A stretch of 63,890 nucleotides of DNA, counting the filler, from Atractiella rhizophila (Eukaryota): NCBI GenBank assembly GCA_021432655.1. It is 5 parts of 5 records of this genome, joined end to end, with 100 filler letters (N's around TTAATTAATTAA, not from the genome) between each part and the next. Parts side by side here need not be neighbours in the genome. Positions count along the whole stretch, not along the records: positions 1 to 17,263 come from MU271877.1; 4 more parts are not named here. One strand, written 5' to 3'. The position numbers and the translations under genes are program-made. The notes beneath the pieces were generated by a model. It saw nothing but the letters and a program-made list of their open reading frames with translations, was not told the origin of the DNA and made no database searches. Shown here in pieces: positions 1-63,890 of the stretch. Positions within the stretch are counted from its first letter, which is position 1. Each line of letters starts with the position of its first letter.

Positions 1-61
1 TCAAAAAGAAAATGGGCGGAGTTAGTAGTCGGGAGAGAACAGTACGTGCGAGCACTTTCGC

Positions 62-884
62 TTGGACAAATTGCTCAGGTTGTGTCAGGGGACATGGATA
101 TATATTGCGGCTCAGAGAATTGTGGGAAAGGGCCATCACCAATTGTTGGATGATTTCGAGTCCATCTACCACGTCCTTTCTGTCTTCACTTTTGCACACA
201 TCAACGAGGATGAAATACCTGAACTTGGATCCAAGATCGAAGGTTATCTTAGCAGAACTTCGGCAGAATCGAAAAAGGCAGATATTACAGGACAGGCTGA
301 CGGTTTCGAAGACGACGTGGTGCTTGAGATCCCTATTTTTGGCCCCATCATAGTTCTTTTTCGCCTTTTCCTGTCTCCTCGCTACGTGAGTGATCCGAAA
401 ACGAAGATGCGTCGAGCAGTTATCGCGCATCAGTGTTGTAATGCTCTCAACCTTGCCAACCGCAATGAAGCTCGAGTGCTGACGTCATTCCTCCAACACC
501 CAACCGAAGAGGAGACGCAAGAGGAACTCTCGACGATCTCTGGCGGCGGAAAAGTAGTACCTAGGTTTGAAGAAGAAGAAGCTTTTGAATGTTTAATTGC
601 GGTAATTCAGGCGGTTCTCCTCCAGGAACAGCATGTCGCCAGATTACAAAATATGAAACACTTGCGACCGACCTTTCTTGACAGATATTTCAACGTCAAA
701 TCAAAGCTTAACAGCACCAATAAACGAACTGCATCTCATCAAGGAGGTTGTCAATCAAAGGTCCTGCGAACGAACACAACTTCTTCGACGTCTTCAGCGT
801 CTCAACAGCCGGGCCGTCGGCCAGCGACTTCGGCAGTACCAGGACATTCGGTTTAATGTGCGTTGGCAGATTATTGGCATGTAG
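62..884 (+). CDS. Hypothetical protein, probably 5'-partial; the C-terminus may switch to the 678..884 frame
   Basis: 264-aa ORF with protein-like composition; no recognisable domain. Confidence 0.45.
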
Positions 885-981
885 CGAGATTATTGGCATG
901 TAGCGAGATTATTGGCATGTAGCGAGATTATTGGCATGTAGCGAGATTATTGGCATGTAGCGAGATTATTGGCATGTAGCG
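868..981. repeat. Perfect minisatellite, 6 x 19 bp (AGATTATTGGCATGTAGCG)
   Basis: Units start at 868, 887, 906, 925, 944 and 963; identical, with no spacers. Confidence 0.97.
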
Positions 982-1303
982 CTCTGTTGTAGCTTCAGTA
1001 CATTCATCGATGCCGTTTCAATTTCATCGCAGTGATTCTTCAAGTGCAGTCATCGGTCTTGTTAGCGCATGCAGTTGTCAATTCAATACCTAGTCACTCA
1101 CTCAACAGTATCTGTGTACAATGTTTGCTTCCAAGGACTTATGAAACTAAAAGCAACAATAACAATAACCGTCCCATTTGAGTGAATTAAATTCCACTTG
1201 CAATGTGCTAGGACTACAAGGTTTTTACATCACTTTTGCCTTTACAGTGCCGAGTCTTAACTGAGAAAGCAGGTGTGATGACATCACTGGATTCAAAAGT
1301 CGT

Positions 1304-3416
1304 TCACCGCCTCTGGAAACGCGCAAGGGCTGCTCCAGAACGTTCCATCGATGTACGATCTACTAACTCGGACGCTGCAAGTGCTTTTGTTCTGCGTTCT
1401 TCTGCCAGTGCTTTTCTCTCTTTGATCTTTGCTTTGATAGCCTCCTAACAATGTGGTGTCATCAACATTTCTATGACTGATAAAGAATACGCACCGTTTC
1501 TTTCGTGATTACATCTGCCTTCCTCCGCTTCAAATATCGCTTCAAGCTTTTCTTTCGTCCCTTGTCTCCGACGTTGCTCTGTTTGAGCACCTTTTTGATT
1601 CGAGTCGTCGCCCCCACATTTATCCCTTCATCGTCAGTTCCATCAAAGTCAGCCCTGTCGTCCTCTTCTGCCATTCGGTCGAACCGAGTTTTTCTTGCAA
1701 ATGACAACTTTGATTGATGGGGTCCAGTGACTGTCCTCGCAGTCGGATCAAGTTTACCCACTAAAGAATACTATTAGTACATCATACCGCAGATACAGAC
1801 TCGGTGTGACGCACTCAAATGAGCATCCAGTGTAATCATGTCTGGTTGCAGTTTTTCCAAAACAGCTTTCACTTCCCGTTCTCTCCGTTTCTCCCTGGTT
1901 TCGTAGGGATCCGCTTCACCAGAGTCGAGATTAAATTCTGCACTTCCCGGGATGACGAGAGATTTGAAACCGCTGCTGTGACCGACACCCAGGACATCTT
2001 CGAAAGGCCGAAAGCTGACGGCTGTTAACGGGGTAGATGGAAATAATTCAGACATGTACAGGGGCGGGTGTGATAAACTTGTTTTTGTTGTATCGTTGTA
2101 AACCTTTGGATTTGTCGGTGAAAGGAATGGAGAAAGTAACGACCCACATGAGTGGTCTTGCCCCAGGCGATGGCAAGGAGACCCTTGCCACTGAATGCCA
2201 TGCTCTGCACAGACTTTGGAACTTTCCACTCCGTGAGAGAGTCCCATTTCCGCATGTCCCACACTTTGACACTGCCGTCCAGACCACCAGTCGCCATATA
2301 ATGTCCCTCTGTGGAAGAATCAATGGCAATGGAGCTCACTGGACCAAGGTGTGCCAACAGTTTCACTTGGGGACGAGATACGGAAGGAGACCACAATGTT
2401 ACCGTGCCTGGCTGAAACTCAGATATTTGAAGCGACAGCCTAACCGAACGCACCATTAGTGTGTCCCAGGTGAATAAAAGCGTTGTGTCGATTCTGCGTC
2501 ATCGTGTGGCACTTTCCGAGCTTTGTACGATGCTCAGCAACAACATCGCCTGTCGAAGTATCTTGATATTTAAGATAACCAGAATTTCCCTGCATGGTCT
2601 TATCAGGAATTGGGCAAGAGCAGCACAGGCAGGTAACCCACAATTGTAGCGAGAAGAAAGTGGTAGGGAAGAAATTCCATGTTGTTAACGTCGACATGAT
2701 TTCGAAGCTGATGGACCTCTACGCCTTGGTGGTCGTAGATATAAACGTATTTTTTCTGAGCGGCTGCAAAAAATGTCTGGTTGTGCAGCCACCTGTAGCC
2801 TTGTCAGTCGAGATACAGGATGCAGGGACGCCAATACCGGACTGCTTTTGTAGTTTCTTTGACATGAATTTCGCATCCGATGTCCTTAGTAACAGCGTCA
2901 AGAGTAGCCAGGTGACCTCTTCTCCCGCCAAGTAGTAACCACCTTCCATTTCTACTCCAGTCAAAGTCATATGGGCCGAAATTCAGAGAGAGATCCAGCG
3001 AATTTCGCTCCACTACTCCAGCACCGACACCTTCTGCGGTTGCTATATCCTCTTGAGTGGCTTTCCAGGTACGCTCTAAGGGTGTTGACGTCTCTATGAG
3101 ACCGCTTGAGGACGAAGCGGTTGGCAAAAGTAACGCATCGTGTGAGAGCGAAGAGACAGCGTTTTGGAGACGAGAATGAGAAGTATGAGCTAGGTGGTTT
3201 TTAAGAGGCTTTCCACCTTTCTTTCATAAAAGAGTTTAGACTTTGTCAAGCAAAAAAAGGTACACACACGGATGTCGAATTGTCAATGGAGCTGTTATCC
3301 GCCTTCAGGTACTTCCCAAGGTCAGCTGCTGGAGGTATGTCATCCTCTCTAGTTTTCCTTTTCAGTATTCTCTGACGCTTTTCGAGATAATGGTTCAAAT
3401 GCTGATCCCCATCCAT
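1304..3416 (-). CDS. UTP7: U3 snoRNP WD40 protein Utp7/WDR46 (BING4CT domain), multi-exon
   Basis: Exon peptides [86 protein letters not shown]. Confidence 0.9.
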
Positions 3417-3522
3417 TCTTGGAGATAAGTTCTGTGTTGCTTGCTGGCTGGGAAAAATATCTTCACGCCGGCTACATCAACATGCATCAGATTCATCAAT
3501 CTTCATCAGCCAATCTGCGACC

Positions 3523-5073
3523 ATGAGCGTTACTTCCCTCAAAAGGAGCCATCCAGACGATTCTTACGACTGTGAACACGCAAGAAAGCGTAAGTCTGTG
3601 CTAAGCAAAATCGCTGGGTTTTTGCGGTCACCTACTGCGTCGTCTTCGAGCTCGTCTGTGGCAACACTCCCGTCTACGGACTCTTATTCCGCTGTCTCCC
3701 TCGTGAGAGGCAGTAGAAAACCGTTGTTTAGCGTCTGGGTGAGTCAAATTGCCCACAGGCGAGACTACTTAATCACTGGCGCGTCCAAGCATCAAAGACA
3801 GCTGCAAAAAGAAGTGTTAGGTCGATATCATGAAGTGATGGGGTCCAAGACCACCACCGCGACGCCCTCCCCAGCAGCTGTCATCGCAGCCTTCAATGTC
3901 GACCTCGGAAGAATGCGAACAGACTATCTAGAGTTGCCTTTGGAGCCGAGCTTCGAGCCTTTTAAGAAGAGACTAGACTCCATTTACCAGGACATGCCAT
4001 GGACCTCTTCATCCGTGTGTTGCTCCTGGACGATACCTTGGTCAATAACGTCAGTGTAGGATTCACTTGCTGAAAAGCTTCAAATCGCTCGTCGAGCTCG
4101 CGATGCTCCACCTCCGAAACAACCCATTCTCCCCGAGTTCCAACGGCTGAGTTTACGATCCAAAGCGCATGATCGGGCATTAAAGGAGAAACGGCGAGCT
4201 TTCAGGGAGAAACTAAGCGATGACGAGGAGGCCCGAGTACAGCAGCTACTGAAGCTTCGCGGGGTAGTGAAAGAGATTCCTGGCGCACAAGTCAGTGACT
4301 CCGACCTTCGCAAATTGTTGCCAGGTCAATGGCTTAATGATGAAGTGGTGAACTTCTACGGGAGTCTTGTCATGTCCAGGAGCAGAGGATCCATCAACAA
4401 GAGTGGGGCAGAGAAGGACTACTACGACGTCCATGTGTATTCAAGTTTCTTCTATTCCAAGTTAACCAGTAAGGCTGGATACGACGGCGTCCGTCGGTGG
4501 ACAAAGAAGGTAGTCCGAGTCCAATCTCCAAACCACTTATCACTAATTATACTGACAGGTCGATGTTTTTTCTAAAGATATCCTATGGATCCCGATCAAT
4601 GTTTGCAATACACACTGGGTTATTGCAGCTATCAACATACGCTTGAAACGCTTCGAGTATTACGACTCCATGGGCCGACAGGATCCTAGGGTGCTCGAAG
4701 TGTGTCTCCCATTCTGCATCCAACGCTTCGTTAACGTAGTTCCAGAACCTTAGATGCTACTTCGAGAATGAACATACGGATAAGAAGGGAGCACCAATAG
4801 ATCTTTCCGAATGGGAGGATTTTTATGATCCTGTGCGCAGGTTTTGATATATGCCATAACTCACTGAAAGGGCTCGTTCAGAATACACCGCAACAAAATA
4901 ACGGCTACGATTGCGGACTGTTCACGAGCATGGTGATGGAATGCCTGTCACGTGTTGGTGGTGTCTTTGATTATGGGCAGCGAAATATGCCGTATCTACG
5001 GAGGAAGATGATATATGAATGTGGTGAGGGAAGATTGATGGAGGAACCACCAAGGAGGATAATATTGGAGTAA
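3523..5073 (+). CDS. ULP1: Ulp1-family SUMO protease (peptidase C48), multi-exon
   Basis: PGQWLNDEVVNFY, SSFFYSKL, YDGVRRWTKK, catalytic HW, YYDS and PQQNNGYDCG motifs. Confidence 0.88.
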
Positions 5074-5669
5074 TACCATGGGGTGGTAAATTGGTCTTGT
5101 GTCGCAGGTCACGCAGAGATTTCATCAGCTTAATCTGCAAGGTATTGACATCGCTTATGTGATGATCAAAGGTATTGTGTCCAACCCTGAATCCTTGTCC
5201 TTATCATTATAAAGTGGATCCTGAACAGATGCATGCATGAACTTTCAAATACCTACTTTATCACCCATGCCAACCGCTCCAGGAATCAAGCACACAATTA
5301 CAATATACATGTTGGCGCCATTATAACTGTAAAAGGCAAGGCTGATTTAACAATGTGAGGGAAGGAGAAAAGAGTGAAATGTAATGTGATAAAAGGTGGA
5401 TGACTTTCCTGGGTGATATGTCGGTGTGTAGTGAATATGGGAGAGCCAATGACATGTCTGTGTCAGGTTTGTGTCTTGTGCAAACGGCCTGTTTGTGTCT
5501 CCCATCACCGTTATGTTCTGTGCGTATCAGTGCCCATTTGTGCCTCCTGTCACCACTGGCATTTATGTTTGCTCTCCTCTTATCAACTCGGCATAATCCC
5601 AGCATTGCTTCCCCTTTTGGGTCTCTTACATGTTTCATGATAATGTAGTCGAATTGTGAGGGTAAAATG

Positions 5670-5835
5670 TAAGAGAATCTGATGCTGGATAGAGCTAGGG
5701 GATAGAGAGTTGGCTGTCAAAGATGATGACTATCAAATCCACCCTCTAGGAAGAAGAACCATAGAGTAAGTAAATACAAGATAGGTGGCTGACTACACAA
5801 ACACAACACCATGAAATATTGCACCTCATCCAACA
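5670..5835 (-). mobile_element. Degenerate LTR (family B)
   Basis: Reverse-complement similarity to the LTRs at 12521-12685 and 16594-16813. Confidence 0.7.
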
Positions 5836-5989
5836 AAGGGAGAGAAAATAAGGTGTCATGTTGTTGAACCGCCTTGTGATTCTTCTTATAGTGGGAAATC
5901 CTTTCAGTTGCTTATGTGTGACGAGTAAATCTACTAGCTAGTGGCTCTGATGAACTTCTAGAGAATTGGTAACATGTCAGTATTGGAGA

Positions 5990-7100
5990 GAATGGATGTA
6001 TTGCTTGTGAGACAGATTCTGACTTTAGTTAGCCTCTTCCTAACCATTTCCTGGTGGTACCTGTACCTCTTGCATGACTGCAAATAGTGTTTGACCATGA
6101 GAACAACAGAACTCACAAAGGGGGGACTCACACACTACAAGAAGGCAGAGGTAGTTACTGAGTCCCACACGGCCTGATCTGAGTTGACCTACAATTGAAG
6201 CCATCAGTTTAGGGAGTTGAGCAGGTATACTGTACGATTTGGCTGAAGGTAGCCTTCCTTGTGCTTTGGTATGATGTTTTCCAATACTAGTGGGGGGTTA
6301 GATTTAAGGAATGAATAGGTATGGATGGTCTGCAGAAATGAGGATGTGCAAAAAATGAACGGAGAAGGTGGAGCAACATCCTTTCTCTGTCGCTTTGCAT
6401 GCCAGAGAATCTGCTGCCTTGTTCTCTTAATCTTCAGATGACTTGGAACCCATTGCAGACAGATTGGTGCATACGGGAGTAGCTTAGTGAGGAGATTTAG
6501 CATTGAGTATATGTTTAGTGCAATATATTGCCCGGGTCTCTTAATAATGCTCTGGCTATGAGAAATGATCACTACATTTAGTGGACCTTCTTTCAAGTGA
6601 GCTAGATGTCCCAGAGCTAGCCCAATTTCCATCAACTCAGCCTCAAAGATCGAATTCTAGCTAGCATCACCAATTCTGATCTCAGAAGACCACTTTAATG
6701 GCAGGTCAATTACTACTAACCCTACCTATCCTCTGTGCTCCAGTCTTGTTGTCAGCAATTGCATTGTAATTGTCCACCCCTCACTCTTTAGACTTGGGTA
6801 TTTGGAAGAGAAGGAGGGCAAGAAGCTGGTAGAAAGAGGGAGAGGGTGGATGATTTCCTGATCTGAGTGAAAGGAAAGGGCGGAATGGTGAAAATTTTGG
6901 TATAAAGGGTAAGGAAATTTAGTAACAAAAGCCAGCCCATAGGTATGGCTAGAGTACAATGAGGAGATACATTGTGGCACAAAACTGGGTCAGGAAGGTT
7001 AGTATCAAAGTCAAAGGCAGGATGCGGTCAATTTGATGGTTCCTGGCATGATATGTTGGGCTAAGTGGTGATGATAGCTGATCAGATGTATGGTTGGTGC
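5990..7100 (-). mobile_element. Decayed non-LTR (LINE/Tad1-like) retrotransposon fragment: RNase H plus C-terminal Cys/His region
   Basis: EAELMEIGLAL...SHSQ...PGQ...LQWVPSH resembles LINE RNase H; downstream QLRSG..GLSNYL...KHYLQSC; many stops and frameshifts; boundaries approximate. Confidence 0.65.
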
Positions 7101-7551
7101 CACACGAAGGTAGTACAGAGAATAGAGATGTACAGGTGACAAAATTTGGCCAGTATGATGCCTCCAGTCATCTTTGCCAGTGATGCTATTGTTATGAGGT
7201 GCTTACATCCTTCTTCTTCTATCGAAAGAGAGCTGATGTTCCAGCAAAGCTCCTGGTCTAGAATTATCCTAAGGAGTGTTGTACTGTCTGACATCGCTCT
7301 TAATAGTCATTATTTTGACTTTGACCACCCAACTCCTGTCCTCTAGGTATTGCCTTTCTTGTCAATCTTATCAACTTTGACCGCAACATCTGTCTCCGAG
7401 TGCCATCCAGTATCACATTCTCTTAGCTCCTGCCACTCCTTCTACTGATCAAGGAGACCTTGTGGCTCTTCAAACATTATCCTCTCCTTCCTAACCTTGC
7501 AGAGCATCTCTCTCTCATAATATCTGGCAACATCTCGAGTATAGACCTTCT

Positions 7552-7836
7552 TGTTGGAATAGGTGCTATATTTCATGGTATCGTTGTGTGGTCAGCCACC
7601 TTTGTACGTTCTGTCTACTCACTTCGTAGTTTTACTCCCTAGGGGGAGGGGCTGTCTTGGTGATCATCAATTTTTTAACCACTAACCTATCCCCAGGTCT
7701 ATGTTTTGTTCCCAATCCAATCATCTTTGACCACCAGCTCCCCTATCCAGCATCACATTCTCTTACGGTAACAAGAGCAGTGGCTAGGGATTCACAGATC
7801 AGTTAGAATTGAAATTTTAATTTTGCCATCCACTTG
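7552..7836 (+). mobile_element. Degenerate family-B 5' LTR (7552-7765) with decayed PBS and start of leader
   Basis: TGTTGG start; CGGTAACAAGAGC follows (decayed TGGTAGCGAGAGC); leader matches 16814-16885. Confidence 0.75.
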
Positions 7837-7842
7837 AGGAAT

Positions 7843-8028
7843 GATCTAAGGCTAGGAGTAATTGGTGGACAATGATAAGATATTAGGCTAGTATAGAGAG
7901 GCATATCTAGGGGTAGTTGATGGTCAATGATGAGCACCAACTCCTGGGAAGAACTAAACGATAGACATGGTAATAACTCATAAGAGTCACATGAGGCAGA
8001 TGACCAATAGAGCACATTATAACTAACA
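7843..8028 (-). mobile_element. Truncated LTR (family A)
   Basis: Same orientation as, and similar to, 15390-15588; ends AACTAACA. Confidence 0.75.
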
Positions 8029-8401
8029 ATATGTTAATGACAGCACCTTCCTTCATACGAAGCATCCATGTATGCCTTTATTGCCCCAGAAAAAGCCAGC
8101 TAATAAATGACATTATGAGGAGATCTAAAATGGATAAAGTTATAGTACTTGTCTTGTTACGCTTAAAGAGGATAGAGCCAGGAGCGCTGGTTGTATGAGG
8201 GGCATTGCAAGGGCTATTTACAAAGGTAGGAAGGGAGAGGGCAGGCAAAGGTTACCTTAAGGACAAAGGAACGGATCAAATTTAAAGGCTCAAAGTCGCA
8301 ATTGAAGAGTGAAGTCAAGGCTTTCACAGATTCGGTATCCATGAGGAGTGAGATGCTGAATACATCAGAGTGGGCATAGGAAATGAAGTGCAGGCTCTAA
8401 C

Positions 8402-9500
8402 CTATTCAACAGTATCGTAGAGGTAACAATCGGGATAGACCCTCTTGATATGCTGCTCAAGCCACCAGTATAGGGTCGCATATACCACATCTGTCATGTT
8501 TGTTTGTTGGTCATTATGGCCAGTGAGCAAGCTGACAAGGCGACCACTCCCGTCAAGTATAATAGAGCCGGAATCTCCGTGCATAGAGTATGGACTAGAA
8601 CTGTTATAAGACAGGATACCAATCTCCATGGACAGCTCCTTGATCCTGTACTTCTAGATCCTGTACTCCTTGCAATGATGAGTGAAAGAGGAGATACTAT
8701 TGGCACAACCAAATGTATGACCTTTCTTCACTACAAAGAGCATCTCCTTGCCATTGACTTTGAGGTTACTTGTCTGGTGTCACAACACCACTAGCTTGCA
8801 GGAGTCTGTCTGCTGGTTGATGTTGGTCTGCTTGATGGGCTGGGTGTGGAAACATGAGGTTGGCAAAGTTGTCACCTGTGAGAGAATAATTATAAAAAGT
8901 GATACCAGATAGAATCAGAGAACGTGCCAACAAAGATCTTGTTCCCCTTAAAATCCAATCCAGTCAATTCACTCCTTGTAAATTGAGAGAAATGGATGCT
9001 GGATAGAGCTAGGGGATAGGAGCTGGTGGTCAAAGATGATGACTGCCTAAACCACCCCCAGGGGGTAAAGCTACAAAATGGCTAAACACAGCAAAGGTGG
9101 CTGACAGCTACACAAATACAACACCATGAAGTATCACTCCTAATCCAACGTAAATTTCAATGAGGCCCCAGTCACGCGTATACTGTTCCAGACCATCAGA
9201 GACAATGATGGGATCTGTGTGGATGACAGAACCAATGATCTGTTTATCAAGGGTTGCCTTGGATTCAACATTTGGATGAAGCGTTTCCAGTACATTTATG
9301 GTGAGTGGTGCTCTTACCAACACAGCCTGATTGCTTTGACACTCGTTGGTAATGTTGGGATCTTCATCCACTATAAAGGGCGACCCTTCACCTCCACTCT
9401 GGAAGAGAGTTTTTCTGTGATGTAAACAGTTTGTTCAATGGAGCTGGATGCCAGTTAATACCCTTCATTCCCAAGTGCAACAATCTTCTATATCAGCTGA
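8402..9500 (-). pseudogene. Pseudogene of a fungal trypsin-like serine-protease-fold protein (GDSGS motif), interrupted by a solo LTR
   Basis: IGSVIHTDPIIVSDG..YTRDWGLIEIY and MEIGILSY...HGDSGSIILDGSGRLVSLLTG; stops, frameshifts and an LTR insertion; 5' end not defined. Confidence 0.6.
8984..9150 (-). mobile_element. Solo LTR (family B) with perfect 5-bp TSD TAAAT
   Basis: TAAAT at 8979-8983 and 9151-9155; similar to other family-B LTRs. Confidence 0.88.
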
Positions 9501-10184
9501 CCCGCTGTCACACCCTTATTGGGAAAAATTCAAGAAGGGCGAGCAACATGGGCAGCTGTTAGAAGGGCGACTTGATCACCATCATCGGAGAGTTGGTAGT
9601 AGAGAGCACTGCTCCCTTTATATTCAGGTGTGTTGCATCGGAAATACTAAGAGAAAGGGTAGGTCTAAATGACTTGTGAAGCTCAGAAGTAGATGTCATC
9701 TTATGTCCCCAGTGCCTGGTCACCCGTTCACCTATTTGTACTTCCATCACCACTTAGCCCAATTCTGTCTGTTCTCCTCTTATCAAACCCATATAATCCC
9801 ACTGTTGCTTTTCCTTTTTGGTCATGTTTTTTCTACTCTTCTCTACATTTTGTGGCAGTGTTATTCCACTTGTATATAGATTGGAGAGTAGTGGAGGTGA
9901 TCTTAGAGTATCCTCTTAGGTTCATCTCCAATACAGGTGCATCGCCCAGCGACGACGATACATAGTGTCCGCCTTAATAGGAGACAAGAAGAGTAGGTTA
10001 CCGTAGACTTGTGAAAGGCAACTTCAATCTCGGGAAGCTATGTGGGCTAAGGATGCTTTTGATGGCATGGATGGCCGACACGGTGTCCTTGAGAGAGAGA
10101 CTATCGAGCTCTATGCCGATCCACATGAAGAGCAAGCAAAAATGGAGTCTTCTCCCTATTGTTGGCAAAAGCAATGGGATTAAT

Positions 10185-10528
10185 TGCTGGATTTAGCCAA
10201 TTGCACTAAAATGACCAGTCATTCCCAACAGTGCAGATTAACCCTTTATACCCAAGGTTCAACACCCTTCCCTGATCTGTACTGTCTGCAACCACTTTCT
10301 CTGCCACAACCATTTCCTTCCATCATTTATAGTGGGGAAGAGCACCCACTCAACAGTTTTTATAGTGGTTTTCCCCACTCCCACAATATGGCTAAAGTGC
10401 TCAGACAGGGGTTCGAACCCGGGTATGCAGGGTCAGCTCTCGCTACCATGCTGGATTTAGCCAATTGCACTAAAATGACCAGTCATTCCCAACAGTGCAG
10501 ATTAACCCTTTATACCCAAGGTTCAACA
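10185..10528 (-). mobile_element. TRIM copy 1: 344-bp miniature LTR retroelement with identical 80-bp LTRs (10185-10264, 10449-10528) and TSD TTAAT
   Basis: TG...CA LTRs, PBS abutting the 5' LTR, PPT abutting the 3' LTR, TTAAT at 10180-10184 and 10529-10533. Confidence 0.93.
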
Positions 10529-10787
10529 TTAATCAATGTGTGCATCACTTCGAGAGTGTCAAGCTAAGCTTGTAAATTTCCCCTAATCTCAGACCAACAG
10601 TGGTGAATGGGATGTCTGTAGATAAGTCACACCTCATGAATGTACTGCGTTACATCGTCCTCATCTCTTAGACCAGGTAGACCCAGGGACTCTGCTGGAC
10701 AAGCCAAAGAAGTCCGTATAAGTGGCAGAATAATGGGCAGCAAGATCTGTTCCACTCTTGGCATTCTTCTGATTGTCTCCCACTTGA

Positions 10788-10977
10788 TGTAAGGATCTAA
10801 GGTTAGGAGTAGTTGGTGGTCAATAATAAGGCATTGATGAAGTATAGAGAGACATATCTAGGAGTAGTTGGTGGTCAATAATGAGCACCAACACTCCCAG
10901 GCAAAACTAAACTACATAGTGATGAGTCATAAGAGCCATAAGAGACAGATGACCAACACAACACACTACAACTAACA
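10788..10977 (-). mobile_element. Solo LTR (family A) with near-perfect TSD CTTGA/CTTAA
   Basis: TGTAAGG...CTAACA termini; flanks 10783-10787 and 10978-10982 differ at one base. Confidence 0.85.
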
Positions 10978-11457
10978 CTTAAGAGCCTGCATATTGTCCA
11001 GTTCTCTGCTAGAAAATATTTAGAACTGTAGGAGGTGGTCCACCTGGGAGGTTGACACAGACCACAGAAGAATCTGGAGGAGAGCACACTAGAGGCAATA
11101 CAGAGGAAGAAGCTGTATCTGTCGGCTTCTTGTTAGGCGAAGGGGGGACCGGGATGGAAACTTTGATTTGACACATAGAGCCAGTTCATTGAAGGAAATG
11201 GCAACACGGGGTTTCTCAACACCTTCCATCGATCCAAAGAAACTCTAGCCCTGGCTGGTGTACTTTTACCATTTCTTGCCTTTGCTGATAGCACTCCTGC
11301 CTCAGTATGCATCCTCTCCCTCTCCCTATCCTCTCTGTTCCTCTAAGTAGTTATCTTATCCTTAGCTGCATTCATCAAACCAATGTCACTCCATGTAGAA
11401 ATCCCATGCCGTGATCTCAGAACGCATGGAGCCACCAATCCCAGACCTCGTGGTACG

Positions 11458-11575
11458 TGAGAGAAATGGATGGTGGATAGAGCTAGGGGAGGTCAAAGAT
11501 GATGACCGTTTAAACTGTCACCAGGGGGGTAAGGCTACAAAGTAAGTAAACACGACTAAGGTGGCCGACCACAAA
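11458..11575 (-). mobile_element. Partial LTR (family B)
   Basis: Similar to 8984-9150. Confidence 0.65.
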
Positions 11576-11713
11576 ACATCTTCTGTTGAGAGAGAAGGTT
11601 CTTAACATATTGCTCTTGATCCAACCAACTCAGCCATCTGTTGTCCAATCGATTCAAGACTTTGGGATCAAAATCGAGACCCTCCTAAGGCCCACCATTT
11701 TCTACAAAGATCA

Positions 11714-12520
11714 TGTTAGTTGTAGTGTGTTGTATTGTTCATCTGCCTCTTATGACTCTTATAAGTCATCACTACATCTGTAGTTTAGTTCTGCCTTGGA
11801 GCTTTGTCTACTCCTAGGTATGTCTCTCTATACTTCTCTAATGTCATTATTGACCACCAACTACTCTAGCCTTAGATCCTTACATAGTAGCAGGGAGCTG
11901 GTGGCTAGGATTACATTTGGTCACAATTCTCCCTCCTCCAGACCACATTTTCACCCCTCCTGCACTCAAATTTTGCTCAATCTCAATGGATTTGTGATCC
12001 CCAGACATTCCTTTAGCACCTCACAAGGTTTCTGCTTACTCAGGAATCAAGAAACCTTACCACCACCACCTGCCTCAAACGCACTTTGCCATCCTAGACT
12101 CAAACTTTGACCAATTCGGATGTTATAGGGCTCATTTTTATTGTGATACACTGCGCTGCAACTTTACTGGGAACAATCTTGGTCACAACAAATGAAAATT
12201 TCAAGATAGTCACTCCATCACATCCTTTGTACCCCAAATTGCATTTTTAGACTTCTTAAAGTTAAATCTAGTCTGATCTGGACGATTTTATCGCCATTGA
12301 ATTTGCAATAGGCTATTCTACTATCCTATAAAAGGTCACCTTATCAGAAGAGCCAAAATTTTGGGATTTGCCATCATCACATCAGCCCTATCCTCCATCA
12401 CATCAGTGGATCTTAGGACTCAACCACAGGCTATAGAAAGATGTTTGGGATAGAAATGGCTCTTAATGGGTTGGAATTTGCTGGACTGAACAGTCTTGCT
12501 GCAGTAAATGATGTCACTAT
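11714..12520 (+). mobile_element. Family-A 5' LTR (11714-11884), degenerate PBS and about 600 bp of non-coding leader
   Basis: TGTTAG...CTTACA followed by TAGTAGCAGGGAGC; leader is homologous to 14402-15389. Confidence 0.8.
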
Positions 12521-14274
12521 TGTTGGATTAGGCATTATATTTCATGGTCTTGTGTTGTGTGGTCACTCAACTTTGTTGTGTTTGCTCACTTCATAGCTTT
12601 AGCCCCTAGGGGGGCAGTCTAGGCGGTCATCATCTTTGACCACCAATTCCTGTCTGCTAGCTCCATCCAGCATCAGATTCTCTCATGGTAGCGAGAGAGG
12701 TGCTAGGGATTGACAGATCAGTTTTGCCACCCACTTGGTTGAAAATTTTGATCACTCAGCCGTCCGTTGTCCAATAGGTTTGAAACTTTGGGATCATAAA
12801 CGAGACCCCTTACGCCTATGTCTAACCATTTCTACGAAGATCGGACGATCCAAACTCGAATTTTATCACCATGGCCGAAGAAAATAAAGTTTTGATTACC
12901 CCCCTTGGAGAGAAGAACTATGGCACCTGGCGCATTGATATGCAAGCAGAATTGATGAGAAAGGGGTTATGGGAGATAGTCTCTGGAGTGGAGACAAAAC
13001 CAGAAGATTTGAAGGAGCAAAAAACGGTGGCAAAAGGACAGCTCCAAAGCGGCTGGGATCCTGTTCCTTAGCGTGGAAGCGACCCAGAAAGCCCATGTAG
13101 TCCCTGTCCTTCAATATCCAGTCAAGATCTGGTCTACCTTTCAAGACATACACCAACAGGAAGCGCTCCTCAACTCGTTTCACTGCCCTCAACACCCTCC
13201 TTGCCCTCCAGAAGAAGGAAAGTGAATCTCTGATCACCCTGTGTGTCAGAAGCGACCAGCTGCTTCTAGACTTCACCAACACGCTTTCCAAGGACTATTC
13301 CCTTGATGATTTGAAGGAAGATCTCCAATCCTTCGCTCTCATCCGTTCCTTCGGCCCAGAATACGTTAGTTTTGTCCAGAACATCACCCTCATGACCTCC
13401 ACTGACCTGCAATCAATCAAACAAGCGTTCTACTCGATCCAAGCCACCAAGAACTCTGAGGAAGCCATCTCCAACACTCAAATGGCAAATCAGGCATCCA
13501 GCAGCAACAAAGGACGAGGAGTATGGCGTCCCAGAGGTGGTAGGGGTGGAGGAAGAGGTGGAACTCATATTTTTTCGCAACCTGAGTGTAACTACTGCCA
13601 CAGGAAGGGCCACTTCGTCTCCCATTGTCCAGAAACCCCCATTGGACGCAATAGGATCGATCTAGACAAGTACAGGACAAAGTATGGGAAGCTGGAAGAG
13701 GCAAACAAGCTCAAGTGGATGGGGAAGGGCCAGAATTCGCTGGGGAGACCAGCTATGCAGTGGTAGATGATGCCATTAGTCGCCAGAAAGCTGGGACTGA
13801 CTGGCTTATCAATACAGGGGCAACTTCATCAATGACCCTACACCATCAATTCTTCAAATCCTATCAAAAACATGTTGTCCCCATCAGAGTTGCTAATGGA
13901 GAACTGATCTGGTCAACTGGGATTGGAGAGGTGGTAATTGAGGCAAAATTGGAGGATAAAAAGTCGAAGAAGGTCGCCATTCAAGATGTCCTACACATTC
14001 CCAACCTTTGTAGCAATCTCCTATCCGTTTTCAAGCTCACTATATTCAAGAACATGACTGTCACCATCACTGGGAACAAAGTACGCTTCCTCAAGGACAG
14101 AAATCTCTGCTTTACAGCGACATTTGATCACAGGAGAGTATCATCATCGATGGAAGAACACGCATAGCCTCAGAAACTGTTGCACATGCCTCCACTACCC
14201 TCTCAACACTTTCCTATGGCACAGGAGACTTGCCTACTTGAATCATGACGATGTAAAGCGAATGCTGAAGAAAG
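12521..14274 (+). mobile_element. Ty1/copia element (family B): 5' LTR 12521-12685, PBS at 12686, disrupted gag-protease-pre-integrase from 12871
   Basis: PBS TGGTAGCGAGAG; gag NYGTWRIDMQAELMRKGLWEIV; zinc knuckle CNYCHRKGHFVSHC; protease WLINTGATSSMT; LWHRRLAYLN; frameshifts. Confidence 0.92.
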
Positions 14275-15389
14275 CGTTAGTTGTAGTGTGTGATTTAGTC
14301 ATCTGCCTCTTATGACTCACCAACTACTCCTAGGTTTGTCTCTATACTTTTCTAATGTCTCATTATTGACCACCAACTACTCCTAGCCTTAGATCCTTAC
14401 ATAGTAGCGAGAGCTGGTGTCTGGGATTACACTTTGCCACACCCATCACCTTCCTCCTCCTCCAGACCACATTTTCTGTTGAACCTTGGGTATAAAGGGT
14501 TAATCTGTACTGTTGGGAATGATTGGTCATTTTAGTGCAATTGGCTAAATCCAGCATGGTAGCGAGAGCTGACCCTGCATACCCGGGTTCGAACCCCTGT
14601 CTGAGCACTTTAGCCATATTGTGAGAGTGGGGAAAACCACTATAAAAACTGTTGAGTGGGTGCTCTTCCCCACTATAAATGATGGAAGGAAATGGTTGTG
14701 GCAGAGAAAGTGGTTGCAGACAGTACAGATCAGGGAAGGGTGTTGAACCTTGGGTATAAAGGGTTAATCTGCACTGTTGGGAATGACTGGTCATTTTAGT
14801 GCCATTGGCTAAATCCAGCATTTTCACCCTCCCATGTTCAAATTTTGCTCAATTTCAATCGGAACAGATTTGTGATCCTCAAACATTCCTTTACCGCCTT
14901 AGAAGGTTTCTGCCTACTCAGGAATCAAGAAAAATCGAAATCTATCACCTTACCACCCATCTCCCGCCTCAAAATGCACTTTGCCACCCTGGACTCAAAG
15001 TTTGACATATTTGGACGTTATAGGGCTTATTTGGATCATGAAACACTGCGCTACAACTTTACTAAGAACCATCTTGGTCACAATAAGCGAAAATTTCGAC
15101 ATAGACACTCCATCACCTCCTTCATACCCCCAAAAACGCATTTGTCGACTTTTTGAAGTCAAATCTGGTCTGATCTGAACGATTTTATCACCATTGGATT
15201 CACAATAGGCTATTCTACTATCCTACAACAGATCACCTTGATCAGAAGAGTCGAAATTTGCCACCATCACATCATCATCACATCAGCCAGTATCACCCTT
15301 TCTGCATCACATCAGGGGATCTTAGGACTCAACCACAGGGTTTAGGAGGATGTTTGGGATGGAAATGGCTCTTAATGGGTTGGAATTTG
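14275..15389 (+). mobile_element. Family-A 5' LTR (14275-14401), PBS TAGTAGCGAGAGC and leader, inserted in the copia pre-integrase region; hosts TRIM copy 2
   Basis: Homologous to 11714-12480. Confidence 0.8.
14477..14820 (+). mobile_element. TRIM copy 2: 344 bp, LTRs 14477-14556 and 14741-14820, TSD TTTTC
   Basis: PBS TGGTAGCGAGAGC at 14557; PPT AGGGAAGGG at 14732-14740; TTTTC at 14472-14476 and 14821-14825; empty paralogous site near 11938-11958. Confidence 0.95.
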
Positions 15390-16593
15390 TGTAAGGATCT
15401 AAGGCTAGGAGTAGTTGGTGGTCAATAATGAGACATTAGAAAACTATAGAGAGACATACCTAGGAGTAGTTGGTGGTCAATAATGAGCACCAACACTCCT
15501 AGGCAAAACTAAACTACATAGTGATGACTCATAAGAGTCATAAGCGTCATAAGAGGCAGATGACCAAGACAACACACTACAACTAACACTCCCACCTGGG
15601 CAGCTGTCTCTTGATGCTCCCACCAAATCCAGAGAATCTCCCACCAAATTCATACAATGTATACTCGATATAAAGCAGACAGCATATTAGTTTTGCAATG
15701 AAAAGAAGAGGAAAAGTCCTCGTACCGCTTAAAGCGGCGTCTTATAACCCCACAGAGGAGGAAAGGAATTTTATTGCGCCCCATAACTGCCTCAGACACT
15801 TGGGTAGGGGCGCAAACCCATCATAACTCGAAACTTGTCCACGCTGGCGACTGGAAGTGCCTTGGTGAGGAGGTCCGCTGGCATATTGGCACCCGGACAG
15901 AAGACTGGACTGATCTTGCCCATCTCAACAACATCCCTGAGCCAATAAAAACGAAGGTCCAGGTGTTTCATTCGACCATGGTGTTCAGGGTTCTTGGATA
16001 CCTGGAGAGCGCTGCTGCTGTCTGTGAAGAGGGGAGTAGGACCTTGAGGAGTGAAGCCAATCTCTTCTAAAAGATTCCTTAGCCAGACGACTTCTTGACC
16101 TGCTGAGACTCCTGAGACATATTCTGCTTCGGTTGTGGAAAGGGCAACGAGGGATTGCAGTTTGCTGCTCCAACTGACCGCTCCATTGCCTATCTTGAGA
16201 AGATAGCCTCCCGTAGAACGTCCAGTATCCTTGCACCCAGCAAAATCTGCATCGCAGAAGGCGTGAAAAGGTTGCTTGAGGTCGAAACCAGCTGCAGAAT
16301 ACTCGATTCCTAAGTTCTGAGTTCCTTTGAGGTATCGTAGAAGATGCTTGGCCGCTTCCCAGTGCTTCTTTCCTGGGTTAGAGAGGTACTTTCCAAGGAC
16401 AGAGACTGCATGAGCGATATCTGGACGAGTGGATATGGCTAAGTACATCATGGAGCCAACAACGTTGCTGTAAGGGATTGTGCACATTTCTTCTTGTTCT
16501 TCCTTTGTCTGAGGGCAGTCCTGCTTGCTGAGACCGTGTCCAACGTTGAGAGGAGTGAGGACAGGGTTGCAATCGTCCATCTGTTGGCGTTCT
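15390..16593 (-). mobile_element. Ty1/copia 3' part (family A): end of RT plus RNase H (ORF 15792-16580), PPT and 3' LTR (15390-15588)
   Basis: PYSNVVGSMMYLAISTRPDIA, FCDADFAG, ALSTTEAEY, KHLDLRFY, ADLLTKAL; purine-rich GGTGGGAG precedes the LTR. Confidence 0.95.
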
Positions 16594-17263
16594 TGTTGGA
16601 TTAGCTGTTAAATTTCATGGTGTTGTCTTAGTGTGGTCAGCCACCTTTGCTGTGTTTACTCACTTCGTAGTTTTTCTCCCTAGGGGGAAGTCTTGGTGGT
16701 CATCATCTTTGACCACCAACTCCTGTCCCCTAGGTATGTGTTTCCTCATCAATCCTATCATCTTTGACCACCAACTCCTGTCCCCTAGCTCCATCCAGCG
16801 TCTATATCTCTCATGGTAGCGAGAGCAGTGGCTAGGGATTGACAGATCAGTTGGAATTGCAATTTTCAATTTTGCCACCCACTTGGTTGAAAATTTTGAC
16901 CACTCAGCCATCCTTTGTCCAATCGATTCAAGACTTTGGGATCATAATCGAGACCTTCCTAAGGCCCTATCCCCCCATTTCGACGAAGATCAGACGATCC
17001 AAACTCGAATTTTATCGCCATGTCTGAAGAAAATAAAATTTTGATCACCCCCCTTGGAGAGAAGAACTATGGCACCTGGTGCATCGATATGCAAGCTGAA
17101 TTAATGCGAAAGGGGCTATGGGAGATTGTGTGTGGAGAGGAGAAGAAGCCTGTTGATTTGAAGGAGGGAAAGCAATGGGAAAAGGAACGCTCTAAAGCGG
17201 CAGGAATGCTGTTCCTCAGCCTGGAATCCACCCAGAAGGCTCATGTGGTGTCTGTCATTCAAG
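16594..17263 (+). mobile_element. Ty1/copia element (family B): 5' LTR 16594-16813, PBS at 16814, gag from 17020; cut off by the contig end
   Basis: TG...CA LTR, TGGTAGCGAGAGC, gag paralogous to the one at 12871. Confidence 0.92.
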
Positions 17264-17363
17264 NNNNNNNNNNNNNNNNNNNNNNNNNNNNNNNNNNNNN
17301 NNNNNNNTTAATTAATTAANNNNNNNNNNNNNNNNNNNNNNNNNNNNNNNNNNNNNNNNNNNN
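17264..17363. other. Artificial contig linker N44-TTAATTAATTAA-N44
   Basis: Identical 100-bp structure occurs four times; core has stop codons in all six frames. Confidence 0.97.
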
Positions 17364-18980
17364 AGTTTCATGCCAGAATCCGGGGAAAGTGTGAAATTCG
17401 ACATCGACGGCTTTGACGTCGTTTTTGAGCTTCTCCGCAAGCTCTTCGGTCGCCTTGTGCCAGGTGACTTTGTCGGCGTCCCCATGGAAGAGATAGATGG
17501 GGAGTTTAGGTGGGAACTTCTTATAATCTGAGTTATAGATCCCGATACCGCCGAGGAGCATATCTGCGTTACGTTCAGTCAGAGTGACGGCGTAAAGAGG
17601 AAGAGGTGCTGACCTGCAACTCTATAATTGGGATACTAGTGTTAGGAACAACAGCAGAGCGCAAGTAGAAGAGCCTACCCTTTGTACTAAGGACGTCCAA
17701 ACCCTCAGTTTCAGTGGTCTTTAAGCAGGGAGAAATGCGTACAGATCCAATAGCAGCAGTATAAGGGTCTGTCTCATACTCCTTGACGACAGTCTTATCT
17801 CTGCAAATATCCTATCACCACCATCAAATCGAATGAATTAACATCACCAAAAACAGGGTTCAGAAAGGGAAGACGCACACCGCGCCAGCTTTGCTCCTCC
17901 TCTCCTTCCTTCACCTGCTTCGGTTCCTTTCCCACCTTCACCTGCATACCAGGAGCGAGGCTCCCAATAACCGAACCGACACGCAACACGATGGGGCTCG
18001 TCGCCACCGCCGGAGTCTGCTTGATGAGAGGGGATGAGCAGATGACGCCACTGAGGCTCTTGAGGCCTGCAGGCTGAGGATGACGTGTCGCATAGGCTGC
18101 TACGAGACCGCCGCCCTTTATTCGCATGGACCATGAGCTCATATGAGGCGAGGAAGGGATTAGTAGGAGGAGGGACGAACCATGCTATGACCCATGAGGA
18201 ACAGTTTCTTGTCGACTCCCTTCTCCTTCGAAAGCTTTAGTTCGCGGTCGATGAAGAATTGGATGTCGTTCAGTTGTTGTGCCCAGGATGTGATGCCGAT
18301 AGAAGGAGGCTTGGTGTTCGCTGCCGTTTGACCCGAACCTGCGTTCACGTCGTCAGTCAGTTTTGTTTGTAGGAGTGGAGAGTGCAGGAGACTCACCGCG
18401 CTGGTCGAAGGCAAAGACTTCGATCCCTTTTTGTGCGTAGATCGGGAAGACGTGGTCGTAGCGTTCGATGTGCTCCACAAACCTGATTCATGAAGCAAGT
18501 CAGCGTCTGAGCGTTGAAATGCTGCAGCCTTGTACACAGTTAAACAGAATGCAACGCTTGCTTCTGCCACTTTGTTGCGAAGACAATTCATGAGCCCGAC
18601 TGTTCCAACAAGAGAGCAAACGTCACAACAGAGCAAAGCTACATCCTGCTCCTCGACATAGTATTTCGCTAAATCATGTTTTAACGGTGCACAAGAACTC
18701 TCTTCATCCTTCCAACCTTCCCCACCGACAGCCTGCAAGAAAGAGCAACAGAGCTTGTGACGACTCACCCATGCACGAAGACCAATCCCACCTTCCCTTC
18801 ACCCTCACCCGTGCCCTCCGGAAGCCACCTCTTGGTGAAGAACTTCATATCTTTCTTGTCATTCTCGATCCACTCCGTCTTCGAAGTCGTGTTCGTCTCC
18901 GGGACTGGAATGGCGCGCGGTGGCCGCTCCACTGGCGCTGGCTCGACTGGGGTCTTCTTCAGGAAGCTAGACAGAGGCAT
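17364..18980 (-). CDS. Alpha/beta-hydrolase, acylglycerol lipase/lysophospholipase (Yju3-like), 3'-partial, multi-exon
   Basis: LVFVHG, FDQRG, LFLMGHSM-GGGLV nucleophile elbow, LFHGDAD, FPGFWHE. Confidence 0.85.
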
Positions 18981-19128
18981 TGTCGTTGTCTGTTGCTCTC
19001 TGAAGAGTTCTGTGGGACCAAAGTTGGCTGGTCGGGTTGGGGAAGTGGGTGCCAAAGACTCAGAAAGACTGAATAATGCAGAATTCACGGGATCGGATAC
19101 AAACTTACGCGACGACCAACAACACTCG

Positions 19129-19746
19129 ATGGCTCGTTGCGTGGTCACAGTGGGCACGACTGCTTTCACGCCCCTAATAAACGCAGCTTTATCCTCTGCG
19201 GTTCTGTCTCAACTTCTGCGGCTGGGAATTAGCGAACTTTTCGTGCAACACGGGCAGTCACCCCTTCCCGCTCTTTCACCACCGTCTGGTTTGCGTATCC
19301 AGACAGCGAACTTCACAAATGACATCGAAGCCATTGTGGCAGAGTCCACCTTAGTGATATCCCACGCTGGTGCGCTCTCACTTCATCCCAAACCGGGTTG
19401 CGGATGAAAATTGGTGGTTTGTGATGTGAAGGAGCTGGAACCATCATTTCCGCTCTCCGCTCCCCCAGACCTCCGACTCTCGTTCTCGTCCCGAACCCAG
19501 CTCTTATGGATGCACATCAATCTGAACTTGCTGGAGCACTCTCTGACAGAGGATGGGCGTTCACATGCTCCTGCGAGTGCGTCCTTGTTCATGTCCTCGC
19601 GGAATAGCTGCCGACTGAAGGTTAGCGAGCTCGAGAGCACCTTGGCCGGACTGCAGAGCCTGCAGAGGGATAGTAACAATGTTCCTGCGTACGACCCAGA
19701 AAAGATCAAAACGATTGTCGGTCGTGCTGCCGGTTTGCATCCATGA
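19129..19746 (+). CDS. ALG13: UDP-GlcNAc transferase catalytic subunit Alg13 (GT28 C-terminal domain)
   Basis: VVTVGTTAF, VQHG, LVISHAG-AGT, VPNPALMDAHQSELA. Confidence 0.88.
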
Positions 19747-19902
19747 CATTAAAGCATTACTGTTCGGTGACATACGATGTCCGCGAAAATCTTTCGGAAA
19801 ACTATGTAAACCTGCGAGCACTCTATATACAGTACAAGGAGCTGCTCTTCACACAATTTCCGTCATCCGAAGAAGGTGGCGAACGCGAGTGCCAGAAGAA
19901 TT

Positions 19903-22315
19903 ATGAAGTTTATTTGTAAACGTTGCAAAGAGCGACGTCTTCCATGTATTCAACAGAAGCTAGTCATTGGATGCATAAACTGTTTGGAGACTAAGGAACA
20001 GTGAGCGTTCAGGACCACGAGTTGGCGAATCTAGATTGAACGTTGATTCTCTCATAGATGCGAGTTTTCTTATCGTCCCATCCTGCGTAGACATGAGCAA
20101 GGGTACGTGCTCGCCAATCTAGATCTGAACATGTTGAGCATTCGATAATTCATTCCTGATCATATCCTCAGTGTGCGGACCAATAAACTCAAATCGAGCT
20201 ACATGAACTCTTCGGATCTCGCAAAAGACATCAAACTGCAACTATCAGGTAAACCTCGTAAACGTCAAAAGAGAAATCTCCCGAAAAAACAGCCCTCAGT
20301 TGCATCACGAGGAGAGAACCTGGACCAAATCTACGTGGGGGCGCTCAAGCTTGGCACATCGACCGCAAACGGCCGATTAGAGGTCAAAGAACGAAAGCGA
20401 TCGCTCAGCAGCCATCTGTTCAATCTATCTCAACTGGACAGCGTAACGAAGGTGTTTTTATTCGACCCCTTGCTCGGGATATCCTCAAAGGCTTTCGCTT
20501 CCTGTGATGATTTCCAGAGGAATCCCAGCACTTTGGGCGGTTACGCGACTATCCTTCTTTCATGGTGTTTCGCATTGGCTGCTCGAACTTCTTCTCATCC
20601 CGACATTTTGGGCGGATCCTATCCCGCGTCGATATCGATCCCTGAGGCAACCGAAGGTTCTTCTGACGACTACAGATCTTTTTCTCGCCTCAGGCAGAAC
20701 GCCCTCCTGGCTTTAATAACCCATGCAGTTGATACAGCTTTGGAATATGGTTCTCCTTTGTATCGTCCATCGGAAAAAAGCGTTTTGGTTCTCTTGAACA
20801 TTGCCCTGGCTTTTACTTCAGATGTGAGGAACTCTAAGCTTCGGACCAACCTTGGTGACGTCCTACGGCTCTCCCTGCATCACTTCAATGTCCTTTGGGA
20901 GGTTGCACCTTCAACGTCAGAACGACAACGCTTAACCGATCGCTACCTTGAATACATTATCATGGCGAGTCTCTCCTTGACGATCACCGTCTTTCCGTCC
21001 TAACTTTACGACTGCTTCAGGTCGACAATAACTGGCAGCTTTATGGTGGTAGCGGCCCCATGCTGTTCGTTACATTCCCCTTGCAACACAGACCTGATCG
21101 TATTTGTTAGGAACTTGAGTCATTACATGAAATATCATCCGAATTCAGAATGGAAACTTTTCGTGTCTCCTGCCGCGTTTAGAATTGCGAACGTCCCCAT
21201 GGACGGCTCGATGAAGAGTGTGGACTTGTCCTGGCGTTGTCTGGAAGCTATATTTCGGAACCTTGGACTCGTGGGTATATAGTTCCCTGCGATGATCCAG
21301 CCCAATACTAAGACAGTGGCTCAGGAAAAGCGATTGAAGATGGCAACGAACGGCAACTTGAGACACTGCTTCTGGAGGTGGAAGAGGCACTCTGCTACTT
21401 CGCTTCGTGGCGCAAGAACGCCGTCAAAGCTGAATTCAACTTTACATCACCAAAGGAACACTCCATATACACCTACCGCTCCACTGGAAAAGCAGAGGGT
21501 ATCGTTTCTAGTCGAGTGATCACCAACAGTTATTTTAAATGCGCCCTTTGCTTGTTAACGAGGTTGTCAGGTGCCAAGCAGCGTTTTCCAGATAACATGA
21601 TAGTGGCCCAGATGCAGTCTAGAGCGATGACTTCTCGTGGGAAACTCCTAGACGATTTGCTGCGTTACACCGCTGCAAACATTGCAATTAAACGGTTGTC
21701 TCATGAAGTCACGTACTATTCGCAGAGTTATGAACTAGCAGCATTCAACCATGTCAGCTTTTTGTTTCCTCGTTCTCGATATTCCTGACAAGTTCTTAGT
21801 TGTTTCGCTGGCCAGAGGGGATAAAAGCCCTCGTCTCGCATGCTACAAAGAACATTCGAATTCAAGGTCATGTTGCGTTGTATGCATATCCTGTTCTTCC
21901 TAGTTCACAATGATTGAGCTAATGCGAGGCTATCAGAATCGTCAAACAGATGAAGTTCCTTAGCTGGAAGTCTTCTCATATCTCTCAGGCTCTTGATGAT
22001 TTGGATGACGAGTTGATGCGAGCCGCCTCTGATAATGTTGCAATGGTAAGCTTTCCGCCAGGATGAATGCAAATGCTAATAACGAGTACAATACCGTAGA
22101 CGAAAGATTGCTATGAGGAGGGTCCGATTTGCATAGACGTCCCTGCAAAACCGCCTTCTGCTTCACCACGGCTGGACGACTTCAGAAAAACGCTGCAGAT
22201 TCTAACTTTGGGCGGGGCTGATCGAAACGGTTCACCAGCGCCAACGCTGGACAAATTTAAAAACACACTGCAATCACTTGTTTCTAGCGGGATCGAGGAC
22301 TATGCTTTCCCTTGA
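19903..22315 (+). CDS. Zn(II)2Cys6 cluster protein (putative transcription factor), paralogue 1, multi-exon
   Basis: CKRCKERRLPCIQQKLVIGCINCLETKEQ|C gives C-x2-C-x6-C-x8-C-x2-C-x6-C after splicing intron 20001-20058; 3' end approximate. Confidence 0.75.
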
Positions 22316-22476
22316 ACAAGTACGATGAAACAATAGGCACGTTCTTCCGTTGTCAGTTGCTCGTGTGAGCCGTAGACGAGTGGACAAAGATTTGGAAGAG
22401 GGAAGAGAGTTTCCCAGTTACAATCTACATAAATACTGCCCAAATACACCTTGTAAGATGCTTGGAGTCCACAGGG

Positions 22477-24725
22477 TTAGCAAACCTTCACCCTCGATAC
22501 GGAAGGGTCGTGGTCGCTTGTGCGGTCATCGTAAGAGACCCAGTTGTTGACGTGAAGATGCTCGACTTCAGCAGAAGGGGCAAGGAAGGGGGAGATGTAT
22601 GCGTGGTCGAGTTGTTGGTGGTTCATGTCGAAAACATACGTATACCTAACGTTCGACAGTAGTGCATCGATGAGAGAAAATCTGAAGGAAGAGGGAAAGA
22701 GACAATGGCTTACCGTTCGAACGGATGAATGTTCGCGGCCTCGTCAATAGAGACCAGGTACTTCTTCAGTTTCTCCCAGACGGCCGTCGTTTGCCCGTAC
22801 TCGTTGAAATCTCCCGAAACAATGATCGGCATATCAGGGTTGATGGCGAGAACAGACTCGACGAAGTCCTTTAGCGAATCTGGATGAGTTCTGCGTTTGC
22901 TGGCTTAAGTAGACAGAGACACGTACAGCAACTAGGTTGACTTGTTGGATCCTAACATCGACGGGAAGATTGACAGGCGGCCTAGCATCCCCGTGGATCG
23001 AGGTTGAGCCTCCTTTAGAAGACATATGCACGTTGATGGCAAGAACTTGTGCTCCACTGCCCTCCATTTCGAAGAGCGACACCAGAGGCTTTCTCGTCGC
23101 ATCGTACACGTCATTGGTAAGATCGATAAGTCCGGGATTGTAGCTGCATCCTCAAAGTAAGATATTTAGCAGAAGGAAGGAAGAAGGGAGACAAACTTGA
23201 GCGCAATTTTGCCATTGCCAGCATCACTTGCGACGACGGTGTCGCTGAAGGTTCCCGGTGTGCCTGCTGCAAGTGTGATACGGTCCGAGCGGTAAAGCAT
23301 GCCCACTCTGATATTCCCTCCAGGCTGTCCTCCATCCTTACCATCCTCAGGAGAAATGTACGTGAAATCGTACTGGACACCGGAGTCCTCGAAAATTGCG
23401 TCCGTAAAGGTGGTCAGCGTTCTGTTGGAAGTAGTTACGCCGTCGTTGGTCGGTCCAGTATCATCTTGAATCTCTTGAAGAAATACAATATCTGGGGTAC
23501 GAAGGTACTGGGTAATTTGATCGGCTGAGCGTAGCTGGAAATTTAGTTCGAAGCACAGTGGGTAGTTTAGACAACGAACCTGCGGTCGGGAGGTGGACAG
23601 AGTTCCAGTACATGTTTTCGACGTTGTAGTCTCCGAATACGAGCGTACAGCTTGCATCCTCTTCAGGGACGACAAGAGTAGTGGGCTCTTGAAGCGTCGT
23701 GTTGTGCGAAATGACGACGGGTTTAGTGAGAGGGAGGATGCGGTAGAAGCCAAACTGGTTTGTCACGATTCCGGTGACTGTTTCAATCTTTGACCCAATC
23801 CACACGTCAGGGCTGTTGCTGTTATCTAACGGTCCCCTGATGACACATCAGCTCACGAGTCTTTAAGCATCACCATGATCCTACCCGATCACAATTGCCT
23901 CAGGATTGAGGTCGGGGTATCCATGCGAATCTGTAAGTAATCAGTCGATGCCTTGAAATTCTAGAGAAGCATACCCTTTGTAATTGTAAGCCCACCTCTT
24001 TCGTTTATTCCCGTCGCGGGATAGTCACCTCTCACCCAAAACTCACCGTACGAATTCGGATATCCCACAACGATGGGGTTCGTGATAGTGACCAGCTTGC
24101 CCTTTAAGCTTTCCCAAAAGTCCAACCCGTATTTTGACGGTTGTAAGGGAGGATTGGCCGCAGTGATCTGTGACTGATTATTAGGCACCGCAAGTATTCC
24201 ACCAGCTTTTAGATCGAGGGAAGTGTACACCTGTGTAGGTGGGTGGAGACCAGCGGCGCCAATGACGACAGGAGGAATGGTGATGCCGGATTGGACGACG
24301 GTGAAGTTCGAAGGAGAGGAAAGTTCGGTTTGGTAAATGTAGTCCGCGCTGGAGCGATACATTTGAACCTTTCCACTCAAACCGGTGAGCAAGTCGCCCA
24401 CTGCGACCTTATTCAGAACCGATGTTGAGGTGGTGTAGATGTAGAGGGAATCGGAAACAGTTGCATTGGCAGGAAGAGGCGGGTAAGTAGAAATCCAAAA
24501 ACCAGCCGCGCTGCTATCGTTGGATTTTGCCTGTTCATCTTAAAGCTTGGTAACTTCAGCAAAGGAAGCTAGAGTACTCACGGTGACGACTCCCGTGATA
24601 TTTTGCACAGTTTGACCTGCATAGGGGGAAATAAAACCAGGGCCATTGATGTCCACAATCTCGACGGCTCGAGCGGCTTGGAGAGCTGCAGCTACAAAAG
24701 AGAGAGGAAGGAGAGAAGAATGCAT
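22477..24725 (-). CDS. Secreted endonuclease/exonuclease/phosphatase (DNase I-like) protein, multi-exon
   Basis: Signal peptide, INGPGFISPYAGQTVQNITGVVT, DFWESLKGKLVTI, YNVEN, PDIVFLQEIQDD, GDFNE, SDHDP. Confidence 0.88.
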
Positions 24726-25188
24726 GACGAGAAAGAACGTCTGAAGCTGCAGTACGCTCAGCCTTGCGACAACCACGAATGGGAAGCATGGTTGTGAGGC
24801 TAGTGGATTTTATTCGCTGTCGCGCCGAGAGAAAGAGGGAATGCAACGTGAGAGATACACTGAAGGATCTTGAACGTGCGATAAGCTCCACATGGTGCGG
24901 AATAACAAGTGTTGCAGGGAACTGTAAGTCCGACTTCTTCATTACTTCAAGAGCAAGACTCTCTCAACTGCGTCTGCATTGTTCCCTTTCTTTGCGGCCA
25001 AGACTGCTCTTGCCAATATAAGGCTCGAAGGATAAAGAGGAGCTCCACTTGAAATTGAAGCATCCACACATAAAGAGTCACGAGCCACATGCCTCACGTC
25101 TACAACTGCTGCATTGCTGACAGGGAACTTAGCGAAAGTCGTGTTTGTGCGAACGTTTGAATGTTCGACATCTTCAAGTTCGTCTGGA

Positions 25189-26059
25189 TTACAAACCTTT
25201 ATTTTTCTTCCCTTTCCCCCCAAAGAGCGCAACCGCGCCAACTCTCTTCACCTCCACCTTCTCAAATGCATTTTCCATCACCCTTCTCAGATCCTCCTCG
25301 TTGTCCTTCCCATTGCCAAAAATACCCTGTTTAGTGTAAATCTCCATCAACTTCCTTCCTCCCCAGTTATGACCATCGCCAAGAATGGTCGCTCCATATA
25401 AAATGCCATTTGGTTTGAGAGACGGAAATGCAGCCCGTAGGATGGCCGGGAGTTTCTCTGAGATTGGGGTTGGAAGACAATGGAGGAGATAGAAGAGTGA
25501 GATGGAGTCGAATGTCTCCTTTTCTTCAGCTGACAAAGGCTCGAAACAGCTTTTCTTCCGGGTCACCACTGCTCCTTGGAAAACTTTTCCAGCTCCCGCA
25601 CTGTGTACTTTGGCAGACAATACCCTCTTTCTCGCAGCGTTGAGCGTATCCTCATTCACATCCATGAAAACAAGGGTTTCCAAGTTTTTCATCTCTTCAA
25701 TGGAATGAGCAGGGTACCATCCTGTCCCGACGCCAATGTCGAGGTGCCGCTTGGAAGTTGAAAGGTGTGTCTGAAAGAAAGGGAGAAGGACCTCCTTTGT
25801 GGGACATCGCCAGGCATAAGTGTTGGATAGAGAGAGGACGACGATGTCGTAAACGCGCAGGAGTAAGGGAACGGAGTAAACACGAGCGCTCGCAGGAGAG
25901 TCTGATGAGTAACAATTCTTAGCTAGAAGTCCAACGCACTAATGAAGGGGACGAACTGTGGTTAGGCCGAATGAGGTGATAGAACCGAACCAGGAGGCTC
26001 AAAGGCGAAACGACTAGCCCAAAAAGTAGTCCGCTGGCGATGCTGGAAGAGCGCGTCAT
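25189..26059 (-). CDS. Class I SAM-dependent methyltransferase
   Basis: AWRCPT, HLDIGVGTGWY, MDVN, FDSISLFYLLHCLP, LKPNGILYGATILG. Confidence 0.85.
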
Positions 26060-26545
26060 TTCACCTCTCCAAGTTCTCAACCGTTTGCCGTGATCAAATT
26101 TGCAAGAGGAGTATCATGGTTGCTGGCTCTCCCTTTTATGTTCTATTCCAAGTTTCTTTCGCTCTTAGTACACGCCGAGATTCGCAGAACTTCGGGCAGT
26201 AGTGTGGTTGCTCTCTGCTGCGTGCTCGGGAAAGTACAGATAGCCTACATAAAGAGAGGAGCCATTGGTCACTGGCGCGGTCGAGTAAATAGTCATAAAT
26301 TGCTTTAGTCAAGACTTTTGGTGGTGGGCCATAAAATTGGTAGAATTATTGGTTTCCATGCAGCTTAATAGTTACAGAGTGAACCCTTCGGAAGGCAATA
26401 CTCGTCATCCGAGAACTAATAGTCCAAAATCGAAGCCGAAATGGGAATAATGGTGCGCCATCATGCAACTAACATAGTCCAAAATCAATCGTATCAGGTA
26501 AACAGATGTCCATACTTCGGCTACCAGTTATTAAATAAGCTCAGC

Positions 26546-29500
26546 TCAGCCTTGGAAGACATAAATTGTAATGTCTATTATGTCGTTCAGCAGGCATTCA
26601 CAAATGTACAAGGGAACGGGACGTACAAACTACCGCGCCGATGAATCTGATTGCCGCTAATCCAGCCACGGAATAAAGCAGGAAGCTTAGGTACCCATTG
26701 ACTTTTGCGTTCGAGGTTCCCGTTTCGGTAGAGATAGACTGGTTGGCGTCAGTCGACCTATATCAATCATGCACTCTTAGTGCACTCTACCACGAAAATG
26801 ACAAAAACCGCACAGGATCGCAGCGACAAGGGCACCGTTCGTCAATGCCCAAGCGAGGACGACATTCGTACGGATGTTCCGATAAGCATCTTCTATCCGT
26901 GTCGCTTCGTCTATCTTCGTCACTGGGGGAGGAGGCTTGCTTGCTAACACATGTACAGCATCTTCGTAGGCCGCGTCGATGTCCTTTTCTCTCGTTCAGG
27001 GTGATCATCACGGAGAGAGGAATACGCTCACCTCCTTCTCCGTCGGTACAGCCACATCCACAGTGTTGCCCTTCCCTTCTCCTGTTGTCTTTACCACACC
27101 AAGATCCGTCTCGACTTTGTTATCGCCTTTTGTTCCCCATGATACGTCGTGCACGTTACAGAATGCATACCTACGCCACCATTGTCAATATCGGTAAAGG
27201 TGAGAGTAAAGGTCGCACGTGTTGATGACGTTAATCCATGAAGGAGCGAGCAAGATGTACTGGATGAACGAGGTGAACATGTGCCAAGGCTCAAAGAAGA
27301 TCAGGGAAGCGATGAGGTATAGACCGTAAGTTGCCAGGAGAGATATGACAATGTTCCGGAAGATGCTACCCATTGTATCACATCAGGGACACCTCTGGAC
27401 GAAATGGTTGAAGACGAAAGCTCACGTATTAGAGAACACGTCGCTCAGCGAAAAGCTCCCATTATCCTCCTCAATCGCATCTTTTGCATTCTGGATCCCC
27501 TTGAAGGTGATGAAGAAGGCGGCAAAGGTGATGTAGATGGTGATAAATGCATAAGCGACCATTGCGATCGTGAATGACACTTTGCTGCCTTGCGGTCGGT
27601 TCCCCATTGCGAGAAGGAAACAGCCAATAAGTATGCCGATGTAAATGTAGTTGAGGATATCATTGAAGACTTTGATCCAGCCTCCAATACCGAAGGTTTT
27701 GTCTTCTAATGAATTCGAGAGGATATACTATTCCATGTCATCAGCAATGGTGAAAGGAGCCAGGACATTGACTTACAAAAGCGATGTAAAAATTTCCAAG
27801 TGCGAACCAGGAGAATATAAGGTTGAAGACCTGATAGAAGAACTCGACGTGCAGCCAGAACTTGCGGATGAAGGAGTGGTCGGAGCGATAGAGATATCCG
27901 AAATGAGTAACAGAGTGAATAGCGGCGAAGAAAGATCCTTCATAAGTCCATCAAGATGCGACCTCGTGAAATGAAGGGAGAAAACGTACCATTCAGCCAC
28001 CGACGACGTTGAGAGATCAGCTCGGGTACTTGATCAGGTACATCAGTGATGGCACTATCCGAATCTCCTTCAGGACAAGCACCAACTGTTCGAGGTTGAA
28101 AAGAACGCACTAAGCGCTCTTCACGTATCTGAGGACCCAACCACAATTCCTCTTCGACACGAGCTCCCAACACAGAATCCTATCCTCAGCCAGATACATA
28201 TTCTTATCCCAAAGATTGGCGTCCGCATTCGTATGCAGCTTCTCTCCCTTGAAATACTCCTTCAGCGGGCCTTCTCCAAGCTCATTGTTCTGGAGTGCAG
28301 TGTAACGGTAAGCGGAGAAGGCACCGGGTAAGACGGTGATGTATCCGAAGACGGATTCAAGGGGTTTGTCGAGAATGTCTAACCCAGTCACACTCCATCA
28401 AGCAATTGAAGAATGAGGTGGGACCAAACACACTCGAGATCTTGTACTCAAAATTCTGGGCAGCAACCAACGGGTTGATCAAATTCTTCAAGTACCTTCC
28501 CTTGAGAGCGACGATTTCACCACAAGCACCACCGACGTTCGAATTGACATCAAAAGTTTTCCACAGATGATAAATCGATTTCGGTCCCGGCTGCGTTCCC
28601 ACATCGAGGAGGACACAGACGTTGGGTTTGAGTAGGCGACCGAACGCGTTGAAGAACCAGCGATGGGAGTTGATTTTCTTCTGATTCTTCTCTTTCAAAC
28701 AAAACAGGATTTGAATGGGTACTGCTTGGCCTTTCGAGTTTTCGGTGGAGCGGAATTGGAGGGAGGGGTCGACGTAGACTTGGGTCGTGTATTCGTAGAT
28801 GTGTGCGGTTACAGGTTTGGCTTCTCCATCTCTTTCGACTGGACGTCATCCAACAAAGCTTCATCAACAAAACTATGTCGATAAAGAAGGAGAGGGGAGG
28901 CGCACTGATATTCTTTGCTACTCCTTCTTGGTACACCCCCATTCCTGCCAGGACTGACAGAGTGCGCGAATTGATTTTTGATCGTCCATCCGACACAATA
29001 CAGACCACGACCTTGCATTGAAATTGTCACGTTTATGCCTCACGCGTAATTGAAAGATACACACCTTCTTCCATCCATCACTGCCCCAAGTTTTACTCCT
29101 CTCCCTCGTACAAAGGTGTTGAATATTCTTAATGACCCCATGCATCGTCCTCGTAAACAACTCTTCATCTTCATTATACCTAGGGAACAATCAGTCTTCA
29201 GGATTATAGATACAGACACAGAAGCGGCTTACATGGTCATCACGATGAACAACTCGGTGCGGCGTGGCGGGTCGTATAATACTTGGCGAAGGGAATACTT
29301 TTCACTTTCAAAGTCGTCTGGATCACAAGTCGCAGCCGTGTACCTACACAGTTAGCCGACAAGGTCAGCTTCTCGTTTGACGATTCTATCAAGGCAACAG
29401 TGCTGCCATTTGTCACATCGGCGCGCTAACAATGTATAATCAAGAGCAGGCCAATGCTCGAACCTTCCCATCGCCCCAGAACCAGAAATTTAAAAGACAA

Positions 29501-30190
29501 ACCTCATGTGTGTGAATTCCTCCCTCCCTTCTCCTTGCTTAAACTCAACAACTTTCCCGGGACTTTACAATCATAAACGAAGTTTCCATTATACAATTCC
29601 ATCCTCTTCACCGTCTTATACCTCCTAGGCTGCCTCTGCGGTATGCGTCCATACCTCACATTCGATTCCTCGTCTTGTCCATTTCCGCGAAACGCGAATC
29701 CGCCAGGGAAGGGAGGCATGGACATTTCGCTATTATGCAAGAGCGGCGCGTTATCGTCCATATGCACGCCTTGATGGTTATGCGACGACGGCGCGCTGTG
29801 TCTGTTATCGGCAGGATAGGGGAGCTCTGCTTCTCCTGGCGTCTCGAAGGGATTCGGGAGGCCACCGGCACCCGTTTGGTCTGTCGGATGGGTAGAAAAG
29901 CCCGGACCACCGTAGGATACTTCTGGCGCGGCATCGTAGGCTGTATGGCGGGGCGACTGGGGGAGGGGGAGGTGTTGTGGATAGGTGGGCGAGGTTGGCG
30001 AGTGCGGATTGGGATGGGAGTAGTCGTAGTCGCCTCGCAATGGGACTTGCTGGTAGTTGGAGTATGAGGCTTCGGGGTAGTGATGTCCTTGTCCTCCAGA
30101 GATGGGCGGTGGTGACGCTGGGTTGCGCGAGTAGGGATAGGCAGACATGTCGTAGGAGTCCCGCGGTGAGCCGGGGTTGGGATAGGCCAT
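26546..30190 (-). CDS. Chitin synthase (division 1, class I-III type), multi-exon
   Basis: [49 protein letters not shown]; 3' end approximate. Confidence 0.93.
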
Positions 30191-30771
30191 GCTGACGCAG
30201 TGGTGAGTGGTAAGAGGAAGCGGTAGAAGGCAGGTAGGAAGAGCTCTGAGCGTTTATGGTCGTTAAGTGTGTTGAGGAAGCTCCTGACTGGATCCGATAA
30301 ATCCGAGTGTTTGCGAGGGGGAGGTGGAACAAGAGTCAACAACGACACGACTACCATGGCTGGTGCTGGCATTTCGGAGCATGCGTGAGGCGTTTGGTTG
30401 CACAGAACATATTGATGGGTTTGTCGGACCAGTGGATTCATGATCTGGTACGTAGCCAATTGATACTGCAAGCCGCGGAGCATGGAGCCTGGGATACCAT
30501 CCTATAACAACGTCTTCCTTGCATGATTATAGAATATTTAAATTTTTGTTTCATTTGTTGCTGCAGCAAGCTGAATCATTGTGAAGCTGTTGCTGTGTAC
30601 AGTTCAACTGAACGTTCAATCTTCATCTGCATCCTGGTAGTGTCTGTTCTTCGCAAGACTTGAATTAGTTCATTAGCGGGAACATCTACATTGATCGAAG
30701 ATGAAGCATCGATAGGCGAGCTTTGTTCCCATGTTGAAAATCAATAAACAACTTTAGCAACGGCTACTAAG

Positions 30772-33086
30772 CTAATTTCTCAGGAGAGAATCATAGTAGC
30801 CAGTGCCGTTTCCAGGGACAAACGACAGCGTTTCCTTGAAGTCGTCCAACGTTGCTGGTGCTTCTGAAGGGTCAATTGGGATGTTAAAGAAAGTCTATTC
30901 CGTATTCATTCATTCAGCGTCTGGGTTGAACGTGACTGGCAAACTGACCGTGTCAAAATCGCTGGCTGCAGCTCGTGCAAACGCCTCCTCAAACTCGTCG
31001 AGAGCACGAGAGACTCGAGGATACTTCCAACTGAGGAATTTCATTCGTTTGATCATCCTAAACGCTCATTATAAATTAGGCTAACCGTTGTCCTGTGATT
31101 CATGCAGAGGAGGGCATACAAATTCATGTATGGTTGAATCTTGACGCTCCGGTAAACGTATGAAGCGACGGCTCTCATCCCTTCTTTCCAGTGCAACAGC
31201 TACGAATTCGTCAGCAGCTGAACACTGAATATCGATATCTCTGACGCTTACGTATCCGAGAGCCGTGAGATCGTAGGTGTATGAGTGGAAAGTGAACTCC
31301 TGACAGAGGTCCTTGATCACAATGTTCGCGGCCGTGTACCGCAACACACCGTCAAGGAGTTCTTCATGAGACGCCATCGCTTTAGAGTAAAGCTGAGCTA
31401 CGATGTTATTATGAGGAAAATACTTCGTGGCCTCGGATAGTCTCGTTAATAACCGAAAAGCGCACTTGAAGTAGCAGCAGGTGACAATGCGACTGAATAC
31501 CACATTTTCTGTCCTTCCAGTGAGACGACAAGTGTATAACGAGTGTTGCTTGGGCGAGATGAACTTGAGTTCAGCTTTTACCGATTTCTTGCGCCACCCG
31601 GCGAAATGAGAGAGCGCATCGTCGGCATCTAGAAGAAGGGACTCCAAGAGCACTTCGTCTCGCTTTTCCATTGCTTTGCCTGATTGCTACTATCAGCATT
31701 GGATTTTGGGGTTGGCAGGAAAGGAAAATTGCATACCCGCGAGTCCAAGATTTCGAAGTATGGCTTCTAGGCAACGCCAGGACAAGTCAAGTGTCTTCAT
31801 AGAGCCGATTAAGGGGACCTTTGCCATTCTAAACGCAGTAGGGGAGACGAAGAACTTCCACTCTAAGTCCTCGTAGTACTTCTTGTAATGAAAGGAGGTC
31901 CTAGACAATACCATCAGACGTTTGTTGCGGCAGGAAGGTAGCAAAGCGGACAGAGTTGGAGTCCAGGCATCATAGTATAGCTGGGACTCATTATCCAGCT
32001 GAACCAGTCAATGTTCATCATTCGTGACTCCTTCTGAGCTCTGGACTAACCAAGATTATGTATTCGAAATAACGCTCAGTTAAGCGCTGACGTTCTGCCC
32101 TCGAAGGCGCGACATCCCAAAGGTGGTGGAAATGGTGCAGACAGAGTTTTAGGACATCACAAACGGGGACCCCTCCAGAGTCGGTGCCTCCTGATATGAA
32201 TGTTGCTGCCAAGTTCACCAGAAACAAAAGACTTTTTTCCGCTGGCTGGTACACAGGTGAACCATATCCCAAAGCCGTGACAATCGCGTTTCTCGACAAT
32301 GTAGACACTGGGCCTTGCCTGAGCCGCGAAAAAGATCGATAGTCGTCACAATATTGACCAGTCGCTTCAGGGATCGAAGAGACGTATGATCCGCCCAAGA
32401 TCTCAGAGTGCGCAGATGTCCGAGCAGCAGACGCGAAACACCACAATAGAAGAATGTTCGCCCACGCCCCCGCGATGCTGGCATTCCTTTGAAAATCTTC
32501 GCAAGAGCTGAGAGCGCTCTCGGCCGTTCCGAACAAGCGGTCGAGCAAGAAACGCTTTGCGGATTCGTCGAGCTGAGAAATGGCGAATAGGTGATTGCTG
32601 AGCGAACGCTTTCGTTCAGCAGTCCCTAAACGGTCGCTCGCTGTAGTTTTCCCAAGCTTGAGCGCCGCCAAAAGAACTCTGTCGAACTTCTCCACTGGTG
32701 ATTTAATCGACGCGGTCTTTTTGGAAACAAGTTTCTTCGAAGCTTTCCTCGTCGACTGCTGGCCGATATCTTTCGCGAGTTCCAAAGATGTCGAATAATT
32801 TGGTTTCAGTTTCTCAATGCGCACGCTGGGTGATCAGAAATTAGAAATTAATATCCATCCTCTAGCTTCGTGATGGCGCACCCTTGTTGACGTTTACGGA
32901 GGACGGGACGATAAGAAAATTCGCATCTACCCAAGAACCAAGATTTAGTCGATTCGACAGCAACCACTAGGTACTCCTGAACGCTCACTGTTCCTTAATT
33001 GCCGAACAGCTTAGGCATCCAAAGGCCAACTTTCGCCTAATGCAGCGAATGTTATTTTCTTCGCAGCGCTTACAGATAGAATTCAT
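30772..33086 (-). CDS. Zn(II)2Cys6 cluster protein, paralogue 2 (inverted copy of 19903-22315)
   Basis: CKRCEENNIRCIRRKLAFGCLSCSAIKEQ|C; shared blocks ERKRSLS.HLF, DDYRSFSRLRQ, ERQRLT.RY; similar exon layout. Confidence 0.75.
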
Positions 33087-33609
33087 GGCACTTTTGAGAC
33101 TCGAGTTCGGCACTTGCTTCAGAGGATTTAAACGATGTCAAATACAGCAACGCTTTTCATGCAATTGTTTTCCGAAAGATTTTCGCGGTCTACCCTTGTC
33201 CCCGAAAGATGGTGCTGGTGAAAAGATGCACCCTTTAACTGGCAGGCTGGCAGCACGACCCACAATTACGGTGATCTCTTCTGGGTAACAAGTTGTACGC
33301 AAGGGATTTGCAACCCGCCTATTCTTTTCATGAATGTCGTTCCCATATCCCGTAAAGTTGCGTTCCTTTCTAGGAGAAACGAAACGCCAAGCCTTCAACT
33401 CGTTGATGACACTCACTTTGGAGCATGGGAATACTCAAAGGACACCGGAACTACGAGGTTGTTAAAGTACTCTGATGACTGCTCGAGTATTGCCAGGCGA
33501 TGTGCTGAGAAGCAGTGACACCTGCTGTATCATGTTGCCATTGAACGTGCTTTCATGGCAAGTTGTAACAACATGCGGAGTAACATCCCAGAAAAGGCTC
33601 GACAGTGCA

Positions 33610-34490
33610 TCAATAATCAGTCGCAAAACAAACAAATTTGTGCCGATTCCAAGCAGCCTTCTGGTGTTCTTTCGAGCACTAACCAGGCGTTAAACCGACT
33701 GACAAAGTGAGAGAGAGATTGACTCACATATGTGGCAATCGAACACTTATCACAGATATAAAGCTGTTTCGAAGACTTCTTCGCCTTGCAGATAGAGCAT
33801 ATCACCGGCATCCTAGCTCTGTGAACCATGGGCACCGTCTCCCAAGCAGGATCGTCCTCTTCTTTCTCTTCAGCGTCTTCCCAGGGTTTAGCAGAAATCA
33901 GCAGCCAGTAAAGTCTTCCGTATGGCGTGCTGGGCAATCCGTTCGAGAGAACGCTGTTCCATCGCTTCAGATAAGGCAAAAGCTTTTTGACTTGCTCCGA
34001 CTCCCGCATTCGAGCCTTGCTGTCGAGCGTCGAGAGGCAAAACCACCTTTCAATGACTGATGAGACCTCGTAGATCCCTTCACGGACGAGGGAGAGACTG
34101 AAGTCGGTTGATTGAGGAGAAGAAAGTATGGAATCCCAGTGCGGCGCCACTGCTGCAAACTTGTTGAGCAACAGAGGACACAATGCTTCTGTGAGGGCAA
34201 TTGCCTTGGAATCTTTGGATCGGTGGAGCTTGTAAAGATACAGCGTTTGAGAGAGATAAGAGAGGAGGAGGGTATAGCCATTATACAGCGAGAGCGTGAT
34301 ATCGTCCAGGTCATATAAAGTTGAGCCGAGAGTTAGTGGCGGAGGAGATGACAGACGGGCTTCTAATGTCGAGAGAAGGGGAAGGAAATGACGTGCAGCG
34401 AGGAGGGAGAATATTGACTCTTGTACGAGATGTTTTTCTCTTAGAATCCGCGGAAGCTGTCCACAGTATCGTAAATCAGGAATGAAGGCT
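33610..34490 (-). CDS. MYND-type zinc finger protein, 5'-partial
   Basis: CSIC...CDKC...Y|CSKEHQKAAWNRHKFVC; reading frame open up to a splice acceptor near 34488. Confidence 0.75.
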
Positions 34491-34555
34491 AAGTGAAGTC
34501 GGAGCGAAAGCAGTCAATCGAATCAACCTTTACATGATCTGAACAATACAATATG

Positions 34556-34655
34556 NNNNNNNNNNNNNNNNNNNNNNNNNNNNNNNNNNNNNNNNNNNNT
34601 TAATTAATTAANNNNNNNNNNNNNNNNNNNNNNNNNNNNNNNNNNNNNNNNNNNN
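34556..34655. other. Artificial contig linker
   Basis: N44-TTAATTAATTAA-N44. Confidence 0.97.
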
Positions 34656-34686
34656 AAAAACATCTTCCCCTCCTACACGGGCTGTA

Positions 34687-36181
34687 CTACTCTCCCACTC
34701 CCCCCTCCTTAACCGCCTGCACCAACTCTCTTACCCTCCTCGTCCTCGCCTCCCACTCTGCGCCTCTCAAGTCTGGTCTGAAGTGCTCGTCTCCCGCTCC
34801 GTCCTCGTCTCGATTTGGACGGGTACGATAGCATATCTGGACTTGAGAAACGTCTCTGGCGGATGCAGTAGCTTGAGATTTATACAGTGTAATCGTCATA
34901 TCTGTTTCCCCACCGCATCAGCAATCAGTAATGCATCCATCAAACGGAAAAGCGTGTGTTGCGTGGAACGGACTTTTGAGGCAAACAACATCTCCCACCC
35001 TTAAAGCCTCACACCAACCCAGTGCAATATCATCCCACACGTTCACTTTAACCGTTACCTCCCTATCAGCGACTAACAAGCTGCCCCTCAACACGCTCCT
35101 CTTCATATTCGCCTTCTTCCCAAACAGTCTCTGCGAGTCCAAGGGCCGCGGACAATTGATCTCCAGCACGTAGCACAACAGCGACGTCACGACCTTGTGT
35201 TCTGGACAGGTCAACACGAGTTCGGGGAGGTGAGATAATGGCGAGAGGTCCGAAAGGTCGAACATCCATGACGGGAGTGTTACTATCGACTGGGTCTCCT
35301 CCGTCGTCTCCTCCAGCAGTCCGCTCCCATTTCCAACACCGGTGTGGAAGGACATATCGGGAGACTGTGCGGGAGATAATGGAGCTGGAGCTACGAGGCC
35401 TGACGGCTTTGGAACGAGAGGAGAAGGTTGAGAAGGCGATAGGGACAGCTGGGAGAAATCTCTTGCGAGCGCTGGAGGGACGAGAAGGTGATTAGAAGAG
35501 AACATTAGAGGAAAACAGAGAGAAGAGCAAAGGACGCACGTGGGATTCGTTGGGGAAGTTGAGTCGGAGGCGGAAGGATGGAGAGATGCCATTTCTGCAT
35601 TGTTGACTGACCTTCACTGACTCCTGCATCTGGAGCGAATGAGATCGCATGTGGCTCGTCTCCCTTCCCCCCTTGAATCGCATCAGCATCAATACCTGCA
35701 TTGAAGACAAGTCCTCGATTATTCTGCACTTCGTTGCATTTCTGGTTCTCGCTCTAGAAGCTCAGACCGTCATTCATAGAGGCGGGTACCACACTAGCAT
35801 CACCGTTCAATGTGACCAAAGCTGCAGCTATGATGTCTATCGTAACTCTGGCTGATGTAAAGCTCTTCACTCAATATTGGAACGAGGAATTGCAGTAAAA
35901 AATGCATCAGAAAACCAATGAGACGCACCACGCCTCCTCTTAGTCGGTCTCTCTGTCACCTCCCTCCTTCCTCCACCTTCATGAAGCCTAGCTTTTTGCT
36001 GAGCCGGAAGCATGGGAATGGATAGATCTTCATCGAGCGCAGGGACGTCTTCCCATTCGCCCACATCCAACTTGTAGCTTGTCTGAACCTCCTTCTCCCG
36101 CTCTTTCCCCTTTCGATGTCCCTTCTTCTCCCTCATCTGCGCTGTTGTCGGAGGATTCGCAAAGATTATCAGGCGCGTCAT
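34687..36181 (-). CDS. OB-fold protein, possibly Shieldin subunit 2 (SHLD2/FAM35A)-like, multi-exon
   Basis: SLLCYVLEINCP...LLVADREVTVKVNVWDDIALGWCEALRVGDVVCL fits the OB-fold beta pattern; C-terminal CYRT.P...RPDLR; boundaries approximate. Confidence 0.5.
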
Positions 36182-36314
36182 CTCTACCCAGCAGTCGTCG
36201 TTAGGTTTGGATCCTTCAACAAGGAAATGACTCAGTAACTTGGAAATGACAAGGAGGCATTCAAACTCTAATTTGTTTGTGAGTTCATGAGTCAAGATTG
36301 ATGATCAGACAACC

Positions 36315-37302
36315 ATGTCGACATCTTCTGCAGCATCTTCCTCGCGGCCAAACGTCATACAACCATCCCGCCCAGACCCCACAAAGCACATCAAGCGGTC
36401 AGCCCCAAACTCCATCCTCGTTTCGCCCGTTCAGGTTCGTCCCTCTTCATTTCGATCATGGCTTTCTTAACGCGCCAGGATTGGTCGACGGATGGGTTAG
36501 AAAGGGAACCCTTTACTTCAGTTTATTAAGACCGTGCCATGGGAGTACGGTGACATTTTAGGCGACTACCAGGTGGGATTGACGACAGGCGTGTTATATC
36601 TCTCGTTTGTCCTCTCCCTCCCATTTTGCCCTTGCTTAATGAGACACAGGCTGAGATATCATCTCCTGCATCCAACTTACATCCATTCGCGCTTCCAGAA
36701 GCTCGGACAAGCGTACAACTTGAGGATCTTGCTCGTCCAGTGCGATGTGACGGATCACCAAGCTCCAATCAGGGAACTGACCAAGGTGGGTCTTATTCCG
36801 TGTTCCACCTAGCGTTCATTATCTGATGATGAATCCTCCGGTGACGACAGTTAGCGATAATTAACAACTACACGCTCATGATTTCCTGGTCCAACGTCGA
36901 GTCGGCAAACATCTTGACGCTCTACAAATCCCTAGCTTCTACTCCTCCCACGAGCATCAAGACTCCCGCACCGAAAGACTTCCAGAGTCAAGTCGGAGCG
37001 GTATTGATGAATGCGAAGGGGGTGAACAAGACAGATGTGGTGGCGCTCTTGAACAGATTCAAGGTTCGCCCTGTCTCTCCTTTGGGACTCCATCTGTTTA
37101 TTTGATTGTGGCATTGAATCGCTAGAGTTTGAATGGAATTGCGCAAGCATCAGCGGTAGAAGAGAACCTCCTCGAGTGTCCTGGAATAGGAGAGAAGAAG
37201 GCGCGAAGGCTGAAGGACTTGTTCGAGGAGCCATTTTATGTGGGTGGACATAAAAAGAGGAGGGTGGAGAAGAACACGGAGGAGGGGAATGTGCTGAATT
37301 GA
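36315..37302 (+). CDS. RAD10: DNA excision repair protein ERCC1/Rad10, multi-exon; apparent 1-nt frameshift near 37157
   Basis: ILVSPVQ-KGNPLL, VPWEYGDILGDY, LSLRYHLLHPTYI, LRILLVQCDV, HhH motifs KGVNKTD and CPGIGEKKARRL. Confidence 0.92.
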
Positions 37303-37383
37303 CACAACTCATCCCTTTAGTTCGATGAGAGATGGTGCTACAACAAGAAAATGCATATATTTTTATTATCTGTACATTTACAT

Positions 37384-39396
37384 CTACCATCCACGGTCTG
37401 AAGGCTTCTTATAGCCCTCTTTCCTGCAATCACTATCAGGAGAGGAGAATAAGTCAACAGAGGGAAGACAAACCGTAACTGTTCCAACGTCTCTTCGAAC
37501 TTCTCGTGGGCGTAGTCATGAGCGTCATGCTCGAAGAGTCCGGGCATGGGGGTGAGCTTTATCTGTGGACGAGGATCGAATGAGCAACTAAGGAAAGAAA
37601 GAAAGGAACGAACGAATCCGGGGCCAAGGTAACCCAAACCGCAAACCTGAGCCAACTAACCCCCCGCCCAACCAAATCAAATAAAACAAAAAACAACCTC
37701 CCCAACGCAAGGCCAAAAGACCTAAAACATACGTCTCTCCCGTCTTCTGTGTCTGCTTCACGCGTTGATATCGCAACATCTCGAATACTCTCAACCCCTC
37801 CTCAACTTTCACCTTCCCTTTAGACTGGTGCACTTTCTCAAGCACCACAGAGATCGTGACTGCGTCCTCAATTGCTTGGGAAGCGCCTTGAATGGATGTG
37901 GGGAGGAAGGGGTGAGCAGCACTACAACGTAAAAATCACATCAGGATGCACGAACTCTAATTGAAGAAAGAAGGGGGAAGACCTACTCGCCCATCAGTGC
38001 TATCCTTCCAGAGGGTGAAATCCAATTCGGGAGAGGATCACGATACACCAATTTCCAGTCGAGCAAATTGTCCGGCGGCGTCAGCTCGATCAGACGCTTC
38101 AGCACGGGGTCCCATGTTTCGATAACCTTTATTGCGCCGTCCTTCGAACCTTTCTCGAGCCAGCCTTCGGAAACGTCCGCGTCGTCCTGTCGTTACGCAC
38201 GCGTCTACAGGTGAGGTTTCAGGTTATGGTGGAGGGAGAGAGACGCACAGGATGTGTCATCACCCAGCTATATTCTTTCGTGTCATTTACACCAGCACCG
38301 ATGAAATGAACATGCGGACCGATCCTTCAAAGGAAGTGAACGAATACGTGAGTGAAATGGAGACAAGCAGGAGAGATGCAACACACCAAACGATCCGTTT
38401 ATCCACCCGGTTCTCTACCAGGTGTCCAACGACGGGGTCGTCACGTATCACGTCGCCAGGAAAGAAAGCGCGAAAGATTGCGTATCTGTCCTCGTTCCAT
38501 GTTAACGACGCGTCCTCGACGTTCACTTTAGTCGAACCTACCCAGAGGGTTTTGGCGCGTCTTCGAACCCCAACACTAGCTGTCTAGCCAGACTCTTCAC
38601 TCCATCAGCCCCAACAATGGCGTCTGCATGGATCGTCTCGTTTTTCCCTGTTGAAGGATTGAGGAACGAGATGGAGGGTTTGGCTGGAGTGTCGTCCGAA
38701 TATTCGGTTACTTTTACGCCTTGACGTAGCTGGAGCGAAGCAAATCAGTGGGAGTGAAATGGGATATAATTGAGAGCACTGACGTCTACCCCAACTTCTT
38801 TGGCCTTTTCCACGAGGATTTCATGCAAATCTCCACGGTGAGCATCGTAGATTGGCCTATGGACAGGGAACAAGTGATCCATTTCTTTCGGCATTCTCTG
38901 ATCCACCTGTTCTCCACATTACAGACCGTGTTAGCACACATTTTCTCCAGATGATTAACACGGAAATGAGAGAGAGAGGAAGTGGGACTGACAAGATATT
39001 TGCCATCATATCTCAATATCTCAATACCTCTACTATTCCCACATTTGGGTCGTAAAATTGGATGCAAACCCATGCGATACAGGTGGACTGAGGCGTTAGG
39101 CATGATGCCTATAGTGTCTCCTAGCCGCAAGAACTGCTTGACCTGCTCGAAACAGATCACTCGAAAGCCTCGAAGCCGACATTCGATCGCACAACAGAGA
39201 CCGCCGATGCCTGCATAATTTTAGGTGCCTTGGTCAGAAGAGAGTTTAGAGCAGGAAGAAGAGAGGTGGTACCAGCTCCAACGACTACGACCGTGAAATC
39301 TTTCTCTTCCAAAGGCTGAGAAGGATGCATCCATGTCGGCTCCCCTTCCGCCTTCTGCTTCCCGTTCGCAGTGGCACTCTTCGCATTGCTCAACAT
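37384..39396 (-). CDS. FAD-dependent monooxygenase (salicylate hydroxylase-like), multi-exon
   Basis: VVVVGAG-IGGL, FEQVKQFLRLGDTIG, ADAIVGADG, GAAHPFLPTSIQGASQAIEDA. Confidence 0.85.
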
Positions 39397-40599
39397 GCTT
39401 CTGTCACTAATGAATATTGATAAACCACTCAAATGGGCGTAGTTGGCAAACCCGTTGCTTGACTATCCCCATGGCAGCTCTTTTGAGAGGTGGAAAGGCA
39501 AAATCGATCATCCTCGAAATGCGGAATCCGCAGTCCGGGGTAGCAATCTCATCAGAAGGCCGGATTTAGAAACCTATTTTTCCCAAGTCGGATCCGGTAC
39601 AACGACAATCCTTGGAAGTTCTGAAGTCTGCAGTTCGTTTTCAATCTCATTGCGGGTACAGCGATATCTATAGACAGCTGCTGAGTTCTATCGCTGTCTT
39701 TTCATTTCGAAAGGTCAAAAGCGACGCGACGGTCGCGATCCCATCCCTCTTGGGTCGCATTCACCAGCATTCTTGACGTTTGCTCAGAAACAGCGTCATC
39801 TACGCGTACTTTGTTGGTTTTTCAAGAGCCAGCGACTAATTGCAATAGCAAGGTACGTGTTTCTTTAGCTCTCTCGAGCATGCTGTGGGGTGGGGATTGG
39901 AAAATCCTCCAGAGATAAGCATCAGAAGGTGTCAGTGGATGCACCCTCAATTTATCAACAAAGGAGAGCGGTTACCCGCTCTCTACCCGCTATCTGTTTG
40001 CTTATTGCGTTGGTATCATCCTTAGTGTTCAAGAATATCATTGTTGATTTATCGCCCAACGATTATTTATTCCTTCAACGGATCCTCTCAATTTCTTGAC
40101 TCAGACCGTTCTCTTTGATGCATGACCTAGCTAGAGGTCTGTGCGTTCCATGTTATGTGCTACCTTAATCAAAAAAAGGTTTATGAGCGTCGTCCCAAAA
40201 TTCCACTATGTGTCCGCATGATGCCGTCTCACGGGTCCGAGATTTCTGTTACTTTGAATTCGATTGATGCATTGTGTAGGGAAACCATCTTATACAAGCA
40301 TTATTTGTGGATATCGAGGAGTCTGTGTCTTTCATAGGCAATTAGATGATGTCAACCGCCCATAACTCGAGCCATTAGGACCAAGGAGGTGATCTCGAGG
40401 AATGCCGTCATCTGAGTATATTCATGATAATTCTTTCTTCAGATTTGCAGCTTCATTGTATCATCAGTACCGCTGTTTGGCCATACAGAACCCTATGTTG
40501 CGCATGTAGCACCTGAACGCAACAGGTTGACAGGCACTTGAATGCAGGTCTATCACCTCCTGGTCCCCTCAGCATTGCCTATATCCAGGTCTATTTCTG

Positions 40600-42388
40600 G
40601 ATGTCTCCACCAGGTCAACCCGACTCATTCTGCCATTTAGATGCCTCCATTCAACACCAGCAAAGAAACTCGTCCACCCGAGCTCTGGAACAGGCGAGCG
40701 GGCAGTCAATCCAGCACTAACCCTCGATCTTCCAGTATGTCTTGGTTGCTTGACTTCTAGCCTACCTATTGAATCTGAGTAGATCCAAGCCAACCCCGCC
40801 CCAGTTTCAGTCAACCAACTCCCCCCCTTCCTCCACCACAGAAAAGGGACAGCCTACCGCGACCAACAGGTGCAGCATCCTCATTGTGGCCAGATCAGCC
40901 TCGCTCCACCCGACACGACTCTGCTGTCCCTGCTCAATTCCGCCCTGGAGCTCCCATAGCATCGCCCTCACAAAGTTACCAGACACTGCGAGATGCACGA
41001 GAAGCGCGAACGATGCCTCCACCTCCCCCTGTCGATCACGGTCAAGCTATCACTAACTCCCTCTCCAATATTGCTCGCCTCCATGTTCCCACAGCGTCTG
41101 GTTCTGTGGAATCTATAGGACAGGACATCATTGAACGAGCTTCTCACATCGTTGTTGAACAAGCAGAACACTTAGCAAGGAAGAAGTCCCTTGTTTCCAA
41201 ACGCGATCGTTACAACTTCCTTCGCACGCAACTCCAATCACGAGAAGATGCGGCGAGCGTCAGGGAACTGAATCAGCTGAATCTCAAGCTGAAAGCTGTG
41301 GAAACGGACCTAAGTGCTATGGCGGTACAATCATTCAGGTTAACCGAAAAGATACAAGTGGTAGTGGGTGAGTTGGCAGCAAGTGCGAGACCATCGCGAG
41401 AGGAGATGGATGAGCGACCCGCCAAAAGAATGCGGATAGAAGCAGAGGACAATAGAGTCAGCGCTTCAGAGGCGAGTTTTCTCTCACCGTTTAGGCGGAG
41501 TGTAACGTGGTGCTAAGCTCAAAGCGTTGCGAAACGAATTCAACATAAAGTTGGAGAGCTTGAATAAACTGCAAGATCAGCGAGCTCAAATGCCGAACGC
41601 ACAGCAACAAATTCCTGACCTACCTTTATTGCAGAGACGACTTGAGGTTTTTGAACAAACTTTGGAGGTTCTTAAGACTGAGAATCAAGCCGTGAGTCCG
41701 TCGTCTTCAGCTAGGACGCTCCTAATTCTGCCGCAGGCAAAAAAGGAGTGGCAGATGTCAATCGAAAGTGTCAAAAATCAACTGACACCGGAAATCACTC
41801 GCGTTACGGACCGTTTCGTATCCTACATAAAAATGACTGAAGAAACGCTCAACCTCATCAAACGCGACATTGAACCAGAAGAACTCTTTAACTCCATCCG
41901 GCCAATGGTGCGAGAGTCTATAACACAGCAGATTCAATCCTCCTCGCTTGTCACTCAGGAATCGTTCTCAGAGCAAGCGGCCTTGCATCAACAAAGTGTA
42001 ACTGAAAATGACCGTCGCTTCGCAGAACTCCAAAAAGCCTCCAATAGCTCCTCCACCATCGACGCTTTACGAGCCGAATTGGCGGAAGTCAAGAAAAACG
42101 CTGATGAAGAATTCAAGAAACATAGCAAGGCTTTCACTGCTTTCGGGAGCATGTACCAGCGGCTCAACACAACCTACAAAGAGATGAGAGAAATCGATCT
42201 GCCACAATTGAAGAATGATATGGAGCGTTTTGAAAATGAGTGGAAGACGATCATGCCTATGCTCAAAAGTGTCTTAGATTGGTTGAGCTCACAGATGCAA
42301 GTGGTTTCTTCCTGCTCAGGTTAGAGGATTATTGACAAACTCGGCGATCTAGGCAACAACACGGCATTAGGTTGGACAGCGTTGACGC
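40600..42388 (+). CDS. Hypothetical coiled-coil protein, multi-exon; start uncertain
   Basis: Consecutive ORFs 40884-41516 and 41527-42324 rich in E/K/Q/L heptads. Confidence 0.6.
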
Positions 42389-42676
42389 TGATACTGTCAT
42401 GTAACAGTAGTTGTTATACCTCGAAGAATATATAACTTACTTATTCAATTGGGACTGCTAAATCAGCGATGTGAATACTAAAGCGAACAACCGCTGCCGA
42501 AAGATGATCATCCAGAAGGCTGCCATGAATCTACAATGTGTAAGGTTCTTGATCTCCGAGCCGCAAGTGTGAGAACACGGTGGTCTTTGCAACGGAACGA
42601 GCCGATGATGGGTATCACATATTTCGACAATCAGTGCAACTGCGAGTGTTTACAGTCGGGTATCCCTTCCATTCCC

Positions 42677-44983
42677 TTATTCTGTCATTAAGGGCAAACT
42701 CAGCATCTCATCCTCTTGCTCCATGCTCAACCGGATGCCTCTCTTCTCGCAAACGCCTTTCACCTTCCCAATCCATCTCTCAGGCATCTCCTCATGGTCC
42801 CAATCCCCGAACCTTCGTGTCTGCAAGATTGTCAACTCCTTTAGCGCCGTTAACAAAGGCGTGGTCCTCGTCATTGTCGGCTGTTGAGACGTGGGAAGAG
42901 CGGAGGAAGGGAAACTGGAAGAAGACGAAGAAGACGACCGGGACCCTTCTTGTTTCATCGTTCCATTCAGATGTCCGTTTGGAGGAGGAGGTGTGGGTAT
43001 CTGGAGGGCTGATACAAGGGAGCTCCAGACGAGAGCAGGTTCAAAAGCTCCGTTTGTATTCGGGTTCGCGTTCTCTGGTGGTTCGACCGCCGACAAGACG
43101 TTTCTGAGTGTCAGGCGTCTCAGTGATGTAGAGATGGGGGAGCGCTCTAATTCTTCTACCCATTCCGCACTCGCAAAGACAGAGACAAAGTCCAGATCTT
43201 CAAGTGAGGGAGGGAGGATATGGACTATCCGGTCCATATATCTTCTCGCCGTTTGTGGAGAATACTTGGAGACAACATGTGTGAGCTTTTTGAGTCTATC
43301 ACAGTGCGTGAGGCCGGTGAAGAGGCGGTCAGGGAAGACGGTGGATTCTCGGATGATGAGGGAGGTGAGTTGATGCCCGATGAGGGAGAGGAGGTTTGGA
43401 AAGTTATTGGAGGAGGTGACGATGGAGTGTCCTAGCGTAAGGGATTGGAGGGAGCCTGGGAAGATGTAAAGGCCGTGGAAGTGCGAGTCCACGCCGCTTA
43501 CTCTCGGAAGGAGGATCGTGGCGGGAGACATGATCTTATCTCCCACTTTGAGTTCTTTCAAACCCTTGATACCTCGAATGCACCTCGAAATCAGGTTCCA
43601 GTCCAACGCTCGGATATGTTGCAGATTATCGTTCCTCATGATGTCGGGGGAGCGACGCTCATTCGAGATCGCGATTGACGTGAGGGACGGGAGACCGGAG
43701 AGTGAGACGTCGTGATGGAGGGAGACAAGCATTTGGAGGATGGAAGATTGGTCCCATTGTAGGAACTGGAGGTTATCAAAGCTGGCTAACATCCGTCCAA
43801 AAGAAGGCACGATATCTTTCACACCCTCTTCTTCCTCTCTCCCTTCTCCTCCTTCGTCACTCGTCCGATGAATGGGATCAACGATGTCCACATCATTGAG
43901 CAAGCCCAGAACCGCTGCATGCCCAATAACCATGGCCCTCACCTTCCCTGCGACCTCTTTACACCTCGCCAATGCTCCCAGTCTCCTATTCCCCATGTCC
44001 ACATACAACACCACCTTGAACAAATCTGGGGTGGCCATCTCGCACCAACTCCTACATACAAGGCGTAGGGAGGTGAAGGTGTGGACGAACTCGTTGTGCT
44101 CTTCTAGGGCTGAACCGGAGAGGGCATTGAGGGGAGAGACGGCGTGGTGGAAGGAGGAGGGGTCGTTGGGGACGAAGGAATGGAAGGAGGGGACGAGGAA
44201 GGTCAGGATGTGGAGGAGGAGTTCCGTGGGCAAATGGGAGGGCAGAGGGGGCGGCGCTGGTTCTGGGTCCTCCTCTTCTTCTTCCACAATCACTTCCTGC
44301 TCCCATCGACAAACGTTTTGGCTTTGAACAGGAAAGGACAAGACAGACAGACCTCTACGTTGCCATCAATCACCACTTTCTTCTTCCTCCTCCTCTTCTC
44401 AATCAAGCCCTTCACTCCCCTCCCAACTCCCTTCACAGGGCCAGGGAAAGCGATCGCCAGCGGTGGGATATGAATGAACCTCTTCCCCTTCTCCTTTTCT
44501 CTCTTCTTCTCCTCCTTGTTTGCCTTCTTTTCCTTCTTCTTCGGTGTCATCGTGGGACTCGGAGGAAGATGTTGAGGAGGAACAGTAGTAGAAGTCTACA
44601 AGGAACCGTCCTCTAAGTCGCCGTCCTCGTCCGAAACGAAACTGAAACTCGCTCACCTCCTCCTCTTCCTGTCCATCGCCACCGCCACCACCACTCCCAA
44701 TCCCAATCCCATCCTCTCCCTTCATACCGTCCTCGGTGGGAGCGTCGTCTGTAGAAATAGACGAACGCCGGAGCCATTTTCGGACTTTTGCGCGTGAGGA
44801 GGGTAACGATTTCTTGAGCCTCCTCGGTTCTCTCCCGCCGTCCTTGTCCTTGTCCTTGTCCTTCTCTTTGTCTTTCTTTTGTAACGGCGGCTCAGGCGAG
44901 AGAGGCGGGGTGGGTGGGAGCGGGAAGGGAAGAGTGGGAGGCGGCTCGGAGAGCGATTTGGTGTGGTTTAGAGGTGGACGCAT
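42677..44983 (-). CDS. F-box protein with an LRR-like C-terminal region and a low-complexity N-terminus
   Basis: LPTELLLHILTFL...LRLVCRSWCEMATPDLF; LxxLxL repeats; two introns reconcile the N-terminal frames. Confidence 0.8.
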
Positions 44984-45079
44984 GGAAGGGGAAGCGGTAG
45001 CGGATGAAGTCGAGGTGGATGGGTGATCGATCAGGACGTAGTCGCGCGCTGGCTAATCCATTCGTAGACAGATACGTTT

Positions 45080-46291
45080 GGTTAATCAATATTCTTGCTC
45101 ACACACATTCACTTCGAGAGAGAGATAGACGCACATTCTTCTCAGGCAACACCCTTGCTTTCCGATGACCATCATCACCGACCTCATACTGAGAAGCCTT
45201 CTTCTTCTTTCTCTCCAGCTCCCTCTCCAACTCTCCTCCATAATCCATCCTATATCTCTCCCTAAACTCTCCCAACATCTCTTCCGACCGATTAATGCTC
45301 TCCGTCCACTCCGAGGTCTTCCTCCCCCTCTTTTCCTCCTCAAACACAACCCTTCCCTTCCCCTTCCCCTTTTCTTTTTCCTTGCCCAGGTTGCAATCAG
45401 CCTCCGGAGGACTCGGGAGTGGCTTCGGCGCACTTTTGGGGGGAGGTTTAAGTGGCGGTTTCGGGAAATAAGCCTTCTTCCTCGACTTCACAGTCCCATA
45501 TTCCCCATCTCCAACTCGAGTTCCCATCCCTCTCTCCTCCTCTTCCCTACCCTCTGTGGGAAAATTCGGCACATGCATCGTCGCAGCGAACGGAGATGGG
45601 ACGGTAGGGGAGAGAGGGGGGGAGGAGGGAGGAGAAGCGACGATCCATCCTCTTTGTAACCCTTCTGCTATCCAACGAAATATGTTCGGTTGATCAATAT
45701 TCTTGCTCATACACATTGACTTCATCTCGAGAGAGAAGACAGACGCACATTCTTCTCAGGCAATACTCTTGCTTTCCGATGACCATCATCACCACCATCG
45801 TACTGAGAAGCCTTCTTCTTCTTCCTCTCCAGCTCCCTCTCCAACTCTCCCCCATAATCACTCCTATATCTCTCCCTAAACTCTCCCAACATCTCTTCCG
45901 ACCGATTAATGCTCTCCGTCCACTCCGACGTCTTCCTCCCCCTCTTTCCCTCCTCAAACACAACCCTTCCCTTCCCCTTCCCCATTTCTTTTTCCTTGCC
46001 CAGATTGTACTCAGCGTCCGGAGGACTCGGGAGTGGTTTTGGCGCACTTTTGGGGGGAGGTTTAAGTGGCGGTTTCGGGAAATAAGCCTTCTTCCTCGAC
46101 TTCACAGTTCCATATTCCCCATCTCCAACTCGAGTTCCCATCCCTCTCTCCTCCTCCTTCCTACCCTCTGTGGGAAAATTCGGCACATGCATCGTCGCAG
46201 CGAACGGAGATGGGATGGTGGGAGAGAGGGGAGGGGAGGAGGGAGGAGAAGCGACGATCCATCCTCTTTGTAACCCTTCTGCTATCCAACG
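45080..46291. repeat. Direct tandem duplication, two units of about 600 bp
   Basis: 45080-45678 vs about 45689-46291, highly similar; both end CCTTCTGCTATCCAACG. Confidence 0.93.
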
Positions 46292-46969
46292 TGATTGGGC
46301 TGAGAGGTCGAATTGGAGGGATTCGATCGTTCCTCCTGATCCCGATCTATCTTTCGATCCAGACGTAGATCCATCCGTCCATGCAAATGCACGCAGTGGG
46401 ACTTCGCCACCATTGACTCCTGCAGCTGCTGAGGATTGAGGCTGGAGGGAAGGAATGAGGTTATCGTCATCCTCCTCCGCCCCCCGTTGGGCTGCAGGAG
46501 TGCGCTGGAAGAAAGCGGACGTGGATCCGAGCGGGGTGTGGTAGGAGGACGAGGGAGAAGGGTCGAGGGAGAAGGGAGAGTAGTGCGTTGGGGAAGGGAC
46601 GGGAGGCGATTGCGATTGGCGCCGTTGGAGCGCCGTTTGTGCTATCATCCTCTTGCGCGCACTCGTGCCTGCGCTCCTGCTGGACGAGGGGGAGGACGCC
46701 TCGCGACGGGTGGTGGGCCTGGAGGCGGATGAGGACATGTTAGATCGTGGTGACTTTGAGGGAGACATGTCTTCTGCGGGACATGCTGTGGATGATGAGA
46801 AGGGTTTTATAGCTTGATTGATTGAGTGATTTAGTGGATTGATTGGATTGGCCAGATTGATGGCTTTGAAGGTGTTTGCCTTGGGCAAGACGACAAACAA
46901 GTCTCCCGTGAACAGAGAAGTGGGACGCACCAGGCGAGATCCTGCGCGAGGGGTATATGCTACAAACAA
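45722..46969 (-). CDS. Hypothetical Ser/Pro-rich protein whose 3' half is tandemly duplicated
   Basis: 415-aa ORF; real start probably further downstream (MSPSKSPR). Confidence 0.5.
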   Translation of the reverse strand: MFVAYTPRAGSRLVRPTSLFTGDLFVVLPKANTFKAINLANPINPLNHSINQAIKPFSSSTACPAEDMSPSKSPRSNMSSSASRPTTRREASSPSSSRSAGTSARKRMIAQTALQRRQSQSPPVPSPTHYSPFSLDPSPSSSYHTPLGSTSAFFQRTPAAQRGAEEDDDNLIPSLQPQSSAAAGVNGGEVPLRAFAWTDGSTSGSKDRSGSGGTIESLQFDLSAQSRWIAEGLQRGWIVASPPSSPPLSPTIPSPFAATMHVPNFPTEGRKEEERGMGTRVGDGEYGTVKSRKKAYFPKPPLKPPPKSAPKPLPSPPDAEYNLGKEKEMGKGKGRVVFEEGKRGRKTSEWTESINRSEEMLGEFRERYRSDYGGELERELERKKKKASQYDGGDDGHRKARVLPEKNVRLSSLSR

Positions 46970-47194
46970 CTGATATCCTCTTCCTTGTCACTATTTCTAC
47001 GACAGCAACACCCAATCTCCAGAGTTCGAGAGTGAAAATGACACCAAAGTTCGAGGCGCGTCAAGTCACCTTGTACTGTATGCCCATGTCCTCCTACTTG
47101 ATCTATATTCGGGTATCCGCGGCACAGTCACCACCGCCACCTCAACACTTCAACTTTCGAGTGCAAGGGAAGAGACAAGAACACCGACTAATCC

Positions 47195-49099
<1,905 letters not shown>

Positions 49100-49401
49100 T
49101 AGTATGGATTGCAGAATCCCGATGTACAGAGTGCTTCAAGAGAAGAATGGAAAGAGGGATATTGATCAGGACGATGGTAATCGAATCCTTTGGTGAGCAA
49201 GGAAGTTTTGAAGGACGACATTCAATCTATGAACGAGCTAAAGTGAAGGTGGGAAATAAGTTACAGAGACGAAGGAGATGAAGCACAAATGATTCGAGTT
49301 ATGATATTCCAACGAATTTTAAGTGAGGGAAAGGAAAACAACTATACTGCCAACAGATCCAACCGAGTCCATCCATCTGCACAATTAACTACTACTCTCC
49401 G

Positions 49402-51831
49402 CTACTTGAGAAGCTTATCCCTGCTCCTGCTAGCCTTCAGGTTCTTCAAAAACCCAGGAACCTGTAATCCTCTCCTCTCTCCCGACGAACTCTCTGCGGC
49501 CCATCCCCGGTTCAGGGATTCCATCTCCGCTTCCGCTCCCAGAGAGGAGTAGTTCCACCTTCCCTCCCACTTGCCGTTTCCAGGCTCCACTCTGCCCTTA
49601 CTCGCATAAAGTCCCTCCACATCTACGTCCTCCGCATCCGCATCCGCATCCCCTTCTCCATCGACTTTAGACGACACAGGCGCATACTTTCCACTGCCAC
49701 CAGAACCGGAGGAGGGCGTGCCTGCCAGTTCTTCCCTCTCTTCGTCCTGCAGACCTGGAGAAGGCAGGGGAAGGGTAGAGTTGACGATGTACGTCCCGTT
49801 TCCGGGGGAACTCTCGCCAGCCGATGGCGTGGAGGTGTAGGCGGGGGCGGCGGCTGGCGTGGGAGTTGTGGACGCACTTGGGGCGGAGAAGAGCGCCGGT
49901 CTGGGACCCTGAGGAGCAGTTGGAGCGCGCTTCATGACGTTGGAGAAGGAGGCGGGCTCCTCAGTGAAGAAAGTTCGCTTCTCCTCTTCTCCGTCTCCAG
50001 CTTCCTCCGCCGATTTAGCGATCGAGAAGAATCCACCGGATTTGCTCAAGGTGGGCAGACCGAAAGAGGAATCGCTTGAGGATTGCCGACGAGGTGGGAA
50101 GGAGGGTTCGAAGCTTATGGGAGGCTTGTAGGTCGAGAGCGAGCGGGCGATACCGCCCGATGTGGCAGTCGGAGGGGTGAAGGGCGCGATGGATGGGTCC
50201 TTCTCTATTCCGGATCGAGAGCGCTTGGTATTTCGCATGGCGACGGCGGCAACAGATGTGTCGAAGGAATTTGGGTCCACCGTGATGGTAGCAGGGCCTG
50301 TGCATTCCTTTTGTCAGCTTGAACGACGGGATGAGCAAGAAGCGTACCGTGACGAGCGAGATCGATGCGCTCTGCGATGTATTGAGCGCTGTAGAGGAAC
50401 ACTCCAAACAAGGCGGCATTGTTACCTATTCACACACGGCCAGATTCATTAGTATGGCTCCACTCACGACGCACTTCGACGCGAGTTCTCTCTATCCCAT
50501 TTCCAGAGAAAAGAAAGAAGGACCTACCAAGGACGACGGCCAAGATGGTCCAGAAGTTCTTCCACTCCTTACTCTTCACCGTACACAGGTAACTGCTAAC
50601 CAAGCTCCTATTGTGAAGATCCCCCAAAGCCTGTTCCATCACGAAACTGCAGATCCCAATAGACTTGTTCCTCAGTTCCCCGATCGTGTCTGGTTCCGGT
50701 TGAGGAGGCAACGCTGCCGTGTTGTAATTGTGGATCGCAAGACCCCCGATTCCGGATATCGCCAACACTTCGCCTGTGCACACGGGCAACGTCAGCAAAG
50801 CCCCTGGTCAACCCAACACCCCCCCTCTCCACACAAGAAGAAGAGGACAAACCCAAAACCCACAACAAAAAGACAAAGGCGCGGCACACCTGAAAAGGTA
50901 AAAACACACAACATAGACAACACGAGACACAAGAGAAAAACAGACACCACAAGACGCGCCAAAAACGAAAACGTGGTGGAAAAACCGGTCCCCCACAGGT
51001 TCACACGCGAAAAGCAAAACCCACACACACACACGCACACACCACACAAAAACACAAGGGACACGGAAAACGCGTGCGCAGAGACACCCGCCCCCCCATA
51101 GGGGCCAAAACGACACTGGTCACAGCTCTGAGAACAAAAACACGGTAGAGATAGGAGAGGATGAACCTGATTAAAGGTGTTGTTGGCGAACTGATACCTA
51201 GCCAAGAAAGGCGAGAAGCCGTAAATTGAATTTTGGACAAGCTGTTGTCCGGCTTTCGTCCAAGATGGAAGGTTGGAGAAGGACTGATCGAAGTTGGTGC
51301 AAAGGCCGATGACCATCTCTTCATCGTCGTCCTTTTTGGTTTGGTCGAGCAGGGAGGACGTTTGACCGTTGGTTGGGAGTTCAACGAGCGGCGTACCGCT
51401 CACTGAACAGTTAGCGCAGACGCCGTAAACGAAGGATTGTTGGCCGTAGTAGTACGTTATACCTATCGAGGTGATGTTACAAGAGAGAGGGTCACCTGTA
51501 GCCGTCGCGCATTCAGTCAGCTCCTCCGAAAAGATACTTATGTCTTGGATGACAATGGTGAAGCATCGACGTACCCTTGTACCCGAATCCAGTCTGGAAC
51601 TCAGCAGTGGTCAGGTTCTTTGTGACACTGTTGAGAGCCCAATTGAAAGTACCCTGAGGTTGGGTGTAGAAGAGGGATCCGACATTGAGTTGGACTGGAG
51701 AACATTGGGTGGAATCATCGGATGTGTAGGAGGGGAGGAGGATGGAGGTGAAGACTGAGTTGTAACCTTGTGTGAGCACATTCCATATCGTCAGAGCTAT
51801 GTATCTGTTCCGTCATTATCGTATTAGCGTG
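49402..51831 (-). CDS. Hypothetical membrane protein with Ser/Pro-rich tail, 5'-partial, multi-exon; corrupted at about 50795-51130
   Basis: Spliced frames link SSYLCTVKSKEWKNFWTILAVVLG-SNNAALFGVFLY to ORF 49402-50280. Confidence 0.55.
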
Positions 51832-51931
51832 NNNNNNNNNNNNNNNNNNNNNNNNNNNNNNNNNNNNNNNNNNNNTTAATTAATTAANNNNNNNNNNNNN
51901 NNNNNNNNNNNNNNNNNNNNNNNNNNNNNNN
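51832..51931. other. Artificial contig linker
   Basis: N44-TTAATTAATTAA-N44. Confidence 0.97.
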
Positions 51932-52670
51932 CTTAAGCACCGGTTCGTGGGGTGAGCAAAGAGACGAGACCGATCGGAGCGCTACGTACTGGGCGTACAA
52001 CGACGGTTTCTCCGAGCTTCTCGCTAGTTTCTTGAACCCAGAAACACCTTAGTAAAACTTACTGAAGGTCTCACGACCACTACCTTTGCTCTACTAAAAA
52101 ATACTACTAGGTTTCACTCATAATGGGGATACTGTCCAGTGAAATTTTTGATTTCCAGCAATGTAACTGTTAGCACATATTAACATCGAATACGCGAAAC
52201 GGGCGAAATCACGCACTCGTTTCCTCTCACTGCAAGAGCGGCTGCTTTCTCAGGATCCGTAATGCCTTGCGGACCAGGGGAGGTGAGGGAGAGGACTTGG
52301 AACTCCACGCCAGCTTCGTCCATCATAGCAAGCCGATTGTCCAGTTCGACAAGCTGGGTCTCCAAGAGGTCTACACCATTAGGACCAGCATAACCTTTCG
52401 CTTCTTCGCGCCTGTTGCTCGTCATTACAGCCTTCCCGAACATCACAACGGACTAATGATCAGAACACTTACAGTTCAGGAAGTTGAAAAGCTTCCTCGA
52501 GTATGATTTTGCCTTTCATGAGGAATGCCTTAGCTTGATTGACTGCCTAGATGGGCTTGAAGGGCTAGGTGCATGGAGTATTTATATAATTCCACTCGGT
52601 AGACAGCAGGCATCTTCTTGCCGTCGTATGCGGGGAGTTGAGATACTGGAGAAGATTTCTGCCGCACCAT
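51932..52670 (-). CDS. Amidohydrolase-2 family aromatic acid decarboxylase (2,3-dihydroxybenzoate decarboxylase-like), 3'-partial
   Basis: RLAMMDEAGVEFQVLSLTSPGPQG...AAALAVRGN. Confidence 0.75.
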
Positions 52671-53245
52671 GTCATGGCGGCCAGGGAGTGTGCCCTTGAA
52701 AAAGCAACCCACAACTGACCCGAACCAAGATGTGGAAGCTTAGGATAACGTACTCGACATGATCGCAAGTCGTGAGCTATCATACCTTTGGCCTTAACAT
52801 ATAAATACGAACAACTCCAACAGCCCAGAAGTTAGAATCGACCCCGTGACATGGGTCTGGCAGCAAATAAATCGCTCGAGTTAACATAATGCTTCAACAC
52901 TACTCTCAGCACTATAGACTGCTGTGTGCTATTCAAGAGGTTTCATGCTCAGGACCTGCCAGGGGCATTGATAGCTGTCATTGCGGACTTTTATACAGTT
53001 GCGTGGCACGAGACTGGTCTCGTATAGCTGTTCCTGACTGTTCCCAACTTCCTCCAACCAGAGTGATGGTGTAGACAGGATGATGCAATTCGGCTAGCTG
53101 AATCGACACGCTCTTTTCAACAACATTTTCCAAAGCCTCTATCAGACCATTTCCCAGACCATACCACGAGGAATAAACAACAGCGATACAGATATATGAA
53201 TTAATCGGGCCCAATCCAAAATGCAACGCGGCGGACAAGGGTTGC

Positions 53246-54085
53246 TCAGAGCTTGACCTCCTTCATGCCATCTTTCCAGAAAATGAAGTAGGGAGTGACT
53301 CCATCCTCCTAGCATCAGAGTAGACATTGAGTGAGGTCGGAACATACGAAGAAAACAGGATGACTAACTCGGTAGTTCATGAGAGGGACCATGCCATCAG
53401 GGTTCATGGTCTCTCCGGTCCAGAATTCGTAGTCCTTAATATTTGCGACCACTCTGATGCCAAATGTTGTCAAGTCGTGAAAGTCAGATAGACAGGATTG
53501 TTGCGTACTTCTTGGCAAATTCCTGAGCTTTCTTCTCAAAGATAGGAATACGATCAGGATTGGTCTCCTGAAGGTGGGCCTTGACAGCCTTGAGATATCC
53601 CTTCAGATCTCGTTAGACATTGCTCCACATAACTGCACCCAGAAACTACCTTGAGATAAGTCATATAGCTCTTCTTGTCGAAGGCAGTAGATGTAAGCCG
53701 GAAAGAGTGAGCGATGTTGTTCACCTTCTCCTCGGTAGAATCGACACCTTCTTCCGCTTCTTCGGCGGAAGGATTTGCTGTATTGCACAAATTGAGCAGG
53801 CGAAACTTTGGTGATGGAAGCCTAACCTCCGATGTCGACCTCTCCTTCTTTGACAACCACCATCGCCGCATCGACTTCGTAAACGATGTCATCAACATCA
53901 ATAAGCTAATCAAGAAGGAAACATGAGAGTCTATCAATACCCTGTTTCCTTTTAATTGGACATGAAAGACGTACCTTGTAGGCATCAGAGATCAGCTCAT
54001 CGCCTGTTTCGCATCACAAGTCAGCATCAGCTCAATTTGAGCTTCAGAGGATAGTACCTGAGACAACATCGGTATATAGCAACAT
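53246..54085 (-). CDS. TMA19: Translationally controlled tumour protein (TCTP), multi-exon
   Basis: MLLYTDVVS-GDELISDAY, GANPSAEEAEEG, FDKKSYMTYLK, GETMNPDGMV, TPYFIFWKDG. Confidence 0.95.
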
Positions 54086-54316
54086 CGCGTAGTGGAACAG
54101 GCGCTGAAGAGCTCAAAAGGATGGAAGAGATTGATTCGATGGGCAACCCGATCAGCAAGGAAAGAAATTTTAGAGATCAGGACCCTAACCCTATAAGAAT
54201 TATCCTTAGCAGGCTGCATTAACCTGCATCAACTGCGTCATTTTGCCAGCTACCTAACTTTCAAGTTGTTACGCCTTTGCCCATTGTCATCTGTTCGCTC
54301 ATCACGATACCAGAAA

Positions 54317-54859
54317 ATGGCTGTCCAAATTGCCAACGTGAACGACATCCGAGTCGAGAAGCACCGTATTCCACTGTTCAAGGGCTTTCCAAACACGTCC
54401 GTCCTCTCAAAACCACTCCTAATCTACCGCTCCGTCTTCCCCTCTACCACCTCCTCCTCCGAAATCTGCAACCACCTTTCCAGTATCGGAGTGGTCGCTC
54501 CGCAGTGGACCTACACAATGTATTCCTTCTCCCACTTCCACTCCACAGCCCATGAGGTCCTCTGCGTCTCGCAAGGCAGCGCGTCTCTCTGTTTTGGGGA
54601 TGAAGAGAATCCAGAGCGTGTGGAAACAACGGTGAAGAAGGGTGATGTAATCATTGTCCCAGCTGGAGTGGCACATCGTCTTTTGGAAGATTTGGAGGGA
54701 GGTTATGAAATGGTGGGGAGCTATCCAAAAGGAACAAATTGGGATAACTGTAAAGGAGACGAAGCGGAACTGGAGGAGGTAACGGAGAGGATCAGCAAAC
54801 TAAAGTGGTTTGATAGAGATCCCGTTTATGGAGATGAAGGACCCGCGCTTCAGTCATGA
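54317..54859 (+). CDS. Cupin-fold protein (YjlB-like), intronless
   Basis: FPNTS...PLLIY, HFHSTAHEVL, GDVIIVPAGVAH, MVGSYPKG, DRDPVYG. Confidence 0.88.
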   Translation: MAVQIANVNDIRVEKHRIPLFKGFPNTSVLSKPLLIYRSVFPSTTSSSEICNHLSSIGVVAPQWTYTMYSFSHFHSTAHEVLCVSQGSASLCFGDEENPERVETTVKKGDVIIVPAGVAHRLLEDLEGGYEMVGSYPKGTNWDNCKGDEAELEEVTERISKLKWFDRDPVYGDEGPALQS

Positions 54860-56339
54860 ATGTACGTATGGAAGAAACGGTCCGCCATTCCTACGCTTTC
54901 CAAGGCATCTGTCTTACTGTCGTAGTGTAGAAAAATATAGGAATATTTGGTGATGTAGATAGACTTGTCGCTCAATACTTTGTGTTTATTATGATATTGA
55001 CATGATCAATCGAGGCCACTAGCAATCCTTCGGCCCATCATCTTCCGCATACTGAAAGTGTACGCTGTGCTTGACACTCAAACTGACAATGCTCTTGCAT
55101 AACATTCGCATACTCGTCTAAGAACAGGTTGACATAATTGTCATACCAGGTTAGATTGTCATTTCCTTCTGATGATACTGACTGAGCATTTGCTACTCCT
55201 AGTTCAGCGTCGTACGCCTTATCATCCAGCATATCCAGATATCCAGCACATTGGCAAATCGGAAAGATTTGCTCGGGGACAAAGAACAGATTCCTTCGGC
55301 TTCTTCATCAACTTCGATTCGATTTCCATTTGCATATTTTGTAAAGCCTCGTTAATGATTCCTGATTCCGTTCACAATGTCCGTTCACAATTTTAGTCAG
55401 TGATCAGAAAACACGAACTCCAATACTTGGACCTAGAAATGAACAAACAAGGCAGAATTTCACAAAGATAGTGAAAACGCGTCCTTTCTCTTTGTTTTGT
55501 GTTTAATCGGCACCGGCCTACTTCGTAAAGCTCGCATGCGGCCTCATACTTAGCAATATGGTGAGCGCTATTAACCGTCCGAACAAGCATATATTCATTT
55601 TCTGAATTTCCATTACCATTTCTTTCTGCCGAACTTCAGTCAAATACCTTCGACGTGAAGGGATAACCTATAGCCTGCCACATTACTCGACGAAAAAGAC
55701 AGAATTTCCATGTGACTTTCAAAACAAAACGGCATCATAGGGCGCATACTATGTATTTGTAATATTTTCACAAAATTTACACGTTGCTTGGATAATATCA
55801 AGAAACGTGCGCCAAAATGTGTCACACAGTAATATATCCAAGTAGGCGGCCTTAAATCGAGAAAGTGTAAAATTTCGTGTTCAATATTTTCATGACAGTT
55901 AGACAATGAACTTCACAAGGTGAACGCGTCCTTTCACAGCAACTTTGTGCGTGAAACTCCTACTACTGCGTCGCCCTCTGCTCATTTCACACCATTCCTC
56001 CACACTGCACTTTGCGACGCGATTTACACACCTTTATTGATAACTTTGGCAACATGCAGTCAGCATCCTTAGTCACGTCCTCCGACATCTGGGCTGCTTT
56101 GAAATCAACCCACCTACGGCTCTCAGCATGACCCTCACATTCCGCTTGACTGTGTTGATGATTGAACAGCTTTGGACGTGAAATGTCGGTCGTCCAATGT
56201 CGGGCTGGATTATGACACAGATCGGTCTCACAGCTCCCGGCCAACGGCTTGCGTTTATCTAAGGCCAAGCCCAGGCAAGGCGGAATCCCATTCCAAGTTC
56301 TTTCTACGTCAAACCACCAGCTGCACTCCTCCAAGCATC

Positions 56340-58199
56340 ATGGCAGTCTCATCTCCCATCCCTGAGCCAGATCCAACCACCCAGCTGCCTCCTCCTCCGC
56401 CCGCCATACAGACCATCCCGAATTACGAACAGATCATCGCGACGCTTGTTGTTCACTTTGGAAGCCCGGACTTTCTCCTGCGTGAGTCTTCCGTCTTAAC
56501 CGTCATGAGTGTATTTTCTGATTGATTCTTGAAATGGAACGGATGCTGTATTGATGACATCGCAGCCACGAGCGTGAAGGCGCTGAAGGCTTTTCAAAAA
56601 TCTCGATCAAAATTCATACCCTCTCGGTACTCTCCCTCTCCTCAAATCTCGCCTTCCTATTCTTCATATCGAAAAGCAGCGCTCGAAGCGCAGCAAAAAC
56701 ATCCAGAGGATTGGCGTCCGCTTACGGAGTGGGAGAAATGGTTTCTCACCAGTCAGCAGTTTGGACGATTCCTCAGGGCTGTTAAGGGCGATGAATTCAG
56801 GACATTGGAACGGGCCGAAGTCACCACGACTTGGAGGAGGGAATATGGAGTGGATGAGCTTACAGAGGATGTGGTAGAGGAAGAGGTATGTCATTGCTAG
56901 ACTTTTGCCGTTGGGATCGTTAAGAAAGCACTTGATGGAAATGCCCGTCATTTCGCATCTGCTTTACATCAGCGCTTCTCGTTTGGGCCTTGTCAGCAGA
57001 ATGAAAGGGGCTGATTTTTCTTGTTAACAGAGCAAGACCGGTAAACAGATGGTGCTAGGACACGACAATCGTACGTTCTTCATTACTTTGTTTCCTTATA
57101 ATGACTGAAAGACAAATGAATTAGATCGGCGGCCATGCCTTTACATGTATCCCTACCGACAAAATACCAAAGTTTCTCCCCGCCAGATCCAGTTCGTGGT
57201 CTGGACACTAGAACGGGCAATAGATCTCATGCCTCCCGGTGTTGAGAATCTCTGTCTCATGATCGATTTCGGGTCTGGAGTAGGTGGTGGCGGTCAACCA
57301 ACGACACCGGGACAGGCGAAGAAGGTGTTGGAGATCCTGCAAACGTATTATTGTGAAAGGTTAGGACGAGCAGTTTGCATCAATGGTCCGTTGTTCTTCC
57401 CCTTTTCTTTTCCAGAGACGGAAGGAAGACTGATTGAAGGTGTCAATGAAACACAGTTCCAATGCTCTTTTGGGGATTTTACAAGCTCCTAGGTCCGTTC
57501 ATTGATCCAATCACGAAGGATAAGATCCGCTTCAATCCCGACGTCCGTGCACTCGTTCCTCCCTCTCAACTCGAAAAGGCAATGTTCAAAGGAGACCTCG
57601 ACTTCGAGTACAAGCATGAAGAATTCTACCCCGCCCTTGCAAAGCTGTGTAAGCAGAGAAGGGAGGAGCAGTTCGAACGGTGGAAGAAGGCTGGAGGAAG
57701 GGTGGGAGAGGATGAGTGGATTATCAAGGGCGGAGAAGTAGAGCAGGGAGAGACTAAACCGAATGGAGTGATGGTGAATGGCACCGCTGCGGCGGAATAC
57801 ACCCATGTCTCTGAAGAGGATTTGAAGGAAGAAGAACGACCGCGTCGGCCTTCTAGGAGAGATACAGCGTCACACGACTGTGGCGACGACGTGTTGGGGG
57901 ATCAAGCTCCCGATCCGAACACGATCGAGACGCCGGAAAGCTCTATCTTCAGGGGTAGCAGTGGCACGAACACGCCGTCCTCATTCTCTTCGAGGCGGTC
58001 TAGCACGTCCAACGTCGATGAAGATGAGAATAGGAAGGTCGTCAAGCAGATTCAGGAGATCTCGCTGAAAACTAATGGATACGCTAATACTGATGAAGCA
58101 CTCAACGATCTCACTACTCCCCGTGTTACGAAGACGCCGCTTCTCCCTGATGAGGTACCGGAGGAACGGAAGGATGACGTGAAGAAAGTTGTCGCATAG
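56340..58199 (+). CDS. CRAL-TRIO/Sec14-family lipid transfer protein (Pdr16/17-like), multi-exon
   Basis: FGRFLRAVK...WRREYGV, RPCLYMYPYRQNT, LERAIDLMPPGVE, ILQTYYCERLGRA, PFIDPITKDKIRFN. Confidence 0.9.
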
Positions 58200-58543
58200 A
58201 GATATTTGATTCAGAGGATCATTCGCTCGTTGGTACCAGATTGAATGAGCCAGATTTCATGTTGGAGTGTAAGAATCTTTGCTGGAAGCACCTGTATATA
58301 GACTCAAATTCGTGAACCTTCATCTGATCAGTACTTTCATGCTTTCGTCTTTCTGCTTCATATCAACAGCTTTATATCCAAAGCTAGAAAGTATTGGTGG
58401 AATATAACACAATCTCCAAAAATGCGACTGGGCCGGGGTGCCGAGTTGACCCAAAAATTTCCAACCCCAAGCTCACCAAACCACCGCGTGTCGTTCTTCG
58501 CTTCCTTTCTGTCTTTCGCCCTCCAAACAATTTTATCAACATC

Positions 58544-60043
58544 ATGGCCAGCCGCTCATTACTCCGCCCTGTGTCCACGACTCTCCGCCAATTTTCCAAC
58601 TCGAGCCGGCTGTCCATACCTTCTCCAGCATGGCAGAAGACGGTCGGTGCCAAGGCTGCTATGATCAATGCCAGGCCTTCGTTAGTCGGACAGAAGAGGT
58701 CGGCTTCTAGTCAAGAGGGTGGGGAGGTGCGCATTCTATCGTTTGACGAATGGGAAGGGAATTGTTGACGTTTATGCAACTGTTTTGGATGGAGGAAGAT
58801 GACCTGCCGTGAAGCGCTGAACCAGGCTATGGATGAGGAGATGACCCGAGACCCGAATGTTTTCATTCTTGGAGAGGAGGTGGCTCAGTATAACGGAGCT
58901 TACAAGGTATGGCGCGTCCTTTAGTTGATAGACTTCGCCTCATCCCTGTTTCTTGTCAGGTAACAAAGGGTTTGTGGGATAAATATGGCGACAAGCGTGT
59001 GGTGGACACGCCAATTACCGAGATGGGGTTCGCGGGTCTTGCAGTTGGAGCTGCTTTCGCTGGTCTTCGCCCAATCTGCGAGTTCATGACTTGGAACTTT
59101 GCCATGCAGGTGTGTGTTTTACCTCCCAATTTGCGCCAGGAGCTCACATAGACACATAGGCTATCGACCAAATCGTCAACTCAGCAGGAAAGACGTACTA
59201 CATGTCTGGCGGAAACGTTCCATGCCCAATCGTCTTCCGCGGTCCCAACGGAGCAGCTGCTGGTGTGGCCGCTCAACACTCTCAAGACTATGCCGCTTGG
59301 TCAGTCTCTGCCTTCCACACACATTGCACTCTTCGTAAAGCTTACTCTGCATCAGGTACGGCCAGATCCCGGGATTGAAAGTTGTTTCCCCCTGGTCAGC
59401 GGAAGACTGCAAGGGTCTCCTAAAGTCCGCCATCCGTGATCCCAACCCAGTCTGTGTCCTCGAAAACGAAATCCTCTACGGCGCCTCTTTCCCCGTCTCC
59501 AAAGAGGCGCTCAAAGACGACTTCCTCATCCCCATTGGCAAGGCGAAGGTTGAGCGAGAGGGCAAAGACATCACCCTGGTGGGACACTCCAGGATGGTTT
59601 CGCTTTGCATGGAGGCGGCGGAGATTTTGGAGAAGGAGGAAGGCGTGAAGGCGGAGGTTATCAATCTGAGGAGTATCAGACCTCTTGATATGGATACCAT
59701 CGTTGCCAGCGTCAAAAAGACCAACCGGTATGCTTCCACTCATCTAATCTCATCCCATCTGACTTCGCCGGGTAGGTTGGTCACTGTTGAAGGAGGTTTC
59801 CCCATGTTCGGTGTCGGAGCAGAAATTGCAGCTCAAATTCTTGAGAGCGAGGCATTCGATTAGTGCGTCCCCTTCCCCTCCTGCCTCCATTTCTCATTTT
59901 TTTTTGGCAGTTTGGATGCCCCAGTTGAACGTGTGACGGGAGCTGACCTGCCCACACCTTACGCTGCCAACTTGGAGCGAATGGCTTTCCCCGAGACCTC
60001 AGTCATCGTCAAAGTCGCTAAACGTGCCCTTTACCGATCCTAA
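58544..60043 (+). CDS. PDB1: Pyruvate dehydrogenase E1 beta subunit, mitochondrial, multi-exon
   Basis: [47 protein letters not shown]-terminal mitochondrial presequence. Confidence 0.96.
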
Positions 60044-60229
60044 ACTATTTGGATACCTGTTCTTGCCCCTTAATGAGTGATTTTGTTCTTCATTGCTCTT
60101 TTTGTCCATTGGCACCCGTACGACACTTGTTGAACACGGAATCGGAAACTTGAGTAGTTGCAAGATATCTCAAACAATAAACCAGGTTGGCTCGTGGTTT
60201 ATGAAATAACAAAAGCGAAAAGACGTGGA

Positions 60230-60852
60230 CACATCGATGATTAAACATCGCAAGTCACGAAGGCGAAGAAAATTGGGGTTGTTCTCCAGAACCTCTACTT
60301 ATGTTCGGTATCTGTACCCCTCTCCCTCTTATACTCTGCCAACTGGATCTCGTACTTCGCCAATTCCTGTTCCGCCTCGGCAACGAAAGGCTACGAGCCC
60401 AAGTCAATTTCTGCCTTTTGGGAAATGAAGAGACGAGCATACCCTCTTCTCTTCATCCGACATAGTCCTCCATTTTTCTGCAAACAATCTCTGATTGGCT
60501 ATGATTCCTTGCCTGGCTGGTTCGGTCGACAGAGTGAGGTTGAACTTGGCAGGGTCGGCACGCGCAGCGTCATTGAACCGTAGATAGCCATTGATAGGCC
60601 GCTTGGGCTTTCGAGGGTCAACCAAGAGATAAGCTCGCTTGTTCTTCTTGCTGTTGCTGGCCTTTTGTTTTCGAACTCGATTCTCGTACTCGATCTCAGC
60701 TGGAGAAAGAGACGCCATGAACCTCTGGAGTTCCACCTCGTAATCTCGCTTAGCTTGGAGCGATCGTTGTTTGTAAACCTGTTCCAAGTTGCTTAGATGC
60801 AACTTGAAAGACAGAAACATACTTCACGCTCCGTTGGAGAGAGGTTCTTCCA
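60230..60852 (-). CDS. Tandem HMG-box protein, 5'-partial
   Basis: DPRKPKRPINGYLRF...FAEKWRTMSDEEKR; 3' end approximate. Confidence 0.75.
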
Positions 60853-60952
60853 NNNNNNNNNNNNNNNNNNNNNNNNNNNNNNNNNNNNNNNNNNNNTTAA
60901 TTAATTAANNNNNNNNNNNNNNNNNNNNNNNNNNNNNNNNNNNNNNNNNNNN
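60853..60952. other. Artificial contig linker
   Basis: N44-TTAATTAATTAA-N44. Confidence 0.97.
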
Positions 60953-61305
60953 GTCCAGCTCTTGTTTAATCCATCTAATCATCAAGCGAGCAGTTGGTGG
61001 TATCGTAAACAGCTAAAGAGACCAAGAAATAAGATTGACTAGTGTTTGTACCCAAGACCAAGATCTCCTCATCAATGCAGTTCAAGTCTCATTTCAGTAC
61101 TCAATAGGCTGGTTACAAAGGCACGGTAATCTTAGTAGCCGATGACAAGAAGGGGAGTAGTAGAATCACATTTGATAAAGATTGGTTAACATTGTCAAGA
61201 GGGCAATGTAATCAAGAAAGTCGAATCGTCGAGAACAATTGAGAGAATTATCAAGAGACGATGTTCAAAATCAATAAATCAGAATAAACAAGACTCCAAA
61301 CCGAT

Positions 61306-62924
61306 CTACCTCTTTCTCTTCCCTCCCACTTTCTTCCAAAAGTATTGCTTGCCTCCTGCCTTCCTGTTCTCCCTAACAGGTCGGACGAAGTCTACCAATT
61401 CCTTCGCTCTTGCCTCATCTGGGTCCTTTTCTGGACAATAATAATATGTGCTTTCGATCTCCCTCCCTTCCGCATCCTTCAATCCTTGATTCCCTACCCT
61501 CCCAAAGAAGCCTCCGTTCTCCCATCTCTTCCTCAAAATCGCCAGGCAAGGTTCTCTCCAAATCTCAACAGCCATATCCATATCTTCCTCGGGAGAGACA
61601 AGAGTGAGGAGGTCCCTGTTGTTGGAAAGGACTTCCCGGATCACTTCGCTTTCTGGGACACAGCCTTTAGGGTTGAAGACGATGGCACTGGCTAGCATTC
61701 CTTCAAGAGGAATGTTGGACTTGGAGAGGTGAGAGGAAATTACGGCGCTGTAGTCTTTCTGAGGCGTTGGCGGTTGAGGAGACGGAACAGGGGAGAGAGG
61801 GGAGTCTTCCACGATCGATGTCGGCGGTTTGGAAACGCGAGTGGGTGTCTTGAGGACATCTGAAGCGACAGGGGGAAGGATAGTAAGGTTGATGACGACT
61901 TGTTTTGCTAGCAGCATTTCAAAGCCCCTATCTTCCTCTAAATTACGGCAACACCAATCCGCGTCAGCAAGTCTCGGATGATAGTATAGGAACCGACGCA
62001 CCTTCCCAACTGATCCTAGCTTTCTTCCCGCTCTTGACAACGTAATCATCGACGGTCACTCCCGCCTTTCCTTCAACTGCCAGTAAGGCGTATCTACCAT
62101 CTGCCGCTACTCGAAGTGTACAATGACGACGAGAGACGTGAGCAAATTTGTTGGGGACAATGAGCATTTCCCCATCTTGTGGTTTCTGCGCCATTGGACG
62201 GCCAATCTGGATCTTCTGCGAGGGACGGAGGGAGAAGTTGATGACGGGATACTCAGTGCCTTGGAACGTTGTTGTGGCGTTCTCGCTAACCTCCACAGAT
62301 CCTTTCGCTGGGGAGGGTTTGTTCTTCCGAGGAGAGATAATGGTCGGGACCTTGGTAGAATCCTCTTCCACTCCGAGACAGTCGGCGTCGGATGGCACGC
62401 AGGATGTATCTTCAGAAAAAGTGCCCATCATTGGTAGGGACATGGGAAGGGAGCCGCAGTCCATCTCGCTGTCGGCCTTTTCATCAGGTGTCAAGTCGCC
62501 TGGTATGGAAGTCGGAGGGGAGGAATAGCGACCACCGTAAGCAGAGGACGCGAGAGGTGAAGAAGACCCATCTGCAACAACATTGAATCAGTCAATCTGG
62601 ACCACGATGTGTTGTTTTCAATGTGACGCGTCAAACACGCGACATGCAAGCTAAAATAAACCGTCCCGTCATGTAAAATCATACACGCTTTCATGTCGAT
62701 ACACAAAATGGGAATATTGCCTCAAGAGCAAGAAATACAACTATGGCTGGCAGTCACACGGGATCGGGTTCATGCTCCCAACACCGCGTGTTCTTGTGTT
62801 TGCACCGACTTGGTCATGCCCAACAGTTCGAAAAAGGACACGCACCATCGTCGAACCTCCTCTTTTTCTTTGCAGGCTCGAGTGAGTCCTGTCTCGCGGC
62901 CTGGGCGTACGAATCTGAAGCCAT
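61306..62924 (-). CDS. TOS4: FHA-domain protein of the Tos4/Plm2 family
   Basis: FHA motif IQIGR...HVSRRHC; C-terminal KDAEGREIESTYYYCPEKD...KQYFWKK; first exon MASDSY...KKKRRFDD joins in frame across intron 62845-62572. Confidence 0.72.
62626..62642. promoter_or_regulatory. MCB-like elements ACGCGT and ACGCGA
   Basis: ACGCGT at 62626-62631 and ACGCGA at 62637-62642, between two G1/S-related genes. Confidence 0.35.
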
Positions 62925-63393
62925 CGCGGTTTTTGGTGTTGTTTTCTTCGGTTTGTGGTGTGACCTGGGCAGAATTAGGGTTGACCCTACAACTGACCCA
63001 AGCAACAATCGGCCAGATCGAACCAGGAACTCTTTCACACTCGTCTACTCTTTGTGAAGCCCGTCCCTCGTCTTGAAACGCAGCTTAGACTAGGTGAAGT
63101 GGGAGATTTTGAGGCTCAGAGTCTGGAGATCTTGGGAAACCAACCGGAGTGTGGCGTTGCAGCAAACAAGCGCAACGCAGCGGCATAAGTGCAAAACAAG
63201 GGTTGAATCACCAAGGTGTGTCCTGTCAATTTGTGCTTACTCGGTGGTCAATGTGCGCGTATAGATGCTCCCGACTCCAGACGTGAATAATGGCTCAAGG
63301 AGACGTCCCCGCGTGGAAACTCACACCACCACAACGACTCATGCTCTCCCCTTTGATCCACTTCCAACCGCCTCAACTTCAATCTCTCTTCCA

Positions 63394-63890
63394 ATGCCTC
63401 CAAATGAATCGTCAGCAGACTACTCCGCACTTCACCTCGCGCCACCAACTGTACGACGCGTCGTTACTACTACAACAACCACCACGCTCACATTCCCACC
63501 GCTTCTCATACCACGACCCAAAAGTCCACAACATGTCGAGCCGCTTGACAAGAAGAAGTACCCGCTTTCTCAAGCTGAGACGCCTTGGAATTTGAGGAGA
63601 TTTAGAATGGAACAACTTGATGCCGATGGAAGTGAAGGAGGGACGAGAGGCCTAGTCTACGATCGCGTCGTGCCTAGTCTCCCTTCTGCATTAACTTCAG
63701 CGAACGATTTCCCTACCCAACCTCCATCACGAATTAGATCGCGAGATGAAGCAGAGGTCGTCTTGCCTACTCCTGATGTCTCTTCAGCAAACCTGCCTGC
63801 TTTTCGCCTACCTACTTCCCTTTCCCAAGAATCGACCAGCGTCAATAGGAATCGACGATCCAGCTCCGCCGTGCCAGCCGTGGTGCGCCG
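63394..63890 (+). CDS. N-terminus of a Cdc4-like F-box/WD40 protein, 3'-partial
   Basis: Frame open to the window end; VVTTTTTTTLTFPPLLIPRP...LDKKKYPLSQAETPWNLRRF resembles the N-terminal motif of filamentous-fungal Cdc4; no F-box or WD repeats visible here. Confidence 0.5.
   Translation, partial: MPPNESSADYSALHLAPPTVRRVVTTTTTTTLTFPPLLIPRPKSPQHVEPLDKKKYPLSQAETPWNLRRFRMEQLDADGSEGGTRGLVYDRVVPSLPSALTSANDFPTQPPSRIRSRDEAEVVLPTPDVSSANLPAFRLPTSLSQESTSVNRNRRSSSAVPAVVR

Follow-up and report, generated by a model that had tools for sequence, protein, structure and literature searches.

Two independent insertions of a probable 344-bp miniature LTR retrotransposon in the fungus Atractiella rhizophila

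Two short, near-identical sequences in the genome of the fungus Atractiella rhizophila raise the question of whether they represent a mobile element in its own right and, if they do, of what moves it. Both lie in the window, by which we mean the whole 63,890-nt stretch of DNA that was analysed, and these two copies were the ones examined at full length. The first-pass annotation had read them as a miniature LTR retrotransposon (TRIM) with two independent insertions, and every structural test, namely the long terminal repeats (LTRs), the primer-binding site (PBS), the polypurine tract (PPT), the target-site duplications (TSDs) and an empty site, supports this reading. We consider it very probable that the 344-bp elements are TRIMs whose reverse transcriptase and integrase are supplied in trans by an autonomous element elsewhere, most likely of the Ty1/copia type.

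The two copies (Table 1) are inverted relative to each other, align over 347 nt at 99% identity and differ at 4 of 344 positions. Both consist of an 80-bp LTR, a 184-bp interior and a second 80-bp LTR, with an LTR-to-LTR spacing of 264 nt. The LTR ends are of the TG..CA type (TGTTG...CAGCA); the LTR pair is 100% identical over its 80 nt in copy 1 and carries 3 mismatches in 80 nt in copy 2. In both copies a 13-nt PBS, which begins with TGG, the complement of CCA, abuts the 5' LTR at a distance of 0 nt, and a 9-nt PPT abuts the 3' LTR in the same way. When the first 31 nt of the LTR were searched across the whole window with up to 3 mismatches, 4 matches were obtained against 0.00 expected from shuffles; these are the four TRIM LTRs, and the window thus holds no solo LTR. 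Sensitive blastn (word size 7) found no third copy in the window, and there were no further TRIM-like short direct-repeat pairs there besides the two copies.

No frame is open on the sense strand, each of the three being broken by 6-7 stops, and no Pfam family was found in the ORFs across the element, including two antisense ORFs. A stop-free antisense frame that crosses the element was taken as chance; Pfam finds nothing in it, and with the LTRs spaced 264 nt apart, a multiple of 3, it comprises just 88 independent codons. An Rfam scan (4227 families, E <= 10) returned one chance-level snoRNA match, at 14.9 bits versus a gathering score of 44, and no tRNA-like, 5S or hammerhead match. The placement of the elements, their LTRs, the PBS and PPT at the inner LTR borders and the lack of coding domains in the interior were all as the first-pass annotation had described them.

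Each copy is flanked by its own 5-bp TSD, and the two TSDs differ in sequence (TTAAT and TTTTC). The two copies are alike only as far as the TG and CA element ends, and their flanks are unrelated. The insertion of copy 2 is bracketed by homology within the window, as 11808-11952 corresponds to 14324-14476 and 11946-12480 corresponds to 14819-15389, and the pre-insertion site proposed earlier in the paralogous leader is indeed present with a single TTTTC. The TRIM copies are thus two independent insertions with different TSDs, and for copy 2 an empty paralogous target is visible. Contigs of the public runs X1 and X3 also cross the copy 2 target without the element (loose ends at 14476); they fit the consensus of a repeated host family and are therefore counted as additional empty paralogues of the target, which say nothing of polymorphism between strains.

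Table 1. Positions of the two TRIM copies, their parts and related features in the window.
Feature	Position	Strand	Basis
TRIM copy 1, whole element, 344 bp	10185..10528	-	alignment to copy 2
Copy 1 5' LTR, 80 nt, TATAAA at LTR positions 15-20	10449..10528	-	repeat family D5
Copy 1 PBS TGGTAGCGAGAGC	10436..10448	-	
Copy 1 polypurine tract AGGGAAGGG	10265..10273	-	
Copy 1 3' LTR	10185..10264	-	repeat family D5
Copy 1 TSD TTAAT (+ strand), downstream side of element	10180..10184		
Copy 1 TSD TTAAT (+ strand), upstream side of element	10529..10533		
TRIM copy 2, whole element, 344 bp, within leader of a 'P'-type LTR element	14477..14820	+	
Copy 2 5' LTR; two private C>T changes, LTR positions 32 and 47	14477..14556	+	
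Copy 2 PBS TGGTAGCGAGAGC	14557..14569	+	
Copy 2 post-PBS segment, element 94-135, complementary to 14706-14766	14570..14611	+	
12-nt palindrome GGGTTCGAACCC within copy 2 post-PBS segment	14585..14596	+	
Copy 2 interior end, PPT and first 26 nt of 3' LTR, element 230-290, predicted to pair with 14570-14611	14706..14766	+	
Copy 2 polypurine tract AGGGAAGGG	14732..14740	+	
Copy 2 3' LTR; one private A>C change, LTR position 63	14741..14820	+	
Copy 2 TSD TTTTC, left	14472..14476		
Copy 2 TSD TTTTC, right	14821..14825		
Paralogous empty site CCAGACCACATTTTCACCC, single TTTTC	11938..11956	+	
Truncated copia element, PBS identical to TRIM PBS	16814..16826	+	
Same truncated copia element, LTR and gag	16594-16813 (LTR); 16963-17319 (gag)	+	

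The family had also been taken to be young, and this was not established. The LTRs of copy 2 differ at 3 of 80 positions (K2P 0.039), and LTRs of 80 bp date insertions too coarsely for the family to be called young; the identical 80-nt LTRs of copy 1 likewise bound its age only loosely.

The anatomy suggests how such an element might move. Transcription would begin beyond the TATAAA box of the 5' LTR, and the RNA would terminate within the 3' LTR. A tRNA, probably the initiator methionine tRNA (predicted 3' end ...GCUCUCGCUACCA), would anneal through its 3' end to the PBS and prime minus-strand DNA, the PPT would prime the plus strand, and reverse transcriptase and integrase would be provided in trans from elsewhere in the genome, presumably by a copia partner. 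ARAGORN found no tRNA genes in the window. The helper is most likely of the Ty1/copia type because the window contains copia fragments with the same PBS and because of an integrase that makes 5-bp duplications. The 13-nt PBS also stands directly after the LTR of a gag-bearing copia element, a version with 1 mismatch occurs at 12686, and the 5' terminus TGTT(G/A) is common to the LTRs of the TRIM and the local copia elements. The local copia copies are 5' fragments, comprising LTR, PBS, gag, zinc knuckle, protease barrel and a pre-integrase stub. Scans for RVT and rve domains were negative for all 116 window ORFs that reach 110 aa and for 100 shorter ones from 4.5-17.8 kb, and no autonomous partner was found among the ORFs scanned. 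The partner, if copia, must be elsewhere in the genome. The earlier proposal of mobilisation by the local copia elements is partly supported, through the PBS, the LTR terminus and the 5-bp TSD; nothing else is shared and the local copies are truncated.

The 42 nt that follow the PBS form an imperfect inverted copy of a stretch made up of the interior end, the PPT and the initial 26 nt of the LTR, to which they are complementary almost throughout, and they hold the 12-nt palindrome, which resembles a tRNA T-arm or B box. From this complementarity a 38-bp panhandle can be predicted in the TRIM RNA, which would join the PBS region to the PPT/U3 junction. It is a doubtful proposal that the panhandle, together with the palindrome at its centre, might act as a cis signal for dimerisation, packaging or reverse transcription of this 344-nt, protein-free RNA by helper proteins. 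In Ty1 (CYC5/CYC3) and in Ty3, with its bipartite PBS, distant 5' and 3' parts of the RNA pair near the PBS. The pairing in the TRIM would likewise be long-range, 5' to 3' and near the PBS; it differs from the Ty1 and Ty3 cases in that it is predicted from sequence alone, has 38 bp and spans the PPT and the start of U3.

The palindrome bears on a different account, in which the element is a Pol III-driven TRIM of the 'TRIMp3'/Helenus kind and is transcribed from a tRNA-derived promoter rather than a TATA box; the last third of the LTR would supply a loose A box, and a perfect B box would follow 16 nt beyond the PBS. The sequence GGTTCGAACCC fits the B-box consensus GGTTCGANNCC, whose matches in the 63.9-kb window fall in the TRIM copies only (4 on both strands versus 0.47 expected), although this motif was selected after inspection of the sequence. 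At LTR positions 57-67, approximately 53 nt upstream of the B box, TAGTGCAATTG fits a loose A-box form, the match being picked by eye, and the interior has no TTTT run. Helenus families are recorded from Agaricomycetes in the available part of Kojima 2024 (PMC10886601), and the present element resembles Helenus/TRIMp3 as described there in its fungal host, 5-bp TSD and small size. However, Helenus is defined in that text by a tRNA-like sequence inside the LTR, not one that spans LTR, PBS and interior. None was detected in the TRIM LTR, the T-arm/B-box-like palindrome in the interior being the sole tRNA-like motif, and this is also explained as a piece of the inverted copy of the LTR start. Neither the zero tRNA count from ARAGORN nor the Rfam scan favours a tRNA-derived promoter, and we regard Pol III transcription as improbable.

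A further possibility is that the TRIM is no separate family and arose by internal deletion from the neighbouring 'Q' copia or 'P' element. The PBS is identical, the LTRs start with TGTT in both, and some TRIMs are deletion derivatives of autonomous elements, Copia-9_PGr being an example in the accessible portion of PMC10886601. Against this, once the PBS had been removed, the interior did not outscore shuffled sequence in comparisons with 7 local LTR/leader segments (Q and P), and the LTR reached z <= 1.8 throughout against the same segments. Over all of these local alignments z ranged from -0.5 to 1.8, and 20-239 of 300 shuffles were equal or better. With nothing in common beyond the PBS, a derivation from either neighbour is very improbable.

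The arrangement could also be explained with no mobile element, as a 264-bp unit duplicated 1.3 times that reached its second place through segmental duplication; LTR-interior-LTR is formally a 1.3-copy tandem repeat, and just two copies were seen in full. This account is close to refuted by the end of homology between the copies at TG and CA, the different 5-bp duplications, the visible insertion-free target and the location of PBS and PPT exactly at the inner LTR borders. We give virtually no credence to a retrozyme or a Cassandra/Ajax-type element. Its general layout would be alike (small, non-coding and LTR-bounded), but its LTRs would carry a hammerhead ribozyme or a piece of 5S rRNA, and the Rfam scan contained neither.

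The TRIM reading is in keeping with elements known from other hosts. TRIMs of plants were reportedly described by Witte et al. in 2001. They share with the present element short terminal direct repeats, a PBS, a PPT, a 5-bp TSD and the lack of coding capacity; the host here is a fungus, and the likeness is drawn from anatomy, not from sequence. The PBS TGGTAGCGAGAGC is, we assume, not of the plant initiator-tRNA form, and the string had no match in a full-text literature search. Plant TRIMs stay below 1 kb in more than 77% of cases, and the shortest has 233 bp with 52-bp LTRs, according to the text available from Gao et al. 2016 (PMC4717578), which places 344 bp within the size range of plant TRIMs given there; the same text records partners as mostly not identifiable, with none for 278 subfamilies versus 11 with one. 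SMART, a 292-bp LTR retrotransposon of grasses (Gao et al. 2012, PMC3281118, as far as the excerpt extends), is similarly extremely small, at approximately 300 bp, and is likened to the present element by size and type only, being a grass family. The first-pass annotation had called TRIMs much less described in fungi than in plants, a fair statement, although TRIMs of fungi have been published. In the portion at hand of Castanera et al. 2017 (PMC5689174), TRIM-classed non-coding LTR elements are given for 3 of 5 Boletales genomes, one of which, for instance, has 576 copies from 93 families; as presented there, these entries are pipeline classifications without published anatomy. TRIMs of fungi with 5-bp TSDs and a PBS in common with copia elements are likewise known already (Kojima 2024, PMC10886601, in the part available), and the present element therefore adds a member to a known class.

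Parts of the TRIM were present in contigs of all 4 runs compared, one of them with a different flank; runs with small shares were left out of this comparison and were not counted as evidence of habitat. The organism-labelled run X3 yielded a 179-nt contig of the interior with 0 differences, and the soil metagenome X4 also contained the interior, the contigs of X3 and X4 being at 99-100% identity. A root RNA-seq run (X7) gave a 228-nt contig across 14560-14787 with 2 differences, for which contaminating DNA is a possible source. In run X1 a 434-nt contig ended in 72 nt of the LTR; its remaining 362 nt were not placed on the window flank, which points to another context of the TRIM in that organism. 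Contig depth cannot bear a TRIM copy number or an LTR-to-interior ratio. A scan of JGI metagenomes with the first 22 nt of the LTR gave 0 matches. The 7 loci matched there by the LTR end plus PBS (19 nt) were rejected as chance, the DNA being unrelated and having no further similarity to the TRIM.

Taken alone, the TRIM is of minor importance: it adds a further small parasite to a nest of broken retroelements, and its class is already counted by fungal TE pipelines. It is a cleanly bounded example in which the TSDs, the empty site, the PBS and the PPT can all be read, and it is of use for the annotation of this genome, where such elements are easily overlooked or taken for tandem repeats. A length of 344 bp is close to the minimum that an LTR retroelement needs. 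If the panhandle reading were true, the TRIM would comprise a minimal complement of the cis features that LTR retrotransposition requires in a fungus, and if diverged relatives proved to have kept the panhandle, the element would offer a compact substrate with which to study the RNA features recognised by a copia-type helper.

Two near-identical 344-bp elements, proposed in the first-pass annotation, were confirmed at 10185-10528 (copy 1, minus strand) and 14477-14820 (copy 2, plus strand). A repeat search aligned the entire units as an inverted match of 347 nt at 99% identity, and base-by-base comparison showed that they differ at 4 of 344 nt (element positions 32, 47, 148 and 327). In both copies the LTRs are spaced 264 nt apart. 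The same comparison bore out the identical LTRs of copy 1 and the three LTR mismatches of copy 2. At each mismatch the remaining LTR of copy 2 has the base of copy 1, which makes these three changes private to copy 2. Position 148, in the interior, is counted as a copy 2 change only by assuming that copy 1 is unchanged, since two copies cannot assign it. With as many as 3 mismatches allowed, the 31-nt LTR start was found four times in the 63.9 kb (0.00 expected from shuffles), and blastn with a word size of 7 found no further LTR or interior pieces in the window.

The LTR termini read TGTTG...CAGCA in both copies. The PBS (TGGTAGCGAGAGC) lies directly 3' of the 5' LTR and the PPT (AGGGAAGGG) directly 5' of the 3' LTR. 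The flanking duplication is ATTAA on the element strand of copy 1 (TTAAT on the plus strand) and TTTTC at copy 2; the TG...CA ends, PBS, PPT and both duplications had been given in the first-pass annotation and were confirmed in the sequence. The LTRs, TG...CA ends, PBS, PPT and flanking duplications support the assignment of both copies as TRIMs, with all structural hallmarks of the class present and complementarity of the PBS to a tRNA putative. The PBS implies a predicted primer tRNA ending in ...GCUCUCGCUACCA with an A1:U72 acceptor pair. This 3' end and pair are the pattern of the eukaryotic initiator tRNA and of Ty1/copia PBSs. ARAGORN detected no tRNA genes in the window. Rfam searches of the TRIM gave no tRNA, 5S or hammerhead match, even at E <= 10, and identity with Helenus (TRIMp3, which carries a tRNA-like sequence in its LTR), Cassandra, Ajax or a retrozyme was therefore rejected. 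One antisense frame is stop-free across all 344 bp of both copies. This is probably due to chance, because the 264-nt LTR spacing holds both LTRs in one frame.

Homology between the copies stops at the element borders, their flanks are unrelated and their flanking duplications differ, which supports two independent insertions, as first suggested. Copy 2 resides in repeated sequence, with 11808-11952 matching 14324-14476 at 84% on the left and 11946-12480 matching 14819-15389 at 80% on the right. The paralogue reads ...CCAGACCACATTTTCACCC..., with TTTTC once only, confirming that the pre-insertion site is visible in the paralogous leader. In X1 and X3, public runs of which X3 is organism-labelled, contigs run from 14476 directly into ACCCCTCCTGCACTCAAATTT... 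without the TRIM. These empty sites are other family members and not an orthologous empty allele, because their sequence is that of the paralogue and not the diverged flank of copy 2.

Between ~5.5 and 17.4 kb the sequence is a nest of debris from LTR elements, in which two families, P and Q, were distinguished. Q is a copia element with the LTR TGTTGGATTAG...TCTCA, followed by the TRIM's PBS at 16814 or by a 1-mismatch form at 12686. Both Q copies are truncated; a P LTR at ~14272 cuts the first one short. Across LTR, PBS, leader and gag the similarity of the two is ~81-87%. P is an LTR family of ~200 bp (TGTTAG...CTTACA) with five copies or fragments in the window. After two of the P LTRs come a PBS-like TAGTAGC... 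and a leader; one of the leaders contains copy 2 of the TRIM, and both stop at the same point (12480 and 15389), which in unit B is directly adjoined, without a TSD, by a P LTR in inverted orientation. All X1 and X3 contigs covering 14403 carry G there, and thus the PBS of the P family is also TGGTAGCGAGAGC. Summed contig depth for P k-mers was by far the highest in run X1. Possibly P, too, is a non-autonomous LTR element. Origin of the TRIM as a deletion derivative of P or Q was rejected, as its interior, minus the PBS, scored no differently from shuffles when compared with each of the 7 P and Q segments tested; the TRIM LTR against the same 7 was in the shuffle range too (top z 1.8, 20/300 shuffles equal or better).

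Features recorded in the window and their coordinates
Feature	Position	Details
19-bp tandem repeat AGATTATTGGCATGTAGCG	849-1000	~6-8 units
Copy 1 direct repeats	10185-10264/10449-10528	80 nt, 100% identity (repeat search)
Copy 2 direct repeats	14477-14556/14741-14820	96% over 81 nt (repeat search)
Antisense ORF over copy 1	10184-10567 (+)	no Pfam family
Antisense ORF over copy 2	14363-14848 (-)	no Pfam family
P LTR	7830-8028 (-)	
P LTR	10787-10977 (-)	solo; TSD matches 4/5 (TTAAG/TCAAG)
P LTR	11714-11885 (+)	
P LTR	14272-14402 (+)	
P LTR	15390-15590 (-)	
P leader	11886-12480	~600 bp, non-coding, without Pfam match
P leader	14403-15389	~600 bp, non-coding, without Pfam match
Q, first copy	12520-14270	LTR - PBS - DUF4219 - copia gag - zinc knuckle - Pol beta-barrel - pre-integrase stub
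Q, second copy	16594-17319	truncated
N-run pair	17264-17307 + 17320-17363	
N-run pair	34556-34599 + 34612-34655	
N-run pair	51832-51875 + 51888-51931	
N-run pair	60853-60896 + 60909-60952	

The N runs, eight of 44 each in four pairs (352 N in total), have their first three pairs ~17.3 kb apart and the last 9 kb on; the first pair splits gag in the second Q copy. Bordering the nest, three successive ORF pieces at 4060-5070 (+) give matches to the catalytic domain of the Ulp1 protease (Peptidase_C48) over profile positions 1-75, 79-140 and 159-207, and this locus is either an intron-split or a frame-shifted gene. The window also codes for a chitin synthase (28360-30253) and for BING4/WD40, transketolase, CRAL-TRIO and TCTP pieces, which mark the host as a fungus. 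The closest Atlas clusters of a long F-box ORF are mostly from Basidiomycota, a lead only. A direct duplication at 45072-46036 (~300-350 nt, spacing 608-614 nt, 89-94% identity) lies inside long ORFs adjoining an F-box-like gene at 42677-44365.

A TATAAA box occupies LTR positions 15-20. Transcription would start mid-LTR past this box and end in the 3' LTR, giving a short R; a tRNA would prime at the PBS, the plus strand would be primed from the PPT, and proteins would be supplied in trans. Mobilisation by the local copia elements had been proposed, and the PBS is indeed the same, but the partner was not established: among stop-to-stop ORFs, no RVT or rve domain was found in the 116 that measure 110 aa or more across the window, nor in 100 ORFs of 50-109 aa at 4.5-17.8 kb. 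Our best guess for the helper is a copia element, based on the common PBS, the 5-bp TSD and the PBS regions that published fungal TRIMs share with copia elements (PMC10886601). One root RNA-seq run yielded a 228-nt contig that spans 14560-14787 with 2 differences from the TRIM; this is a weak hint of transcription, as DNA can occur in such libraries. A 214-nt soil-metagenome contig (X4) reads interior end, LTR, PBS and interior start, joining 14716-14787 to 14524-14665 and so going back 264. A tandem TRIM array (L3I2), a one-LTR circle or an assembly-graph cycle would give this junction.

The putative TRIM RNA (14524-14795) folds at -94.6 kcal/mol, compared with -77.7 +/- 4.6 for shuffled sequences (z -3.66; 0/200 as stable). 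At the core of the fold, element positions 94-135, directly after the PBS, pair with 230-290, which comprise the interior end, the PPT and LTR positions 1-26. This duplex has 38 pairs, three of them G-U, and reaches -49.6 kcal/mol (-24.5 +/- 3.8 shuffled), a value attained by 0/1000 shuffles of either arm; its antisense strand gives -41.6 kcal/mol. The first arm contains a 12-nt palindrome, GGGTTCGAACCC, that fits the tRNA B-box consensus, and all four matches to this consensus in the window (0.47 expected) fall within the two TRIM copies. The duplex and palindrome could be a cyclisation or packaging stem, a dimerisation palindrome, the relic of a Pol III promoter, or a neutral outcome of aberrant reverse transcription. 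Covariation cannot choose among these readings because there are just two nearly identical copies.

Ages were calculated with a fungal rate taken from PMC5689174, 1.05e-9 per site per year. The LTR pair of copy 2 (3/80 differences, K2P 0.039) gives a nominal age of ~18 My, and 4 changes in 344 nt give ~11 My. With 1.68e-7 expected differences per year, 0/80 differences in copy 1 exclude only ages above ~18 My at the 95% level. The family therefore cannot be called young, and that part of the first-pass annotation was not established. Two of the three private LTR changes in copy 2 are C>T, and the interior G>A, if copy 2's, is C>T on the opposite strand; this bias may reflect faster decay in silenced DNA.

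TRIMs of 233-1000 bp are known from plants, as are tandem TRIM arrays, with partners mostly unidentified (PMC4717578), and an element of 292 bp has been reported from grasses (PMC3281118). Among fungi, 113 Helenus families are reported from rusts, and some more from Agaricomycetes, with copia-like PBSs and 5-bp TSDs (PMC10886601); TE surveys of Boletales count TRIMs (PMC5689174), and TRIMs are mentioned for several other fungal genomes. The 344-bp element, compared with published families by description only, adds to an already described kind of TRIM and is of modest interest.
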